Below are positions 1 to 64,000 of a DNA stretch of 64,000 nt, in pieces (the first letter of the stretch is position 1; the number at the start of each line of letters is the position of its first letter). The DNA is taken from the NCBI GenBank assembly GCA_965238075.1, contig OZ250173.1, positions 2,784,001 through 2,848,000 of the forward strand, in the 5' to 3' direction. The notes beneath the pieces were generated by a model, which saw only the letters and a program-made list of their open reading frames with translations, searched no databases and was not told where the DNA came from. The stretch is from Candidatus Entotheonellaceae bacterium. GTDB lineage: Bacteria; Tectomicrobia; Entotheonellia; Entotheonellales; Entotheonellaceae. The position numbers and the translations under genes were made by a program.

Positions 1-585
1 CGAGGTGCCACGACCCACGACCTGCAGCAACCGCTGGTTGGGAATGGTGATCAGTGTGTCTGCCGTGTTGCGCAGTGCGCGCACGCCCTCCTCGGCCTGC
101 GTTTTGCGCGTCTTACCCTCGAAATCAAACGGTTTGGTGATGACCGCGACCGCCAAGCAACCCAGTTCCTTGGCAACTTTGGCGATAATCGGCGCTGCGC
201 CCGTGCCGGTGCCGCCACCCATGCCGGCGGTAATAAACACCATGTCGGTACCGGCCAGATGGTCGCTGATTTCCCGATGGCTTTCCTCTGCGGAGCGGCG
301 GCCGACTTCGGGATCTGCGCCAGCGCCCAGGCCCTTGGTCAATTCCGACCCGATTTGCAGCTTGGTCGATGCCAAGGTGGCCTCGAGCGCCTGCAGATCG
401 GTATTCGCGGTAATAAATTCAACGCCTCCACTGCGTTCCTCGATCATGTTGTCTACGGCGTTGCCGCCTGCACCGCCCACGCCGATGACCTTAATCGACG
501 TCACGCCGTTATGTGCGCGTTCGGCAAGGTGAATACGGTTGTTTTCGTCCCCAGACACATCGGCCAATGACAAACGATTCTCCAT
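1..585 (-). CDS. ftsZ: Cell division protein FtsZ, N-terminal part (runs off the window)
   Basis: Manual translation from ATG at 585: [23 protein letters not shown] tubulin signature, [12 protein letters not shown]. Follows ftsA. Absent from the ORF track because there is no stop in the window. Confidence 0.97.
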
Positions 586-606
586 CTCTCTCCGCCCCCT
601 TCTGCT

Positions 607-1845
607 TTATGAAACGAAGTCAGTGAACCAATCGCGCACGCGATGGTAGAACCTGCTGAACAGACCTTGCCCCGCGAACTGGTGTAAACGACCCTGTTGC
701 TGTCTAGCCGCAAATAACAACAAGCCCACACTCGTGGCATTCACGGGGTTCTTTACAATTTCCGTCAGCCCCTCGATGCCATTGGGAATACCACACCGAA
801 CTGGCACCTGAAACACCTCCTCTGCCAGTTCCACGACGCCCTCCAACGACGCCGTCCCGCCCGTCAGAATGACGCACGAAATCATGTCAGCATCGTAGCC
901 GCTGTCATTGATCTCGCTTAGGACCATCTGCAAAATCTCCTCAGCCCGTGGTTCGATGATCTCGCAGATGTCGAGCCGCCGCATACGCTCGGTCTCGTAA
1001 TTGCCGTTGAAACTGACCTCCACCACGTCGCGGTCATTGACGAGCGGGAGGTATGCGCAGCCGTGGGCTTTCTTGATCTGTTCGGCATCCGGCACGGAGG
1101 TATTCAGCCCGATAGCCAGATCTTTGGTAATGTGCGCGCCGCCGACACCCAGAACCGTCGTGAATTTCAGGCTGCCGTCTGAAATCAGCGCGATGTTGGT
1201 GCTACCGCCGCCGATGTCGATAAGCAGCACCTCCGCGTCGCGTTCATCGGCATTCAAGGTCGCCTCACTGACGGCTAGCTGCTCCAGCACAATGTCCTCG
1301 ACTTCGAATCCGGCCTTGTTGACACATTTGATGACGTTGTTGGCCGCAGCCATGGTGACGGTGACAATATGGACTTTCGCCTCCAGGCGGGTAGCGGACA
1401 TTCCGAGAGGCGGTTCCAGAATGCCGCCTTGGTCGTCCACGACAAACTCTTGCGGCAAGACATGAATGATCTCGCGATCCTCCGGCAGTGCCACGACCCG
1501 CGCCGCCTCGATGACCCGCTCAATCTCGCGCCCGGTAATTTCCTGGTTCTTCACGGCGATGATGCCGGCGCTGTTGATGCCGCTGATGTGCGGACCGGCA
1601 AGACTCACGTAGACGGAGTCAACCTCGACACCGGCCATGATCTGGGCTTCTTCGACGGCTTTGCCGATGGCCTCCACGGTCCTATCCATATGGGCCACGA
1701 CACCCTTCTGGAGCCCGCTGCAAAGATGGGAGCCGATACCGATCACGTCGATCATTCCATCGTCTTGGGTTTCTCCGATGATGGCCGAAATTTTGGTGGT
1801 CCCCATATCCAGACCAACTACAATGTTGCGTGCCTTGCGGCCCAT
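607..1845 (-). CDS. ftsA: Cell division protein FtsA
   Basis: VGLDMGTTK, DIGGGST and LTGG actin-fold motifs; amphipathic C-terminus; dcw position. Confidence 0.97.
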   Translation of the reverse strand: MGRKARNIVVGLDMGTTKISAIIGETQDDGMIDVIGIGSHLCSGLQKGVVAHMDRTVEAIGKAVEEAQIMAGVEVDSVYVSLAGPHISGINSAGIIAVKNQEITGREIERVIEAARVVALPEDREIIHVLPQEFVVDDQGGILEPPLGMSATRLEAKVHIVTVTMAAANNVIKCVNKAGFEVEDIVLEQLAVSEATLNADERDAEVLLIDIGGGSTNIALISDGSLKFTTVLGVGGAHITKDLAIGLNTSVPDAEQIKKAHGCAYLPLVNDRDVVEVSFNGNYETERMRRLDICEIIEPRAEEILQMVLSEINDSGYDADMISCVILTGGTASLEGVVELAEEVFQVPVRCGIPNGIEGLTEIVKNPVNATSVGLLLFAARQQQGRLHQFAGQGLFSRFYHRVRDWFTDFVS

Positions 1846-1863
1846 AGTGCTCCTCCCAACGCG

Positions 1864-2679
1864 TCAGCCTTTGGGTATGACGATAATCCTATTTCGATAT
1901 GAAAGATCAATGGCCTGTACTGCGAGCCCTTGATGGGCAATGTAGGTCAAGACGTGCGGTAGGCGCCCCAGTTGGGAGACGATCTGCCCCTCACCAAAAC
2001 GCAGTTGGAACGTGTACGGTTCTATCTTCCACACCGAGGCGCCCGAGGCCGAGACGGAGAGTTTCCGGAGGCGCATGGTGGCATTCAATGGGGATTTCCG
2101 GTAGGTGTGTAGCAATTCAAAGGCGCGTTCAATCTCCTTCAGGTCCAGGCGCATACCGGGCGACAAGACGTGCTGTTGATTCAAAACCAGCTCCGGTAGG
2201 GCGCCATCCTCTTCGGGATCGAAGTCGCGTAGGACGTGCCCTTCGGTATCTACGATCAGGCTCTGCCCGCGCAAGCGTATGACAAGGGCAGGGGACTGCT
2301 CCCGAATGGTAACCTCCAGCGTGTCGGGTAGGAGGCGGCGCAAGGCTACCGTTTGGATAAATGGATGGCCGGATAAGCGCGTTCCGAGCCGTGGCAAATC
2401 GATTGCCAGCAGCGAATGATCGGCCGGAATGGCGAGAAGATAGCGAATGTGTTGCTCCGAGAGCGTTTTGTTACCGGTGATTCGAATGGTCCGCAGCTTG
2501 AAATAATCGGCCTGTACGACACGTTCCCACACGCCGTACGCGCCCCATGCCAACACCGCACACAGTGTCAGTCCCACCAAGCATTTGCCTAGGAAGAACG
2601 TTCTGCGCAGCCAGCGCCTGGCACGCAGTTGTCGGCGTTGTGCTTGATGCAGCGCGTTGCTGATGGCGGCTAGTGGCAT
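1864..2679 (-). CDS. ftsQ: Cell division protein FtsQ/DivIB
   Basis: Basic N-terminus, single TM, POTRA-like segment, C-terminal IDLSY; directly upstream of ftsA. Confidence 0.9.
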   Translation of the reverse strand: MPLAAISNALHQAQRRQLRARRWLRRTFFLGKCLVGLTLCAVLAWGAYGVWERVVQADYFKLRTIRITGNKTLSEQHIRYLLAIPADHSLLAIDLPRLGTRLSGHPFIQTVALRRLLPDTLEVTIREQSPALVIRLRGQSLIVDTEGHVLRDFDPEEDGALPELVLNQQHVLSPGMRLDLKEIERAFELLHTYRKSPLNATMRLRKLSVSASGASVWKIEPYTFQLRFGEGQIVSQLGRLPHVLTYIAHQGLAVQAIDLSYRNRIIVIPKG

Positions 2680-2682
2680 GTC

Positions 2683-3624
2683 TTAGCCCTTCTCCCCGAC
2701 GATGCGCACTTCCCTGGTCAGTGAGATGTCATACGCTTCCTGAACGCGGTCCCGGATATAAGCGATTAAGGTTTCGACATCGGCAGCCGTAGCGCGGGCA
2801 ACGTTAATAATGAAATTGGCGTGCACTAGCGAGACTTGCGCACCGCCGATTCGGGTGCCCTTCAATCTCAGGCGTTCGATCAAATACCCGGCAGCCCGCC
2901 CGTGGGGGTTTGTGAAGGTAGAGCCGGCGCTGGGCAATGTAAGGGGTTGCGTCTGGCGCCGCCGCTTGTATGCTCCGCGCATGGTCGAGTTGACGGCTGA
3001 TGCGTCGCCGCGCTGAAGCCGTAGGGTCGTTTCCAACAGGATGGCCCCCGGCGGATACGAGGAGGCCCGATAGCGCAATCCCAAGGCACTGGCCGGCAAG
3101 TTGTATACGTTGCCGTCTCGACACAACATACGCGCGGCTACCAAGGTGCCACTCATGTCTCCGAGGCTGGTGCCGGCGTTCATCACCATGGCCCCGCCAA
3201 TCGTCCCCGGTATTCCGTAGGCAAATTCCAGGCCGCTCCAACCACGCCTGCCTACTTGCATCGCCAAGCGCGACAACGAGTAGCCGGCGCCCACTTTCAC
3301 GACCGCCGTCTCGCCGTCGGCATTGGGTTGCAGATCATAGCTACGGAATGCGCCGCGCATCAGCAACATGATACCACGGATGCCGGCGTCACGTATCAGC
3401 GTATTGGAGCCGCCGCCGAGGACGGAAAGCGGAATTTCATGCCGGTTGGCTATGGCCAGCACCTGTCGGAACATTTCAAGGTTGTCGATCTGTACCAACG
3501 CGTCCACAGGGCCGCCGACTCGTAGCGAGGTGTAGGGGGCCAAGGGACACCCAAAGGCCATGCGCGCCGGGATATCGCGCAGAAGCTCCGGGAGATTCCA
3601 TTGCGGTGCCTGTGCCGGCCCCAT
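2683..3624 (-). CDS. murB: UDP-N-acetylmuramate dehydrogenase
   Basis: GGGSN, GIPGTIGGA..MNAG, PSAGSTF, HANFI; start set at ATG 3624 just after the murC stop. Confidence 0.95.
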   Translation of the reverse strand: MGPAQAPQWNLPELLRDIPARMAFGCPLAPYTSLRVGGPVDALVQIDNLEMFRQVLAIANRHEIPLSVLGGGSNTLIRDAGIRGIMLLMRGAFRSYDLQPNADGETAVVKVGAGYSLSRLAMQVGRRGWSGLEFAYGIPGTIGGAMVMNAGTSLGDMSGTLVAARMLCRDGNVYNLPASALGLRYRASSYPPGAILLETTLRLQRGDASAVNSTMRGAYKRRRQTQPLTLPSAGSTFTNPHGRAAGYLIERLRLKGTRIGGAQVSLVHANFIINVARATAADVETLIAYIRDRVQEAYDISLTREVRIVGEKG

Positions 3625-3625
3625 C

Positions 3626-5011
3626 CTATGCCTTTCCCGTCCGCAGGAATTCCTCGGCAACTTTCCATACGTCGCCCGCGCCGAGGGTCAAAAGCACGTC
3701 GTGCTTTCGTGCGTAACCATTCAGAAATGGCACCACCTGAGAGGCATCGTTGAGGTAATACACGTTCTTTTGTCCGTGTGCGGTGACGCCTTTGTATAAG
3801 ACGCCGGTCGTGACACCCGGAATAGGTTCTTCACCGGCGCCATAGATGTCCAACATGATGAGCGCATCGGCCTCGCTGAATGCCATGCTGAATTCCCGCT
3901 GTAACAGGTGCGTTCGAGTGTATCGGTGCGGTTGAAATACCACGACGAGACGTCTGTGCGGCCACACCGTTTTGGCAGTCCTGAGCGTGTGGCGGATTTC
4001 CTCGGGATGATGACCGTAGTCATCGACGACCGTTACGCCATAGCATTCGCCGCGCGTTTCAAAACGCCGCTGCACGCCGCCAAAACTTTCGAGTGCACTT
4101 GAAATAGCCGATTTAGACAGCCCTAACTCGCAACCTACTGTTATCGCTGCCAAAGCGTTAGAGACATTATGACGTCCTGGAAGGTTAAGGGTGAAGCGGC
4201 CTAACGACGAGTCTTTCCTGACAACCTCAAAAAACATTTGCAGCCCTGCATTGTATATGTTTTGGGCCATGTAGTCAGCAGAATTATTCAACCCGTAGGT
4301 CATCACAGGAGCCTTCATTTCGTAATCATTGACTAGTTCTTTTAAATTTTCGTTATCATTGCATATTATATTTAATCCATGATAAGAGACATTATTCATA
4401 AATTTCTTGAAGTATTGGCTTATATCTTCAAGATTTTCGTAATGATCAGGGTGCTCCAGGTCCAGCGTTGTAATGACATTCATAACCGGCGGTAACAGAA
4501 GGAATGACCCGTCACTTTCATCAGCCTCGGCAACCACGTAATCGCCCTGACCGAGCTTCCCGTTGCTCCCCAGGCTCTTCAGTCGCCCCCCGATCAGCAC
4601 GGTAGGGTCCAGACCTCCAGACTCCAGAACCGTTGCGATCAAAGATGCCGTTGTTGTTTTTCCATGCGTGCCGGCAACGGCAATACCCTGTCTGCCGCGC
4701 ATCAGTTCCGCCAGCATCGCCGCCCGCGGAATGACCAGGGTATCTTGCGCGTGCGCCGCGGTCACTTCGACGTTGTCCGGCGATATGGCAGAGGAAACCA
4801 CCACAATGTCGCATCCCGAGATATGAGACGCCGCATGGCCCTGGAACACCGTGGCGCCCCCATCCTGCAGCTCATGTGTTACATCGGACAGGGCTATGTC
4901 TGATCCGCTGATGGTGTAGCCGAGTTGAAGCAGGACGGTGGCGATGGCACTCATGCCCATACCGCCGATGCCAACGAAATGAATGTGGCACGCTTTACAT
5001 AACATAGACAT
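3626..5011 (-). CDS. murC: UDP-N-acetylmuramate--L-alanine ligase
   Basis: HFVGIGGMGMS, GTHGKTTT, EADESDGSF, DDYGHHP, FQPHRYTR. Confidence 0.97.
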   Translation of the reverse strand: MSMLCKACHIHFVGIGGMGMSAIATVLLQLGYTISGSDIALSDVTHELQDGGATVFQGHAASHISGCDIVVVSSAISPDNVEVTAAHAQDTLVIPRAAMLAELMRGRQGIAVAGTHGKTTTASLIATVLESGGLDPTVLIGGRLKSLGSNGKLGQGDYVVAEADESDGSFLLLPPVMNVITTLDLEHPDHYENLEDISQYFKKFMNNVSYHGLNIICNDNENLKELVNDYEMKAPVMTYGLNNSADYMAQNIYNAGLQMFFEVVRKDSSLGRFTLNLPGRHNVSNALAAITVGCELGLSKSAISSALESFGGVQRRFETRGECYGVTVVDDYGHHPEEIRHTLRTAKTVWPHRRLVVVFQPHRYTRTHLLQREFSMAFSEADALIMLDIYGAGEEPIPGVTTGVLYKGVTAHGQKNVYYLNDASQVVPFLNGYARKHDVLLTLGAGDVWKVAEEFLRTGKA

Positions 5012-5014
5012 CTC

Positions 5015-6133
5015 TCACGCCACGGAAGCGTCGAGCATTTGCAGACACGCGCTGACGATATCGTGAGCCGCGTGCGGACGCCCGAGGCTGCGACTCTGCG
5101 CTGCCTGTTCTCTCAGGCTTGCCGGATCAAGAATGTACGGTCGCAAGTGTTCATAGAGCCACCGTCCGGTCAGCTCCACATCGAGAATGACGTGCGCCGC
5201 GCCGCGTTCTCGCAACGCCAGGGCGTTGTGGCGTTGATGATCGTCGGCGGCATGGGGATAAGGCACCAGAATGGCAGGTTTGCCGCAAGCTGTCAGCTCC
5301 GCCAGCGTGCTGGCACCGGCCCGGCACAGTACAAGATGAGCCCAGCGATAGCGTTCTGGCATGTCGTGCAGGAAAGCGTGGACCTCTGCCGTGATACCAC
5401 TTCCTTGGTATGCCTCGGTGACGCGGAGCAAGTCGGTTTCACCCGTTTGGTGTACGAAACTGACTCGCTGTCTGTGTGTCTCTAGTAAAGGCAACGCCTC
5501 TATAACAGCCTGATTGAGCCGATGGGCGCCCTGGCTGCCGCCCACCACAAGGATGTTGAGACGGGTCGTGTCGTCGGGTGCCGTATCCGACGTCTGGGCG
5601 ATAATTTCGGGGCGGATCGGCGTGCCGGTACATACAACCTGTGGCTCCGGCAGAAAATCGCTGCTCTCCGGGAAGGCTGTAAACACCCGCTGGGCGTATC
5701 GTGCCAGGACGCGCACGGTGAGGCCGGGCACGAGGTTCTGCTCCATGATGACCCGCGGCAGACGCAGCAGCGCCGCAGCCAGCAGGGCAGGTGCCATGAC
5801 GTAGCCGCCGGCCCCGATAACCAGGTGAGGTCGCCAGCGGTGCAACAGCCGGAGAGCCTGCAGCGTGCCAATACTCAGCACACCCAAGGATCGGAGCTGG
5901 GCCAGTTTCGTGCGGCCTTGCAAGCTCTGTACGTTTACCGTGTACAAAGGGAAACCTTCTCCGGGCACCAAGCGCTCCTCCAGTCCACCTCGCCGCCCCA
6001 AAAAGGCGACGTCGGTGCCGGGGCAAGCGGCCTGAAAACACCGGGCCACGGCAATGCCCGGATAAAGGTGTCCGCCGGTTCCTCCGGCAGCCACCATAAT
6101 TCGCCATCCCGGCTGACCCGGCATAGGCGCCAT
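5015..6133 (-). CDS. murG: Undecaprenyldiphospho-muramoylpentapeptide beta-N-acetylglucosaminyltransferase
   Basis: GGTGGH, GGSQGA, RAGAST, DDHQ..NA. Confidence 0.97.
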   Translation of the reverse strand: MAPMPGQPGWRIMVAAGGTGGHLYPGIAVARCFQAACPGTDVAFLGRRGGLEERLVPGEGFPLYTVNVQSLQGRTKLAQLRSLGVLSIGTLQALRLLHRWRPHLVIGAGGYVMAPALLAAALLRLPRVIMEQNLVPGLTVRVLARYAQRVFTAFPESSDFLPEPQVVCTGTPIRPEIIAQTSDTAPDDTTRLNILVVGGSQGAHRLNQAVIEALPLLETHRQRVSFVHQTGETDLLRVTEAYQGSGITAEVHAFLHDMPERYRWAHLVLCRAGASTLAELTACGKPAILVPYPHAADDHQRHNALALRERGAAHVILDVELTGRWLYEHLRPYILDPASLREQAAQSRSLGRPHAAHDIVSACLQMLDASVA

Positions 6134-7221
6134 TACGTTTTCCTTCCGGCGATGTTCAGCATGGTTCCCACAGCAAGCATTGAGACAAGAAGATTCGATC
6201 CGCCGTGACTGATGAATGGCAGCGGCATGCCCTTGGTTGGCAGCAGACCGCTAACTACCCCCAGATTTATGGTGACCTGCAGGGCCAGGGAGATGAAGAT
6301 GCCAAGTCCCAAATAGCTGCCGAAGGGCTCGTTGCACTTCACGGCGATGTTCAGGATGCGCCACAGCAGCACGGCAAACAGCGCGATGAGTGCAAAGGCG
6401 CCGATCAGGCCCATCTCTTCACCGATAATCGCGAAGATAAAGTCGGTATGCGATTCGGGCAGATAGAACAGTTTTTGCTGACTCTGTCCCAGCCCAACGC
6501 CGGCCCAACCTCCTCTCCCTAGAGCCTTGTGAGCCTGGACGATCTGATAACCGCTACCTTGCGGGTCCTTCCATGGCTGGAGGAAGGCCAACACACGGTT
6601 GAGGTTGTAGCCGGCGAAAAACAATTTGTACCAGAGGAATGGCAACATCCCGGCGGCCGTGAGCGCCAGGTATCGCCATGGAACGCCGGCAATAAGCAGT
6701 ATTAAGCCAGCGGACGCCACCAGAACGACCGCGGTGCCCAGATCCGGCTGCAGCATGACCAGGCCAAAGACGATGCCCATCATGATGACATTGGGAAGGT
6801 AAGTATGAACGAGGCTCTCCGGACGGTGTGAATTGGCCGCTAAAATGCGGGCCACGTACATGATCAGGACGTACTTGGCGAGTTCCGATGGCTGAAAGGA
6901 GAAGGGGCCGAGAACCAGCCAGCGTTGAGCGCCGCCAACTTTCTTGCCAGCCACCAAAACAACGACCAACAGCAGCAGCACAAAGCCCGCGGCCGGCAGC
7001 GCCAAGCGCCGTTGCACCGGATACGGAACCGAAGCCGCTATCCACATTGCCACCAATCCCAGGCCGGACCACATCAACTGGCGCTTCAGGAAGTACAGGG
7101 AATCGTCATAACGGTCTTGCGCCATGATGGCGCTTGTGCTGTAAAGCATTCCCAAGCCGACCGTGACCAGGACGAGGGTCACGACGAGTAGGGGCAGGTC
7201 GGTGCGTCGTGCTGAGAACAT
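6133..7221 (-). CDS. ftsW: SEDS-family peptidoglycan polymerase FtsW
   Basis: FQPSELAK, QPDLGT, LPESHTDFIF, LPFISHGGS; multi-TM. Confidence 0.96.
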   Translation of the reverse strand: MFSARRTDLPLLVVTLVLVTVGLGMLYSTSAIMAQDRYDDSLYFLKRQLMWSGLGLVAMWIAASVPYPVQRRLALPAAGFVLLLLVVVLVAGKKVGGAQRWLVLGPFSFQPSELAKYVLIMYVARILAANSHRPESLVHTYLPNVIMMGIVFGLVMLQPDLGTAVVLVASAGLILLIAGVPWRYLALTAAGMLPFLWYKLFFAGYNLNRVLAFLQPWKDPQGSGYQIVQAHKALGRGGWAGVGLGQSQQKLFYLPESHTDFIFAIIGEEMGLIGAFALIALFAVLLWRILNIAVKCNEPFGSYLGLGIFISLALQVTINLGVVSGLLPTKGMPLPFISHGGSNLLVSMLAVGTMLNIAGRKT

Positions 7222-7228
7222 AGACGGT

Positions 7229-8314
7229 TTACCGGAGCTTCAGGGTGCTGAGACTGAGCAGGGCCAAGGCGATGGCGATGATCCAGAATCGGACGATGAC
7301 TTTTGGTTCCTGCCATCCCTTTTCTTCAAAGTGATGATGCAAGGGAGCCATGCGGAACACACGCTTTCCCGTCAACTTGAACGACACCACTTGCACGATG
7401 ACCGACAGGGTCTCGATGACGAAAAGGCCGCCAATGATCATTAAGAGGAGTTCGTGTTTGGCCAGCACCGCAATCATTCCCAAAGCGCCGCCAAGAGATA
7501 GGGAGCCCACGTCGCCCATGAAAACCTGGGCGGGATACGAATTAAACCACAGGAAACCCAGGCTAGCGCCAAGCAAGGAACCGCAGAATACGGCAACCTC
7601 GCCGGCACCGGGTACGTGCAGGATATTCAGGTATTCGGCAAAACGTGCATTTCCCGCCACATAGGAAAGACCCGTGTAGGCGAGGGTGGCAATAATCACG
7701 GGCCCGATGGCCAAGCCGTCCAAGCCGTCGGTGAGGTTGACGGCGTTGCTGGTGCCGACGATGACCATGATAGCAAATGGGATGTACCACCAGCCAAGAT
7801 CGGGCGTGAGCTCCTTGAAGAACGGCACGCTCAGGCGTGTCACGCCGCTGCGGTCTTCCGCAATGAGCAGGAGCACCAGCACCATGACGCCTGCCACGAC
7901 GATTTCCGCGCCGAATTTATATTTTGCCGGCAGGCCGGCGGGGCTTTTCCGCACGGTTTTCAGGTAATCATCCCAGAAGCCGATGGCGCCGAAGCACAAA
8001 GTCGTGCTCAGCACCAACCAGACGTAAGGCTTGCCCAGGTTGCCCCATAACAGGGTCGACACACCAAGTGCGGCAAGGAGAAGCACGCCGCCCATCGTCG
8101 GCGTGCCGGCCTTGCTGAGGTGAGACTGCGGACCGTCGTCGCGCACCACCTGCCCCACCTGCAGGTTACGCAACAGCCGGATGACGTACGGACCGATCAG
8201 CCAACTGATGATCAGGGCGGTCATGATGGCATAGGCGGTGCGAAAGGTGATGTAGCGGAAGACGTTAAACGCGGTGAAGGTTTGATGCAGCGGGTACAGG
8301 ACATGGTAGAACAT
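7229..8314 (-). CDS. mraY: Phospho-N-acetylmuramoyl-pentapeptide transferase
   Basis: [36 protein letters not shown]. Confidence 0.98.
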
Positions 8315-9729
8315 CAAGACCCTCCCGGCTCTGCAACAAGGGCTTCAACGAGGTGCTCCATCGCCATGCCGCGCGATCCTTTGAGCAGTACCACGTCCTG
8401 GGGTTGCATCAGTTCGGCCAACAGGTTCAGAACGTCTTGCTGGCTGGTGGTATGGTGGATGCGGGCGTGCTCCATCCCGGCTTGATGGGCGCCGCGGGCG
8501 ATGTGTTCAGCCGCTGGACCCAGAGCGATCAGGGTATGCACATTGGTTTGCGAGACCAGGGAGCCGACCTCTTGATGGAATGCCGGACCGCCATCTCCGA
8601 GTTCCAGCATATCGCCCAGCACTGCGATGTGACGTCCGGTACCGGGAACCCCGGCGAGAAAGTTCAGGGCTACCTGCATGGATTGCGGATTGGCATTGTA
8701 GGTATCGTCGATTAGCCACACGCCCTCCTGTCCGCGGCGCATGGCCAGGCGTCCGTAAACGCCCCGATAATGTTGTAAACCCCAGACGATACGCTGCTTT
8801 GGCACCTCAAAGGCCATGCCGACAGCCGCCGCCGCCAGCGCGTTCATAATTTGGTGCGCCCCCGGTACCTGAAGCCTGAATTCTTGCGTTCCGTCGTCCA
8901 GGACCACACAACACCGCGTGCCGGCAAGGCCCAGATTCTCTTGCACCCATCCACGCACATCGGCGTGCTGCGTTTGTCCAAAGGTTATCAAGCGCCCCGC
9001 CGATTGCTGTCCCAAGGCCAAGGCCTTCGGGTCGTCGGCATTGACAATCGCCACGCCTGACGCGTCAAGCGACGTCGTCAGTTCGCCTTTGGCCTGTTGA
9101 ATGGCCTCAACAGAGCCCAGGCAGCCGAGGTGGGCAAGACCGATATTCGTGATGACGCCAACATCCGGCTGGACGATCTCGCACAGACGACTGATTTCGC
9201 CCAAATGATTCATGCCAAGTTCGAGCACCATGGCGCGTTTCAGTACGTCCAGATCCAGCACGGCAAGGGGTACGCCGATATGGTTATTCAGATTGCCGCT
9301 TGCCTTGTGGGTGGAGAACCAAGTCTGCAGAACGCTGGCGATCATCTCCTTGACGGTGGTTTTGCCGTTGCTTCCGGTCACGGCCACCACCGAGCCCTGA
9401 AACCGTTGCCGGTGGGCGAGAGCAAGATCCTGCAACGCCTTTTCCGTGTCCGCGACGCAAATCACAGCCGGGACCGCCCCGTTCTCGCTCAGCGCCGCTT
9501 CGTTGAGGCAGGCCGTATTGGAAACCAGGACGCCAGTGGCGCCGCGTTGTATGGCGTCGGGCACGAAGCGATGCCCATCGAATCGCTCCCCGCGCAGCGC
9601 GACAAACACGTTGCCGGCCTGCACCGTTCGGGAATCGGTGCTGATGCCGCACACGTCTTGTCGTTCGTCGCCGCGGAGGAGGGTGCCATGCGCCCAGTGC
9701 GCGAGGTCGGCAACACGCCATGTCGGCAT
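8314..9729 (-). CDS. murF: UDP-N-acetylmuramoyl-tripeptide--D-alanyl-D-alanine ligase
   Basis: [35 protein letters not shown]. Confidence 0.97.
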
Positions 9730-9731
9730 AA

Positions 9732-11225
9732 CTATCGCTTTATCCTGTGAAAGGCCGCTCGTGCCACTTCCCGGTCATCAAAGTGGCAACGTTGTTGACC
9801 AATGATTTGGTAGTCCTCGTGACCTTTGCCGGCGATGACAACGGTATCCTGCGCCTGTGCCCTGGCAATCGCCTGTTCAATGGCTTGGCGGCGGTCGGGG
9901 ATGGTGGTATAGCTGGACGAAGGTGCGGTCAGACCATCGACGATGTCGTCGATGATGCGCTGGGGGTCTTCGGTTCGGGGATTGTCGGAGGTGATGATCG
10001 TGTAATCGCTGATGGTGGTTGCGGCTTGGCCCATGAGCGGGCGTTTGCCGGGGTCGCGATCGCCGCCGCATCCAAAGACGGTGATCAAGCGACCGACGGT
10101 TTCGGCCCGCACCAGGCGCAGAACCTGCTCCAATGCCGCGGGTGTATGCGCGTAATCCACGAACACGGTCACATCCTGTCCGCAGTCGACGCGCTCTAAC
10201 CGGCCTGGGACCTTGTGGAGCTGTGCGACGCCTTGTCGAATCGCCCCCGCGTCTATGCCCAAAGCCTGCGCGATACCGATGCCGGCGAGCAGGTTGTAAA
10301 TGTTGTGACGTCCCACGAGAGAAGAACTCAGGGCGAGAGGCCCTTCGGAAGTCGGCAAAACGAAGCGAATCCCGTCGAGGCCGTGGTGGACAGCATGGGG
10401 CTTTAGGCTGGTAGAACTGGCGAGGCCATAGGTTAGTGGACGGGCGTGGGACGTCCGGAGGAGAGCACGTCCGTATGGATCGTCGAGATTCAGAACGTGC
10501 CACTCCGCTTCGAGGTCCCGAAACAGCCGCGCCTTCGCGTTGAAGTAGGCCGATTCGGAACCGTGATAATCAAAATGATCACGACTCAAGTTGGTAAATG
10601 CCGCCACTGCAAAAGGGCAGCCTCGTACGCGCTCTTGTGTCAGGGCATGGCTTGAAACTTCCATCACCGCATAATGGGTGCCCGCAGCGACCATTTGAGA
10701 CAGCAGGTCGTGCAACAATGGGGCATCGGGGGTGGTCTGTGGCGACGGTAGGCGTTTCGATCCGATGCGATAATCCACTGTGCCCAGCATCCCGACAGAA
10801 TCTCCGGCGGCCTGCAGGATAGCTTCCACAATGTAGGCCGTGGTGGTTTTGCCGTTTGTCCCGGTAATACCGATCAGGGATAACTGGCGCGCCGGGTGCT
10901 GGTAGTAGGCGCTGGCCAACATCGCTACTGCCTGGTGGCAATCCGGTACTCGAATGACCGTCTGTCCCTCGGCCTGCACCCTGGGCCACAGCGTGGCAGG
11001 CAGTTCCTCAACGACAAGCACGCTGGCGCCCTTGTCGAGCGCTTCGGTGAGAAAGAGGTGCCCGTCCGTACGCGTCCCTCTCAGGGCGGTGAACAGGGTG
11101 TCTTGCTGCACCTGGCGCGAGTCCGTTATGAGATGCTCGACTGGGCAATGCGCGCTGCCCACCAGGATCTCACCCGACAGCTCGGATATCAGGGTTGCCA
11201 GATCACGACTCGTTTCCAAAACCAT
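9732..11225 (-). CDS. murE: UDP-N-acetylmuramoyl-dipeptide--meso-diaminopimelate ligase
   Basis: TGTNGKTT, MEVSSH, DYAHTP, DNPR (meso-DAP type), GKGHE. Confidence 0.97.
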   Translation of the reverse strand: MVLETSRDLATLISELSGEILVGSAHCPVEHLITDSRQVQQDTLFTALRGTRTDGHLFLTEALDKGASVLVVEELPATLWPRVQAEGQTVIRVPDCHQAVAMLASAYYQHPARQLSLIGITGTNGKTTTAYIVEAILQAAGDSVGMLGTVDYRIGSKRLPSPQTTPDAPLLHDLLSQMVAAGTHYAVMEVSSHALTQERVRGCPFAVAAFTNLSRDHFDYHGSESAYFNAKARLFRDLEAEWHVLNLDDPYGRALLRTSHARPLTYGLASSTSLKPHAVHHGLDGIRFVLPTSEGPLALSSSLVGRHNIYNLLAGIGIAQALGIDAGAIRQGVAQLHKVPGRLERVDCGQDVTVFVDYAHTPAALEQVLRLVRAETVGRLITVFGCGGDRDPGKRPLMGQAATTISDYTIITSDNPRTEDPQRIIDDIVDGLTAPSSSYTTIPDRRQAIEQAIARAQAQDTVVIAGKGHEDYQIIGQQRCHFDDREVARAAFHRIKR

Positions 11226-11273
11226 GTTGCTCCCTGTCTGCGGTTTGTGCCGTCGTGTGCCTGTTCACCAACC

Positions 11274-13034
11274 TTACCGCTCTGCCAGACTCAGCTCTTC
11301 TGTGCGGTTGGCGATGTAAGTGTCTTCGATCTCTGGACGGATCCTGCCGGGTGGAACCTGCAAATGGTGCAGCGCCTGTGCCGCAATGCGGCGGAACACT
11401 GGGGCTGCTGCTGAGCCGCCCCATCGTTTTTTCTTCGGTTCATCGAACATGACGAGCATCACGAACCGAGGCGCCTCAGCCGGGGCGTAGCCGATAAAAG
11501 AAGCCACAACTTTGCTCCGGCTGTAGCGGCCGTTTTCGGCCTTCTGTGCGGTGCCGGACTTCCCAGCCACCAAGTAGCCGTCCAAGGCGGCCTGGGTGCC
11601 CGTGCCCCGCTCAACAACGCCGACCAGGATTGAGGTGAGGCGGTTCGTCGTTTGCTGCGACAGGATACGACGGCGGCGCTCGGGCTTGAACGTCTGCTCC
11701 AAGTCGCCCTTGACCATGCGGTCAACAAGGCGCGGCCGTAATAGCCAGCCGCCGTTGGCGATGGCGGAAAAGGCGGCGACCAATTGCATTGGCGTCACAG
11801 TGATTTCCTGCCCAATCGTCAGCGAATCGTGCGACAGGGCCGACCAATCCTCCGGGTGGCGGATTCCGCCGGGATGCTCAGCCGGCAGGTCGATGAGGGA
11901 TTTCTCGCCGAACCCGAAGCGCCTGATGTATTCGTAGAACTGCTCGGAGCCGATCCGTTCATTTACTTTGGCCATGCAGATGTTGCTGGAATTTTCCATC
12001 ACCTCTGGAAAGGTGAGGAACTCAAATGGCTTATGATCGCGCAGCACGCGGTTGTTGCGTATCGTCCGGCCCTTCTCGCAGAAGAAAACCTCGTCCAGGT
12101 TAACGGTTTTCTCCTCCAGTGCCGCCGCCGCCGCAACAACCTTGAAGGTGGAGCCTGGCTCTACGGGGTCGGTGATGGCTCGGTTGCGCCGCCAGGAACG
12201 TTGCTCTTTGTTTCGATAGTCGTTCGGGTTAAAGAAGGGATAGGATGCCAGCGTGAGGATGCCGCCCGTGTATGGATCCATGATGACGACCAGACCGCTG
12301 CGAGCGCCTATCGCCTCCGCCTGCCGGGCAAGTTCCTTCTCCGCGATGTGTTGCAGCCGCATATCAAGCGTCAGGTGAAGGTCTGCCCCACGAGGTGGCC
12401 CCGCGTGGGCTGCCTGGTCGAAGCTCACGGTCCGACCCCGCGCGTCCCGTGTTCCATTGGTGCGAAGTGGCTGTGCCGCCAATACGTCATCGTATTGGCG
12501 TTCCAAGCCCCCCAGACCCTGCTCGTCGACTCCGGCATAGCCTATCGTGGAACCCGCCATAACGCCTCTGGGGTAAATCCGGCGCGTTTCCTTCATTATA
12601 TGAATGCCGGGGAGCTTCAGAGCTTCCAATGCTGATACCTTTTCCGGCGATACCTGACGCGCCAGCCACACAAAGGAAGCCTTAGAGGTGAGTTGCTGCT
12701 CAAGGCGGCTTCGGGAGAGGGATGGGAAGATGCTGACTATCTTTTGTGCCGTGGCACCGGGTTGCCTGACATCACGAGGTGCCGCATAAACGGAGGGGGC
12801 TGGGATGCTGGCGGCCAGGACATTGTTGCGCCGGTCGTAAATGCTGCCCCGCACTGGCGCCACGGTAATCCGACGCCCATACTGCGCCTCCGCCGAATCT
12901 CGCCAGTAGGTGTATTGCCCAACCTGAACAACGGTCAACCGCACCAGTATTGCCAAAAAACCAAGACCAAAAAAACCCACGACGAGATACAGCCGTGGGC
13001 GGCTATAGCCTGTGGAATACCTGACGCGCCTCAT
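11274..13034 (-). CDS. ftsI: Class B penicillin-binding protein FtsI/PBP3
   Basis: N-terminal TM; STFK, SSN and KSG transpeptidase motifs. Confidence 0.95.
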   Translation of the reverse strand: MRRVRYSTGYSRPRLYLVVGFFGLGFLAILVRLTVVQVGQYTYWRDSAEAQYGRRITVAPVRGSIYDRRNNVLAASIPAPSVYAAPRDVRQPGATAQKIVSIFPSLSRSRLEQQLTSKASFVWLARQVSPEKVSALEALKLPGIHIMKETRRIYPRGVMAGSTIGYAGVDEQGLGGLERQYDDVLAAQPLRTNGTRDARGRTVSFDQAAHAGPPRGADLHLTLDMRLQHIAEKELARQAEAIGARSGLVVIMDPYTGGILTLASYPFFNPNDYRNKEQRSWRRNRAITDPVEPGSTFKVVAAAAALEEKTVNLDEVFFCEKGRTIRNNRVLRDHKPFEFLTFPEVMENSSNICMAKVNERIGSEQFYEYIRRFGFGEKSLIDLPAEHPGGIRHPEDWSALSHDSLTIGQEITVTPMQLVAAFSAIANGGWLLRPRLVDRMVKGDLEQTFKPERRRRILSQQTTNRLTSILVGVVERGTGTQAALDGYLVAGKSGTAQKAENGRYSRSKVVASFIGYAPAEAPRFVMLVMFDEPKKKRWGGSAAAPVFRRIAAQALHHLQVPPGRIRPEIEDTYIANRTEELSLAER

Positions 13035-13408
13035 GGTTCCCTCGTTACTGTTGGGAGGTCGTGTTGGGGGTTGTGCTGCGAACGCACGTAAATGATCTGG
13101 GTGCTCTGAGGGATTCGCAAACCAAGAAATTTGGTAGCGATCTCTTCAATACGAGATAGTTGACTCAGCGAGACGAGTTCCAGGCGCAACTCCTCTTGGC
13201 GCTGCAAGGCTTCTACGCGTTGTTTTTGAAGAACGCCTTCGCGGTAGCCCATATCTACAAGCCGCATCTGCGGCCAGAGGTAGAGCAAAATGCCTCCTAG
13301 CATCGCAACTGTGCAACAAAACAGGACGAAGATTGTCGGCTTGCCCACAATGCGTTCCTGGCGCTGCCGCCGTACCGTGTCTGATGCCTGCTGTTGTTGG
13401 CTTTTCAT
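13031..13408 (-). CDS. ftsL: Cell division protein FtsL
   Basis: TM, leucine-rich coil, RIEEIA..LGL; lies between rsmH and ftsI. Confidence 0.85.
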   Translation of the reverse strand: MKSQQQQASDTVRRQRQERIVGKPTIFVLFCCTVAMLGGILLYLWPQMRLVDMGYREGVLQKQRVEALQRQEELRLELVSLSQLSRIEEIATKFLGLRIPQSTQIIYVRSQHNPQHDLPTVTREP

Positions 13409-13411
13409 GGT

Positions 13412-14371
13412 CTAGTTCTCGGTGTCCAATTTTTCCGCGGCTCGAAACCGCGCGCTCCGGCTGCGTGGGTTGGATGCTTGCTCCTCAGGCCGGGGAGCAA
13501 GCGGTTTGCGCGTCAGGATTTTCAACTGCGGGTGGAGACCACAGCAGCATTGGGGCAGGCGAGGCGGGCACTGGCACCCTCGTGCCTGCTGGCGAAAAAA
13601 TGTCTTAACTTGACGATCTTCCAGAGAATGAAAGGCGACGACACTGAGGCGGCCGCCACTGCGCAGCGCCGCCACGGCTTGCGGCAAGGCATCGGCCAGG
13701 GCCGGCAGCTCGTTATTCACCGCTATGCGGAGGGCTTGAAAGACGCGCGTCGCAGGGTGAATGCGGGGGGGCCAAGCGGCTCGCGGGATGGCTTGAGCGA
13801 CGAGGTCGGCCAAATGGCGCGTGCGCGTGATGGCTGAGTTGTCACGCACAGTCAAGATCGCCTTGGCAATTCGCCCGGCCCAGCGTTCTTGGCCCAAGGT
13901 GCGGAAGATAGTCCGCAACTGTTCGCTGGAAGCCTGATTGATGAGGGTGCTGGCGGTGGCTTCCTGCCGGGTGTCCATGCGCATGTCGAGGGGACCGTCT
14001 TGACGAAAGCTGAAGCCGCGCGAGGGGGTGTCTAACTGATGCGACGATACCCCGAGGTCGAAGAGGATGCCGTCGACGCGTGGGTGCCCGCACTCCTGCA
14101 ATATCTCCCCGAGATCACGAAAATTTCCATGCCGCGCCAACAATCGCTGACGCCACGGCTTTCCCCAGTCACGCGCTGCGGCGATGCAGTCTTGATCGCG
14201 GTCGATGCCGATCACCATGCTTGATGCCTCACTCGCCTCCAACAAAGCGCGGCTATGCCCGCCGCCGCCCAGGGTGCAGTCCACATAGACCGCGGGGCTG
14301 GAACTCAGCAAGTGGCTGAGCACCTCCTCCTGCATGACAGCGCAATGTTTAACGAGTGGCGCGGCGTCCAT
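13412..14371 (-). CDS. rsmH: 16S rRNA m4C1402 methyltransferase
   Basis: DCTLGGGGHS, DLGVSS, PLDMRMD, FHSLEDR, NPRSRSA; start moved to ATG 14371 to avoid overlapping mraZ. Confidence 0.96.
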   Translation of the reverse strand: MDAAPLVKHCAVMQEEVLSHLLSSSPAVYVDCTLGGGGHSRALLEASEASSMVIGIDRDQDCIAAARDWGKPWRQRLLARHGNFRDLGEILQECGHPRVDGILFDLGVSSHQLDTPSRGFSFRQDGPLDMRMDTRQEATASTLINQASSEQLRTIFRTLGQERWAGRIAKAILTVRDNSAITRTRHLADLVAQAIPRAAWPPRIHPATRVFQALRIAVNNELPALADALPQAVAALRSGGRLSVVAFHSLEDRQVKTFFRQQARGCQCPPRLPQCCCGLHPQLKILTRKPLAPRPEEQASNPRSRSARFRAAEKLDTEN

Positions 14372-14382
14372 CGGGTCTTGCC

Positions 14383-14832
14383 TCACAGTTTGAGAGCGGC
14401 AATTTGTTCGTGGGACTCGAAATCGGTCGGCTGATTTGCTTCGTAAGCTTCCCAACGGGTCGGAGACCACAATTCGAGCTTCCTTCCAACACCCACCATG
14501 TGAGCCTCGGAGCCGATGCCGGCGCAATGTCGCAACTTCTGAGGAATCAGCATGCGTCCCTGTCGGTCCAGGTTCAACATGGAGGCGCTGGAGTAAAAGC
14601 TGCGTGTGAAAGAGCGGGCCTTGGCATCGTTTGGCAACTCATTTACCTGTTCCTGAATATCCATCCAAACGGACTTGGGGTAGACGACCAAGCAGTTCTC
14701 GAAATACCTGGTGATGAACAGAAGACCCCCGTCCTCAGGGCCGTAGAGCTCGTGTAGGATGTGACGCAGCCCTACGGGTACGCTTAAGCGACCCTTTTCG
14801 TCCAGGCTGAGATCGTATTCCCCCACTAACAC
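14383..14832 (-). CDS. mraZ: Transcriptional regulator MraZ
   Basis: Two DxxGR motifs (LDEKGR, LDRQGR); first gene of the dcw cluster. Confidence 0.95.
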   Translation of the reverse strand: MLVGEYDLSLDEKGRLSVPVGLRHILHELYGPEDGGLLFITRYFENCLVVYPKSVWMDIQEQVNELPNDAKARSFTRSFYSSASMLNLDRQGRMLIPQKLRHCAGIGSEAHMVGVGRKLELWSPTRWEAYEANQPTDFESHEQIAALKL

Positions 14833-14868
14833 AACAGGGCGTCCTTTTAGGATTATTGAGGCATTTCA

Positions 14869-14893
14869 CTCCACTTTATCCCATTCTCTCCCA
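14869..14893 (-). promoter_or_regulatory. MraZ-binding boxes (three repeats, 10-bp period)
   Basis: Minus strand reads TGGGA-gagaa-TGGGA-taaag-TGGAG, between the promoter and the mraZ start. Confidence 0.85.
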
Positions 14894-14900
14894 CATGGGG

Positions 14901-14929
14901 AATATAGGAGCTGCCTCGAAACCCGTCAA
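14901..14929 (-). promoter_or_regulatory. Sigma70-type dcw promoter
   Basis: TTGACG-17 nt-TATATT immediately upstream of the MraZ boxes. Confidence 0.8.
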
Positions 14930-15052
14930 GGGGTAAATTCCGACGCCTGTGAAATCATGGGTCTCGTGCACCACTATGACAGTGCGTTGAGGAATATGAA
15001 AGACATTCAGCGATGACCAATGCACGAAGAAATATAAAGGCGGGTTATGGTT

Positions 15053-15500
<448 letters not shown>

Positions 15501-15534
15501 AAAAGACTAAAAAGACGGGCGTCGTTCAGCACTC

Positions 15535-15562
15535 AGCGTACATTCGTGTTTCGTTATCGCAA
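15535..15562 (-). promoter_or_regulatory. Possible rnpB promoter
   Basis: TTGCGA-16 nt-TACGCT about 35 nt upstream of P1. Confidence 0.35.
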
Positions 15563-15848
15563 GCGGTGGGACTGATCGCTTCGGTGGTCAATACCTTGCG
15601 GTCATACTGCTGTGGGTCGATCGACCCTGAGATGTGGAACAACGAGCATAAAACCCAACGACATCAATATGTGAGATAACGTGCCTCGTTGCCTTCGTAT
15701 GTGCGATCCGTAACCAGAACGGGTTATTACGCTGCAGGAGCGGGCAGGAACTTGCGGCTTGTGCCCTTGCGAGGTGTTTGACCTGTCCGCTCCGTAGAGA
15801 GCGAGTGGGATGGAGTCTTACTGAGCCTCTGTTCGGTGTTACCAGGCC

Positions 15849-16229
15849 CTAATTGCCGCCTTGGTACGGTGGGACCGCGAGCGTTCGTAGAAAGGCCACG
15901 AGGTTCTGCAATTGATCGTCTTTCAAGTCGAATTGCGGCGGCATGATCGGGGATTTGCCAACAGCGGGACCGCCTTCTTTGATGACTCTGAACAGGTGTT
16001 GGTCCGACAGCGCGTTCATGTAGCCCCCATCGGTGTGGTCCCTCGGTGGGGGCTGCAAGGCTTTGGCGGTCGGTGTGTTGGCTTTGCCGTCCGGCCCGTG
16101 GCAAGGTGCGCAGCGTTGCTCATAAAGCGTCTTGCCAGCTTCGATGTCCGCCGATTCGGCAAGACCGGAAGTACCGACCAGTGCCGCTACTGCCGTCGTC
16201 AAGAAAACCACCACACACTTACTGAACAT
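15849..16229 (-). CDS. Periplasmic monoheme c-type cytochrome
   Basis: Signal peptide, CAPCH heme motif, distal Met in IMPP; GGAGG RBS before ATG 16229. Confidence 0.92.
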   Translation of the reverse strand: MFSKCVVVFLTTAVAALVGTSGLAESADIEAGKTLYEQRCAPCHGPDGKANTPTAKALQPPPRDHTDGGYMNALSDQHLFRVIKEGGPAVGKSPIMPPQFDLKDDQLQNLVAFLRTLAVPPYQGGN

Positions 16230-16335
16230 ATCCGAAAACCTCCCCCCTTGAGAAACAGGCAACCATCACATCCCGCGCAGCGCTCGCTGCTCCTATCGCC
16301 CCGGGCTCTGCGGCACTCTTCGCGAGTGAACCCGT

Positions 16336-17430
16336 CTATGTGGAGACGGAAACCATTTCCGAAATACCCAGGTTGGGACGCGCATCAAGATCAAGAAAGG
16401 CAGGGTACTGGTAAAGTTCCCTGCAAGCCTCGTATCGGAAAGCCGCTGCCGCGGCAATCATGGCGGCATTATCGGTACACAAAATAGGGGATGGAAAGAG
16501 AACCGGCAAACCCAACGATTCTCCCGCCAAAGCCATCCGCCGCCGAAGCACTGTGTTGCAGGCCACCCCGCCTACCACAGCGATGGCTTCAGCCTTTGTC
16601 TGTTCGACGGCTCGAATCGTTTTGCTCACCAAGGCATCGACGACCGCTTCCTGAAAGCTGGCCAGAATGTCGTTGCGGTCTTGTTCCCATTGTGGGCTAT
16701 CAGGTAGCGGCCAAAAGGAATCGTCCTGAAAAATACGTTGACCGTGCAGGTCGCTTACGTCGAGGAGGTGAGATCGGACAGCGGCTTTCACGCCGCTGAA
16801 ACTGAAGTCCAGGTTGTTCCGTCGCTGCATGGCGCGCGGAAAGTGGACCGCTGCAGGGTTCCCGTGCTCTGCCAAGCGGTTGACAACCGGACCTCCAGGG
16901 TAGCCCAAACTGAGCATCTTGGCAACCTTGTCGAAGCATTCGCCGGCAGCGTCGTCGCGCGTTCGTCCCAGCACGTCGTATCGCCCCCTTTGCGGGCAAT
17001 AATACAGGTCCGAGTGCCCCCCGGAGACCACTAAGGCGACGAATGGACACGGCACGGATTCGTCCCCGAGGTAGATGGCGCTGACGTGGCCGTCCAGATG
17101 ATGTACGCCGACTAACGGCTTCCCCAAGCCGTAGGCCAGGGATTTCGCAAAGCTCAAACCAATCAAAAGCGCGCCGACGAGCCCCGGACCTTGCGTGACG
17201 CCAATGAGGTCGATGTCGCGCAGCGTCACGTCTGCCTGCACCAGTGCGGCTTCAACCACGGGTCGGATGTTCTCCGTGTGGCTCCGGCAGGCCAGTTCCG
17301 GAACCACGCCCCCATAGGCCGCGTGGATACTGTGCTGTGAGGAAATGATGTTGGCGAGGACATCGTGGTCGTCCGCCAAAACAGCAGCGGACGTTTCGTC
17401 GCACGAGGTCTCGATTCCCAAGGTGAGCAT
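16336..17430 (-). CDS. tsaD: tRNA t6A37 synthesis protein TsaD
   Basis: LGIETSCDET, HHLDGH, VSGGH, DDAAGECFDK, TDNAAMI. Confidence 0.97.
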   Translation of the reverse strand: MLTLGIETSCDETSAAVLADDHDVLANIISSQHSIHAAYGGVVPELACRSHTENIRPVVEAALVQADVTLRDIDLIGVTQGPGLVGALLIGLSFAKSLAYGLGKPLVGVHHLDGHVSAIYLGDESVPCPFVALVVSGGHSDLYYCPQRGRYDVLGRTRDDAAGECFDKVAKMLSLGYPGGPVVNRLAEHGNPAAVHFPRAMQRRNNLDFSFSGVKAAVRSHLLDVSDLHGQRIFQDDSFWPLPDSPQWEQDRNDILASFQEAVVDALVSKTIRAVEQTKAEAIAVVGGVACNTVLRRRMALAGESLGLPVLFPSPILCTDNAAMIAAAAAFRYEACRELYQYPAFLDLDARPNLGISEMVSVST

Positions 17431-17486
17431 GGTGGGATTCCGTCAGGGGCGCCGACCAAGCGCTACCCAGGTGTGTGGACCGCGAG

Positions 17487-18752
17487 TTACTCCTGCGGTT
17501 CGGCCTGGGCCGCCTTCTCCTTTTCTGTCATTTTGTCGGTGAGAAAGTCAAAAGCCTTTTGCAGTTGCGTGTCGCCGGACAGATCTTCACCCGGCAGTTC
17601 CATCTGACGCCGGCTGCGCAGTTCCGACCCCGGCTCGTCGGACTCAGTTACCGGTTCCAGTTCGACAACGATATCCGGCGTAATGCCCTTGCCATGAATT
17701 TCGGCGTTGTTGGGGGTGTAATACTTCGCCGTCGTCAGACGCAAGCCTGAGCCGTCGCTGAGCGGAATGATCGTTTGCACCGAGCCCTTGCCGAAGCTCT
17801 GCGTGCCGATGAGGGTGGCGCGGTCCCAGTCCTTCAAGGCGCCGGCAACAATTTCGGAAGCACTGGCGCTGCCGCCGTTGATCAGAATGGCCAGCGGCCG
17901 GTTGGACCAAATGTCCCCACCTTTCGAGAACCCCTTCATATTCTGATTACTCAGACGCCCCTTGGTGTAAACGACCAGCTTGCCGTCTTCCAGAAAGACC
18001 TCGGACACCGCGATCGCCTGGTCCAAGAGGCCGCCCGGATTGTTGCGGAGGTCAAGGATGAGGGCTGAAATGCCTTGTGATTCAAGCTCCTGCAGGGCTT
18101 CCTTCACCTCGTTCACGGTGGTTTTCTGGAAGCTTCGCACCTTGATGTACCCCACATCCTCGGGCAGCTTGGTCCATCGCACACTTTGGATCTTAATGAC
18201 CGCGCGGACAATGGTGAAATCCTTGGGTTCGGCAAACCCTGGGCGCAGGATGCCGATCGTCACCTCCGTGCCTTCGAGGCCTCGAAGTTTCTTCACCGCT
18301 TCGAGCAGCGTCATGTCCTTGGTCGACTCGCCCTCCACGAGCACGATTTTATCGCCGGCCTGGATGCCCGCCCGGAAGGCCGGCGTGCCTTCGATAGGGG
18401 AGACCACGGTCAGCACGTCGTCGCGAATCGTAATCTCGATGCCCAGGCCGCCGAAGCGTCCTTCCGTTTCGACCTGCATCTCGCTGAACATTTCCGGCGG
18501 CATGAAGGACGAATGCGGGTCAAGGCTGCGCAACATGCCGCGGATGGCGCCGTGGATGACCCGCTCGGGCTCCACTTCCTCCACATAATTTGCTTCGACG
18601 TAGGAGAGGACTTCCGTGAAAATCTTCAGGTCCTCGTAGCGCTCAATTTGGAAGGGGTGGCGATTCGCCATCACCACGCCCGTGCAAATGCTCACCAGAA
18701 CGACGATGACTGACCATAACCACACCGGCTTTCCCCGAAGCTTCTGCGCCAT
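17487..18752 (-). CDS. S41 family carboxyl-terminal processing protease (CtpA-like, PDZ)
   Basis: LDPHS, GGLGI PDZ loop, DLRNNPGG, SASASEI, FGKGSVQ. Confidence 0.95.
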   Translation of the reverse strand: MAQKLRGKPVWLWSVIVVLVSICTGVVMANRHPFQIERYEDLKIFTEVLSYVEANYVEEVEPERVIHGAIRGMLRSLDPHSSFMPPEMFSEMQVETEGRFGGLGIEITIRDDVLTVVSPIEGTPAFRAGIQAGDKIVLVEGESTKDMTLLEAVKKLRGLEGTEVTIGILRPGFAEPKDFTIVRAVIKIQSVRWTKLPEDVGYIKVRSFQKTTVNEVKEALQELESQGISALILDLRNNPGGLLDQAIAVSEVFLEDGKLVVYTKGRLSNQNMKGFSKGGDIWSNRPLAILINGGSASASEIVAGALKDWDRATLIGTQSFGKGSVQTIIPLSDGSGLRLTTAKYYTPNNAEIHGKGITPDIVVELEPVTESDEPGSELRSRRQMELPGEDLSGDTQLQKAFDFLTDKMTEKEKAAQAEPQE

Positions 18753-18923
18753 TGGGATTTTCCTTATTTAACTGGTAGGGCCCCGTTCGTCCTCAGCCGC
18801 CATGCTTCTTTTGGGCGACCACTGCCTGCTTGAGCGCGTCTCAATTCTGATGGAATTAGCGACTTGCGTATCACAATTCCCGCAAAATAAGACTGGATGA
18901 AATCTGTAGCCGGTGGAGAAGGC

Positions 18924-18952
18924 ACCATAAAGCAAACGGCCCGTCTTGTAAA
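18924..18952 (-). promoter_or_regulatory. Possible sigma70 promoter for the S41 protease-tsaD operon
   Basis: TTTACA-17 nt-TATGGT on the minus strand. Confidence 0.4.
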
Positions 18953-19016
18953 GGTTGCGGAACCCGTTGGGCGGGGTCCACTACGCCACGCCAGGCGTTC
19001 TTGCAGGGTGTCTGTG

Positions 19017-19202
19017 TCATGCCGTCGTTCCCTCCGTGAATCGTCCTTCAATCCAGCCTTCGATGCGCGTCAGTCGCTCTTTGACGGTCGCCATGTCCGC
19101 TTGCAAGGCGTCAATGCGTCTGCTCAAACGGTCGAACATGCGCCACTGCAAGCCGACAACGGCCACCCCAACGCCAATGATTGCCCAGAATTCAGCACTC
19201 AT
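19017..19202 (-). CDS. 61-aa protein, N-terminal TM plus coiled coil; cut off from its RBS by an IS
   Basis: MSAEFWAIIGVGVAVVGLQWRMFDRLSRRIDALQADMATVKERLTRIEG...; native AAGGA RBS lies beyond the IS at about 20709-20714. Confidence 0.75.
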   Translation of the reverse strand: MSAEFWAIIGVGVAVVGLQWRMFDRLSRRIDALQADMATVKERLTRIEGWIEGRFTEGTTA

Positions 19203-19204
19203 GC

Positions 19205-20699
19205 GAGCCACTTGCAGAATTGCGTGTACGAGTGGGATTTTCTTTCTCCGTGTCAAGCACGGGGCAGGCTCTGGGGCTGATTGGTGGACATTGGGGCCGC
19301 TTTCTGATTCTGTTGAGTTGTCAAACAACCGAATCAGGAGGAACGACCCCAATGGCCTTACGTGAGATACTATCGAGTTACTGGTCTTGCTTTCAAGCGC
19401 TGCTGTTCCCGCAGCTTGAGGAAACGATCGGGGCGCTGGGGGAACGCCATCAGCGCTTCGTCATGGTGCTCGAATGGGTGCGGGTGGAAACGCTGCTGCC
19501 GTACCAGCACCGGCGTCGCGGCTGTCCGCCAAGCGACCGCGCGGCCTTAGCCCGCGCCTTCATCGCCAAGGCCGTCTTCGCGCTGGTTAGCACCCGGATG
19601 TTGCTTGATCGTCTGCGCCACGACAGCACCCTGCGCCGGTTGTGCGGCTGGCGTAGCGTCAAGCACATTCCGAGCGAGGCGACGTTTTCACGTGCCTTTG
19701 CCGAATTTGCCGACAGCGCCTTGTCGAGCCACCTGCACGAGGCGCTGATCAAACGCACCCAGGGTGAGCGTCTGGCAGGCCATATTTCACGCGATTCGAC
19801 GGCGATTGAAGGGCGCGAGAGACCGACCCCGAAGGCACCGCAGCCGGCCAAGCCGAAGCGAGGGCGCGGGCGTCCGCGCAAGGGCGAGGAGCGTCTCACG
19901 GAGCCGCGCCGTCTGGAGCGCCAGCGCAACATGACCCTGCCGGAGATGCTCGCCGACTTGCCGTACGCCTGTGACATTGGCGTCAAGCGCGACGCCAAGG
20001 GCTATCAGACGTCATGGAGCGGCTACAAGTTGCATATTGACGCGGCCGACGGCGCCATCCCGGTCAGTTGCCTGCTTACCTCGGCGTCGCTGCACGACAG
20101 CCAAGTCGCCATCCCGCTGGCGACCCTGACGGTGGGGCGAGTCCGCAACCTGTATGACCTGATGGACAGCGCCTACGATGCCCCGGAAATCCGCGCCCAC
20201 AGCCGCGCCCTGGGTCATGTTGCGATCATCGACGTCAACCCCCGCAGCGGCGCGCGCAAGCAGGCGCTGCGGCAGGAGACGCAGGCACGGCGTGCCTGTG
20301 GGTTGGTCCTGTCTGAGGAGAGACGTTACCACGAACGCTCGACCGTCGAGCGTGTCAATGGTCGCCTCAAGGATGAATTCGGAGGTCGCAGCGTGCGCGT
20401 GCGCGGCCATGCCAAGGTGCTGTGTCATCTGATGTTCGGGATTGTGGCGCTCACGGTTGATCAGTTGATGCGCTTGGTGACCTGAAGCTGGTCTCGCGGC
20501 CCCGTTTCCTCCATCCCGGCACGCACTGCTGTCCTGTACGCAGGGGGAGAGTTGCGTCCGCATCGCAAGACGGGAGCCGGAACTCGGCACCGCCATGGCT
20601 GAATTCGTGGCAGTTGGAACCACCGACGGCAAATGATTCACCGTACGGTCTCATGACAACCGCTCCGAGGCCAAACTAGCGGAGTTTTGCAAGTGGCTC
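19205..20699 (+). mobile_element. Complete IS, 1495 bp (IS5/IS1182-like DDE)
   Basis: Terminal IRs GAGCCACTTGCAGAA / GAGCCACTTGCAAAA; 4-bp TSD ATGC at 19201-19204 and 20700-20703. Confidence 0.92.
19352..20485 (+). CDS. DDE transposase (IS5/IS1182-like)
   Basis: PSEATFSR, RDSTAI, GYKLH, MDSAYD, RSTVERVNGRLK; AGGAGG RBS. Confidence 0.93.
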   Translation: MALREILSSYWSCFQALLFPQLEETIGALGERHQRFVMVLEWVRVETLLPYQHRRRGCPPSDRAALARAFIAKAVFALVSTRMLLDRLRHDSTLRRLCGWRSVKHIPSEATFSRAFAEFADSALSSHLHEALIKRTQGERLAGHISRDSTAIEGRERPTPKAPQPAKPKRGRGRPRKGEERLTEPRRLERQRNMTLPEMLADLPYACDIGVKRDAKGYQTSWSGYKLHIDAADGAIPVSCLLTSASLHDSQVAIPLATLTVGRVRNLYDLMDSAYDAPEIRAHSRALGHVAIIDVNPRSGARKQALRQETQARRACGLVLSEERRYHERSTVERVNGRLKDEFGGRSVRVRGHAKVLCHLMFGIVALTVDQLMRLVT

Positions 20700-20766
20700 A
20701 TGCGTCGTTTCCTTACGCTCCCAAGAGCGGTTCAAGACTGATTAACACCATACAAGGCTGCCGTAT

Positions 20767-20822
20767 CGTTATTACCGTCGCATGCCGGAATCCAGCGACC
20801 CCGGAGCCAATCCGGGGCAGGC
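20767..20822. repeat. Degenerate CGTC-type REP fragment
   Basis: GCCGGAATCCAGCGACCCCGG...CCGGGGCAGG matches, in reverse complement, the repeat at about 57200-57238. Confidence 0.65.
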
Positions 20823-21003
20823 TTCCCACCGCGTCAGAGTTCAGAGTAGCATATCAATTTGGCCTATCATCTGCTTTGGTTCGAGACCAACTTCTTTGCC
20901 GGCCGCGCGACCTATCCTATCAGGGCTTGGACTGCCCGTCACTTGGCGACCTTGATAGGTACGACCGCAAAGCGCCACGAAACCCAGGCGATAAACCGCC
21001 CCC

Positions 21004-21053
21004 ACGGGTTCGCGCCGCCCCGTGGAAATTTTGCGACGTCACGGAAAAAGTAC
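21004..21053 (+). repeat. About 50-bp direct repeat, copy 1
   Basis: 42/50 identical by eye to 23958-24007. Confidence 0.75.
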
Positions 21054-21102
21054 GACAGCGCCAGGGGTCGGGTAAGGAGGCGTCATCGCTGTACCCCCCA
21101 AG

Positions 21103-21245
21103 GTAGGGTCGAAAGCTGGCGCGGTGGCCACAGGGTCGGGGAGTCGCGGTTGGCCGGAGTTTCGCCATCTTCCGGTGCCTCAGTCCGTCCCTTAACCCCG
21201 TCCCCAGCTTCCGCCACGTCGTACGCAGCATGCGGATTTCCCACA
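21103..21245 (-). mobile_element. Group II intron 3' remnant (partial domain V plus domain VI)
   Basis: Minus strand GGGAAATCCGCATGCTGCGTACGACGTGGCGGAAGCTGG...ACCGCGCCAGCTTTCGACCCTAC; no RT ORF and no 5' domains. Confidence 0.8.
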
Positions 21246-21338
21246 GCCGAGGTTCCTTATAGGGAATCACTCACAAGGTGCGACTTCAGGTCGTCGCACG
21301 AAGCGCATATGAGAGCCGTCACGCGTTCGGCTCTGGAT

Positions 21339-21427
21339 GTAGGTCGGGTTAGCCGCAGGCGTAACCCGACATTCCGACGCGCTGTCCCCCGACCTCTGTC
21401 GGATTACGCTACGCTAATCCGACCTAC
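21339..21427. repeat. Inverted doublet of GTAG-family REPs (REPIN-like)
   Basis: GTAGGTCGGGTTAGCCGCAGGCGTAACCCGACA ... TGTCGGATTACGCTACGCTAATCCGACCTAC. Confidence 0.85.
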
Positions 21428-21615
21428 GGTTATACCGGTGCCGGGTTTGATCCCGGATCAAAGCCTGCCCCCGACTTGAATAGGGGGCCAGCGGTGATTC
21501 CTCCAGTCGGGTGAGGCCATATGCGCTTACCCTGATCCGTTGGGTGACGTGTTTGCGCTTTACCATTGGGTGTACTTCTCTCATTGAGTTATTCACCCGT
21601 GAGTGGGGTCACGCG

Positions 21616-21769
21616 ATGAACGATGCGCAACGCAACCTGCTTGCCAAATCCCTGGCCGACATTGCCAAGGGTGTCTTTATTGCTGCCCCTATCGCCCGCG
21701 GCACAGGCAAGATAACCCCGTGGGTGGGCCTGGCCGTCGTGGGTGGCGCAATGGGCTGCTACGTTAGTG
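21616..21769 (+). pseudogene. Small membrane protein gene interrupted by an IS (remainder at 23106-23128 and 23829-23843)
   Basis: Removing both insertions restores the ORF MNDAQRNLLAKSLADIAKGVFIAAPIARGTGKITPWVGLAVVGGAMGCYVSAHNLLAGGDRHD*. Confidence 0.75.
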
Positions 21770-23099
21770 CTGAGGTTTTGCAATCTGGCCTGACTATCGT
21801 AGAGTACGCGCCCTTTTCTTCCTACCTTCCAAGACTTCCGCAGGAGGCTCTCTTATGCCGACGACTGTGGACTTCCCAACCCTTGTGAAACAAGCATTGG
21901 CCCTTTTCGGCGATGTCTTTGACAACGAACCCGCCCGGCGGCATTTTGCTGAGTATCTCACCGGTTTGATGGTGGCAGAGCGTAAAAACATCAGCGCCAT
22001 CAATCGCCTATTTGCCGTTACGACGGATCAATCCTGCCTCAATCGCTGGCTGGTCGAGGCGTCTTGGGACGCGGCGGTGCTCAACGACCGCCGTCTGGCC
22101 TGGTTGCAGGACAACCCGAAGACCCGCTACAGCCCTCACGGCGTCATTGCCATTGATAATACCCTGGTCGATCACAGCGGCAAGCTCATTGAGGACGTGG
22201 GCTGGTTGTGGGACCATGCCCAGCAGCGCCACGTCATCGCCCACGACTACCTGATTTCCAACTACGTCTGTCCCTCAGGCAGTCATTATCCGATCGAGTG
22301 GCGGAGGTTCAGGAAAAAGGACAGCTGCCCGTCCGAGGACTTCAAGGATCACACGACGCTGTGCCTCGACTTGATTGACGATGCCCTGGCACGGGACATT
22401 CCCGGCGATTTCACCTTTGACAGCTATTTTACCCACGCCAAGATACTGAACCATATCCATGCGAAACAGCGTCACTACGTGGGGGCTCTGAAGCTTAACC
22501 GCAAGGTGGTCTTTGAGGGCCGAGAACAGAAGCTGCAAGAGGTGGCTAGCCAGATACCCTTTAGAGACAAGAAAGCGGTGCGTGCGGGCAAGCGCTGCTA
22601 CTGGTATTTCAGCAAACGGATGCGCCTTGCGACAGTGAGTCATCCGGTTCGCATCGTGTTGTTTTGGAAGGACCGTTTTGCGACTGAGGCGAGCAAGGCC
22701 TTGGTGAGCAACCGGGTGGTTTGGGAGGTACTTCGCATGTTGAGGGTGTACCGCCATCGTTGGACGGGCACCGAGACCTTTCATCGGGATGGCAAGCAGC
22801 AATTGGGGCTAGGAGATTGTCAGGTGCGCAGCGGCAAGGGCCAGACCCGCCACGTGTATCTTGTCAGCGCCGCGTACAGTCTTCTGATGCACGCCATGCA
22901 CGCGAGCAGTCCGCATGAATGGACTCGTCGAACGCTGACGACGATTGGCGAAGCCTGTCGGGCGGTGAAGGGAGAACTTCTCGAACGCTTGGTGGACTGG
23001 ATCGTGGACAAACTAAGCGATGACGACTGGTCCATGTCACAGATTAAGGCTGTCTTGGCTCAGGCGTGACCGGGTAGAAGGCAAAATGCAAAACTCCAG
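21770..23099 (+). mobile_element. Complete IS, 1330 bp (IS701-like)
   Basis: Imperfect IRs CTGAGGTTTTGCA / CTGGAGTTTTGCA; TSD TTAGTG at 21764-21769 and 23100-23105. Confidence 0.9.
21855..23069 (+). CDS. IS701-family DDE transposase
   Basis: YLTGL..ERKN, IAIDNT, FDSYF, YRHRW..ETFHRDGKQQLGL; AGGAGG RBS. Confidence 0.92.
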   Translation: MPTTVDFPTLVKQALALFGDVFDNEPARRHFAEYLTGLMVAERKNISAINRLFAVTTDQSCLNRWLVEASWDAAVLNDRRLAWLQDNPKTRYSPHGVIAIDNTLVDHSGKLIEDVGWLWDHAQQRHVIAHDYLISNYVCPSGSHYPIEWRRFRKKDSCPSEDFKDHTTLCLDLIDDALARDIPGDFTFDSYFTHAKILNHIHAKQRHYVGALKLNRKVVFEGREQKLQEVASQIPFRDKKAVRAGKRCYWYFSKRMRLATVSHPVRIVLFWKDRFATEASKALVSNRVVWEVLRMLRVYRHRWTGTETFHRDGKQQLGLGDCQVRSGKGQTRHVYLVSAAYSLLMHAMHASSPHEWTRRTLTTIGEACRAVKGELLERLVDWIVDKLSDDDWSMSQIKAVLAQA

Positions 23100-23266
23100 T
23101 TAGTGCTCACAATTTGCTTGCCGGAGGTGGCTTTGCATAAAATGCCGCTGATTCACGGGACCTTTTGTGCAAGATGACTTCCTGCACAAAACCCGGTTGG
23201 ATATAGGCTTTCTCCGCCGAAGTCCGACAAACCCGGCACCAACCAAGCCGGAATACCGTCAGCCTG

Positions 23267-23275
23267 TGATACAAT
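23267..23275 (+). promoter_or_regulatory. Extended -10 promoter inside the cassette
   Basis: TGaTACAAT about 35 nt upstream of the passenger ATG. Confidence 0.5.
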
Positions 23276-23309
23276 CTCTCGATTTTCACCATGCCGGGGG
23301 CCCCTCACC

Positions 23310-23723
23310 ATGCAGGACTGGATCAAAGAAAACAGCATTCCCATTACGATTGTCATCTCGACTGTCGTCGCCCTTGCCACAGTCTTGACCGTCATCCAGA
23401 CCTCCACCAATTCAATCCACTACCGACTCGACGACATGAACCACCGCCTGAACGACATCAGGGCCGAGATGAACCACCGCTTCGATGCCCAAGACAAGTA
23501 CATCAACCAGCGCTTCGACGCCGTAGACCACCGCTTCGATGCCCAAGACAAGTACATCAACCAACGCTTCGACGCCGTAGACCAACGCCTGGAGGGCCTG
23601 GAAAATGACGTCTCGGAACTCCGCCAACTCACCGTCAGCATCAGCGAACGCGTCTCCCACAACGAAGGACAAATCGACGTCATCAGGCAACAACTCCAGA
23701 CCGCCGACGCGCCCTCGCCCTGA
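23310..23723 (+). CDS. Membrane-anchored coiled-coil protein (cassette passenger)
   Basis: N-terminal hydrophobic helix, RFDAQD/RFDAVD repeats, C-terminal ERVSHNEG. Confidence 0.85.
   Translation: MQDWIKENSIPITIVISTVVALATVLTVIQTSTNSIHYRLDDMNHRLNDIRAEMNHRFDAQDKYINQRFDAVDHRFDAQDKYINQRFDAVDQRLEGLENDVSELRQLTVSISERVSHNEGQIDVIRQQLQTADAPSP
23473..23584 (+). repeat. Intragenic 54-bp tandem duplication
   Basis: Two units starting at 23473 and 23527, differing by one synonymous base (CAG/CAA). Confidence 0.92.
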
Positions 23724-23835
23724 ACGCAGCGTAAGCTCACCCGACGTCCACAGGTCCTGACGGTAACCACGTCGGACACGACTGGCCTTTTGTGCAAAAC
23801 CGGCTCTCTGTGCAAAGCCGCCGGAGGTGACCGTC

Positions 23836-23940
23836 ATGACTGAGTTGGATGTGGTCGGCCTCGTCTTCTGTGCCCTGGTGATTGTTGGCCTTGTGTGGTC
23901 CATCATGGATGCCCGTAAGCGCAAAGCCAAATCCAAGTGA
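23836..23940 (+). CDS. 34-aa single-TM protein with basic tail
   Basis: MTELDVVGLVFCALVIVGLVWSIMDARKRKAKSK*; GGAGGT RBS 7 nt upstream; below the ORF-track size cut-off. Confidence 0.7.
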   Translation: MTELDVVGLVFCALVIVGLVWSIMDARKRKAKSK

Positions 23941-23957
23941 TAGCCGGATCCACGGAA

Positions 23958-24007
23958 ACGGGGTCACGCCGCCCCGTGGAAGTTTTGCGACGGTGCGAAA
24001 AAAGTGC
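23958..24007 (+). repeat. About 50-bp direct repeat, copy 2
   Basis: Matches 21004-21053. Confidence 0.75.
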
Positions 24008-24481
24008 TGAAAAAAGTGCTGAGGATGTTTGACATGCGCGACAATCCCGTATAGAAGGGACGTAAGCCAACAATTTAACAAGGCGTTGCACGCTGGGACG
24101 GGTCGCGTTCCGGCACCCGCTATGGGCCGCTGGCGCATGGCGGGTGGGCATGGTCGCAACTCTGGGATGGTCAACTCGGAAATTCTACCGCCATGTGGTC
24201 TATTGACGGTAGTATCCAAACCGTGGTAAATATGCCCACCTTGTTAACCGGACGCTAACACGAACCAAATGGCGGCGTACCGGAGGGCAACCTGGAAAGG
24301 CAGAGGGGGACAAGTCTTACAACGTGTTGCGATGCCAATAGCCAGGAACGCCGTAACACCCCAGCGTGCACCTCCGGTGCGGTACGATGGGTGTTGAAGG
24401 GTGACCATCGGGCAAGCTTGTAACGAGGTGCTGCCAACCTAAGGACCAACGTAACGTAGGCCACACAAAGGAGTCCAGTCC

Positions 24482-25972
24482 ATGACCTATGTATCTCGAG
24501 TACTCGTTCTACTGTTAGTAGGGCTTTTCATGATGAGCGCGTCGGCTTCGGCCGACGACCGGCTGACGGTTAGCGGTAACATGGATTTCCGTTTTCTCAT
24601 GTTGGAGAACTATTCCAATGCTGATCGCAACTACACGGACGCGGTGCTGGGGGGAGACGGTAACGTCCTTCAACAGCGGGGCGATGAGGATTCGCTGTCA
24701 TTTCTTCACCAGCGCCTCAATTTGAGGTTTTCGGTAGAGGCGTTGGAAAACACCAAGGTTGTTCTTCAGACGCACGTGGATAAGGCGTGGGGTCTACACA
24801 CCTACGAAATCGGCGTTGGCTCCTACAGTAGCGACAACTGGGCGGTTGAAGGGTACTGGTTGGAAGGCCTGATTCCAGGCACCGCGGCGAAGTTCGAGCT
24901 TGGTGTTCCTTATTTCGCTGCCGAGTCCGGCGGGTGGGCTGCAGCCAACAAGATTTTTAACACCGCTGCCCCCGGCGCAACCCTGAGCGCCCCGCTCGGT
25001 GACACGATCAGCACCTACACGTGGTTTTCGTGGATCGGGTCGGACCTTGACGGCTATCTTTCGGCCTACGGTGGCCAGGATGCTCATGGCGACGACTGGG
25101 CTCTCGGGACCCGTGCCACCTTCACGCTTGCGGAAGGTCTGGAGGCTGATTTAATTTATGCCTACCATTTCACGGAATGCGGTCGAATGGAGAGGGCAGC
25201 GCAAGAGACGCCCACGGGCTGTGATACGGGCGCTTTATACGGTTCGGGCAGCAATACCGCGCATGAGGAAAACCGCCACTGGATCGGCAGCACCGTGCGT
25301 TACGATTATGGCGATTTCAGCTTTTCGCCTACCCTGATCCTGTATATGGCCGATGATGAGCTGGCGGGGAAAACCGAGTCCATGCTGGTCGACGTGCGCG
25401 CCAGCTACGACATGGGCCCGCTGTCGCTTTCGGGCCGGTTTGTGTACACGCCGGGTAGTGGAGTCAACTCGGATGGCACACAGCGCACCGACAAGGACTA
25501 TGACGTGATCGGTGTCTGGGGCATCCCTCATGCTAGCCAGTGGTTTAGCTTGTTTGGCAATTCCTCCGGCAGTCCCACCTTTAACGACTTGGGGCCCCTG
25601 CTGGTCGGCGATTCCGTTCAGGGGAACATCAGGCACGAGAGCTTCGGTCTGGTGCACTTCGCCGCCAAGGCAGAATATACGCTGACCCCGCAGACGTCCA
25701 TTGGGGCGGCCTTGGGTCTCTTCAATACTGCCGAAGATACTTCAGGTATGCCGAGGGATTCGGCGCTGGCGGCTACCTACGCTGGTGGGTCGAACCTTGC
25801 GACCGAGGTCGACGTGTGGCTGCATTATAATCTCTACTCCAACACCACCATTTCCTTTTTCGTGGCTTATGCCATGATGGGCGACGCTCTGGACCTGACG
25901 ACGACGGATGGCACGACGTACGAATCCCAGGACGCGATGGGCGCCGGTGGCAGAGTGGTTTACAGCTTCTAA
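24482..25972 (+). CDS. Outer-membrane beta-barrel protein / porin
   Basis: Signal peptide (ASA-D), alternating amphipathic strands, C-terminal YSF; AAGGAG RBS. Confidence 0.85.
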   Translation: MTYVSRVLVLLLVGLFMMSASASADDRLTVSGNMDFRFLMLENYSNADRNYTDAVLGGDGNVLQQRGDEDSLSFLHQRLNLRFSVEALENTKVVLQTHVDKAWGLHTYEIGVGSYSSDNWAVEGYWLEGLIPGTAAKFELGVPYFAAESGGWAAANKIFNTAAPGATLSAPLGDTISTYTWFSWIGSDLDGYLSAYGGQDAHGDDWALGTRATFTLAEGLEADLIYAYHFTECGRMERAAQETPTGCDTGALYGSGSNTAHEENRHWIGSTVRYDYGDFSFSPTLILYMADDELAGKTESMLVDVRASYDMGPLSLSGRFVYTPGSGVNSDGTQRTDKDYDVIGVWGIPHASQWFSLFGNSSGSPTFNDLGPLLVGDSVQGNIRHESFGLVHFAAKAEYTLTPQTSIGAALGLFNTAEDTSGMPRDSALAATYAGGSNLATEVDVWLHYNLYSNTTISFFVAYAMMGDALDLTTTDGTTYESQDAMGAGGRVVYSF

Positions 25973-25997
25973 TCTAACCCCCGCCAAGTAGGGTTCG

Positions 25998-26037
25998 ATG
26001 GCCGACGGCTTCCCCAGCCGTCGGCCATTGTTGTTTC
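25998..26037 (+). terminator. Intrinsic terminator
   Basis: 13-bp stem ATGGCCGACGGCT / AGCCGTCGGCCAT followed by TGTTGTTT. Confidence 0.8.
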
Positions 26038-26048
26038 AGCGCCTTGAT

Positions 26049-26079
26049 GTAGGTCGGATTACCGAAGCGTAATCCGACA
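26049..26079 (+). repeat. GTAG-family REP
   Basis: GTAGGTCGGATTACCGAAGCGTAATCCGACA. Confidence 0.85.
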
Positions 26080-26278
26080 TTCCATCATTCCATGCACCTT
26101 CCTCGAGCGCTACCCGAAGACTGGCCTCTCCTCACCTTCTTCAACCAACCACCGCGGTCTCACTTGGCCGGTGTCCTGCCAAGCGACCGCACACACAAAG
26201 ACGAGCCAAGGTTGACTTAGCAGCCCGTCTTCCGACACTATGTCCTACCGCAAAGCACCGACCCACAGGGGAAATACC

Positions 26279-26668
26279 ATGCCAACGGTTGATACGCTGA
26301 AACTCAAAACCAGGCTTTCGGAAAGCGGTATGCCTGAATCCCAGGCGCAGGTTCTTGTTGAAGAACTCGATGAGGCACTGAGCGCCGCGATTTCTCGTGA
26401 GACCGCGACAAAGGCTGACGTGGTCGAGTTGCGCGCCTTAATCCACGGCCTGGACGAACGACTCACTGAGTTCAAGACCGACAACGCAAAACAGCTCGAC
26501 GCACTCAGGAGCGATACCGGCAAACAACTCGACGCACTCAAGACCGATCCTGCCTCCATGAAGACTGAGATTCATGACATAAAAGGCGAGCTCAAGCTGT
26601 TGCGTTGGATGATTGGCGCTACGTTGACTATCACTATCGGCATTGGGGTCAGGTTACTGTTCATGTGA
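26279..26668 (+). CDS. DUF1640/CCDC90-like coiled-coil protein with C-terminal TM anchor
   Basis: DTLK...L..SGMPESQAQ head, ATKAD neck, 11-residue repeats (KQLDAL), LLRWMIG followed by TM. Confidence 0.85.
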   Translation: MPTVDTLKLKTRLSESGMPESQAQVLVEELDEALSAAISRETATKADVVELRALIHGLDERLTEFKTDNAKQLDALRSDTGKQLDALKTDPASMKTEIHDIKGELKLLRWMIGATLTITIGIGVRLLFM

Positions 26669-26913
26669 CCACGTGCCGAACACGCCAAAGACCGCAGAAC
26701 GTAGACCCAGGACTGCCAACACCGACTCTCCTGAGAATCCCGCCAGACATCCTGGAATTCTCTGAGCAAATGTCCTGTAACTACACACCCGCAGCAGTGC
26801 CATTTGGCCCTGGAGTACAAAATCCCGCGCCGTGCGTTTGCCCCCCCTTGGAGGGTACTGGTATCATCACTGCCGTCATGTGGAATTACCAACATTGTGA
26901 GAAGGACCGGGCC

Positions 26914-27627
26914 ATGAGAAATCGCGGATTGGCAATCGGGTTGGGTTGGTTGGCCGCCGTCCTGTTCTGTTGGCCGGGGATGTCGGATGCGGCCACGTAC
27001 CAGCTCCAGGTGGGCAGCGTTCCCGAGCATGTTTTCATGTACTTTGTGGAAGACCGTACGTTGCCGCGCATCGAGGCATATCTCGACGACACACGGCGTT
27101 CCAAATTTGTGCTATTCCGCGACCGGCAGCCGCGGCCGCTGGAACTCACGGGACCGGGGCAGTCGGTACCGTTCCCCGTCAATGTCACGCTCCCAAAGCG
27201 AAATGACCCGTGGGGCGTAACGACCTGGGACGGCGAAGCGGGGCAACTGGCGGTGTTTCGCATCCGTGGCATACAGAGCGATCACCAGAAGCTGAGGCGC
27301 GTGGCCGTGCAAACGGATGGGGTTCTGACCCGCTTTCCGGTGCGCGGCATTCCGGCGTCCCGATTGCAGCCCATGCAGGTGCCGGCAACGGCGGTGGGTT
27401 ATCTGACGCATGCCCTCGAAAGCGGCACGTTCCCGGTCTGGGTTGAACGGCGTGCGGTGTCCTACGACGGGCTGTCGGTGATCATCGGGAGGCACCATAA
27501 CGCGCAGGAATCCGATACGGTGTACCTGGTGGTGCGCATGCCGCAGGCGGGACAGGTGTACAAGGTCATACTGGGCTGGAAAACCGTGAAGCGAGAGGGT
27601 GGATATGCAAACATTCAGGGCAGGTGA
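26914..27627 (+). CDS. Secreted hypothetical protein
   Basis: AAGGA RBS, signal peptide ending SDA-A, beta-rich; family not recognised. Confidence 0.7.
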   Translation: MRNRGLAIGLGWLAAVLFCWPGMSDAATYQLQVGSVPEHVFMYFVEDRTLPRIEAYLDDTRRSKFVLFRDRQPRPLELTGPGQSVPFPVNVTLPKRNDPWGVTTWDGEAGQLAVFRIRGIQSDHQKLRRVAVQTDGVLTRFPVRGIPASRLQPMQVPATAVGYLTHALESGTFPVWVERRAVSYDGLSVIIGRHHNAQESDTVYLVVRMPQAGQVYKVILGWKTVKREGGYANIQGR

Positions 27628-27678
27628 AATTAGAACAAAGGGCTGCGTCAGCCATGGCCGGCAGCAGGGGAGACGCGT

Positions 27679-29604
27679 ATGACCCGCCGGGTGCAATGCC
27701 TGTTGTGGACCGCGGCGCTGTTGATGTGGCCTTGTCTGGCATTGGCGCAGGTAAGTTACGACTTCGACGCTGCGGCCAGCGACGTGGCAGACCAGTTGGC
27801 GCAGCGCTTTCCCCATCTGCAGGGTGAGGTGGTCGACGTTCAGGGCGAGGAGCTTTACCTTAGCCTGGGGGCGCGGGATCAGGTGCTTGAGGGCATGCGG
27901 CTGAACGTGTTTCGGGAAGGCGACGAGTTGACTTCCCCCAGCACCGGCGAGGTATTGGGTCGGCTGGAAGAAGACCTGGGAACGGTCACGGTGACGCAGG
28001 TTGCCGAGACATACGCCGTGGCGGCGCTGACGGACACTGCTAGCGGCGTGAAGGTGCAAGCCGGCGACAAGGTACGGATTACCGCCGGGCGGTTGTCCCT
28101 GGGTTTGCTGCCGGTAAGCGACCAGACCGGACGCGCGATGCCGTTGGCCGCGTTTGTCGATGCCGTGCAACATGGCCTCAATGCCACGGGCCGGTTTCAC
28201 GTGCTGCCGAGGGCGCGCCTGACGGTGTGGCTGCTGGAACGCAACCTGTCGCCCGGCGATGTGCTGGCACCCGAAGTTATGCCCGAGGCGGCGAGCGCTC
28301 TGGGTGTGGCCTATGTTGCGCAGCCGGTACTACGGGTTACTGGTGACACGGCGGTTGTCGAACTTCGTTTGTTCGCACCCGCTCAACCGCAAACGCCCGT
28401 GACCACAGCCTTGGCCATCCTTTCCGAAGCCGTGGCAATGCCCCAACGACCCGTCTCCCTGCCGGTTTCTCAACCTCCCGCCGCCGTCTCCACGCCGCCA
28501 ACCCGCCCCGATTCGCCGCCCGCCGCGGCTCCGACGCCCCCGGCACCGGCGGACGATCTAACGACGCTGCAGAGCCTGCTGAGCGCTGACCCGCTTGCGC
28601 TTGAGAAGAGCTACGTACCTCTGGCGCAATTCCCGACCGAGTTGCGCGGTTTTGATGCCGCAGACATCGACGGCGACGGCCAGAGCGAACTGGTGATGCT
28701 CAGTGACACAAAGGTGCTTTTGTATCACGTGCAGGAAAGCCAATTGGTCCCTATCGCTTCCTATTCCGACAACCGCCCCGGCACTTTGTTGAGCGCGCAA
28801 CTGGTGAGACTTGGCGACGGGCAGACGCCGGGTGTGGTGGTGAATCGTTACAGCCCCAACCGAAGGGGCATGGATTCGTTCTTCCTGGCCCTACAGGGTA
28901 ATCGGTTGGTCCGACAGCAGAAGGGCCTGTCGGATATTTTGCTCGCCGTGGATACTGATGGCGACGGGGTGAACGAAAGCATTTGGGGGCAGCTCTTCGA
29001 CGGCAAGGATTTTTTCCGGCGCGGCCAAGTGAGGCAATACGAACTGCGGAACGGCCGCTTGAAGCGGCAGCGGAAGTTGTCGCTGCCCGGCGGGTTCCGT
29101 GCCACCGGCGCTGCTCTGGCCCAACTCGGGGCACCGGGAAACCGTCAGTTGGTATTCGTGGATGAGCGCCACAACCTGCAGGTGTACGATGGCAAGACCA
29201 GGCGCTGGAAGTCTCCCACAGACGTAGGGGGCAGCTACGTGTTTGCTGCGCTGGAGATACGTTACAGCCCCAGGGTCGCTGATCAGGCACAGTTTGACTT
29301 CGAGGCCATTCCGGCGGTGGCGGATTTCGACGGCGACGGCATTGACGAGGTGCTGGTTCCCCAGAATCAGAGCCGTCTCGGCGTGGTGCCGAATCTGAAC
29401 CTGTACAGCGGCGGTCACGTGGTGCTGATGCGCCAGACACCGCAAGGCTTCACGCTGTCGCCAATCAGCCCCGGATTCGATGGCGTGGTGAGCGGCGTGG
29501 CGGTGCTGAAGGGCCGCATGCCGGGGATTCTGGTGGCGGTTTCCAAGCGGGAAGGGGTGCTGAAGCAGAAGAAGCAAACGATACTGTATCTGAACCGCTT
29601 TTAG
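27679..29604 (+). CDS. Exported FG-GAP/VCBS-repeat protein with FlgT-C-like N-domain and Pro-rich linker
   Basis: Signal peptide; DIDGDG, DTDGDG and DFDGDG Ca-binding loops; PPAAAPTPPAP linker. Confidence 0.8.
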   Translation: MTRRVQCLLWTAALLMWPCLALAQVSYDFDAAASDVADQLAQRFPHLQGEVVDVQGEELYLSLGARDQVLEGMRLNVFREGDELTSPSTGEVLGRLEEDLGTVTVTQVAETYAVAALTDTASGVKVQAGDKVRITAGRLSLGLLPVSDQTGRAMPLAAFVDAVQHGLNATGRFHVLPRARLTVWLLERNLSPGDVLAPEVMPEAASALGVAYVAQPVLRVTGDTAVVELRLFAPAQPQTPVTTALAILSEAVAMPQRPVSLPVSQPPAAVSTPPTRPDSPPAAAPTPPAPADDLTTLQSLLSADPLALEKSYVPLAQFPTELRGFDAADIDGDGQSELVMLSDTKVLLYHVQESQLVPIASYSDNRPGTLLSAQLVRLGDGQTPGVVVNRYSPNRRGMDSFFLALQGNRLVRQQKGLSDILLAVDTDGDGVNESIWGQLFDGKDFFRRGQVRQYELRNGRLKRQRKLSLPGGFRATGAALAQLGAPGNRQLVFVDERHNLQVYDGKTRRWKSPTDVGGSYVFAALEIRYSPRVADQAQFDFEAIPAVADFDGDGIDEVLVPQNQSRLGVVPNLNLYSGGHVVLMRQTPQGFTLSPISPGFDGVVSGVAVLKGRMPGILVAVSKREGVLKQKKQTILYLNRF

Positions 29605-29609
29605 CGGAA

Positions 29610-29639
29610 TGTCGGATGACGCTGCGCGAATCCGACTAC
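29610..29639 (-). repeat. Degenerate GTAG-family REP between convergent genes
   Basis: TGTCGGATGACGCTGCGCGAATCCGACTAC. Confidence 0.65.
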
Positions 29640-29643
29640 TGGA

Positions 29644-30486
29644 TCAAATGACCGAGGTGACGAAGAGAGCCGTGGACAGGTAGGCGCTGGCCTCCAGCAA
29701 GCCGGCAGCGATGTTTTTGTCCTCGGCGACTTCGTTATCCAGCAGGGTGCTGCGAAACCGGATTGGCCCGCCGAGAATCAGGCACTGCACCACCAGTTGC
29801 CGCACCGGGTAGAACACCACGACGACCAGCAGGGCGATGGCGAAGCTCAGCAGCGAATCCGCCAGGGTGGTGAATTCGCCCGACGCGGCCTGTCCGACCA
29901 CGATGCCCATGGCGATCAGCAAGCCCGCCTGCGCAATGCCGGCCGCCAAGTTGCCGGAACCGATTTCCTGCACGTCGTCGTAGCCGGTGAGCCAGCGAAA
30001 AACGTAGGTCATGGCCAGCAAGGCCAACTGACCGAGGACGAAGAAGAGCAGCAGGATCCAGAATCCACCGCCTTCGCCGTCCAACGCCCCGCTATAGGTC
30101 AGGCTGGTGGCGACGTAGGCCCCGGCGACCACGACGGCGGCCGCGACGTTGTGTGCCTCCAATTGTTCGCGCACGTGCAAGCCCAGGAAGAGCCGGCAAC
30201 TGACCAGCGTCACTACGGTCAGCAGCACGATGCCCAGTCCGCCGTACAGCGCCACGTCCAGCACATCCTGCCACAAGCCGCGGCCCGGCGTGCCGAGCAG
30301 CACGGTGATGGTCCAGATGACCCCGAACAGATACCCCGCCACGGCCAGACCGATAGCCGGATTGTCATGATCGGTGAGCGCTACCCGCAGGCTGAAGCCG
30401 AGCACCCATTGCAGAACCAGACGAGCCAGGACCAGCAGAATCAACGGCGCCGCAACCACAAAGACCACTTCCGTAACACTCATCAT
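29644..30486 (-). CDS. DUF350-domain membrane protein
   Basis: Repeated 'N.AAG/A' motifs (DNPAIG, HNVAAA, GNLAAG, KNIAAG); about 8 TMs. Confidence 0.85.
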   Translation of the reverse strand: MMSVTEVVFVVAAPLILLVLARLVLQWVLGFSLRVALTDHDNPAIGLAVAGYLFGVIWTITVLLGTPGRGLWQDVLDVALYGGLGIVLLTVVTLVSCRLFLGLHVREQLEAHNVAAAVVVAGAYVATSLTYSGALDGEGGGFWILLLFFVLGQLALLAMTYVFRWLTGYDDVQEIGSGNLAAGIAQAGLLIAMGIVVGQAASGEFTTLADSLLSFAIALLVVVVFYPVRQLVVQCLILGGPIRFRSTLLDNEVAEDKNIAAGLLEASAYLSTALFVTSVI

Positions 30487-30552
30487 TGGCTTCCTTTGCG
30501 AGGGTATCGTGCGCGAGGAGAGGCGAACTGCGGGGCGCAGTATAGCACAGCG

Positions 30553-32166
30553 TCAGACCGCCCGGCGTTGGCGCATGAACAGGATGAGGGGAGTCACCGC
30601 AAGACACAGGATGACCACCAGAATGAAGCAATCCTGGTAGGCGGCCACGGATGCCTGCTGCACCAGGTGCCGCTGCACCATGGCCAGGGTCTTGGCTTCC
30701 ATCATGCCGCCGGTCTCACCGGCGTGCAGCAGGAGGTTGTGGACGGGCCCCACCACGTCGGACCAGGGCAGGGTTGAGGCAACCTGCTCCTGGGCCAGCA
30801 TGCCGCTGTGGTAGGTGGTGCGGCGCTGCAAAACGGTGGTCATCAGGGCCAGGCCCATGGTGCCGCCGAGGCCATGTTGAATGAGATTGATCAGCCCGGA
30901 GCCCATGCGCACCTGATCGGGCCGCAGCACCATCAACGCCGCCGCTGCCATCGGGATGAAGATGAACCCCATGGTGACATAACGTGCTGCGATCATGCCG
31001 ATCATCCAGCTCGTGGGGCGGTCGAGGCTGAGGAAGGAAAACGCATACGTGGCCGCCATAAACATGCCCAAGCCGCAATACATCACCAACCGGCGGTCGA
31101 CCAGGTCCACGAGGCGCCCGGCGCAGACCGTCGTGAGGGCCATGCCCAGCGCTCCCGGCAGCACGATATATCCCGCCTGCGCCGGGGTGTAGTCGAACAG
31201 TCGCTGCAACAGGAAGGTCTGCAGAAAGTTGGTGCCCCAAAAACCCATTGAGGTGACGAACAACGTCACCGACACGGCCGCAAAACCCAGATTGTTGAAC
31301 AGGCGCAGATCGACCAGTGGCTCCTTGCGGCAGAGTTCAATGGCAAGGAAAGAGACAAACGCCAGGCAAGCGGTGACCAGCAGGCCTTGCGTCAGCGGGG
31401 CATCCCAGCCGTAGCGCTGGCCTTGGCTCAGGGCGATCAGCAGGCTGACCAGAAACACCGTGAGGGTGGCCAGGCCGGGCAGGTCCAAATGGCGCTTGAT
31501 CGTTTCGCGGGTGTTTGGAATCACCAGGAGCACCAGCACGATGCCGATAATGCCCGGCAAGGTGTTGAGATAGAAAATCATGCGCCAGTGCATGTATTCG
31601 GTGACGTAACCGCCGAGCACCGGGCCGACGACCGGGCCGCACGACATGCCGAGGCCGTACAGGCCCATGGCGAGGCCGCGCTGGTGGGGCGGGAAGGTCT
31701 GCGTGAGGAAGACCATGGCCATCGGCATCACGGGGCCGCCGCCGAGCCCTTGCAGGATGCGGAAAAAGATCAGCGCGTTGCCGCTCCAGGCGAGGCCGCA
31801 AAGGGCGGAACTGACGACGAACATCGACAGACTGATGAACAGCAGGTTGCGGTTGCCCATGACGTTGCCCAGCCAACCCACCGTGGGCACCATGACGGCG
31901 CCGGCAATCATGTAGGCATTGATGATCCACTGAACCTGGTCGAGATTCATGCTGAAGGTGGTCATGATCGGCGGCAGGGCGAGGTTGACCGTGGCGTTGT
32001 TCATGATGACGATGAAGGCATTCAGCATGACCGTGACGGCCACCCACCACTTGTAGGACGGGCTGTCGGGCGAGATACGCGGCCCGGCACCGCGTTGCTG
32101 TGGGTGCATCCCGGGGCTTGCCTGCAGCGGTGCCGCAGGCGGTTGGCGAATGGTGCCAGCGGCCAT
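30553..32166 (-). CDS. DHA2 (EmrB/QacA) family MFS efflux permease
   Basis: TVNLALP, RILQGLGGG, GPVLGG, WRMIFYLN; about 14 TMs. Confidence 0.92.
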   Translation of the reverse strand: MAAGTIRQPPAAPLQASPGMHPQQRGAGPRISPDSPSYKWWVAVTVMLNAFIVIMNNATVNLALPPIMTTFSMNLDQVQWIINAYMIAGAVMVPTVGWLGNVMGNRNLLFISLSMFVVSSALCGLAWSGNALIFFRILQGLGGGPVMPMAMVFLTQTFPPHQRGLAMGLYGLGMSCGPVVGPVLGGYVTEYMHWRMIFYLNTLPGIIGIVLVLLVIPNTRETIKRHLDLPGLATLTVFLVSLLIALSQGQRYGWDAPLTQGLLVTACLAFVSFLAIELCRKEPLVDLRLFNNLGFAAVSVTLFVTSMGFWGTNFLQTFLLQRLFDYTPAQAGYIVLPGALGMALTTVCAGRLVDLVDRRLVMYCGLGMFMAATYAFSFLSLDRPTSWMIGMIAARYVTMGFIFIPMAAAALMVLRPDQVRMGSGLINLIQHGLGGTMGLALMTTVLQRRTTYHSGMLAQEQVASTLPWSDVVGPVHNLLLHAGETGGMMEAKTLAMVQRHLVQQASVAAYQDCFILVVILCLAVTPLILFMRQRRAV

Positions 32167-32235
32167 GAATATTGATCCTTCGAGAAAACGGCATGATCGA
32201 GGAAGAGAAAGGTAGGAAAGAAACGTGATGGTTCA

Positions 32236-32264
32236 AGTATAGTTACTGCGCTCGAAAAGGACAA
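32236..32264 (-). promoter_or_regulatory. Sigma70-type promoter of the DHA2 permease
   Basis: TTGTCC-17 nt-TATACT, 70 nt upstream of the start. Confidence 0.6.
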
Positions 32265-32402
32265 ACAAGCGTTTGGTAGAATTGCTGAGAAGGGTGAAAA
32301 AACCGTTGACAGCGGCGGGTTGGCATATAACCATGCGGTGCCGTGCGAGGCTCCTTTGGCTGGGGACTCGCAAATACGAATGTAATTGACGAAGGACGGG
32401 AC

Positions 32403-33236
32403 ATGACACGTATCGGACTCCTCCATCCCGGAGCGATGGGCGCATCCGTGGGGGCTGCGGCAAGCGGCAACGGGCACACCGTGCTGTGGGCGTCTCAAGG
32501 CCGGTCCGCGGCCACGCAGGAGCGAGCGAGGCGCGGCGCCTTGCGAGACGTTACCACGCTGCCGGAGGTGCTGGCGTCGAGTGATATCCTGCTGTCCATT
32601 TGCCCGCCGCACGCCGCCGAGGACGTGGCTGCCGAGGTGGCCAAATGCGGCTTTGCGGGCTTGTACGTCGACTGCAACGCCGTGGCACCGGAACGTACGC
32701 GCGGCATCCAGCGGATCGTCGAGAATGGCGGTGCGGAGTATATCGACGGCGGCATCATCGGCGGGCCGGCCTGGACGCGCGAAGCCGAGACCCAATTGTA
32801 TCTGTCCGGTCCCCGAGCCGAGGAGGTGTCGGCGTGTTTCGCCGACAGCCCGCTGTCTGCCCCGGTCATCTCCGAGCGTATCGGCGCCGCCTCAGCGCTC
32901 AAAATGGGTTACGCCGCCTTCACCAAGGGCAGCACGGCTTTGTTGATCGCCATCCTCGGCATGGTCGAGAAAGAAGGGGTGCGGATTGACCTATCGCGCC
33001 AATGGGGTGACGCCTTCACGACCCAGACCGTGCGGCGTGTTTGTGACAACACCGCCAAGGCGTGGCGCTTCGAGGGCGAGATGCACGAGATTGCGGCGAC
33101 GTTCCACGCGGCCGGCCTGCCGGACGGATTTCATCAGGCGGCGGCCGAAGTTTTTCGGCGGCTCGCCGGCTTCAAGGACTATGGCTCGCCGCCGGATATC
33201 GAAACGGTATTGGAAGTTTTGCTGAAGCGGGAATAA
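32403..33236 (+). CDS. NAD(P)-dependent oxidoreductase (6PGD/HIBADH-like, DUF1932)
   Basis: GLLHPGAMG, DGGIIG, ASALKM.YA..TKG, AWRF.GEM.EI. Confidence 0.88.
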   Translation: MTRIGLLHPGAMGASVGAAASGNGHTVLWASQGRSAATQERARRGALRDVTTLPEVLASSDILLSICPPHAAEDVAAEVAKCGFAGLYVDCNAVAPERTRGIQRIVENGGAEYIDGGIIGGPAWTREAETQLYLSGPRAEEVSACFADSPLSAPVISERIGAASALKMGYAAFTKGSTALLIAILGMVEKEGVRIDLSRQWGDAFTTQTVRRVCDNTAKAWRFEGEMHEIAATFHAAGLPDGFHQAAAEVFRRLAGFKDYGSPPDIETVLEVLLKRE

Positions 33237-33265
33237 CTGGAACATCGAGGAAAGGAACAAACAGG

Positions 33266-33709
33266 ATGAGCGATCAAGCGATATTGCAGGGCATCGCGGT
33301 GCGCGGCGCGAGTCGTGCTCCCATGCGAGAAGTGCAGGAAGCCAGCGTGACGGTGACGGACGGCATTGTGGAGGATTACCGCGGCACCGGCCTTCGGCAG
33401 GTCACCTTCATTGACGCCGGGCAGTGGCGGCAGGTGGTGGGGGAGTTGGGCGTGGACTTGCCGTGGCACACGCGCCGCGCCAATTTACTGGTCGGCGGCC
33501 TCGACCTGCCGGGCACAGTCGGCAGCCGTCTGCGCATCGGCGACTGCCTGTTTGAGATTCACGGGGAAACGGAGCCCTGCGAACGCATGAACGAATTGCA
33601 GGCCGGCTTGCGCGCGGGGCTGGCTCCGGAGATGCGCGGCGGGGTGTGGGGCAAGGTGCTAGAGAGCGGCCACATACGGGTCGGTCAATCCGTCGAGATC
33701 GAAGAATAG
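33266..33709 (+). CDS. MOSC-domain protein
   Basis: RQVT, RRANL, PC.RM, RGG...V...G.I.VG. Confidence 0.88.
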   Translation: MSDQAILQGIAVRGASRAPMREVQEASVTVTDGIVEDYRGTGLRQVTFIDAGQWRQVVGELGVDLPWHTRRANLLVGGLDLPGTVGSRLRIGDCLFEIHGETEPCERMNELQAGLRAGLAPEMRGGVWGKVLESGHIRVGQSVEIEE

Positions 33710-33726
33710 GTGGGGCGAGGTTCTTC

Positions 33727-34503
33727 ATGGCTGAGACCATCTTGTACGACAAGAACGAGCAGATCGTTACGATTGCCCTGAATCGCCCCGAGGCGCTGAA
33801 CGCGATCAACCGGCAGCTAAAGCAGGAATTCATTGACGCGCTGCTGCAATTCGACCAGGACGATGACGCCCGCGTGGCCATCGTTACCGGTGCCGGGCGG
33901 GCCTTCTGCGCCGGCCGGGACCTGAAGGAGCGCACGTCCGACAACGCCGCCGGGGTCCAGGCGCGGGCCAGCGACAGTTTGGGCAGTGAGAGCCTGTCGA
34001 TGTTTCCGCGCATCTGGAAGCCGGTTATCGCCGCCATTAACGGGTATGCCATGGCCGGGGGCTGGGCCATCGCCCAGATGTGCGACCTACGCCTGGCTGC
34101 CGACGACGCCAAGCTGGGCATTACGGAATCGCGTTGGAGCCTGCTTCCGCCGTTCGCGGCCCATCTCGCCCGGCTCATTCCAATGGCCAACGTGCTGGAG
34201 CTGGTCTTCACGGCGGAGCCGATAACCGCCCAGCGCGCTTGCGAAATTGGCTTCGTGAACAAGGTGGTGCCGAAAGACCGGCTGATGGACGAGGCCCTGG
34301 ATCTGGCGCGGCGCATGGTCCGCAATGCCCCGTTGTCGCTGCGCATGTTCAAGGAGTTGGCCTACCGCGGCCAGGAAATGGGCGAGCGGGAAATTGCGGC
34401 GCTGACCCGCGTCATGTATGACCAATTGCTGGTGAGCGAGGACGCCAAAGAGGGGCCGCAGGCTTTCGCCGAAAAACGGGCGCCGCAGTGGCAGGGCAGG
34501 TAG
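33727..34503 (+). CDS. Enoyl-CoA hydratase/isomerase family protein
   Basis: LNRPEALNA, AFCAGRDL, KPVIAAINGYAMAGG. Confidence 0.93.
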   Translation: MAETILYDKNEQIVTIALNRPEALNAINRQLKQEFIDALLQFDQDDDARVAIVTGAGRAFCAGRDLKERTSDNAAGVQARASDSLGSESLSMFPRIWKPVIAAINGYAMAGGWAIAQMCDLRLAADDAKLGITESRWSLLPPFAAHLARLIPMANVLELVFTAEPITAQRACEIGFVNKVVPKDRLMDEALDLARRMVRNAPLSLRMFKELAYRGQEMGEREIAALTRVMYDQLLVSEDAKEGPQAFAEKRAPQWQGR

Positions 34504-34526
34504 CAGGGGACAACGCAGAGGTAGAT

Positions 34527-35315
34527 ATGCCATATCCAACGCTTTTGTTTGACGTTCGTGATGGGGTGGCGCGCATTATGCTGAACCGGCCTGACGCCGC
34601 CAACGCCGTCAACGCCGAATTGGCCAGGGACCTGATGTATGCGGCCATGCAGTGCAGCGAGGACGCTGGGATTCGTGCCGTCATCGTCACGGGGAACGGC
34701 CCGATGTTTTCCGCCGGTGGTGATTTGAAGGAATTCGGGGCGCAAGGGGACAACCTGCCGTATCACCTTAAGGAGGTGACGACCTATTTCCACGCCGCGG
34801 TGTCGCGCTTCATGCGCATGGACCCGCCGGTGGTGGCGGCTGTTAACGGCATGGCCGCTGGCGCCGGCATGAGCTTGGCGTGCGGCGCCGACATCGTATT
34901 GGCGGCCGAGTCGGCCCGTTTTACGATGGCCTACACCCGCGCCGGACTGACGCCGGACGGCTCGTCTACCTATTACCTGCCGCGCATCGTTGGCCTGAAA
35001 CGGGCTTTGGAGTTGACCCTGACCAACCGCATGCTGTCGGCGCAGGAAGCGTGTGAGTGGGGGTTGGTGACTCGGGTCGTACCGGATGCCCAGCTGCAGG
35101 AAGAAGCCGACGCCTTGGCCGGACAATTGGCCAGCGGTGCCACGAGGGCGTTGGGTATGGCGAAGCGATTGCTGCACGGCGGTTGGACGGGCACCCTGGA
35201 AACGCAGATGGAGCACGAGACGCAGGCTATTGCGGAATTGTCGCGCAGCGATGACGCCAAGGAGGGGCTGAGCGCGTTTCTGGAGAAGCGCAAGCCGACC
35301 TTCAAGGGGCGTTAA
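34527..35315 (+). CDS. Enoyl-CoA hydratase/isomerase (PaaG-like)
   Basis: FSAGGDL, AVNGMAAGAG, GLTPDG, FLEKRKP. Confidence 0.92.
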   Translation: MPYPTLLFDVRDGVARIMLNRPDAANAVNAELARDLMYAAMQCSEDAGIRAVIVTGNGPMFSAGGDLKEFGAQGDNLPYHLKEVTTYFHAAVSRFMRMDPPVVAAVNGMAAGAGMSLACGADIVLAAESARFTMAYTRAGLTPDGSSTYYLPRIVGLKRALELTLTNRMLSAQEACEWGLVTRVVPDAQLQEEADALAGQLASGATRALGMAKRLLHGGWTGTLETQMEHETQAIAELSRSDDAKEGLSAFLEKRKPTFKGR

Positions 35316-35336
35316 CGGGGGCCCTCCAGGTGGAAA

Positions 35337-35367
35337 TGTCGAATTACGCTTCGCTAATCCGACCTAC
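35337..35367 (-). repeat. GTAG-family REP overlapping the dehalogenase stop codon
   Basis: TGTCGAATTACGCTTCGCTAATCCGACCTAC. Confidence 0.8.
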
Positions 35368-36239
35368 AGCGTGCGCAGCCAGTTGGCGATAGCCTGGCCG
35401 ATCTCGTCCGGGGCGTCTTCCTGGACAAAGTGAATTCCCGGCACCGTCACCTCTGTTTGATTCGGCCAGGCGCGGCAAAACTCGCGCTGCTCGCCGACCA
35501 GGATGGCGCCGGGGTTGGCATTGACAAACAGTTTGGGAATAGCAGTTTGGCGCAGCCATATGGCATAGTTGCCGACGATCTCGGTCACGTCCTCCGGCTT
35601 GCCCTCAATGGGGATTTCCCGTGGCCACGTCAAGGTAGGCCGCCGGCCCTCCCCAGGTTCAAGAAAGGGCCGGCGATATTCCGCCATTTCCTCATCCGTG
35701 AGCTTCCGCTTGATCGATCCCGGCAGTACACGCTCGATGAAGAGGTTGTGCGTGAGGATCATGGACTCGCCGTTAATGGAGCGGAACCCCTGGAAGATCT
35801 GCAGCGCAGCTTCCGGCCACTGCGTCCAGGTCAGCGGCTGTACAATGGCCTCCATATAGGCCAGCCCCTTGACCGCATGACGGTTCCGGTTGGCCCAATC
35901 GAAGCCGAGGGCCGAGCCCCAGTCGTGCATCACGAATGTCACCTTGTCATTGACGCCGACCGCTTCCAGAAAAGCATCGAGGTACCGCCGGTGCTCCACA
36001 AAGCGGTAGCGACGCGGTCCGCTGTCCTCCAGTTTGTCCGAATCCCCCATGCCGATCAGATCCGGCGCGATACAACGGCCAAGTCCGGTGAGGTGCGGGA
36101 TGATGCCGCGCCACAGATAGGACGAGGTCGGGTTGCCATGCAACAGGACAATAGGGTCGCCCTCGCCGGCTTCGACGTAAGCCATGTTGTGGTCCAGCAC
36201 CTGGGCGCGTTTCTTGGCAATCGGTGACATGGCGGCCAT
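35364..36239 (-). CDS. Haloalkane dehalogenase (LinB/DhaA-like)
   Basis: HGNPTSSYLWR, HDWGS nucleophile, YMEA acid, TLTWPR, GIHFVQED base. Confidence 0.93.
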   Translation of the reverse strand: MAAMSPIAKKRAQVLDHNMAYVEAGEGDPIVLLHGNPTSSYLWRGIIPHLTGLGRCIAPDLIGMGDSDKLEDSGPRRYRFVEHRRYLDAFLEAVGVNDKVTFVMHDWGSALGFDWANRNRHAVKGLAYMEAIVQPLTWTQWPEAALQIFQGFRSINGESMILTHNLFIERVLPGSIKRKLTDEEMAEYRRPFLEPGEGRRPTLTWPREIPIEGKPEDVTEIVGNYAIWLRQTAIPKLFVNANPGAILVGEQREFCRAWPNQTEVTVPGIHFVQEDAPDEIGQAIANWLRTL

Positions 36240-36250
36240 CTTTCTCCCTC

Positions 36251-37183
36251 CTACAGCTTGCCGTTCAGGCTCTTGAGCAACGCCCAGGTGCGCGCAATGG
36301 ACGCATCGGCGTCGTCGCCCACCGGAAAGATCGACGCCAGGAAGTCCGTCGCGCCCGCAGAGGCAAACGCCCGCAATTGCTGCTCTACCTGAGCCTCGTT
36401 TCCAACCACCGCGACGTCAGCCGCCCCTTCTACCCCCTCGATGTCCAGCAGGCGACGATAATTGAGCAACTGCCCATAGCGGTTGAAAATACCGTCGGCA
36501 ACCTCGTGTCCGCCCTCCGGGCTGTCGGTCACGGCAACTGGTAGGCCGACACACACGCGCGGCTGCCCGCGTCCTGCCGATTTGGCCGCAGCACTGATGC
36601 GCGGCACGATGTGCGATTCAATAGTCTTTCTTCCCGCCATCCAGGTAATGGTGCCGTCCGCCAACTCGCCGGTGAGGCGCAACATGCGAGGCGCCAGAGC
36701 CGCCACCAGAACCGGGAATGCGGCGGTGTCCGGTACCTGCAGTTCCACCTTGACGTTGTAGACATTGCCGCCGAAGTCTACCCGGCCTTCGCTGACCAGA
36801 GGCCGTAGCACCGACAGATACTCCTCCATGTGCTGGGCGGCGCCGTCATACGACAGACCCATCATGCCCTCAATCAGCGGCCGATGGGACAGGCCGATGC
36901 CCAAAGCCAGCCGGCCATTACTGGCTCGCTGGGTGGTGAGGGCGTGCTGTGCCATGCCCAGCGGATGATACGGATAGGTTGGGACAACGGCCGTGCCGAG
37001 CTCAATACGGCTTGTGTGCTGGCCGACGACCGCGAGGGCCGTCAATGCGTCGTAGCCGAACATCAACAAGTGCGGGACCCAGAAGTGACTGAAACCGTCC
37101 GTCTCGGCCTGTTTCACCTGCTGCGTCAGTCTTTCCAGGTTGTCTACCTCACGTCGTGCACCCGCAAATATTCCAATACGCAT
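36251..37183 (-). CDS. Luciferase-like (LLM) oxidoreductase, probably F420-dependent
   Basis: IELGTAVVPTYP.HP, LGIGLSH, AALAPRML..GE.ADG. Confidence 0.88.
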   Translation of the reverse strand: MRIGIFAGARREVDNLERLTQQVKQAETDGFSHFWVPHLLMFGYDALTALAVVGQHTSRIELGTAVVPTYPYHPLGMAQHALTTQRASNGRLALGIGLSHRPLIEGMMGLSYDGAAQHMEEYLSVLRPLVSEGRVDFGGNVYNVKVELQVPDTAAFPVLVAALAPRMLRLTGELADGTITWMAGRKTIESHIVPRISAAAKSAGRGQPRVCVGLPVAVTDSPEGGHEVADGIFNRYGQLLNYRRLLDIEGVEGAADVAVVGNEAQVEQQLRAFASAGATDFLASIFPVGDDADASIARTWALLKSLNGKL

Positions 37184-37314
37184 GTGTTCATCCTTGTCGT
37201 GCTTATCGTGTTCGTGATTGTTGCAAAGCGGCGTCGAAAGGGAGGAGCCGTCACCGAGAAATGACAGGGCAGCGGCCTCCCTGCCCGGGCGGGAGCAAGG
37301 AGGCTACTGTGCTT

Positions 37315-38145
37315 TTAATTGGATGGCGGGAAGAAAGGAACCCCATACTTGGCAACGATCTCCGCGATGCGACCGCTGGCCGTGAGCTTGTCGAGTTCCT
37401 GGTTGATAGCCGCCTTCAGGTCCTGTTCCGTGCGTCGCACGGCAATCACCAAGCTGTATCGCATTCTGGGGTCGATTTCAAACCCGTCAACAATCGCCAA
37501 GCCGCTCTCCGGATTCTGATGAAGCCACCAACCGGCCTTGGAGGCGAGAATGAGACTGAATTCAACCTCACCTTTTTGGAGGGCTGCGAGGTTTTCCTCG
37601 TTGAGGCGGTAGGGGTCGGTTTGGAAGCCGTCGCGGCTCAGAAACATGTCGCCGGCGGTAAACATGATCACACCAATCTTCGCGTCTTTGGCGTCCGCCA
37701 GCGCCTGAGGGCTGCGCCCGCCTTCCTTGCCGACAAGAACATAACCCGTGCCGAGGTAAGGCCGGGTGATTTCGAGTCGTTTTTCTTCATATTCGTCAAT
37801 CAGGTCGTCATCGTTCGGCAGGCCCATGAAGAAGTCGCACTTGCCATCATTGATCGACAGGCGCAGGGCGCGGCTGAGCCCACCGCGGGTACCGGTGTCG
37901 GCCCAATGGTAGGCGATCGACAGGCTCATGCCGGCGGCGATTTCCTTGGCGATTTCGACGTCAAAGCCGGGCATATTGGGGTCGGGGCTGGAGAAGGGCA
38001 GATTGTAGGGATCAGCACAGGCGACGAGGGTGCCGCGTTCTTTGGCTTTCTCCAAGGCGGTCGGTGCGGCCGACGCCAAGCCCGCGCAGGCAATAAGGAC
38101 GATCAAGACCCAAACGATGCTGCAGGTGTTTTGCCGTATCCGCAT
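37315..38145 (-). CDS. Periplasmic binding protein, MxaJ/XoxJ-like
   Basis: Signal peptide, CADPYNLPFS, CD, TRPY; directly downstream of the PQQ dehydrogenase. Confidence 0.85.
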   Translation of the reverse strand: MRIRQNTCSIVWVLIVLIACAGLASAAPTALEKAKERGTLVACADPYNLPFSSPDPNMPGFDVEIAKEIAAGMSLSIAYHWADTGTRGGLSRALRLSINDGKCDFFMGLPNDDDLIDEYEEKRLEITRPYLGTGYVLVGKEGGRSPQALADAKDAKIGVIMFTAGDMFLSRDGFQTDPYRLNEENLAALQKGEVEFSLILASKAGWWLHQNPESGLAIVDGFEIDPRMRYSLVIAVRRTEQDLKAAINQELDKLTASGRIAEIVAKYGVPFFPPSN

Positions 38146-38220
38146 GAATGCTTCCTCAAAAAAACGTGCTGCCATGGACGGTCGAAACCCATGGCAGCAC
38201 AGGACGGTCAGACGTTCAGA

Positions 38221-39999
38221 TTAGTGCAGGCCGAAAGCGATCAGGTGGCCGCCCTTCTGGTGCGTCTTTTTCCAGTTTTCGTCGAACATCTCGATGCCCG
38301 TCTGGGCCTGTCCGACCACGACCGCCAGCATCTGCTCGCCGTCGACCGTGTAGGTGTTCACGCCGCCCATGACGGAGGAACCGCAGGAGAAGCTCCATAA
38401 CTGCGCTCCGGTGGTGGCGTTGAATGCCTTGATGTAACCGTCCGTATCACCGGCAAACACCAGGTTGCCGGCTGTCGTGGTGACACTGCTGCGGAACGGC
38501 ATCGGGTTGTTGTGCACCCAAACGAGCTCGCCACTGCGGGCATCGATGGCGCGCAACTCGCCGCCGCCGCCGTACCACTTCATCACCTTGATACCCAGGA
38601 AGGTCTCGCCGCGCGAATAACGCTCGCGCTTCGCCTGCAGGTCCATGCTATGGTCGCCGAAGGCGGGCACGTAGGCGATCTGGGTCTCGGGGTTGTAGGC
38701 CATGGGGTTCCATTCCTTGCCGCCGAACAGGGCAGGGTAGATACCCTCGGTCACCTTGTCATAACCAACGTCCATCTCCGGATAGGCGAAGATCGGCCGA
38801 CCGGTTTCGGGATCGAAGCCCCGGTTCCAAGTGATCTTGCCCAGCGGCACGGCGTAGTTGAAACTGCCGTTGGTGCGGTCGATGGAGTAGAAATGCCCGT
38901 TGCGGTCCGCGTGGAGCCAAACCTGCTGGCCGTCGATGTCGGCCAGGATGGTTTCGTTCACGCCGTCGTAGTCATACGGATCGTTCGGGGTGTACTGGAA
39001 GTGGAACTTGATAGCCCCGGAGGCAGGGTCCAGAGCGACGGTGGAGTTGGTGTACAGGTTGTCGCCCGGGTGGGCATGACGGTCCCAGGGGCCAGGCTGG
39101 CCGACGCCCCAGTAGATGGTGTCGAGGACGGGGTCATAGGCTCCCGTCACCCACGCCGAACCGCCGCCGTACTTGTAGGTATCACCCGGCCAGGTGTCGC
39201 CGCCCGGCTCGCCGGGGGCAGGAATGGTGTGCGTCTTCCACACTTCTTCGCCCGTCTCGGCGTCGCGGGCCGTGATGAAGCCGCGAATACCGAACTCGGC
39301 GCCCGAGGTGCCGATGATGATCTTGCCGTCGACGGCCAAGGGCAACAGGGTGAAGCTGTAGGCAGCTTTGTAATCGGCCACGGTCTGATCCCAAATGACC
39401 TGACCGCTGGCGGAATCGAGGGCGACCAGATGGCCATCCAGAGTGGCAACGTAGAGATTGGTGCCATAGAGGGCCGGGCCGCGGTTGATCACGTCACAGC
39501 ACAGATGCGGGAAGACGTCGCCCGGCAGCGGGTGGTCGTAGCGCCACACCGTGCGGCCCGTCCGGCCATCCACGCGGAAGACGTGGTTGTAGGAGGAACT
39601 GACAAACAGGTTGCCGTTGAAGGCCATCGTCTGGCTGCCCTGGCTGTCCAGAACGCCGAACGACAAGACCCATTTCGGCACCAAGTTTTTGACCGTCTCG
39701 GTGTTGATTTGGTCGAGTTGGCTGTAGCGGGTGTGGGAGTAATCTTTGCCGTACAGGATCCAGTTGTTGGGATCCTTGCCCGCGTTGAGGAGCATGGAAT
39801 CGGTGATGATACCGGGGGAAACGTACCCTTCGAGGACTTCAATGCGCGCGCCTTCTTCCTCACCTTCGATCTCTTCGGATGAGAAACGTGATGCGTCCTC
39901 TCCCTCCTCGTGGGAAGCCGCCATGGCGGTTCCGCCCCAGACGATAAGCAAGCCCATCGCCATCAGGGCAATCAGCGACCTGAAATACTTGCTGGACAT
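38221..39999 (-). CDS. PQQ-dependent alcohol dehydrogenase, methanol/ethanol family, probably lanthanide-dependent
   Basis: Signal peptide, RYSQL.QIN, vicinal CC, GAEFG, DYD, DRNG, Trp-docking repeats; AAGGAGG RBS. Confidence 0.93.
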   Translation of the reverse strand: MSSKYFRSLIALMAMGLLIVWGGTAMAASHEEGEDASRFSSEEIEGEEEGARIEVLEGYVSPGIITDSMLLNAGKDPNNWILYGKDYSHTRYSQLDQINTETVKNLVPKWVLSFGVLDSQGSQTMAFNGNLFVSSSYNHVFRVDGRTGRTVWRYDHPLPGDVFPHLCCDVINRGPALYGTNLYVATLDGHLVALDSASGQVIWDQTVADYKAAYSFTLLPLAVDGKIIIGTSGAEFGIRGFITARDAETGEEVWKTHTIPAPGEPGGDTWPGDTYKYGGGSAWVTGAYDPVLDTIYWGVGQPGPWDRHAHPGDNLYTNSTVALDPASGAIKFHFQYTPNDPYDYDGVNETILADIDGQQVWLHADRNGHFYSIDRTNGSFNYAVPLGKITWNRGFDPETGRPIFAYPEMDVGYDKVTEGIYPALFGGKEWNPMAYNPETQIAYVPAFGDHSMDLQAKRERYSRGETFLGIKVMKWYGGGGELRAIDARSGELVWVHNNPMPFRSSVTTTAGNLVFAGDTDGYIKAFNATTGAQLWSFSCGSSVMGGVNTYTVDGEQMLAVVVGQAQTGIEMFDENWKKTHQKGGHLIAFGLH

Positions 40000-40436
40000 A
40001 CTCTCTCCTCCTTTACAGTGGAAACTGCAATCTGCGTTGCAACAGTTCTTCCGCAAACCTCATAGCTCGTCTGGGTTGAGTACAACCCTTCCGAGCACTG
40101 GGCCTGTGGAGCCAACGGTGCTTTGAACGCTACCGTGGATCCGGTTTGCGAGGATCTGTTGATTTGCGGTGCCTATTTAGCCGTGTTCATTTCAGCCTGT
40201 CAACAAGAAAAATTGGGCGGCGTGAAGACGTTCCGAGCACCGCGCGGCGGCGGGGAGCGAATTTCAAAGACCGGCGGCGAGAGCCAAACCTTGGTCTTGA
40301 CAGTGCCAAGCGAATTTGTACTAATGCGCACTCACGTCGGCCGGGTGTTGCCCGGACGTCTGTCTTCCAGAAGGGGCACGACCTTGTGCAGGGCGCGGCC
40401 CCTTAAACTTGTTGAGATTCTAGGGAAGGAGAGAGG

Positions 40437-41498
40437 ATGATGAAGTATCGCCGAAACGCCTTGAGGCTCGGCTTTGCGGTTGGGGCTTGTATGCTTGCCT
40501 TGCTGGTTGGGACAGCCATGGCGGGGAACAATCCGGCGGATGAGAACTGGTGGCCGAGCGAATTCGGTGCCGATGATCAAGCCGGCGCGGTGAAATACAT
40601 CACCCCGGAGAAAGTCGTGGCGGCAGCCCAGTTGGTGAAGAAGGGCATGACGGCTACGTTGGGTATGCCGTACTACAATGGCATGCCGCTGGTGCCGGGC
40701 CGCACGTTTGCGCTGAGTATTCCCGGCGGCGGAACGCCGACCCATGGCCCCCTGAGCTGGGAAGGCGACAATTACCAGATGACCTTCATGGACGAATTGC
40801 TGACCGCCGAAATCGGACAGGTGGGCACGCAGTGGGACGGCCTGGGTCACCCGATGATCAAGGTCGCCGGTGTTCCCGGCTGGAAAGACGGCAATTATTT
40901 CTATAACGGGTTTCGTCTTGAAGATGTGGGCAGTCCCCGCGGTTTGAATGCTGTGGGTAACGAACACCTGGCCGAGATCGGCTTCTTCACGCGCGGCATC
41001 CTGATCGACATCGCCACCTTGAAGGGTGTGGACCGGCTGGACAAGGGCTATGCCATCACCATGGCCGACTACGAAGCCGCTTTGGCGGCGCAGGGCATTG
41101 ACGATGCCAGCAAGGGTGACGTGGTCCTGTTCCGCACCGGCTGGAATAGCCTGTGGAAGGATTACTCATCTATAGATCCGGTGACGATTGCGGAAGTCGG
41201 CTCCGGTGAGCCCGGCGTCAGCCCGGAAGTCTGCGATCACCTGGCAGCCAAGAAGATCTCCATGATCGGTTCCGACACTTGGGGCCTGGAGCCGTACGAT
41301 TTTTCCAAGGGCATGCCTGAGAGCTATTTTGCCTATTGCCACATGAACCTGGTCGCCCGTCGAGGCATCACCAACTTTGAGAACCTCGACCTGGACAAAC
41401 TGTCCCGCGAGAAGGCTTATGAGTTCGCCTTTGCGTGGTCGCCGCTGAAACTCGTCGGCGCCACCGGATCGCCGGGAAATCCTGTTGCCGCCTGGTAA
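40437..41498 (+). CDS. Exported cyclase-family (kynurenine formamidase-like) metallohydrolase
   Basis: GTQWDGLGH, TRGILID, GDVVLFRTG, ENL.L, GATGSP. Confidence 0.88.
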   Translation: MMKYRRNALRLGFAVGACMLALLVGTAMAGNNPADENWWPSEFGADDQAGAVKYITPEKVVAAAQLVKKGMTATLGMPYYNGMPLVPGRTFALSIPGGGTPTHGPLSWEGDNYQMTFMDELLTAEIGQVGTQWDGLGHPMIKVAGVPGWKDGNYFYNGFRLEDVGSPRGLNAVGNEHLAEIGFFTRGILIDIATLKGVDRLDKGYAITMADYEAALAAQGIDDASKGDVVLFRTGWNSLWKDYSSIDPVTIAEVGSGEPGVSPEVCDHLAAKKISMIGSDTWGLEPYDFSKGMPESYFAYCHMNLVARRGITNFENLDLDKLSREKAYEFAFAWSPLKLVGATGSPGNPVAAW

Positions 41499-41519
41499 GT
41501 TAGGCGTTGTGTGTCGAGT

Positions 41520-41553
41520 GGAGTCGGTCTCCGGGCCGGCTCCGCTTTGGTTT
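41520..41553 (+). terminator. Probable intrinsic terminator
   Basis: GGAGTCGGTC-TCCG-GGCCGGCTCC hairpin followed by a T-rich tract. Confidence 0.55.
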
Positions 41554-41567
41554 GCCTGAAGCTGAGC

Positions 41568-41605
41568 TTTATTTGACTGCATTTGATTTATTTGACTGCA
41601 TCTGA
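41568..41605 (+). repeat. 19-bp tandem direct repeat upstream of the TolC gene
   Basis: TTTATTTGACTGCATTTGA followed by TTTATTTGACTGCATCTGA. Confidence 0.85.
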
Positions 41606-41638
41606 TCAGAATTGCCGCTGACGAAGGAGGAGAGACGC

Positions 41639-43249
41639 ATGGGTTGCCGGCCAGGCACCTACCTGGAATGGGACCATTACGGACGGCGTGCCTGGCGTCT
41701 TGGCATCGTCCTGTTGCTGATCGGGGCTTTTTTGCCCGCCGGCGTGCTGTATGGGCAGGGGGAGATGCAACAGGACGCGGTAGGGCAGGAGGCCGAGTTG
41801 CCTTCCGCGGTCGATGCACCGCCGGCGACAGGCGAGCGCGTGCTCGAGTTGACGCTCGAGGATGCCATCCAACTGGCCCTGCAGAACAGCCTGGCAATCG
41901 AACGCGAACGCTTCGGACCGCTCATTGCGCTGACCGATATTGATCGGGCCAAGGTGGAGTTTGACCCGACGGTTGGTGCGGAAGTGAACGTGTCGGAGGC
42001 GCAGAATTTGCGCGTGAACGACGTGGTCAAGCCGGTCCGCGACAGCCGCGGAACCCTTTCCGCCTACCTTCGCCAGCGCATTGTTACCGGCGGCAATTAC
42101 GAATTGCGCTTTGTCACGGCCCGCAGTGACCAGTCGCCTGTCAACACCGGCTTCGCTTCCCGTATCCACAACCCTCTCTATGAGAATAGTATCGAGCTGA
42201 CCTTCACGCACCCGGTGCTGCGCAACTTCGGCATTTCGGTCAACAAGGCACCGATTCGACAGGCGGAGATCAGAGAGCAAATCGCCGAGCAGAACGTTGT
42301 TCAGGCGATTCTGGATACGGTGTTTGCCGTGCACAGGGGCTACTGGGACCTGGTTTTCCGCATCCAGGACCTGGACGCCAAGCGTGAGTCGCAGCAACTC
42401 GCGGAAGACTTCCTGGCGGAGAACACCGTGCGGGTGGAATTGGGCACGCTGGCGCCGATCGAGTTGGTGCAGGCCGAGACGCAGGTGAAAACGCGACAGG
42501 GAGACGTCATCGTGGCGGAGGCCGTGCTGCGCGACGCCGACGATCAGCTCAAGGCGATTCTGAACATACCGGAGAGCATGGGCTCCTGGGGTGTGCGTCT
42601 GCAACCGACCGATAGTCCGTCTATTGCGCCGGTGTCAACGGCCGCCGTCGAGGAGCAGGTCGACATCGCCCTGCAGCAGCGGCCCGACTACCTCAGCTCG
42701 CAATTGGACATCAGAATACGGGAAATTTCGCGGGACGAGGCGTACAACCAGAGTCTGCCGCGCTTGGACGTCATTGGCACCGGCAGGCTGAACGCTAACG
42801 AAGGTGATCTCGGCGATACCTTTTCCGCTCTCCCGGACGGCGACGGCTACCAATGGGCCGTGGGTCTGCAGATGGAAATTACCCTTGGCAGCCGTGCCAA
42901 GCGGGCTCTGATTGATAAGCGCCAATTGGAGTTGCGTCAGGCGCGTATCGGCCAGCGCCAACTGGTACTTGCCATTGTGCAGCAGATTCGCCAGGCGGTG
43001 CGCAGTATCCAAACCAATATCCAGCGTGTGGAAGTCACGCGTTCGGCCACCATGCTGGCGCGCACCCAGCTTGAAGCGGAACAGGAAAAATTCCGTCTCG
43101 GCTTGTCGACCAGTTTCAACGTACTGGAATTTCAGGAAGACCTGACCAACGCGCTGAGCAATGAGACCCGAGCGTTGAGCGATTACAACGTGGCGTTGGC
43201 GCAACTCGACCAATTGACCGGCATGATGCAGTATCACGACGTGCAGTAG
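41639..43249 (+). CDS. TolC-family outer membrane efflux protein
   Basis: LTLEDAIQLALQN, YWDL, LPRLD, EQEKFRLGLST; start uncertain. Confidence 0.9.
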   Translation: MGCRPGTYLEWDHYGRRAWRLGIVLLLIGAFLPAGVLYGQGEMQQDAVGQEAELPSAVDAPPATGERVLELTLEDAIQLALQNSLAIERERFGPLIALTDIDRAKVEFDPTVGAEVNVSEAQNLRVNDVVKPVRDSRGTLSAYLRQRIVTGGNYELRFVTARSDQSPVNTGFASRIHNPLYENSIELTFTHPVLRNFGISVNKAPIRQAEIREQIAEQNVVQAILDTVFAVHRGYWDLVFRIQDLDAKRESQQLAEDFLAENTVRVELGTLAPIELVQAETQVKTRQGDVIVAEAVLRDADDQLKAILNIPESMGSWGVRLQPTDSPSIAPVSTAAVEEQVDIALQQRPDYLSSQLDIRIREISRDEAYNQSLPRLDVIGTGRLNANEGDLGDTFSALPDGDGYQWAVGLQMEITLGSRAKRALIDKRQLELRQARIGQRQLVLAIVQQIRQAVRSIQTNIQRVEVTRSATMLARTQLEAEQEKFRLGLSTSFNVLEFQEDLTNALSNETRALSDYNVALAQLDQLTGMMQYHDVQ

Positions 43250-43298
43250 TCCGGCGAAATTTCATCTCCTTCATCACGCCTTCCTCTGACGTGCAACT

Positions 43299-46107
<2,809 letters not shown>

Positions 46108-46121
<14 letters not shown>

Positions 46122-46899
46122 CCGCCGCCGCATCAAATTGCTGATTGCCTACAACGGCACGCGCTATCACGGCTGGCAGTTTCAGCCGCGGGCGGTCACG
46201 GTGCAGGGCACCCTGGAGTCCTGCCTGTCACGCATGACGAACGGTTCGGTACGCCTGCACGCCGCCGGTCGCACCGATGCCGGGGTACATGCCCTGGGGC
46301 AGGTAGCACATTTCGATACCGCTTCCGACATTGCCACGGCGTCGCTGGTGCGGGGGCTGAACAGCATGCTGCCGGATGACATCGTGGTGCGGCGAGCCGT
46401 CGAGGCGCCGGAAGATTTTCACGCCCGCTATGACGCAGTACGCAAGACGTACGTGTATCAACTGCACAATCATTCCGTTCCGTCGCTGCTGCGCGCCCAG
46501 TATGCCTGGCACGTGCCGCAGCGTCTCGACGTGCCTGCTATGAAGGCAGCCGCGCAGTTGTTAGTGGGCCGGCACGACTTTTCCGCCTTTCGGGTTGCGT
46601 TGCGGGCCGACGCGCGCCAGCCGGTGCGCTGCCTGTACCGATTGGTTTTGCGGCATCAGCCGCCGCGCCTCGTCTTCGTTTTGAGGGCCGACGGTTTTTT
46701 GTATCGCATGGCGCGCAGTATCGTCGGTACCCTGGTTGCGGTCGGGCGCGGCGCCATGCCGGCCGAAACGGTCGGCGACATGCTGCGTGCCAGGCAGCGA
46801 CAACAGGCCGGGCCCACCGCACCGGCGCATGGTTTGTTCCTGGTACACGTGTCCTATCGGAGGGGCAAGGCTTGCATGTTCCGCGCCGGTAGTCGATAA
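46108..46899 (+). CDS. truA: tRNA pseudouridine(38-40) synthase
   Basis: [29 protein letters not shown]. Confidence 0.96.
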
Positions 46900-46979
46900 T
46901 CCGCACCGCAGCGGCTGCCGGAGCATGTAAGGCCGCGTTCACGCCTTTACGACTACATCAAATAACACAGACCACGCCC

Positions 46980-47528
46980 ATGCCAACGATGTCCCATCTT
47001 CGGCAGGTTCTGCCGTTAGCCCTGACCCTGTTCGTCCTCTGGCTGATTCTCTCCGGGAAATTCGACGCCTTCCACGTGTCCATTGGCGCCGTGAGCGCCC
47101 TGTGCGTCGCGCTGGGGACGCGCCGCTTGCTGCTTTTGCCGCCCGCTATCGGGCCGCCGGGCACGCATCCCACAAATGTGTTGCCTTTGCGTTTCCTGGG
47201 CTACATCCCGTGGCTCATCTGGCAGATTGTCGTGTCGAGCCTGCACGTCGCCTATGTCGTCCTGCACCCCAAGATGCCCATTCAGCCGCGCCTGCTGCGC
47301 TTTGACACCTCGTTCCCGCACGTCCTGGCACAATTGACCCTCGCCACCTCGATCACCTTGACACCGGGCACCGTCACCCTCGACGTCGATAACGACGAAT
47401 TCCTCGTGCATGCCCTCACGGACACCAGCGCTAAGGGGCTGGAACCGCAGGGTGGCCCCATGCATCGGCGCGTGGCGGCGCTGTTCCAGCCATCGCACAC
47501 CGGCCAAGGCACAAGATCAACACGATGA
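46980..47528 (+). CDS. mrpE: Mrp Na+/H+ antiporter subunit E
   Basis: SITLTPGT, VHAL. Confidence 0.9.
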   Translation: MPTMSHLRQVLPLALTLFVLWLILSGKFDAFHVSIGAVSALCVALGTRRLLLLPPAIGPPGTHPTNVLPLRFLGYIPWLIWQIVVSSLHVAYVVLHPKMPIQPRLLRFDTSFPHVLAQLTLATSITLTPGTVTLDVDNDEFLVHALTDTSAKGLEPQGGPMHRRVAALFQPSHTGQGTRSTR

Positions 47529-47797
47529 ATACCTATTTTCTCGGTGCCGCGCTTGCGCTCGCGGTCGCCATGACGCTGTCGCTTTACCGCGTGCTGCGCG
47601 GTCCGACGACTTTCGACCGCCTGACGGGCCTGGGCCTCATCGGCACCAAGACGATCGTGCTGCTGGTGCTGCTGGGCTTCCTGACCGAGCGGGTGGAAAT
47701 CTTCGTTGACATCACGCTGGCGTACGGTCTGATCAGCTTCATCGGCAGTGTGGTGCTGGCGAAGTACTTTGAACAAAAAGGAGCCGACGAGCCATGA
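47525..47797 (+). CDS. mrpF: Mrp subunit F
   Basis: GPT.FDR; 3 TMs. Confidence 0.9.
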   Translation: MNTYFLGAALALAVAMTLSLYRVLRGPTTFDRLTGLGLIGTKTIVLLVLLGFLTERVEIFVDITLAYGLISFIGSVVLAKYFEQKGADEP

Positions 47798-48099
47798 TCC
47801 TCGCCGCCAACGTCCTGCTGGTTATCGGTCTGGTGTTCATCATGCTGGGCGTGCTGGGCATTCTGCGGTTGCCCGATTTTTACACCCGCCTGCACGCCAT
47901 GGGCAAATGCGACACCCTGGGCGTGGCTCTGGTGCTGATCGCGCTGGCCATTCACGAGGGCGTTTCGCTCTACAGCCTGAAGATCGTGCTGATCTCGGTT
48001 TGCATTGGTTTGGCGAACCCGACAGCCACGCATGCGCTTGGCCGGGCAGCCTACAGGTCCGGGTTGATGCCCTGGCGCGGTGACGAGGAGCGCTCGTAA
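47794..48099 (+). CDS. mrpG: Mrp subunit G
   Basis: [19 protein letters not shown]. Confidence 0.92.
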
Positions 48100-48341
48100 T
48101 GGTGTCGTTGTCCATCTTCTTTCAGGTGCTGATCGTGGTTTGCGCGGTGGCCGCGGTGTTCACACACGATCTGCTGGCGGCGGTGGCGATTTTCGGAGCG
48201 TTCAGCTTTTTCTCGGCCATCTATTTCGCCATCCTGGGGGCGCTCGACGTGGCCTTTACCGAGGCGGCGGTCGGTGCGGTGATTACCACGGTGTTTTTCG
48301 TCACGGCCATTTTCCGCACGGCGCGGAGGACCAAGCGGTGA
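48099..48341 (+). CDS. Mrp B-related fragment (DUF4040/MbhD-like)
   Basis: [11 protein letters not shown]. Confidence 0.85.
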
Positions 48342-48628
48342 AAGCTGTTACGTGGGTGGTCTTCGCGTTGGCCGCAGGAGTGCTGTTTTACGCTGCCAGC
48401 GATTTGCCGCGCGTCGGCGATATCGAGGCGCCGGCGTCGGTGCACGTGTCGCCGCGATATATCGCCAAGAGCCACGACGAAACCGGTGCGCCGAACTTCG
48501 TCACCGGCGTGCTGGCGGACTACCGGGGCTACGACACGCTGGGGGAAACGACGGTCATTTTCACGGCCGGCCTGGCGTGCCTGCTGATTCTCGGGGTGCG
48601 CCTGGGTGCTGGGGGTGACGACCAATGA
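48338..48628 (+). CDS. Mrp B-related fragment (MbhE-like)
   Basis: [21 protein letters not shown] start overlapping the previous stop. Confidence 0.85.
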
Positions 48629-49059
48629 GAATGCCTTTCGGCAGCGCGGTGCTGGATGCTGCTTGTCGCTTACTGGTGCCCTTCGTCCTGATCTTCGCCG
48701 TGTACGTCATTGCGCACGGTCACGACAGCCCGGGCGGTGGCTTTCAGGGCGGCACCATCCTGGCAGCCGCGGTCATCCTCATTCGGCTGGTTCACGGGCA
48801 GGATGCCATTTGGGGGCTGACCCGTGTCGGCGCCCTGCGGCTGGCCTGTTGCGGTGTGGGCTTGTTCGCCGGCATCGGTTTCCTGAGCCTATTGTTCGCC
48901 GGCAACTACCTGGACTACGGAGTGCTGCCGCTGCCGTTGGAGACGGTCAAGGTCCGGGTCATGGGCACCTTGGGCATCGAGATCGGCGTGGCGATGGCCG
49001 TTACCGGCGTTCTGGTGCTGATTTTCGATGCCCTGACCGCCTGGGGCGAGGAGGACTGA
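48625..49059 (+). CDS. mrpB: Mrp subunit B
   Basis: [11 protein letters not shown]. Confidence 0.9.
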
Positions 49060-49063
49060 TGCC

Positions 49064-49429
49064 GTGTGGGAGAACTTGTCGGGCTACCTGAATTACTGGC
49101 TTGCCGCCGTGCTCTTGCTCATCGGGCTGTACGGTATGCTGGGCCGACCCAATCTGGTCAAGAAGCTCATGGCCATGAACATCCTGCAGGTGGCGGCGAT
49201 TCTGTTCTTCATTGCCTTGGCGGAAAAGACGGGTGCGACGGCCCCGATTGAGGTCAAGGGCCTGCACGACGTGAGCGCTTACGTCAATCCGCTGCCGCAT
49301 GCGCTGATGCTCACCGCTATCGTTGTCGGCGTCAGCACAACGGGCGTCGCGCTGGCCTTGCTCATCCGCATCCACCGGCATTTCGGCACCCTGGAGGAGC
49401 CTGAAATTCTCGAAAGGATGCGCCTATGA
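49064..49429 (+). CDS. mrpC: Mrp subunit C
   Basis: NPLPHALMLTAIVVG. Confidence 0.92.
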   Translation: MWENLSGYLNYWLAAVLLLIGLYGMLGRPNLVKKLMAMNILQVAAILFFIALAEKTGATAPIEVKGLHDVSAYVNPLPHALMLTAIVVGVSTTGVALALLIRIHRHFGTLEEPEILERMRL

Positions 49430-50901
49430 CGGCGCATCTGCCGGTTCTGATCGTTGTCCTGCCGCTCGCGGCCGCCGTGGCCGTGCCCCTTGTTGCGCTG
49501 GTGTCCCTGAAGGCGGCGTTCGCCGTCTCGTGTCTGACGCTTGCGGCCGCTGGTGTGGCCAGTTGCGCGGCGTTGTCGCATGTGCTGGCGCACGGCGTTT
49601 TGCGGTACGAGCTAGGCGGCTGGGCACCGCCGTGGGGCATCGAGTACGTTGTCGATCCGCTGTCCGGGGGCATGGCGGCCCTGATCACGCTCGTCGCCGT
49701 GTGCGTCGCGGTATATGCCGGCCCGCGGGTCAACGGCGGCTCGGCGGCGCGCGCCGGCATGTTTCATAGCCTGTTCCTGCTCCTCGTCACCGGCCTGTTG
49801 GGCATCGTGCTGACGGGGGACATGTTCAACCTCTACGTGTTCCTGGAAATCTCGTCGCTGGCCGCCTACGCCCTGCTGGCCTCGGGCGGCATTCGCGGCA
49901 CGGTGGCAACTTTCCGTTATCTCATCGTCGGCACGATTGCCGCGACGTTCTACCTGCTGGGAACCGGCTACCTGTACGCCCTCACCGGCACGCTCAACAT
50001 GGCCGACATGGCGGCGCGCCTGACGGCTGTCATGGATGCACGGGCTTACGGCGTTGCGGTGGTGCTGATCGTCATCGGGCTGGCGATCAAGGCGGCGCTG
50101 TTCCCGCTGCACGGCTGGCTGCCGGACGCTTACACGTATGCGCCGGCGCCGGTCACCGGCTTCATCGCCGCGGTGATGACGAAGGTTAGTGCGTACGCGC
50201 TGTTCCGAGTGCTCTACTTCGTAACGCCCGCCGAGGGGGCTTCGGCGCAGGCCCTGATGCTGTTGGGTTGGGTGTCGGTCATTGCCGTGCTGGCGGGTTC
50301 CATCCTGGCGATGGCGCAGCAGGATATCCGTCGCATGTTGGCCTATTCGAGCGTCGGGCAGATGGGCTACATCGTTCTCGGCCTGTCGCTGGGCACTCCG
50401 GCTGCGTTGATTGGCTCGCTGTTGCACCTGTTCGGCCACGCCATCATGAAAGGCTGCCTGTTCCTGGTTGTCGGCGGTATCCGGTGGCGCACGGGCATAT
50501 ACAAGATTAGCGATTATACCGGCATGGGCCGCCGCATGCCGCTGACCATGGCCGCGTTTGTCGTCGCGGCGCTGGCCATGATCGGGCTGCCGCCGACCTT
50601 GGGCTTCTTCAGCAAATGGTATTTGCTCAGCGGCGCCGTCGAGGCGGGCGCCTGGCTGTTCGTGGTGGCGCTGGTGCTGAGCAGCCTGCTGAGCGTCGTG
50701 TACTTCTTCCGCGTGTTCGAATTCGCCTACCTGAAAGCGCCGGAAGCGGGGCAGGGTACGCCGCCAAGGCAGGAACTCCCCCTGCACATGCTGGCGCCGA
50801 TTCTCGTTCTCACGGCCGCCGTGCTGGTCTTCGGCCTGTTGAACCAGCAGGTTGTGGGCGGCATCATCCGCCACGCGCTGCCGGGCGCCCTGGCGCCATA
50901 G
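49426..50901 (+). CDS. mrpD: Mrp subunit D-type proton-translocating subunit (1 of 3)
   Basis: GDMFNLYVFLE, FPLHGWLPDAY, RMLAYSS. Confidence 0.92.
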   Translation: MTAHLPVLIVVLPLAAAVAVPLVALVSLKAAFAVSCLTLAAAGVASCAALSHVLAHGVLRYELGGWAPPWGIEYVVDPLSGGMAALITLVAVCVAVYAGPRVNGGSAARAGMFHSLFLLLVTGLLGIVLTGDMFNLYVFLEISSLAAYALLASGGIRGTVATFRYLIVGTIAATFYLLGTGYLYALTGTLNMADMAARLTAVMDARAYGVAVVLIVIGLAIKAALFPLHGWLPDAYTYAPAPVTGFIAAVMTKVSAYALFRVLYFVTPAEGASAQALMLLGWVSVIAVLAGSILAMAQQDIRRMLAYSSVGQMGYIVLGLSLGTPAALIGSLLHLFGHAIMKGCLFLVVGGIRWRTGIYKISDYTGMGRRMPLTMAAFVVAALAMIGLPPTLGFFSKWYLLSGAVEAGAWLFVVALVLSSLLSVVYFFRVFEFAYLKAPEAGQGTPPRQELPLHMLAPILVLTAAVLVFGLLNQQVVGGIIRHALPGALAP

Positions 50902-50922
50902 CCAAACGGAAGGGCTCCGTCC

Positions 50923-52425
50923 ATGTCCCACTATCCGCTCCTGGCCGTGCTGGTTTCCTTGCTCGCCGCCGGGGCGATTCTGCTCTCCGACCGGCGCCCG
51001 AATGTGCGCGAGGCGTGGACGTTCGCTGCCGCCGCCGTCAAGTTTCTGCTGGTGGTTTCGATGCTGCCGACGGTCCTGGCCGGCGGCGTCATCGAAGCTA
51101 CCTACGCCGAGTTGCTGCCCGGCTGGTCCCTGCACCTGCGCGCCGACCTGTTCGGCCTCATCTTCGCCCTGCTCGCCTCCGGCTTGTGGATTCTCACCTC
51201 CATTTATTCAATCGGCTACATGCGCGCCGGGCATTACACCCACCAGACCGGCTATTTCGCCTGCTTCGCGGTGTGCCTGTCCGCCACCATGGGCATTGCC
51301 TTCGCCGGCAATCTGATCACCTTTTTTCTGTTCTATGAGATGTTGACCCTGGCCACCTATCCCCTGGTGGTGCACGACCGCACCGAGGAGGCGGTGTCGG
51401 CGGGCAGAAAATACCTGGCGTACACTCTCGGTGCCGGGCAGTTGCTGCTGCTAGCCATTGTCGCCATCGCAATTCTAGCGCCGGGCGCGTCGTTCCAGCC
51501 CGGCGGCTTCCTTATGGGCAAGGCGCCGCTGGGCGTGCTGGGACTGGTGTTCGTTCTGGGCCTGATCGGCGTCGGGGCCAAGGCGGCCATCATGCCGTTG
51601 CACAGCTGGCTGCCGGCCGCCATGGTGGCGCCGACTCCGGTAAGCGCGTTGCTGCATGCCGTGGCGGTAGTCAAGGCCGGAACCTTCGGCTGCCTGCGGC
51701 TGGTGCATTACGTGTTCGGCGTCGATCTACTGCGGGCCATGGGGGCGGACACGGTTCTGGCGGTGGCCGCGGCGCTGACCATCCTGCTGGCGTCGGTGCG
51801 CGCCCTGGGCGAGCAGAATCTCAAGCGCCGGCTGGCCTATTCCACGGTAAGCCAACTCTCCTACATCGTCCTGGGCGCAGCGCTCGGTTCGACGGCCGCG
51901 GTGGCCGGCGCGATGTTCCACATCGTGGCGCACGGCTTTATGAAAATCACCTTGTTCTTCTGTGCCGGGGCCATTTACATCAAGACACACAAGCTGGAAA
52001 TCCCCGACTTGGCGGGCCTGGGCCGGCAAATGCCCATCACCTTCGGCGCCTTTACTCTCGGCGCGCTGGGACTGGCCGGCATGCCGTTGTGCGTCGGCTT
52101 CATCAGCAAATGGAATCTGGGCATGGGGGCGCTGCAATCTGGCCAGGCCGTGTTTCTAGCGGTGTTTGTCGCCAGCGGCATTCTCAATTTCGCCTACTTT
52201 TTCCCCATCGTTTACACTGCTTTCTTTGGTCGACCCGAGCAGGTCCGTCGCTTCGACGAGGTTGGCGCCGCCCTGTGGGCACCCTTGGCCGCGACGGCGG
52301 TTGTTTCGCTCATCCTGGGCGTCTATCCGAACGCCGGGCTGCAGTTTTACCACCTGGCGTGGAGCGCTGCCGAAAGCGTCATGGCCGGGTCAGGGCAGGC
52401 GCTGGCAGGAGGAGGGATGCCTTGA
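50923..52425 (+). CDS. Mrp D/A-type subunit (2 of 3)
   Basis: WLPAAMVAPTPVSALLHAVAVVK, RRLAYST. Confidence 0.9.
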   Translation: MSHYPLLAVLVSLLAAGAILLSDRRPNVREAWTFAAAAVKFLLVVSMLPTVLAGGVIEATYAELLPGWSLHLRADLFGLIFALLASGLWILTSIYSIGYMRAGHYTHQTGYFACFAVCLSATMGIAFAGNLITFFLFYEMLTLATYPLVVHDRTEEAVSAGRKYLAYTLGAGQLLLLAIVAIAILAPGASFQPGGFLMGKAPLGVLGLVFVLGLIGVGAKAAIMPLHSWLPAAMVAPTPVSALLHAVAVVKAGTFGCLRLVHYVFGVDLLRAMGADTVLAVAAALTILLASVRALGEQNLKRRLAYSTVSQLSYIVLGAALGSTAAVAGAMFHIVAHGFMKITLFFCAGAIYIKTHKLEIPDLAGLGRQMPITFGAFTLGALGLAGMPLCVGFISKWNLGMGALQSGQAVFLAVFVASGILNFAYFFPIVYTAFFGRPEQVRRFDEVGAALWAPLAATAVVSLILGVYPNAGLQFYHLAWSAAESVMAGSGQALAGGGMP

Positions 52426-52652
52426 AACGAGCAGCGGCCGTTCTGGTTGCTGGGGTCATCGGCGTGAGTGTGGTGCTGGAAATCATGTATCGCCATCACG
52501 GCCACCCAGTGTTCTGGTGGCAGGCGACGCCGGTGTTCGATTTCGTCTACGGAACCGCCGGGTGTCTGGCGCTGGTGCTCGGCGCCAAGTGGCTGGGCCA
52601 CGCCTGGCTGCAACGAGACCACCTGTACACCGACGAGGATGAGCCGGCATGA
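52422..52652 (+). CDS. Small two-TM accessory protein in the mrp operon
   Basis: TTG start after AGGAGG, overlapping both neighbours; two hydrophobic segments around a His-rich loop. Confidence 0.7.
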   Translation: MKRAAAVLVAGVIGVSVVLEIMYRHHGHPVFWWQATPVFDFVYGTAGCLALVLGAKWLGHAWLQRDHLYTDEDEPA

Positions 52653-54427
52653 GCGCCCTGCACCCCGCATTCGTGCTGTTCGTGACCGCCTGTGTGGCGA
52701 TGGCTGCGCGCGGTGTCTTGCGGCAGATCGTTCTGCTGGCCGGGACGCTGGCAACGCTTTGGGCGACATGGGAGCTCGACGCCGCCGCGAGCTTGTCGTG
52801 GGCGCTGCCCAACTACACGCTGCACGTGTTGCACGTGGACGCCCTGAGCCATGTGTTCGGCCTTATCTTCAGCCTGATTGCCTGCATCGGCGTTCTGTAT
52901 GCCTTGCACGTGCGGCGCGGCGGCGAGCACGCCGCCACCCTGGTCTACGCTGGTGGCGGCCTCGGGGTCGTGTTCGCCGGCGATTGGATCACGCTGTTCG
53001 TCTTTTGGGAGCTGATGGCGGTGGCGTCGCTGTTCGTGGTGTGGTTCGGCGGCACGGCGCAGTCGCAGGCGGCCGGATACCGATATCTGCTGGTGCACAT
53101 TTTCGGCGGCTCGCTGTTGTTTTGCGGCATTTTGCTCCACCTGTTCCATGGCGGCGACGTCAACCTGGCGGCCCTGACGCAGAGCGAAACGCCGGTCGCC
53201 GCCTTCTGGCTCATTCTTCTGGGCGTGGTGATCAACGCCGCGGTGCCGCCGCTGCACGCCTGGTTGACGGATGCCTATCCGGAAGCCTCGGTCACCGGCA
53301 GCGTGTTCCTGAGCGCGTTCACCACCAAGACAGCCGTTTACGTGCTCATCCGCCTTTTTCCGGGCGCCGAGGTCCTGCTGTGGGCCGGGGCGGTCATGAC
53401 CCTGTACGGCGTGGTCTACGCCATCCTCGAAAACGATATCCGCCGGCTGCTGGCCTACCACATCGTCAGTCAGGTCGGCTACATGGTGGCAGCGGTGGGC
53501 ATGGGCACGGCGCTGGCCCTGAACGGCAGCGGCGCTCACGCCTTCTGCCACATTCTATACAAAGCACTGCTGTTCATGGGCGCCGGGGCGGTGATCCAGG
53601 CGACCGGCAAACGCAAACTGAGCGATCTTGGCGGCCTGAGCGGCACCATGCCGCTCGTTTTCGGCCTGTACATGGTGGCCGCGCTGTCGATTTCCGGCGT
53701 GCCGCTGTTCAACGGCTTCACCAGCAAGTCGATGATCGTCTCGGCTGCCGCCGAAGCGCATTTGCCGCTGCCGGAACTTCTGCTGACGTTGGCCGGCGTG
53801 GGCACCTTTCTGAGCGTCGGGCTGAAGCTGCCGTATTTCACCTTCATGGGCGGCGACCGCGGTCTGTCACCGCAGCGTCTGCCGATCAACATGCTCCTGG
53901 CGATGGCCGTGGGCGCCTTCTTCTGCGTCTGGCTGGGCCTCTTCCCGCAAGCGCTATACGCGCGGCTGCCGTTTGCCGCCGAGTACCATCCGTTTACCGT
54001 CGATCACGTCGTGTCGTCGCTGCAACTGCTGATCGGCACGGGGCTCGCCTTCTGGTGGCTGCTGGACCGGTTCCACCGTGAGACGACGGTGACCCTGGAC
54101 ATGGATTGGTTCTACCGCCGGCCGCTGCAAGCCGTGTTCGCCCATCTAATCGCCCTTGCGCGACAGGCCGGGACTGTCTTGGAAGCCTTCTGCGCGCGCG
54201 TGTTGCAGGCGCTGCTGCCCTATGCCCGCAATCCGTATCTCGTGCCCGACAGGCTCACCGGTGCCCCCCTGCATCTCCCACCTATTGCCGACAAAGCGTC
54301 GCCCGGCGGTGCCATGCCGGCCCTGACGTACGACGAGAATCGCTACCGCCTGCCGATCGGCGCCACGGTGATGTGGATCGTGGTGTTCCTCGCCGGTTTG
54401 GCGCTGGTCATTTTCGTGGCGGCATAA
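52649..54427 (+). CDS. Mrp D/A-type subunit (3 of 3)
   Basis: PPLHAWLTDAYPE, FTTK, RLLAYH, YKALLFM. Confidence 0.9.
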   Translation: MSALHPAFVLFVTACVAMAARGVLRQIVLLAGTLATLWATWELDAAASLSWALPNYTLHVLHVDALSHVFGLIFSLIACIGVLYALHVRRGGEHAATLVYAGGGLGVVFAGDWITLFVFWELMAVASLFVVWFGGTAQSQAAGYRYLLVHIFGGSLLFCGILLHLFHGGDVNLAALTQSETPVAAFWLILLGVVINAAVPPLHAWLTDAYPEASVTGSVFLSAFTTKTAVYVLIRLFPGAEVLLWAGAVMTLYGVVYAILENDIRRLLAYHIVSQVGYMVAAVGMGTALALNGSGAHAFCHILYKALLFMGAGAVIQATGKRKLSDLGGLSGTMPLVFGLYMVAALSISGVPLFNGFTSKSMIVSAAAEAHLPLPELLLTLAGVGTFLSVGLKLPYFTFMGGDRGLSPQRLPINMLLAMAVGAFFCVWLGLFPQALYARLPFAAEYHPFTVDHVVSSLQLLIGTGLAFWWLLDRFHRETTVTLDMDWFYRRPLQAVFAHLIALARQAGTVLEAFCARVLQALLPYARNPYLVPDRLTGAPLHLPPIADKASPGGAMPALTYDENRYRLPIGATVMWIVVFLAGLALVIFVAA

Positions 54428-54511
54428 ATCTGGAAATATCCGTGTTGATGGGCTACCATCGCTTTCTCAGGCCCTTCAGAGACGCCCATCCTCCCCGCAG
54501 AGAGCATACCC

Positions 54512-54622
54512 ATGACGGTTTCAACCAAGCTGATGACCGCCGATGAACTCCTCAAGCTGCCCGACGACGGCAACCCGGTATTCGACGGATTCAGCGCTGA
54601 GGTGCGCGACTTGTTTCGTTAA
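54512..54622 (+). pseudogene. Internally deleted Uma2-family endonuclease relic (36 aa)
   Basis: MTVSTKLMTADELLKLPDDG-NPVFDGFSAEVRDLFR*: typical Uma2 N-terminus fused to typical Uma2 C-terminus. Confidence 0.7.
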
Positions 54623-54658
54623 CCTGCATCCTGATATGCAAAAAGGAGCTCTTACGCC

Positions 54659-55873
54659 ATGGCGCAAAGCACCGCATTAGCGGGTATCAAAGTTCTTGAT
54701 TTGACACAATTCGAGGCCGGGACATCGTGCACCGAGGCGCTCGCCTGGCTGGGTGCCGACATTATCAAGGTCGAAAATCCCGACGGCGGCGACCAGGGAC
54801 GTAGCGCGTCCACCGACCAGGATGGCGTTGATTCGCCTTATTTCATGCTGCTCAACGCCAACAAGCGCAGCATCACCCTGAACCTGCGCACCTCCCGCGG
54901 CCGCGAGTTGTTCACGGAGATGCTGAAAAAAGCCGACATCATGATCGAGAATTTCGCCCCTGGAACGATCGAGCGGCTGGGCTTTGGCTTTGACGCGGTG
55001 CATGAGATCAACCCGCGTGTCATCTACGCGCAGATCAAGGGCTTTGGGCCGGGGCCGTACGAGAATTACGTCAGTTTCGACATGATCGCGCAGTCTGCCG
55101 GCGGTTCGCTGAGCCTGACCGGCACGCCGGAGACGGAACCGCTGAAACCCGGTCCGACCATCGGCGATACCGGCACCGGGCTGCACTGCGCCATCGGCGT
55201 TCTGGCGGCGCTGCATCAGCGACAGCAAACCGGCAAGGGGCAGCGTATCCAGGTGGCTATGCAGGACGCCGTAATCAACTTCAGCCGCATCGCCTTCGCC
55301 CGCCAAGCGCTGAGCGGCGAGGCCGCCGTCAGGTCGGGCAATCGCAGCGCCCTCGGCACCACGGCGCCCAGCGGGCTCTATCCCTGCAAGGGCGGCGGGC
55401 TGAACGACTACTGTTTCATCTACACCAGCCGCGCCGGCAACCGGCACTGGGACCGGCTGCTGAAGGCCATTGACCGCGAGGACCTGATCGGCGACGAGCG
55501 GTTCAATTCGCCGCAGAAGCGCTGGGCCAATCACGACGAGGTGGACCGCCTGCTGACCGAATTCACCCAGAGCCGCACCAAGCGGGAAGTCATGCAAACC
55601 CTGGGCGACGCCGGGGTTCCCGCCGGTGCGGTGTACGACACGCTGGAACTGACCGAGGACCAAGCTTTGCAGGACCGAGAAATGATTGTCACGGTGGATC
55701 ATCCCGAGCGTGGCAAGTTCACCCTGCCGGGATGGCCGGTCAAGATGTCGGATTCCCACGTCGACGTCGATCGCTCCCCGCTGCTCGGTGAGCACAACAG
55801 CGAGGTCTATGCCGAATGGCTGGACCTGACGCCTGACGATCTGGAAGACCTGAAATCGCAGGACGTCATCTGA
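54659..55873 (+). CDS. Class III CoA transferase (formyl-CoA transferase/CaiB-like)
   Basis: LDLTQFEAG, NANKRSITLN, ENFAPG, IGDTGTG catalytic Asp, PLLGEH. Confidence 0.92.
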   Translation: MAQSTALAGIKVLDLTQFEAGTSCTEALAWLGADIIKVENPDGGDQGRSASTDQDGVDSPYFMLLNANKRSITLNLRTSRGRELFTEMLKKADIMIENFAPGTIERLGFGFDAVHEINPRVIYAQIKGFGPGPYENYVSFDMIAQSAGGSLSLTGTPETEPLKPGPTIGDTGTGLHCAIGVLAALHQRQQTGKGQRIQVAMQDAVINFSRIAFARQALSGEAAVRSGNRSALGTTAPSGLYPCKGGGLNDYCFIYTSRAGNRHWDRLLKAIDREDLIGDERFNSPQKRWANHDEVDRLLTEFTQSRTKREVMQTLGDAGVPAGAVYDTLELTEDQALQDREMIVTVDHPERGKFTLPGWPVKMSDSHVDVDRSPLLGEHNSEVYAEWLDLTPDDLEDLKSQDVI

Positions 55874-55875
55874 GT

Positions 55876-57033
55876 TTACGGCGCCGCCCCGTCTCCGCGG
55901 CGCCACAGGGTGATGAGCGCCACGGCCATCATGGCGCTCGTGGTGACCAGCGGAAATCCTACCGCGCCCATCAGGGCGATAGCGCCGCCCGCCAACGGCC
56001 CGCCGGACAGCATGCCCAACTCCCAGGTCAGGATGAAGGCCGCGTTTGCCGCGGCCATGCCGCCGGTTTGGAAACGGCTGCCCAAGAGCGTCAATCCCGC
56101 CGTGTAGAGACCCAGGCTGATCCCCCCGCTGCAAAACGCCAGGGCATACAGGGGCACCGTCGTCCGGATGAAGGCGTGCACCAGCAGGCTGGACCCGGCC
56201 GCTGCCAGAGCCATGTGAGCCAGCAGCCGGCGGCGATCGAGTCGATCCACCGCCCAACCGACCGGCGCCTGCAAGAGAACCCCGCCCGTCAGATAAGTGG
56301 CGTGCAGCCACACCGCGTCTCCCTGCGTCAATCCGGCGCTTACCCCGTAAAGCGCCATGAGCCCCAGGGCCGAGCCCTGCGCGATGCCCATCATCAATGC
56401 CGAGGCCATCAGCCTTGGCGCTTGTCGGACCCGGACGAACAGGTCGGCTGGGGGCATTTCACTCGTCGGCGGGGCGCCCTTGCGCCCGAGGGGAATCAGG
56501 GCCGTTGCCGCTACCGACAGAATGATCATGATGAAGAAGGGGAAATTGCCGCTCATGTCCAAAAAATCGAGCGAAGCGGAGCCGGCCGCGGTGCCGCCGA
56601 TGAAGCAGGCCACGTAGAGGGACAGGATGCGTCCGCGGCGGGCATCGGACGCGGCCTGATTGACCCAGCTTTCGCTGGATATCCAGTGCAGGGCGAGCCC
56701 GAGTCCGGCGACGAACCGGCAGGCCGTCCAGGCGCCAAACCCTGCCTGCCACATCATGCCGAGCAGGGCGAGGGCAAACAGGCTGGCGCCCAGGCCGATG
56801 GCCATCGGGTAGCCGATGCGCCTGAGAATGCGAGTGGTGAGGGGGGCGATGCACAGAACCGCCACGGAGGAGGCGGCTGCGTTCAGTCCGATCCATCCTG
56901 CGGTGACGCCGAGGTCGTGCAGGCGCAGCGGGACGAGCGGCAGGAACATACCCACGGCAAACCCGAGCAGCACGTTGTTGAGCAGAACCGCTGCAATGCC
57001 GCGGGCTTGCTGGGAGAGGAAAGTCATGCGCAT
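55876..57033 (-). CDS. MFS transporter
   Basis: About 12 TMs, ESWVN..RG, DRLDRR; start uncertain (57033 or 57027). Confidence 0.85.
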   Translation of the reverse strand: MRMTFLSQQARGIAAVLLNNVLLGFAVGMFLPLVPLRLHDLGVTAGWIGLNAAASSVAVLCIAPLTTRILRRIGYPMAIGLGASLFALALLGMMWQAGFGAWTACRFVAGLGLALHWISSESWVNQAASDARRGRILSLYVACFIGGTAAGSASLDFLDMSGNFPFFIMIILSVAATALIPLGRKGAPPTSEMPPADLFVRVRQAPRLMASALMMGIAQGSALGLMALYGVSAGLTQGDAVWLHATYLTGGVLLQAPVGWAVDRLDRRRLLAHMALAAAGSSLLVHAFIRTTVPLYALAFCSGGISLGLYTAGLTLLGSRFQTGGMAAANAAFILTWELGMLSGGPLAGGAIALMGAVGFPLVTTSAMMAVALITLWRRGDGAAP

Positions 57034-57158
57034 CAGCCTACCACAATTGCTGGCGGCGAACCCGCAACGGGCCGGTCGCTCGAACGTGCTATGCTGGCGG
57101 CCCATTCCAGAGCGTGTGCAGACATGTGATGCACATCTTAACCCTGCTGGCAAACTCG

Positions 57159-57254
57159 CGTCACTCCGGCGGAGGCCAGAGGTTTTCCGGCAGCCAGGAC
57201 CTACCCCGAACTGCATCCGGGGTCGCTGGATTCCGGGTCAAGCCCGGAATGACC
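57159..57254. repeat. CGTC-type REP composite
   Basis: CGTCACTCCGGCGGAGGCC ... CTGGATTCCGGGTCAAGCCCGGAATGAC. Confidence 0.75.
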
Positions 57255-57333
57255 GATTTGAGCATTGGACGGGCAATTTTCATTAAGAAGACCATAGGCG
57301 CGAACCGATGACGACGAGGGAAGGGGAGGGCAG

Positions 57334-58122
57334 GTGGCACGATTGGCTGGTAAAGTGGCGGTGATAACAGGCGGGGCGGGCGGCATCGGCCGTGCCGCAG
57401 GTCGTCTTTTCGCTGCGGAAGGCGCCCGGGTGTTGTTGGTGGACGTCAACGAAGGGGCGCTGCAGCAGACCGTGGATGACATCGCGGGGGGCGCCGCCAG
57501 CTATGCGGTGGCGGATACGACGCAGCCCGTTTCGGTGCGGCAATTCCTCCATACGGCCGTTGAACGATACGGCGGCCTGGACGTCCTCCTGGCCAACGCC
57601 GGCGTTGAGGGCGAGCTCCACGCCATCGCGGATTACCCGGTCGAGGTGTTTGATCACGTCATGGCGGTCAACGTCCGCGGCGTCTGGCTGGGTGTCAGAG
57701 CGGCCATTCCCCTGATGCGTCAGCGGAGCGGCGGCAGCATCGTAATCACCTCATCGGTCGCCGGCATCCGCGGCTCCGCGGGCATGTCGGCCTACACGAC
57801 CAGCAAGCACGCCGTCATTGGCCTCATGCGCACCGCGGCGCTGGAATGCGCTGCCGACGGCATTCGGGTGAACACCGTCAATCCGGCGCCCATCGAAACC
57901 CGCATGATGCGTTCCCTCGAAGAAATGCGCACCTCATGGCTCGGCACCGACGCAACCGTGGAGAGCGTCAAGGCGTCGCATGCCGCGCGCATCCCGCTGC
58001 GGCGCTACGGCGACCCCGAGGAAGTCGCGCGGTTGATGCTGTTTCTGGCTAGCGACGAAAGCCGCTTCTGCACGGGCGGCGTGTATATGGTGGACGGCGG
58101 TTCTTCGGCTGGCATGGTCTAG
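57334..58122 (+). CDS. Short-chain dehydrogenase/reductase
   Basis: TGGAGGIG, ANAG, YTTSK. Confidence 0.95.
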   Translation: MARLAGKVAVITGGAGGIGRAAGRLFAAEGARVLLVDVNEGALQQTVDDIAGGAASYAVADTTQPVSVRQFLHTAVERYGGLDVLLANAGVEGELHAIADYPVEVFDHVMAVNVRGVWLGVRAAIPLMRQRSGGSIVITSSVAGIRGSAGMSAYTTSKHAVIGLMRTAALECAADGIRVNTVNPAPIETRMMRSLEEMRTSWLGTDATVESVKASHAARIPLRRYGDPEEVARLMLFLASDESRFCTGGVYMVDGGSSAGMV

Positions 58123-58130
58123 GGCGCTGG

Positions 58131-58139
58131 TGCTAGAAT
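58131..58139 (+). promoter_or_regulatory. Extended -10 element upstream of the RND operon
   Basis: TGcTAGAAT. Confidence 0.45.
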
Positions 58140-58211
58140 GCTCGCCATGGCACGCAAACCGTATGCTCAAGGAAAATTTTCCGGGCTGTCCTGCCCCATT
58201 GGTACACTTTA

Positions 58212-59501
58212 ATGCGCCGTAGGATGGCTACCGCCTTAGCGATCGTGCTTGTTGTTGGAGCCGTCGTTCTCGCCTACACCTATCTGTCGCCCGTTCCTAC
58301 GGCCGACAGTCCCGCCGCCGCCCAGCAGCCACCGACCGTCAAGCCGTTTCCCGTCCAGACCGTCATCGCCCGACGCGGCACGCTTACCCAGTCCCTCGCG
58401 GCCACGGGTGATATCCTGGCGGAGGCGCGCGTCGAGGTGTTTCCAAAAACCGCCGGGCATCTTGAGGAATTGAGCGTCGAGGAGGGTGATCCGGTGCGTG
58501 CCGGCCAGATGATCGCCCGTATTGCCAATGCCGAGTTTCAGGCCCGTGTGGCCAGGGCCGCCGCGGAGGTTGACGCGCTGCAGGCGGAGTGGGCGCAGAT
58601 GCAGTCCGGCGCACTGCCGGAGGAAATCGCCCAGGCGGTTGATGCAGTCGAGCACAGCCGCGCCGAATTGGCCAACGCCGAGGGGTTTACCGAACGCACG
58701 CGCGGCATGGTCGAGCGCGGCCTGCAACCCACCCAGGAACTCGAGGACGCCACACGCCGGCTGCGCCAGGCGCGTGCCATGCACAACAGCGCCAGCCAGC
58801 GCCTGCAACTGCTCCGCACCGGGGCGCGCAGCGAGACCCGCCAAGCCTTGCAAGCCCGCATTCGTGCCGCCCAGGCCGAGCATGAGCTGGCAACCATCGA
58901 GCTGCAGCACACCGTCATTACCTCTCCCATGGACGGCATCGTCAGCCACCGCCACGTCGATCCCGGCGCCTACGTGACGACAACCGACCCGCCCGTCGTG
59001 ACCATCGAGGCGATGCAGACCGTGAAGATTGAGATGCCCATCAGCGAGCGGGATATCGTGGCCGTGCGTCCGGGTCATAAGGCACTGATTCAGGTGGATG
59101 CGTACACCGACGAGCCGTTTCCGGGCACGGTGCGGCGCCTCGGCCCGACCGTCGATCCGAGCAGCCGCAGCGGCAAGGTAGAGATCGGTTTGGCGAACCC
59201 GGACTACCGGCTCAAGCCGGGAATGTTTGCGAAGGTGACGTTGATCCTGGCGGAGCGCGAGGATGTCGTGATCGTCCCGCGCGACGCCTTGCGGCCGGCC
59301 GGCACCGAGACGACGGTGTTCGTGTTCGTCGTCCGGGATGGGTTGGCGCATCGGCAGCCGGTCAGCACGGGCCTGATGAACGATACGCTGGTGGAGATTC
59401 GCGAGGGCTTGACGGCGGGCGACGAGGTGGTGCTCTCCGGGTACAACAGCCTGCAGGATCAGGCGCCGGTCAACGTCGTGCAATCGCAAGGTCGGGGCTG
59501 A
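58212..59501 (+). CDS. RND efflux periplasmic adaptor
   Basis: N-terminal TM, lipoyl halves (EEGDPV..GQ; ITSPMDG), long alpha-hairpin, LKPGMF. Confidence 0.93.
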   Translation: MRRRMATALAIVLVVGAVVLAYTYLSPVPTADSPAAAQQPPTVKPFPVQTVIARRGTLTQSLAATGDILAEARVEVFPKTAGHLEELSVEEGDPVRAGQMIARIANAEFQARVARAAAEVDALQAEWAQMQSGALPEEIAQAVDAVEHSRAELANAEGFTERTRGMVERGLQPTQELEDATRRLRQARAMHNSASQRLQLLRTGARSETRQALQARIRAAQAEHELATIELQHTVITSPMDGIVSHRHVDPGAYVTTTDPPVVTIEAMQTVKIEMPISERDIVAVRPGHKALIQVDAYTDEPFPGTVRRLGPTVDPSSRSGKVEIGLANPDYRLKPGMFAKVTLILAEREDVVIVPRDALRPAGTETTVFVFVVRDGLAHRQPVSTGLMNDTLVEIREGLTAGDEVVLSGYNSLQDQAPVNVVQSQGRG

Positions 59502-59531
59502 CGAACTGCTGAGCAGGGGAGGGAGCGAAGC

Positions 59532-62500
59532 ATGAAATTGTCCGCACTCGCCGTGGCGCGACCGGTAACTACCGGGATGTTTTTCCTGGCCGTGCTGGTG
59601 CTCGGCCTCATCTCGTTCTCGCGTCTGGCGGTGGATCAACTCCCCGACGTCACGCGGCCCTCGGTGACGGTAACCACAACCTATGAGGGCGCCGCCCCCG
59701 ACATCGTGGAACGCCAGGTCACCAACCCGCTGGAAAAAGTGCTGGCGACCATCAACAACGTCAAGTCCGTGCGGTCCTCATCCAGCGAGGACAGCTCGAA
59801 AATCTCCCTCGACTTCAACTGGAGCACCGACGTTGACCTGGCGGCCCTGGAGGTGCGCGAAAAGGTCAACGACACCCTGCGCCTCCTGCCCGAAGAGATC
59901 GACCCGCCCCGCATCAGCAAATTCGATCCCTCCAGTTGGCACATCATCTACCTCAATCTCACGGCGGGCGGTGCCCTGGACGCGATCGCGCTCCGGCACT
60001 ACGCAGAGACGACGCTGTTGTACCAGCTTCAGCAGATCGCCGGGGTGGCGTCCGTCGATATCTGGGGCGGCGACCAACGCGAGATTCAGGTGCTGATCGA
60101 CCGCAACCGGCTGGCCGCCACGGGCATCCCCCTGCATCGTGTGGTCGAGGTGCTGGGCGCCGAGAACGTCACCAAGGTCGGTGGGCATCTGGAAAGCGGA
60201 CGCACCGATTACGTGGTGCGGCCGTTGGGCGAATTCGAGCGGGTAGAGGATATCCGGGGCGTCATTCTGCGCCACGACGGCGCCTTGCCGGTGTATCTCA
60301 AGGATGTTGCGGAGGTGCACGACGGGATGAAGGAGCGTCTCACGCGCACCCGGGTCAATCGCATCGCCGGGCTCGTCCTGGCGCTCCGCAAGCAGTCGGG
60401 CACCAACACGGTGGAGGTGTCGGACCTCATCCAGGCGCGGCTACCCGACCTGCGGCAGCAGTTGCCGCCGACCATGCAGTTGCACCTGCTGTTCGACCGC
60501 GCTGCCTTCATCCGGCGCTCCATCGCCCAGGTGGAGAGAAGCGCGATCATCGGCGCCTGCATCGCCGTCGTCATCCTGCTGATGTTCCTGCGCAGCCTGC
60601 GTCCCACGATCATCATTGCTTTTGCCATTCCGCTGGCGGTGGTGGCGACGTTCATCCTGCTTTACCAGGTCGACATCAGCCTCAACTGGATGTCGCTGGG
60701 CGGCCTGGCCCTGGGCATCGGCATGGTGGTGGACAATTCTGTTGTGGTGCTGGAGAACATCTTCCGCCACCGTCAGCAGGGCACGGACCGCCGCGAGGCG
60801 GCGGTGACGGGGAGCCGCGAGGTCGGCATGGCGATCATCGCGTCGACCCTGACGACGTTGTGCGTGTTTTTCCCGCTCATTTTCATGCAGGGCATGATGG
60901 GCATCGTGTTCCAGGAACTCGCCCTGACGGTGGCCTTCGCCCTGGTGACGTCGCTGCTGGTGGCGCTGACGCTGGTGCCGATGCTGTGCGCCAAGTGGCT
61001 GACTCGCCCGCTGCGGGAAGATCCGCCGGAGGGGGCGACCTATGGCCTGGACGTGACGTGGCGCTCGGTGCTCGTGGCCATCGAGCGCGGCTACGGTGCG
61101 GCGTTGCATGTCGCGCTGCGTCACCGGCCGGCTGTGCTCGTCGTGTGCGCCTGCATTCTGGGCGGCACCTGGACGCTTTATTCCAGCCTGGGCTCGGAGC
61201 TGCTGCCGTCGGTGGACGAGGGCATGATGTACATCCGCCTCGAAATGCCGGTGGGCACCAAGCTGGAGATTACCGACGACATCATGGCCGACATCGAGAG
61301 CAAGGTGTACAACGGGGCACCCGACGTGCAGGCGATGTTCGTGCGCTCCGGCCTGGGATTCCGGGGCGGCGGCGGCACCCACACCGGCTTTCTGTGGGCG
61401 CGTCTGGTCGATCGCTCGCAGCGCCAGCAATCCCTCAAGGAGGTCCTCGCCGTGCTGAAGGAGCAGTTGTCGAATTATCCGGACGGCAAGGTGCGGATCA
61501 TGGAGCGCCCCTCCGATGTCGCCCGTCTTCTCGGTTCAGGCCGCTCGGAGCGGTTGGAGGTGGACGTGTACGGCTTTGATCTGGGGCGTGGCCGTGCCCT
61601 GGCGCAACAACTGGCCGATAAGATCGAGGCCGTCGAGGGCGTTTCCTATGTGCGCCTGAACATCGACGACAGCCGCCCTGAGATGCAGATCAGCATCGAC
61701 CGCCAAAAGGCGGCGGCGCTGCAGATCAGCACTCATGCCATTTTGCAGGCCATCGAAACCGGTATTGCCGGCACGATCGCGTCCAAATACCGCGAGGGCC
61801 GCCACGAGTACGACATCCGGGTGCGCCTGCGCCCCGAGGATCGCCGGGAACTGGCTGACCTGGAGCGCATCTTCGTCGCCACGCCTGGCGGCCAGCAGGT
61901 GCCGCTGCGCAACCTGACCGCGGTGCGGGCGGACAAGGGGCCGGTGGTCATTGAGCGCCGCAACCAGGAGCGGGCGGTGACGATTCAGGCGGGCATGACG
62001 GGTACGCGCGACTTCGGCAGCCTGGCCGTCGAGATCGAAGAACTCTTGGCGGCCACGGCCGTTCCGGAGGGATTTTACGTGAAGATGGGCGGTGAGCGGG
62101 AGGAACAGCGCGAGGCCAACCGCAACGTGCACCTGATTGTCGTGCTGGCGATTTTATTGGTCTACATGATCATGGCGGCATTGTTCGAGTCGCTCCTGCA
62201 TCCGTTCGTCATTCTGCTGGCCATTCCGTTCGCCGCGGTGGGCGGCATCCTGGCGTTGTGGTTGACCGGCACCAACATCAGCATGCCGGTATGGATCGGC
62301 GGCATCATGCTGGTGGGTGTGGCGGTCAACAACGGCATCATCATGGTCGATTACACCAACCAGCTGAGGCAGCGCGGCTTCGACGTCATGGAAGCCACCT
62401 GGCGAGGGGCCGTCACGCGCCTGCGCCCGGTGCTGATCACCACGCTCACCACCGCCCTGGCCCTGCTGCCCCTGGCTATCGGCTTCGGCGAAGGCGGCGA

Positions 62501-62666
62501 AATCTGGGCGCCCTTGGGCCGTGTCGTCGTCGGCGGGCTGTCCGTCGCCGCACTGTTCACTCTGTTTCTCGTTCCCACCTTATACAGCCTCGTCGAGGAA
62601 CGGCGCGCTCGTCGTCTTGCCTCGCCAGTTCCCGCCCATACCCTCACGCCTGAGGGCGCCGTGTAA
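59532..62666 (+). CDS. RND efflux permease
   Basis: RPVT, GMVVDNSVVVLENI, RLRPVLITT; 1044 aa. Confidence 0.95.
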   Translation: MKLSALAVARPVTTGMFFLAVLVLGLISFSRLAVDQLPDVTRPSVTVTTTYEGAAPDIVERQVTNPLEKVLATINNVKSVRSSSSEDSSKISLDFNWSTDVDLAALEVREKVNDTLRLLPEEIDPPRISKFDPSSWHIIYLNLTAGGALDAIALRHYAETTLLYQLQQIAGVASVDIWGGDQREIQVLIDRNRLAATGIPLHRVVEVLGAENVTKVGGHLESGRTDYVVRPLGEFERVEDIRGVILRHDGALPVYLKDVAEVHDGMKERLTRTRVNRIAGLVLALRKQSGTNTVEVSDLIQARLPDLRQQLPPTMQLHLLFDRAAFIRRSIAQVERSAIIGACIAVVILLMFLRSLRPTIIIAFAIPLAVVATFILLYQVDISLNWMSLGGLALGIGMVVDNSVVVLENIFRHRQQGTDRREAAVTGSREVGMAIIASTLTTLCVFFPLIFMQGMMGIVFQELALTVAFALVTSLLVALTLVPMLCAKWLTRPLREDPPEGATYGLDVTWRSVLVAIERGYGAALHVALRHRPAVLVVCACILGGTWTLYSSLGSELLPSVDEGMMYIRLEMPVGTKLEITDDIMADIESKVYNGAPDVQAMFVRSGLGFRGGGGTHTGFLWARLVDRSQRQQSLKEVLAVLKEQLSNYPDGKVRIMERPSDVARLLGSGRSERLEVDVYGFDLGRGRALAQQLADKIEAVEGVSYVRLNIDDSRPEMQISIDRQKAAALQISTHAILQAIETGIAGTIASKYREGRHEYDIRVRLRPEDRRELADLERIFVATPGGQQVPLRNLTAVRADKGPVVIERRNQERAVTIQAGMTGTRDFGSLAVEIEELLAATAVPEGFYVKMGGEREEQREANRNVHLIVVLAILLVYMIMAALFESLLHPFVILLAIPFAAVGGILALWLTGTNISMPVWIGGIMLVGVAVNNGIIMVDYTNQLRQRGFDVMEATWRGAVTRLRPVLITTLTTALALLPLAIGFGEGGEIWAPLGRVVVGGLSVAALFTLFLVPTLYSLVEERRARRLASPVPAHTLTPEGAV

Positions 62667-62787
62667 CGACACCAAACTTGTAATCCCCTCTCGATTTTAT
62701 CTTGACTTTCCATCTGGAATCGTCTACACGCGCAACCTATGAGTTGGTGTTTTGGCAAATACGGAGAGCGGAGAAAGGAGGTTCGAG

Positions 62788-63609
62788 ATGATGGATCGTC
62801 GCAGATTCCTGACCATTCTGAGTAGCACTGTGGTTGCCTTAGGCAGTGCGAACGTCCTTGCTGTCCACAAAGTTGCTGCCCTTGGCACGATGAAAAAGGC
62901 CTACACGTCTTTCACGCGTGCCGAAAGCGTCTTTGTCGAGGCCGCGGTGGCCCGCATTATCCCGGCGGATGACCTTGGGCCGGGAGCTCTTGAGGCCGAG
63001 GCGTCGTACTTCATCGACCAGCAACTCACCGGCGATTATGGGGCCGGAGCCCGCTTTTACAATCAGGGGCCCTTTGGTGCCACGACGCCGTATCAAGGGT
63101 ATCAATTACCCCTCTCGCCCCGCGATCTGTATCGAGCCGGCATTGCCGCGACCGATCGCTATTGCCGGGAAACCTATGGCAAAGACTTCGCCCAACTGGA
63201 GCCGGCGCAGCAGGATGAGGTGTTGCAAGGGCTTCAGGGCGTGGCTGGCGATGTCGCCCTTGAGGACGTGCCTGGGGCAACCTTCTTCAGCCATCTCCTC
63301 ACGGATACCAAGGACGGGTTTTTCGCCGACCCGGCCTACGGCGGCAACAAGGGCCTGGTGGGCTGGAAACTCGTCGGCTTTCCGGGGGTGCCGGCGCAAT
63401 ATACCGAATTCATCGAACGCCATAACGAGGCGTACGATGTCGAGCCCGTTGACCTGGGCAGCATGCAGCATGCCGGCATGCTGCATGATCACTTGCACGC
63501 CGTCCATCGTCGCGCCGATGTTCCGAGGCGCACGACGGCGCCTGAACCGCGCCCGGTGGACCCCGACGAACCTTACGACTGGAAGTCAGGACCGAGGTTT
63601 TCCGTGTAA
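62788..63609 (+). CDS. Gluconate 2-dehydrogenase subunit 3-family protein (Tat signal)
   Basis: DRRRFL twin-Arg signal, RIIP.D..GPGA, GFFADP.YGGN, WKLVGFPG; AAGGAGG RBS. Confidence 0.9.
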   Translation: MMDRRRFLTILSSTVVALGSANVLAVHKVAALGTMKKAYTSFTRAESVFVEAAVARIIPADDLGPGALEAEASYFIDQQLTGDYGAGARFYNQGPFGATTPYQGYQLPLSPRDLYRAGIAATDRYCRETYGKDFAQLEPAQQDEVLQGLQGVAGDVALEDVPGATFFSHLLTDTKDGFFADPAYGGNKGLVGWKLVGFPGVPAQYTEFIERHNEAYDVEPVDLGSMQHAGMLHDHLHAVHRRADVPRRTTAPEPRPVDPDEPYDWKSGPRFSV

Positions 63610-63638
63610 GTCCCGCATGTCAAGGAGAGGAGGACATC

Positions 63639-64000
63639 ATGGCTACCAGACTCAAACCAGTAGATGCAGTGGTTATAGGCGTGGGTTGGGCCGGCAGCAT
63701 TATGGCCAATGAGTTGGCCAAGGCCGGCCTCAAAGTCGTCGGGCTGGAGCGCGGTCGCTACCGCGGGCAGGAAGAATTCGCTCTGCCTGGCATCCATGAC
63801 GAGCTCAAGTACAATCGCCGTTTGGAGTTATTCGAGGATCTTTCCCGCAGTACGATCACCTGTCGCAACAACACCGGCGAAGTCGCCCGGCCCATGCGGC
63901 GGCATGGACCGTTTCCCTGGGGCGAAGGACTGGGTGGTGCCGGTTTCCACTGGGCCGGCTGGACGTGGCGCCATAGTCCCTGGTCGTTCAAGATGCGCAC
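63639..64000 (+). CDS. GMC-family flavoprotein (gluconate dehydrogenase large-subunit type), 5' part
   Basis: Manual translation MATRLKPVDAVVIGVGWAG..LERG, GLGG...HW; runs off the window. Confidence 0.9.
   Translation, partial: MATRLKPVDAVVIGVGWAGSIMANELAKAGLKVVGLERGRYRGQEEFALPGIHDELKYNRRLELFEDLSRSTITCRNNTGEVARPMRRHGPFPWGEGLGGAGFHWAGWTWRHSPWSFKMR

Follow-up and report, generated by a model that had tools for sequence, protein, structure and literature searches.

The window, by which we mean the whole 64-kb stretch of DNA analyzed, carries a 691-bp cassette at positions 23129–23819, and all the features that an earlier sequence-only reading had claimed for it were present where that reading had placed them. 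The cassette is bounded by 14-nt terminal inverted repeats of the GGCTTTGCAyAAAA type, GGCTTTGCATAAAA on the left (23129–23142, plus strand) and GGCTTTGCACAGAG on the minus strand on the right (23806–23819). It is flanked by two exact 9-bp copies of the target-site duplication GCCGGAGGT, at 23120–23128 and 23820–23828, to which no strand is assigned. Because the cassette begins with a G, the identity between the flanks stretches to 10 nt (GCCGGAGGTG). An opposed pair of sub-terminal motifs, TTTTGTGCA and TGCACAAAA separated by 11 nt, occupies positions 23163–23191, at offsets 35–43 and 55–63 from the left end, and the right end has one such motif, TGCACAAAA on the minus strand, at 23788–23796 (offset 24–32 from the end). 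The sub-terminal TGCACAAAA motifs are presumed to be extra binding sites for a transposase.

The sequence GGCTTTGCA, with which both terminal repeats begin, has exactly two occurrences in the 64-kb window, at 23129–23137 on the plus strand and at 23811–23819 on the minus strand, in inverted orientation; two copies were also reached in 18 of 100 shuffles. Regarding TTTTGTGCA/TGCACAAAA, the window holds only three matches (23163–23171, 23183–23191 and 23788–23796), all within the cassette and at the three places where extra sub-terminal motifs had been described, and this number was reached in 1 of 100 shuffles. Taken alone, these single-motif counts are not beyond chance, and it is the family evidence presented below that makes the cassette real.

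The cassette contains a single gene of 137 amino acids on the plus strand (23310–23723), as had been claimed, and this is the only ORF longer than 105 amino acids within it. Its product starts with an N-terminal hydrophobic helix, followed by a coiled coil with NQRFDAxDKYI-type repeats. Two 54-nt (18-aa) tandem units, 98% identical, lie within the gene at 23473–23580 on the same strand, and such units are the source of its length variation: the orthologue in the sister genome G004 (119 aa) is short of exactly one 18-aa unit. The comparison of both genes gave a dN/dS of 0.21, indicating purifying selection on a real gene of variable length. Upstream, on the plus strand, we found the extended -10 element that had been reported (TG-a-TACAAT, 23267–23275), and this TG-n-TACAAT element is also conserved upstream of the gene in the G004 orthologue and in four paralogue copies (B, C, D and E). 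A strict sigma-70 scan gave no full -35/-10 promoter upstream of the gene; the extended -10 is promoter-like, and we infer that it would drive expression of the passenger.

The passenger has no convincing family. Against Pfam it gave 38 weak coiled-coil matches (E up to 1), and the score of PF06825 (HSBP1), 28.9 bits for a cut-off of 28.6, is only 0.3 bits over the threshold and stands amid those weak coiled-coil matches. PF10805 (DUF2730-like) is a precomputed match on about 36 of the 120 homologues listed, and it is not among the best 25 of the 38 families matched by the passenger itself. At E <= 1e-5 there are 685 homologues, and the names given to the 120 listed among them include only two automatic ‘RmuC’ labels. 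An Atlas search returned unnamed clusters only, at 0.90 or below. Our best guess, and a rather doubtful one, is that the product is a bitopic membrane protein whose coiled coil, with its variable number of repeats, serves as a tether or spacer and may take part in envelope functions related to phages.

Insertion site and neighboring elements

The cassette lies at the 3' end of a small ORF whose 5' part is found at 21616–21770 on the plus strand. The same 3' end also took an IS701-family element (21771–23102, plus strand) that is unrelated to the cassette. Its transposase (21855–23069) scores 180.6 bits on NF033540, for a cut-off of 150, and its ends were fixed by contigs that diverge at 21770 and at 23102–23109. 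This element interrupts the target ORF at 21771, 12 codon positions before the cassette. The 21 nt at 23108–23128, together with the bases from 23829 onwards, carry on the frame of the target ORF, and the stop codon of the restored frame overlaps the ATG at 23836 of a downstream ORF of 34 amino acids (23836–23940, plus strand), as it did before the insertion. The sequence-only reading had proposed that excision of the cassette restores a clean overlapping-gene junction. The frame is indeed restored, but only once both the cassette and the IS701-like element are removed. That the neighboring insertion sequences share neither the ends nor the duplication length of the cassette was confirmed, both of them appearing to have 4-bp duplications.

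Flank searches in five sister genomes gave no precise empty site for the cassette. In G001 and G005 the whole segment of about 2.9 kb (about 21051–23958) is absent. G004 has a stretch 89% identical to the region of the downstream 34-aa ORF, and there unrelated sequence beside an integrase-like gene truncates the small ORF. This region of G004 also has, nearby, a tyrosine-recombinase-like ORF (L046, 4223–5293) and a 35-bp direct repeat. Nine public sequencing runs contain part of the stretch, and we compared the Logan contigs of four of them (X1, X2, X9 and X4). The X4 and X9 contigs show the cassette in the same context, and those from X1 and X2 hold mainly the IS701-like element and paralogue fragments. 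No contig in these four runs joins 23128 to 23829, a result with little weight either way, since contigs drop rare variants.

Copies of the element and spread of its ends

Searching the cassette's own genome (G000) with a 709-bp query gave a second full-length copy at 1291807–1292553, with 68% identity over query positions 1–704, and no copy elsewhere in G000 comes closer to the cassette than 68–72% identity. Three elements of G000 have both ends: the one in the window (A), copy B (2355637–2356315) and copy C (1291811–1292544). Their flanking 9-mers agree at seven of nine positions in copy B and at five of nine in copy C. A tblastn census of the passenger located 13 paralogue loci in G000, three of them with both ends, three with one end and seven with none, so that this promoter-equipped gene family is tied to cassettes by at least one element end kept at 6 of the 13 loci. 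Many paralogues of the passenger were also found in all five other genomes of the genus. Separately, the paralogues form tandem duplications without such ends in an array of G002 (about 3272455–3282342) and in G000 (1049586–1051816).

The empty site lacking for the cassette itself was found for copy C. Its flanks, 91–93% identical, abut in G001 and G005, where a single 9-mer of the GGCTRCGGC type stands in place of the two diverged copies that surround the element in G000; G002 and G004 are also without this element. Copy B is older: G001 (94% identity over 2279 nt) and G003 have it too, and G002 has it in a split form. As for the cassette in the window, the left end of its G004 orthologue (90% identical) is degenerate at best and the right end is missing. 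The upstream stretch starts with GGCTTTGAAGCGAAGTC, resembling a left end in decay, which weakly suggests a degraded copy. On this reading, a weak one, we did not count the lack of ends in G004 against mobility.

The 14-nt end is over-represented in the genus. In G002 it occurs 67 times with two mismatches or fewer, compared to 18 times for the reversed control, and 23 of the copies are exact. Among the G002 elements, three carry unrelated passengers between perfect duplications: one of 2582 bp (4241810–4244391, ACCTCAGCC), one of 2811 bp (3070443–3073253, GGCTGAACC) and one of 6087 bp (696711–702797, CTGGTAGCG). A 620-bp element of this genome (656014–656633) has a coiled-coil passenger and a duplication identical at eight of nine positions, and another of 405 bp (57784–58188) has no cargo and no clear duplication. 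In G001, a coiled-coil cassette of 551 bp has perfect ends and the duplication GCCCCAGCC. Other copies, with the same passenger or with different ones, had been named beforehand as support for mobility, and both kinds thus exist, the former in copies B and C of G000 and in the 551-bp and 620-bp cassettes, the latter in the three larger G002 elements. The G002 elements look recent. They also matter for genome structure, for two further copies in G002 have exchanged flanks, as expected from an inversion of about 1.45 Mb by recombination between them.

Beyond the genus, at least 120 stretches in the species-genome collection contain an 18-nt version of the end, GGCTTTGCACAAAAAGTC, where about 17 would be expected by chance according to our own arithmetic. 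The labels of these records include Acidobacteriota, Verrucomicrobiota, Planctomycetota, Dehalococcoidia, Abditibacteriaceae, Methanocella and others. We took 80 of the stretches and sought an inverted partner within 2 kb of each end. Among 86 end instances, 51 had such a partner, corresponding to 47 unique pairs, and 22 of these pairs were flanked by 9-bp duplications identical at eight or nine of the nine positions (16 perfect and 6 near-perfect); the chance of such an agreement is about 1e-4 for one unrelated pair. The 22 duplication-flanked elements measure 98 to 1794 bp. Most of the 18-mer matches are short MITEs, the cargo-less elements ranging from 98 to 340 bp. A common gene beside the 18-mer end was also sought in these 80 loci by ORF clustering, and none emerged, the largest cluster having three ORFs.

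Cognate transposase and proposed mode of movement

No transposase was found inside the cassette. In four degenerate elements from G002 and G003, a C-terminal transposase remnant adjoins an end of the same type as the left end of the cassette. A 31-aa remnant had no match in Pfam or NCBIfam. Using a 47-aa remnant as a query, we retrieved a 419-aa protein, P0001, whose match spans 66% of the query at 87% identity (E 1e-9) and which combines a SWIM domain (PF04434) and a DDE domain (DDE_Tnp_1, PF01609). The cognate candidates score 66–77.5 bits on PF01609 (cut-off 23). The best NCBIfam model for P0001 is NF033579, ‘IS5 family’, with 117 bits, and on this model the candidates reach 117–130 bits, under the curated cut-off of 140, so automatic annotation probably under-names the clade. 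The interior of the cassette gave no tblastn match to P0001 and the passenger matched no transposase family; the interior is not a decayed transposase, the outcome that had been named as contrary to a mobile cassette.

Relatives of P0001, with 44–65% identity, are encoded at 80 metagenome loci. In 29 of them an end follows the transposase gene at a distance of no more than 150 nt, mostly at 36–78 nt, and in another 25 it lies further downstream; 5 loci have too little DNA to tell, and in the remaining 21 no such end was detected at three mismatches or fewer. Of 28 metagenome loci inspected, most showed no left end within 1.5 kb upstream of the transposase. We also asked whether one particular second gene recurs ahead of the transposase across the 80 loci and discarded this idea: the clusters cover 10 loci at most and the passengers are varied.

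By alignment, the left end of the cassette is in register with the transposase-proximal ends of these autonomous relatives. Its motifs stand at offsets 1, 35 and 55, exactly those of the proximal ends in the metagenome loci, and the same sub-terminal offsets recur in the metagenome elements L263, L249, L243 and L284. The distal ends of the relatives have direct motif copies, the second one at offset 24, as in the right end of the cassette; L254 and L221 have a motif at this offset too, in their transposase-distal ends. Both ends of the cassette thus belong to the family, the left one being of the proximal type and the right one of the distal type.

Complete elements were found in G042. Relatives of the transposase are encoded in three of five genomes searched among those with exact-end MITEs, and in G042 a 2955-bp element (L325, 4562–7516) with both ends and the duplication CACATTGCG holds passengers and a SWIM-DDE gene (5338–6582) whose 415-aa product shares 44% identity with P0001. 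It is adjoined by a 98-bp MITE, and the ends of the MITE and of the autonomous element are identical over 18 nt. Two more elements of this genome measure 4558 and 4517 bp, with duplications CCCTAAGGT and CCTAAGGTG. The complete G042 elements have GGCTTTGCACAAAAAGTC ends on both sides, perfect 9-bp duplications and a SWIM-DDE transposase. The autonomous insertion sequence with GGCTTTGCA ends that the sequence-only reading had called for thus exists, in G042 as well as in metagenome contigs. G000 has none: the best tblastn hit there for a cognate transposase has an E-value of 0.07. Besides, no full-length SWIM-DDE transposase was detected in six genomes of the genus, G002 included.

According to these results, the cassette is very probably a non-autonomous, passenger-carrying mobile insertion cassette (MIC) of a SWIM-zinc-finger DDE transposon family distantly related to the 9-bp-duplicating IS5 branch. 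The MIC-like nature suggested from the sequence at the outset is therefore upheld by the ends, the target duplications, the sister copies and the autonomous relative. In the mechanism that we propose, the cassette would have kept the proximal end of its parent, that is, the terminal repeat and, at offsets 35 and 55, the pair of TGCACAAAA motifs facing opposite ways, as well as the distal end, with its terminal repeat and the direct motif copy at offset 24. The interior between both ends would have been swapped for one promoter-equipped gene encoding a membrane-anchored coiled coil. The resulting cassette would have entered the 3' end of the small ORF, duplicating 9 bp, moved by a SWIM-DDE transposase supplied in trans. 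Such a protein would bind the TGCACAAAA motifs and move cassettes in trans. Since no such transposase is encoded in G000 today, the cassette is most likely stranded there.

One could argue that the ends are genuine transposon ends moved by another enzyme, either an IS903-like IS5 transposase without the SWIM finger or that of another insertion sequence in these genomes, the SWIM-DDE family being merely a neighbor of similar ends. The six genus genomes have no SWIM-DDE gene despite the perfect ends and duplications of G002, and an ordinary IS5-family insertion sequence does have similar ends (GGCTTTGTTGCACAA) and a 9-bp duplication. Against this stand the SWIM-DDE C-terminal remnants beside the proximal-type end in the four degenerate genus elements, the presence in G042 of a 98-bp MITE, an autonomous element and its transposase together, with identical 18-nt ends, and the identical motif spacing of the cassette end and the transposase-proximal ends. 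We consider a different mover very unlikely.

Even less probable, and largely refuted already, is that the ends and the TGCACAAAA motifs are transcription-factor operators of a paralogous coiled-coil family that spread by ordinary duplication, the 9-bp repeat being coincidental. The motifs do sit just upstream of a conserved promoter-like element, the family also grows by tandem duplication without ends in both the G002 array and the G000 locus at 1049586–1051816, and 7 of the 13 paralogue loci in G000 have no ends. However, the ends also flank unrelated passengers and cargo-less elements of 98–340 bp in many phyla, with perfect duplications in 16 of 47 pairs, they lie 36–78 nt past a DDE transposase gene (29 of 80 loci with an end close by), and a sister copy, C, has empty sites in G001 and G005. 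Finally, movement of the kind known from integron cassettes and integrase-borne islets, in which the direct repeat would be the crossover core of a site-specific recombinase and not a target duplication, is hardly credible, for although an exact direct repeat stands at both borders and the region is prone to rearrangement, with a tyrosine-recombinase-like ORF and a 35-bp direct repeat near in G004, the flanking 9-mers vary by copy without a common core, the cassette ends are inverted repeats, no integrase gene lies beside the cassette and the associated enzyme is a DDE transposase.

Relation to known mobile elements

The SWIM-DDE family can be placed next to several known systems. MICs were identified in Bacillus cereus and are listed as known non-autonomous elements in a Paracoccus survey (PMC3281130). 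Like the B. cereus MICs, the cassette is non-autonomous, has terminal inverted repeats of the insertion-sequence type and target duplications of the length of its parent, carries passenger ORFs in place of the transposase and depends on an enzyme acting in trans. The MICs of B. cereus derive from IS231, a parent of the IS4/IS231 type, whereas the parent of the cassette is an IS5-related SWIM-DDE clade with 9-bp duplications. Besides, the cassette ends have extra sub-terminal repeats and no parent element is found in the same genome.

Regarding the transposase family, the close known systems are the IS903-group insertion sequences, among them ISPam1, ISPam2 and an insertion sequence on the Klebsiella plasmid LC602695 (L301, 213–1260). 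In the rows shown of Table 2 of the Paracoccus survey, all IS903-group insertion sequences have 9-bp repeats (PMC3281130). The Klebsiella element has GGCTTTGTTGCACAA ends and the 9-bp duplication ATATTGAAC. On NF033579 its transposase reaches 386.8 bits, and it shares 26% identity with P0001. We take it to be a member of the IS903 group, the record itself stating ‘IS5 family transposase’. Like the cassette, this element duplicates 9 bp and its ends start with GGCTTTG and contain TGCACAA, and its transposase shares with P0001 the best NCBIfam model, NF033579. The sequence-only reading had not recognized the pair of end sequence and cargo as one already described. The end type does have a precedent, given this resemblance to the ends of an annotated IS5-family insertion sequence with 9-bp duplications.

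The cassette family shares the 9-bp duplication and the GGC-starting ends of the IS903-like branch, but not its compact form. IS903-group insertion sequences measure about 1.05 kb and encode a single transposase of 307–315 amino acids, while the transposases of the cassette relatives have about 400–420 amino acids with an added N-terminal SWIM finger. The relatives also differ in their multi-site ends, in their passengers (the 2955-, 4517- and 4558-bp elements of G042) and in their score below the curated cut-off; instead of the compact one-ORF element of about 1.05 kb with simple ends, the autonomous relatives span 2955–4558 bp, with passengers and multi-motif ends. Hence, the cassette is probably a MIC of an IS903-like lineage set apart by the SWIM finger, the multi-site ends, the passengers and the sub-cut-off score. 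It shares with MITEs its non-autonomous condition and the same ends and duplications, and its siblings of 98–340 bp with identical 18-nt ends are true MITEs. In contrast to a MITE, the cassette has an intact, selected and promoter-equipped gene, and since it carries such a gene it is a MIC rather than a MITE. The attC-type conserved core and the integrase partner that define integron cassettes were both absent: the repeats differ between copies, the ends are the inverted ends of a DDE transposon, and no integrase ORF adjoins the cassette.

Literature searches of running text found neither the 14-mer end of the cassette nor a SWIM-finger IS5 clade. The cassette apparently belongs to a widespread, uncatalogued branch of a known transposon family. 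Going further, we tentatively suggest that it may be the tip of an uncatalogued IS5-like branch present in bacteria and archaea, with a SWIM-DDE transposase, two different multi-site TGCACAAAA ends, 9-bp duplications and habitual passengers, of which the MICs of this genus would have kept scattering coiled-coil genes after the transposase was lost from all sampled genomes. If so, the founding and dispersal of a length-variable gene family of membrane coiled-coil proteins would be owed in part to descendants that lack a transposase but bring their own promoter.

Passenger-carrying non-autonomous transposons are rarely annotated, as gene callers show only a ‘hypothetical protein’. The cassette is a worked example of such an element: its ends and target duplication are defined, it has sister copies, one of them with an empty site, and its parent transposase has been traced. 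With the 18-nt end and the TGCACAAAA sub-terminal repeats as a search key, autonomous elements, cassettes and MITEs can be recovered across many phyla.

The IS1595 family was also considered as the parent, from a resemblance of the ends, and was rejected, the ends adjoining its transposase in none of the 12 loci examined. Matches to PF12762 number 45 in G002 and 0 in G000. Passenger-carrying insertion sequences (‘transporter IS’) have been described for the IS1595 family. The cassette differs from these in the transposase family of its relatives and in having no transposase at all, while the autonomous relatives resemble them in carrying varied passenger genes between their ends, beside the transposase.

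Repeats and insertion sequences around the cassette

The cassette (window 23129-23819) lies within a ~2.9-kb segment, which is bounded by a 48-bp direct repeat (21004-21051 and 23958-24005, 85% identical) and located upstream of a DESULF_POR1-like porin gene (24482-25972). Besides the cassette, this segment contains a small ORF and an IS701-like element, and it is missing in G001 and G005, two other genomes of the genus. Regarding the neighbour of the cassette, the IS701-family element spans window 21771-23102, with a transposase at 21855-23069 that matches NF033540 at 180.6 bits. The assembly of the window's genome, G000, holds one copy of it. In public sequencing runs, its word depth was far above that of its flanks (about 1700 vs 62 in run X9). 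Its borders are marked by contigs of other contexts, which part from the window at position 21770 and at 23102-23109, and the 4-bp GTGC is probably its target duplication.

A second insertion sequence, an IS5/IS1182-like element with 20-nt inverted repeats, occupies window 19205-20699, directly upstream of a small membrane-anchored coiled-coil gene on the minus strand (19030-19201). It is apparently flanked by a 4-bp duplication, ATGC, and its empty site is present in G005. We also found a short palindromic repeat at window 21336-21435 (arms at 21339-21353 and 21413-21427), with at least eight more copies in G000 at 79-95% identity. This repeat looks REP- or MITE-like and unrelated to the cassette.

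Elements with cassette-type ends in other genomes

In G002, another genome of the genus, we identified two element copies of ~1.8 kb carrying a related passenger, at 54576-56341 and 1505538-1507345 (L050 and L051). The two copies have exchanged flanks, ACCGGAATC/CCAACAGCC in one and the reverse order in the other, as expected if the intervening ~1.45 Mb had been inverted by homologous recombination. The IS1595 DDE domain gave 45 matches in G002 and none in G000. Many of the G002 matches fall inside or next to DNA methyltransferase-like ORFs (e.g. L061, L073-L075 and L077-L078), and cassette-family ends adjoin some of the ORFs with such matches.

Outside the genus, a 1794-bp element with cassette-family ends was found in a record labelled Dehalococcoidia (L108, 2001-3794), with the duplication CCTGCAGC(T/C). 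Its cargo is a 469-aa ORF that, judged by eye, resembles an IscB-type nuclease, having an N-terminus of the PLMP type as well as an HNH motif. At locus L325 of G042, a genome with autonomous relatives encoding a SWIM-DDE transposase, three elements follow one another head to tail (4455-7620): a 98-bp MITE, an autonomous element of 2955 bp and a third, of which this stretch includes the start. The identical 9-mer CACATTGCG lies between each of the consecutive elements. Locus L324 holds two abutting 4.5-kb elements whose duplications are offset by one base. Both arrangements suggest recurrent insertion at or beside a pre-existing element end.

Coiled-coil paralogues and other genes of the window

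Paralogues of the passenger gene also occur in tandem arrays, at about 3272455-3282342 in G002 (~16 matches spaced by roughly 650 bp) and at 1049586-1051816 in G000. Element ends are absent from both arrays, so the coiled-coil family expands by tandem duplication too. Near the cassette, a further small membrane-anchored coiled-coil gene lies on the plus strand (window 26240-26668), with a weak CCDC90-like match, which at 25.2 bits stays below the cut-off of 33.5. Related genes are present at the syntenic locus of G004, also of the same genus. Finally, a bacterial class A RNase P RNA was detected on the minus strand at window 15055-15494 (312 bits).
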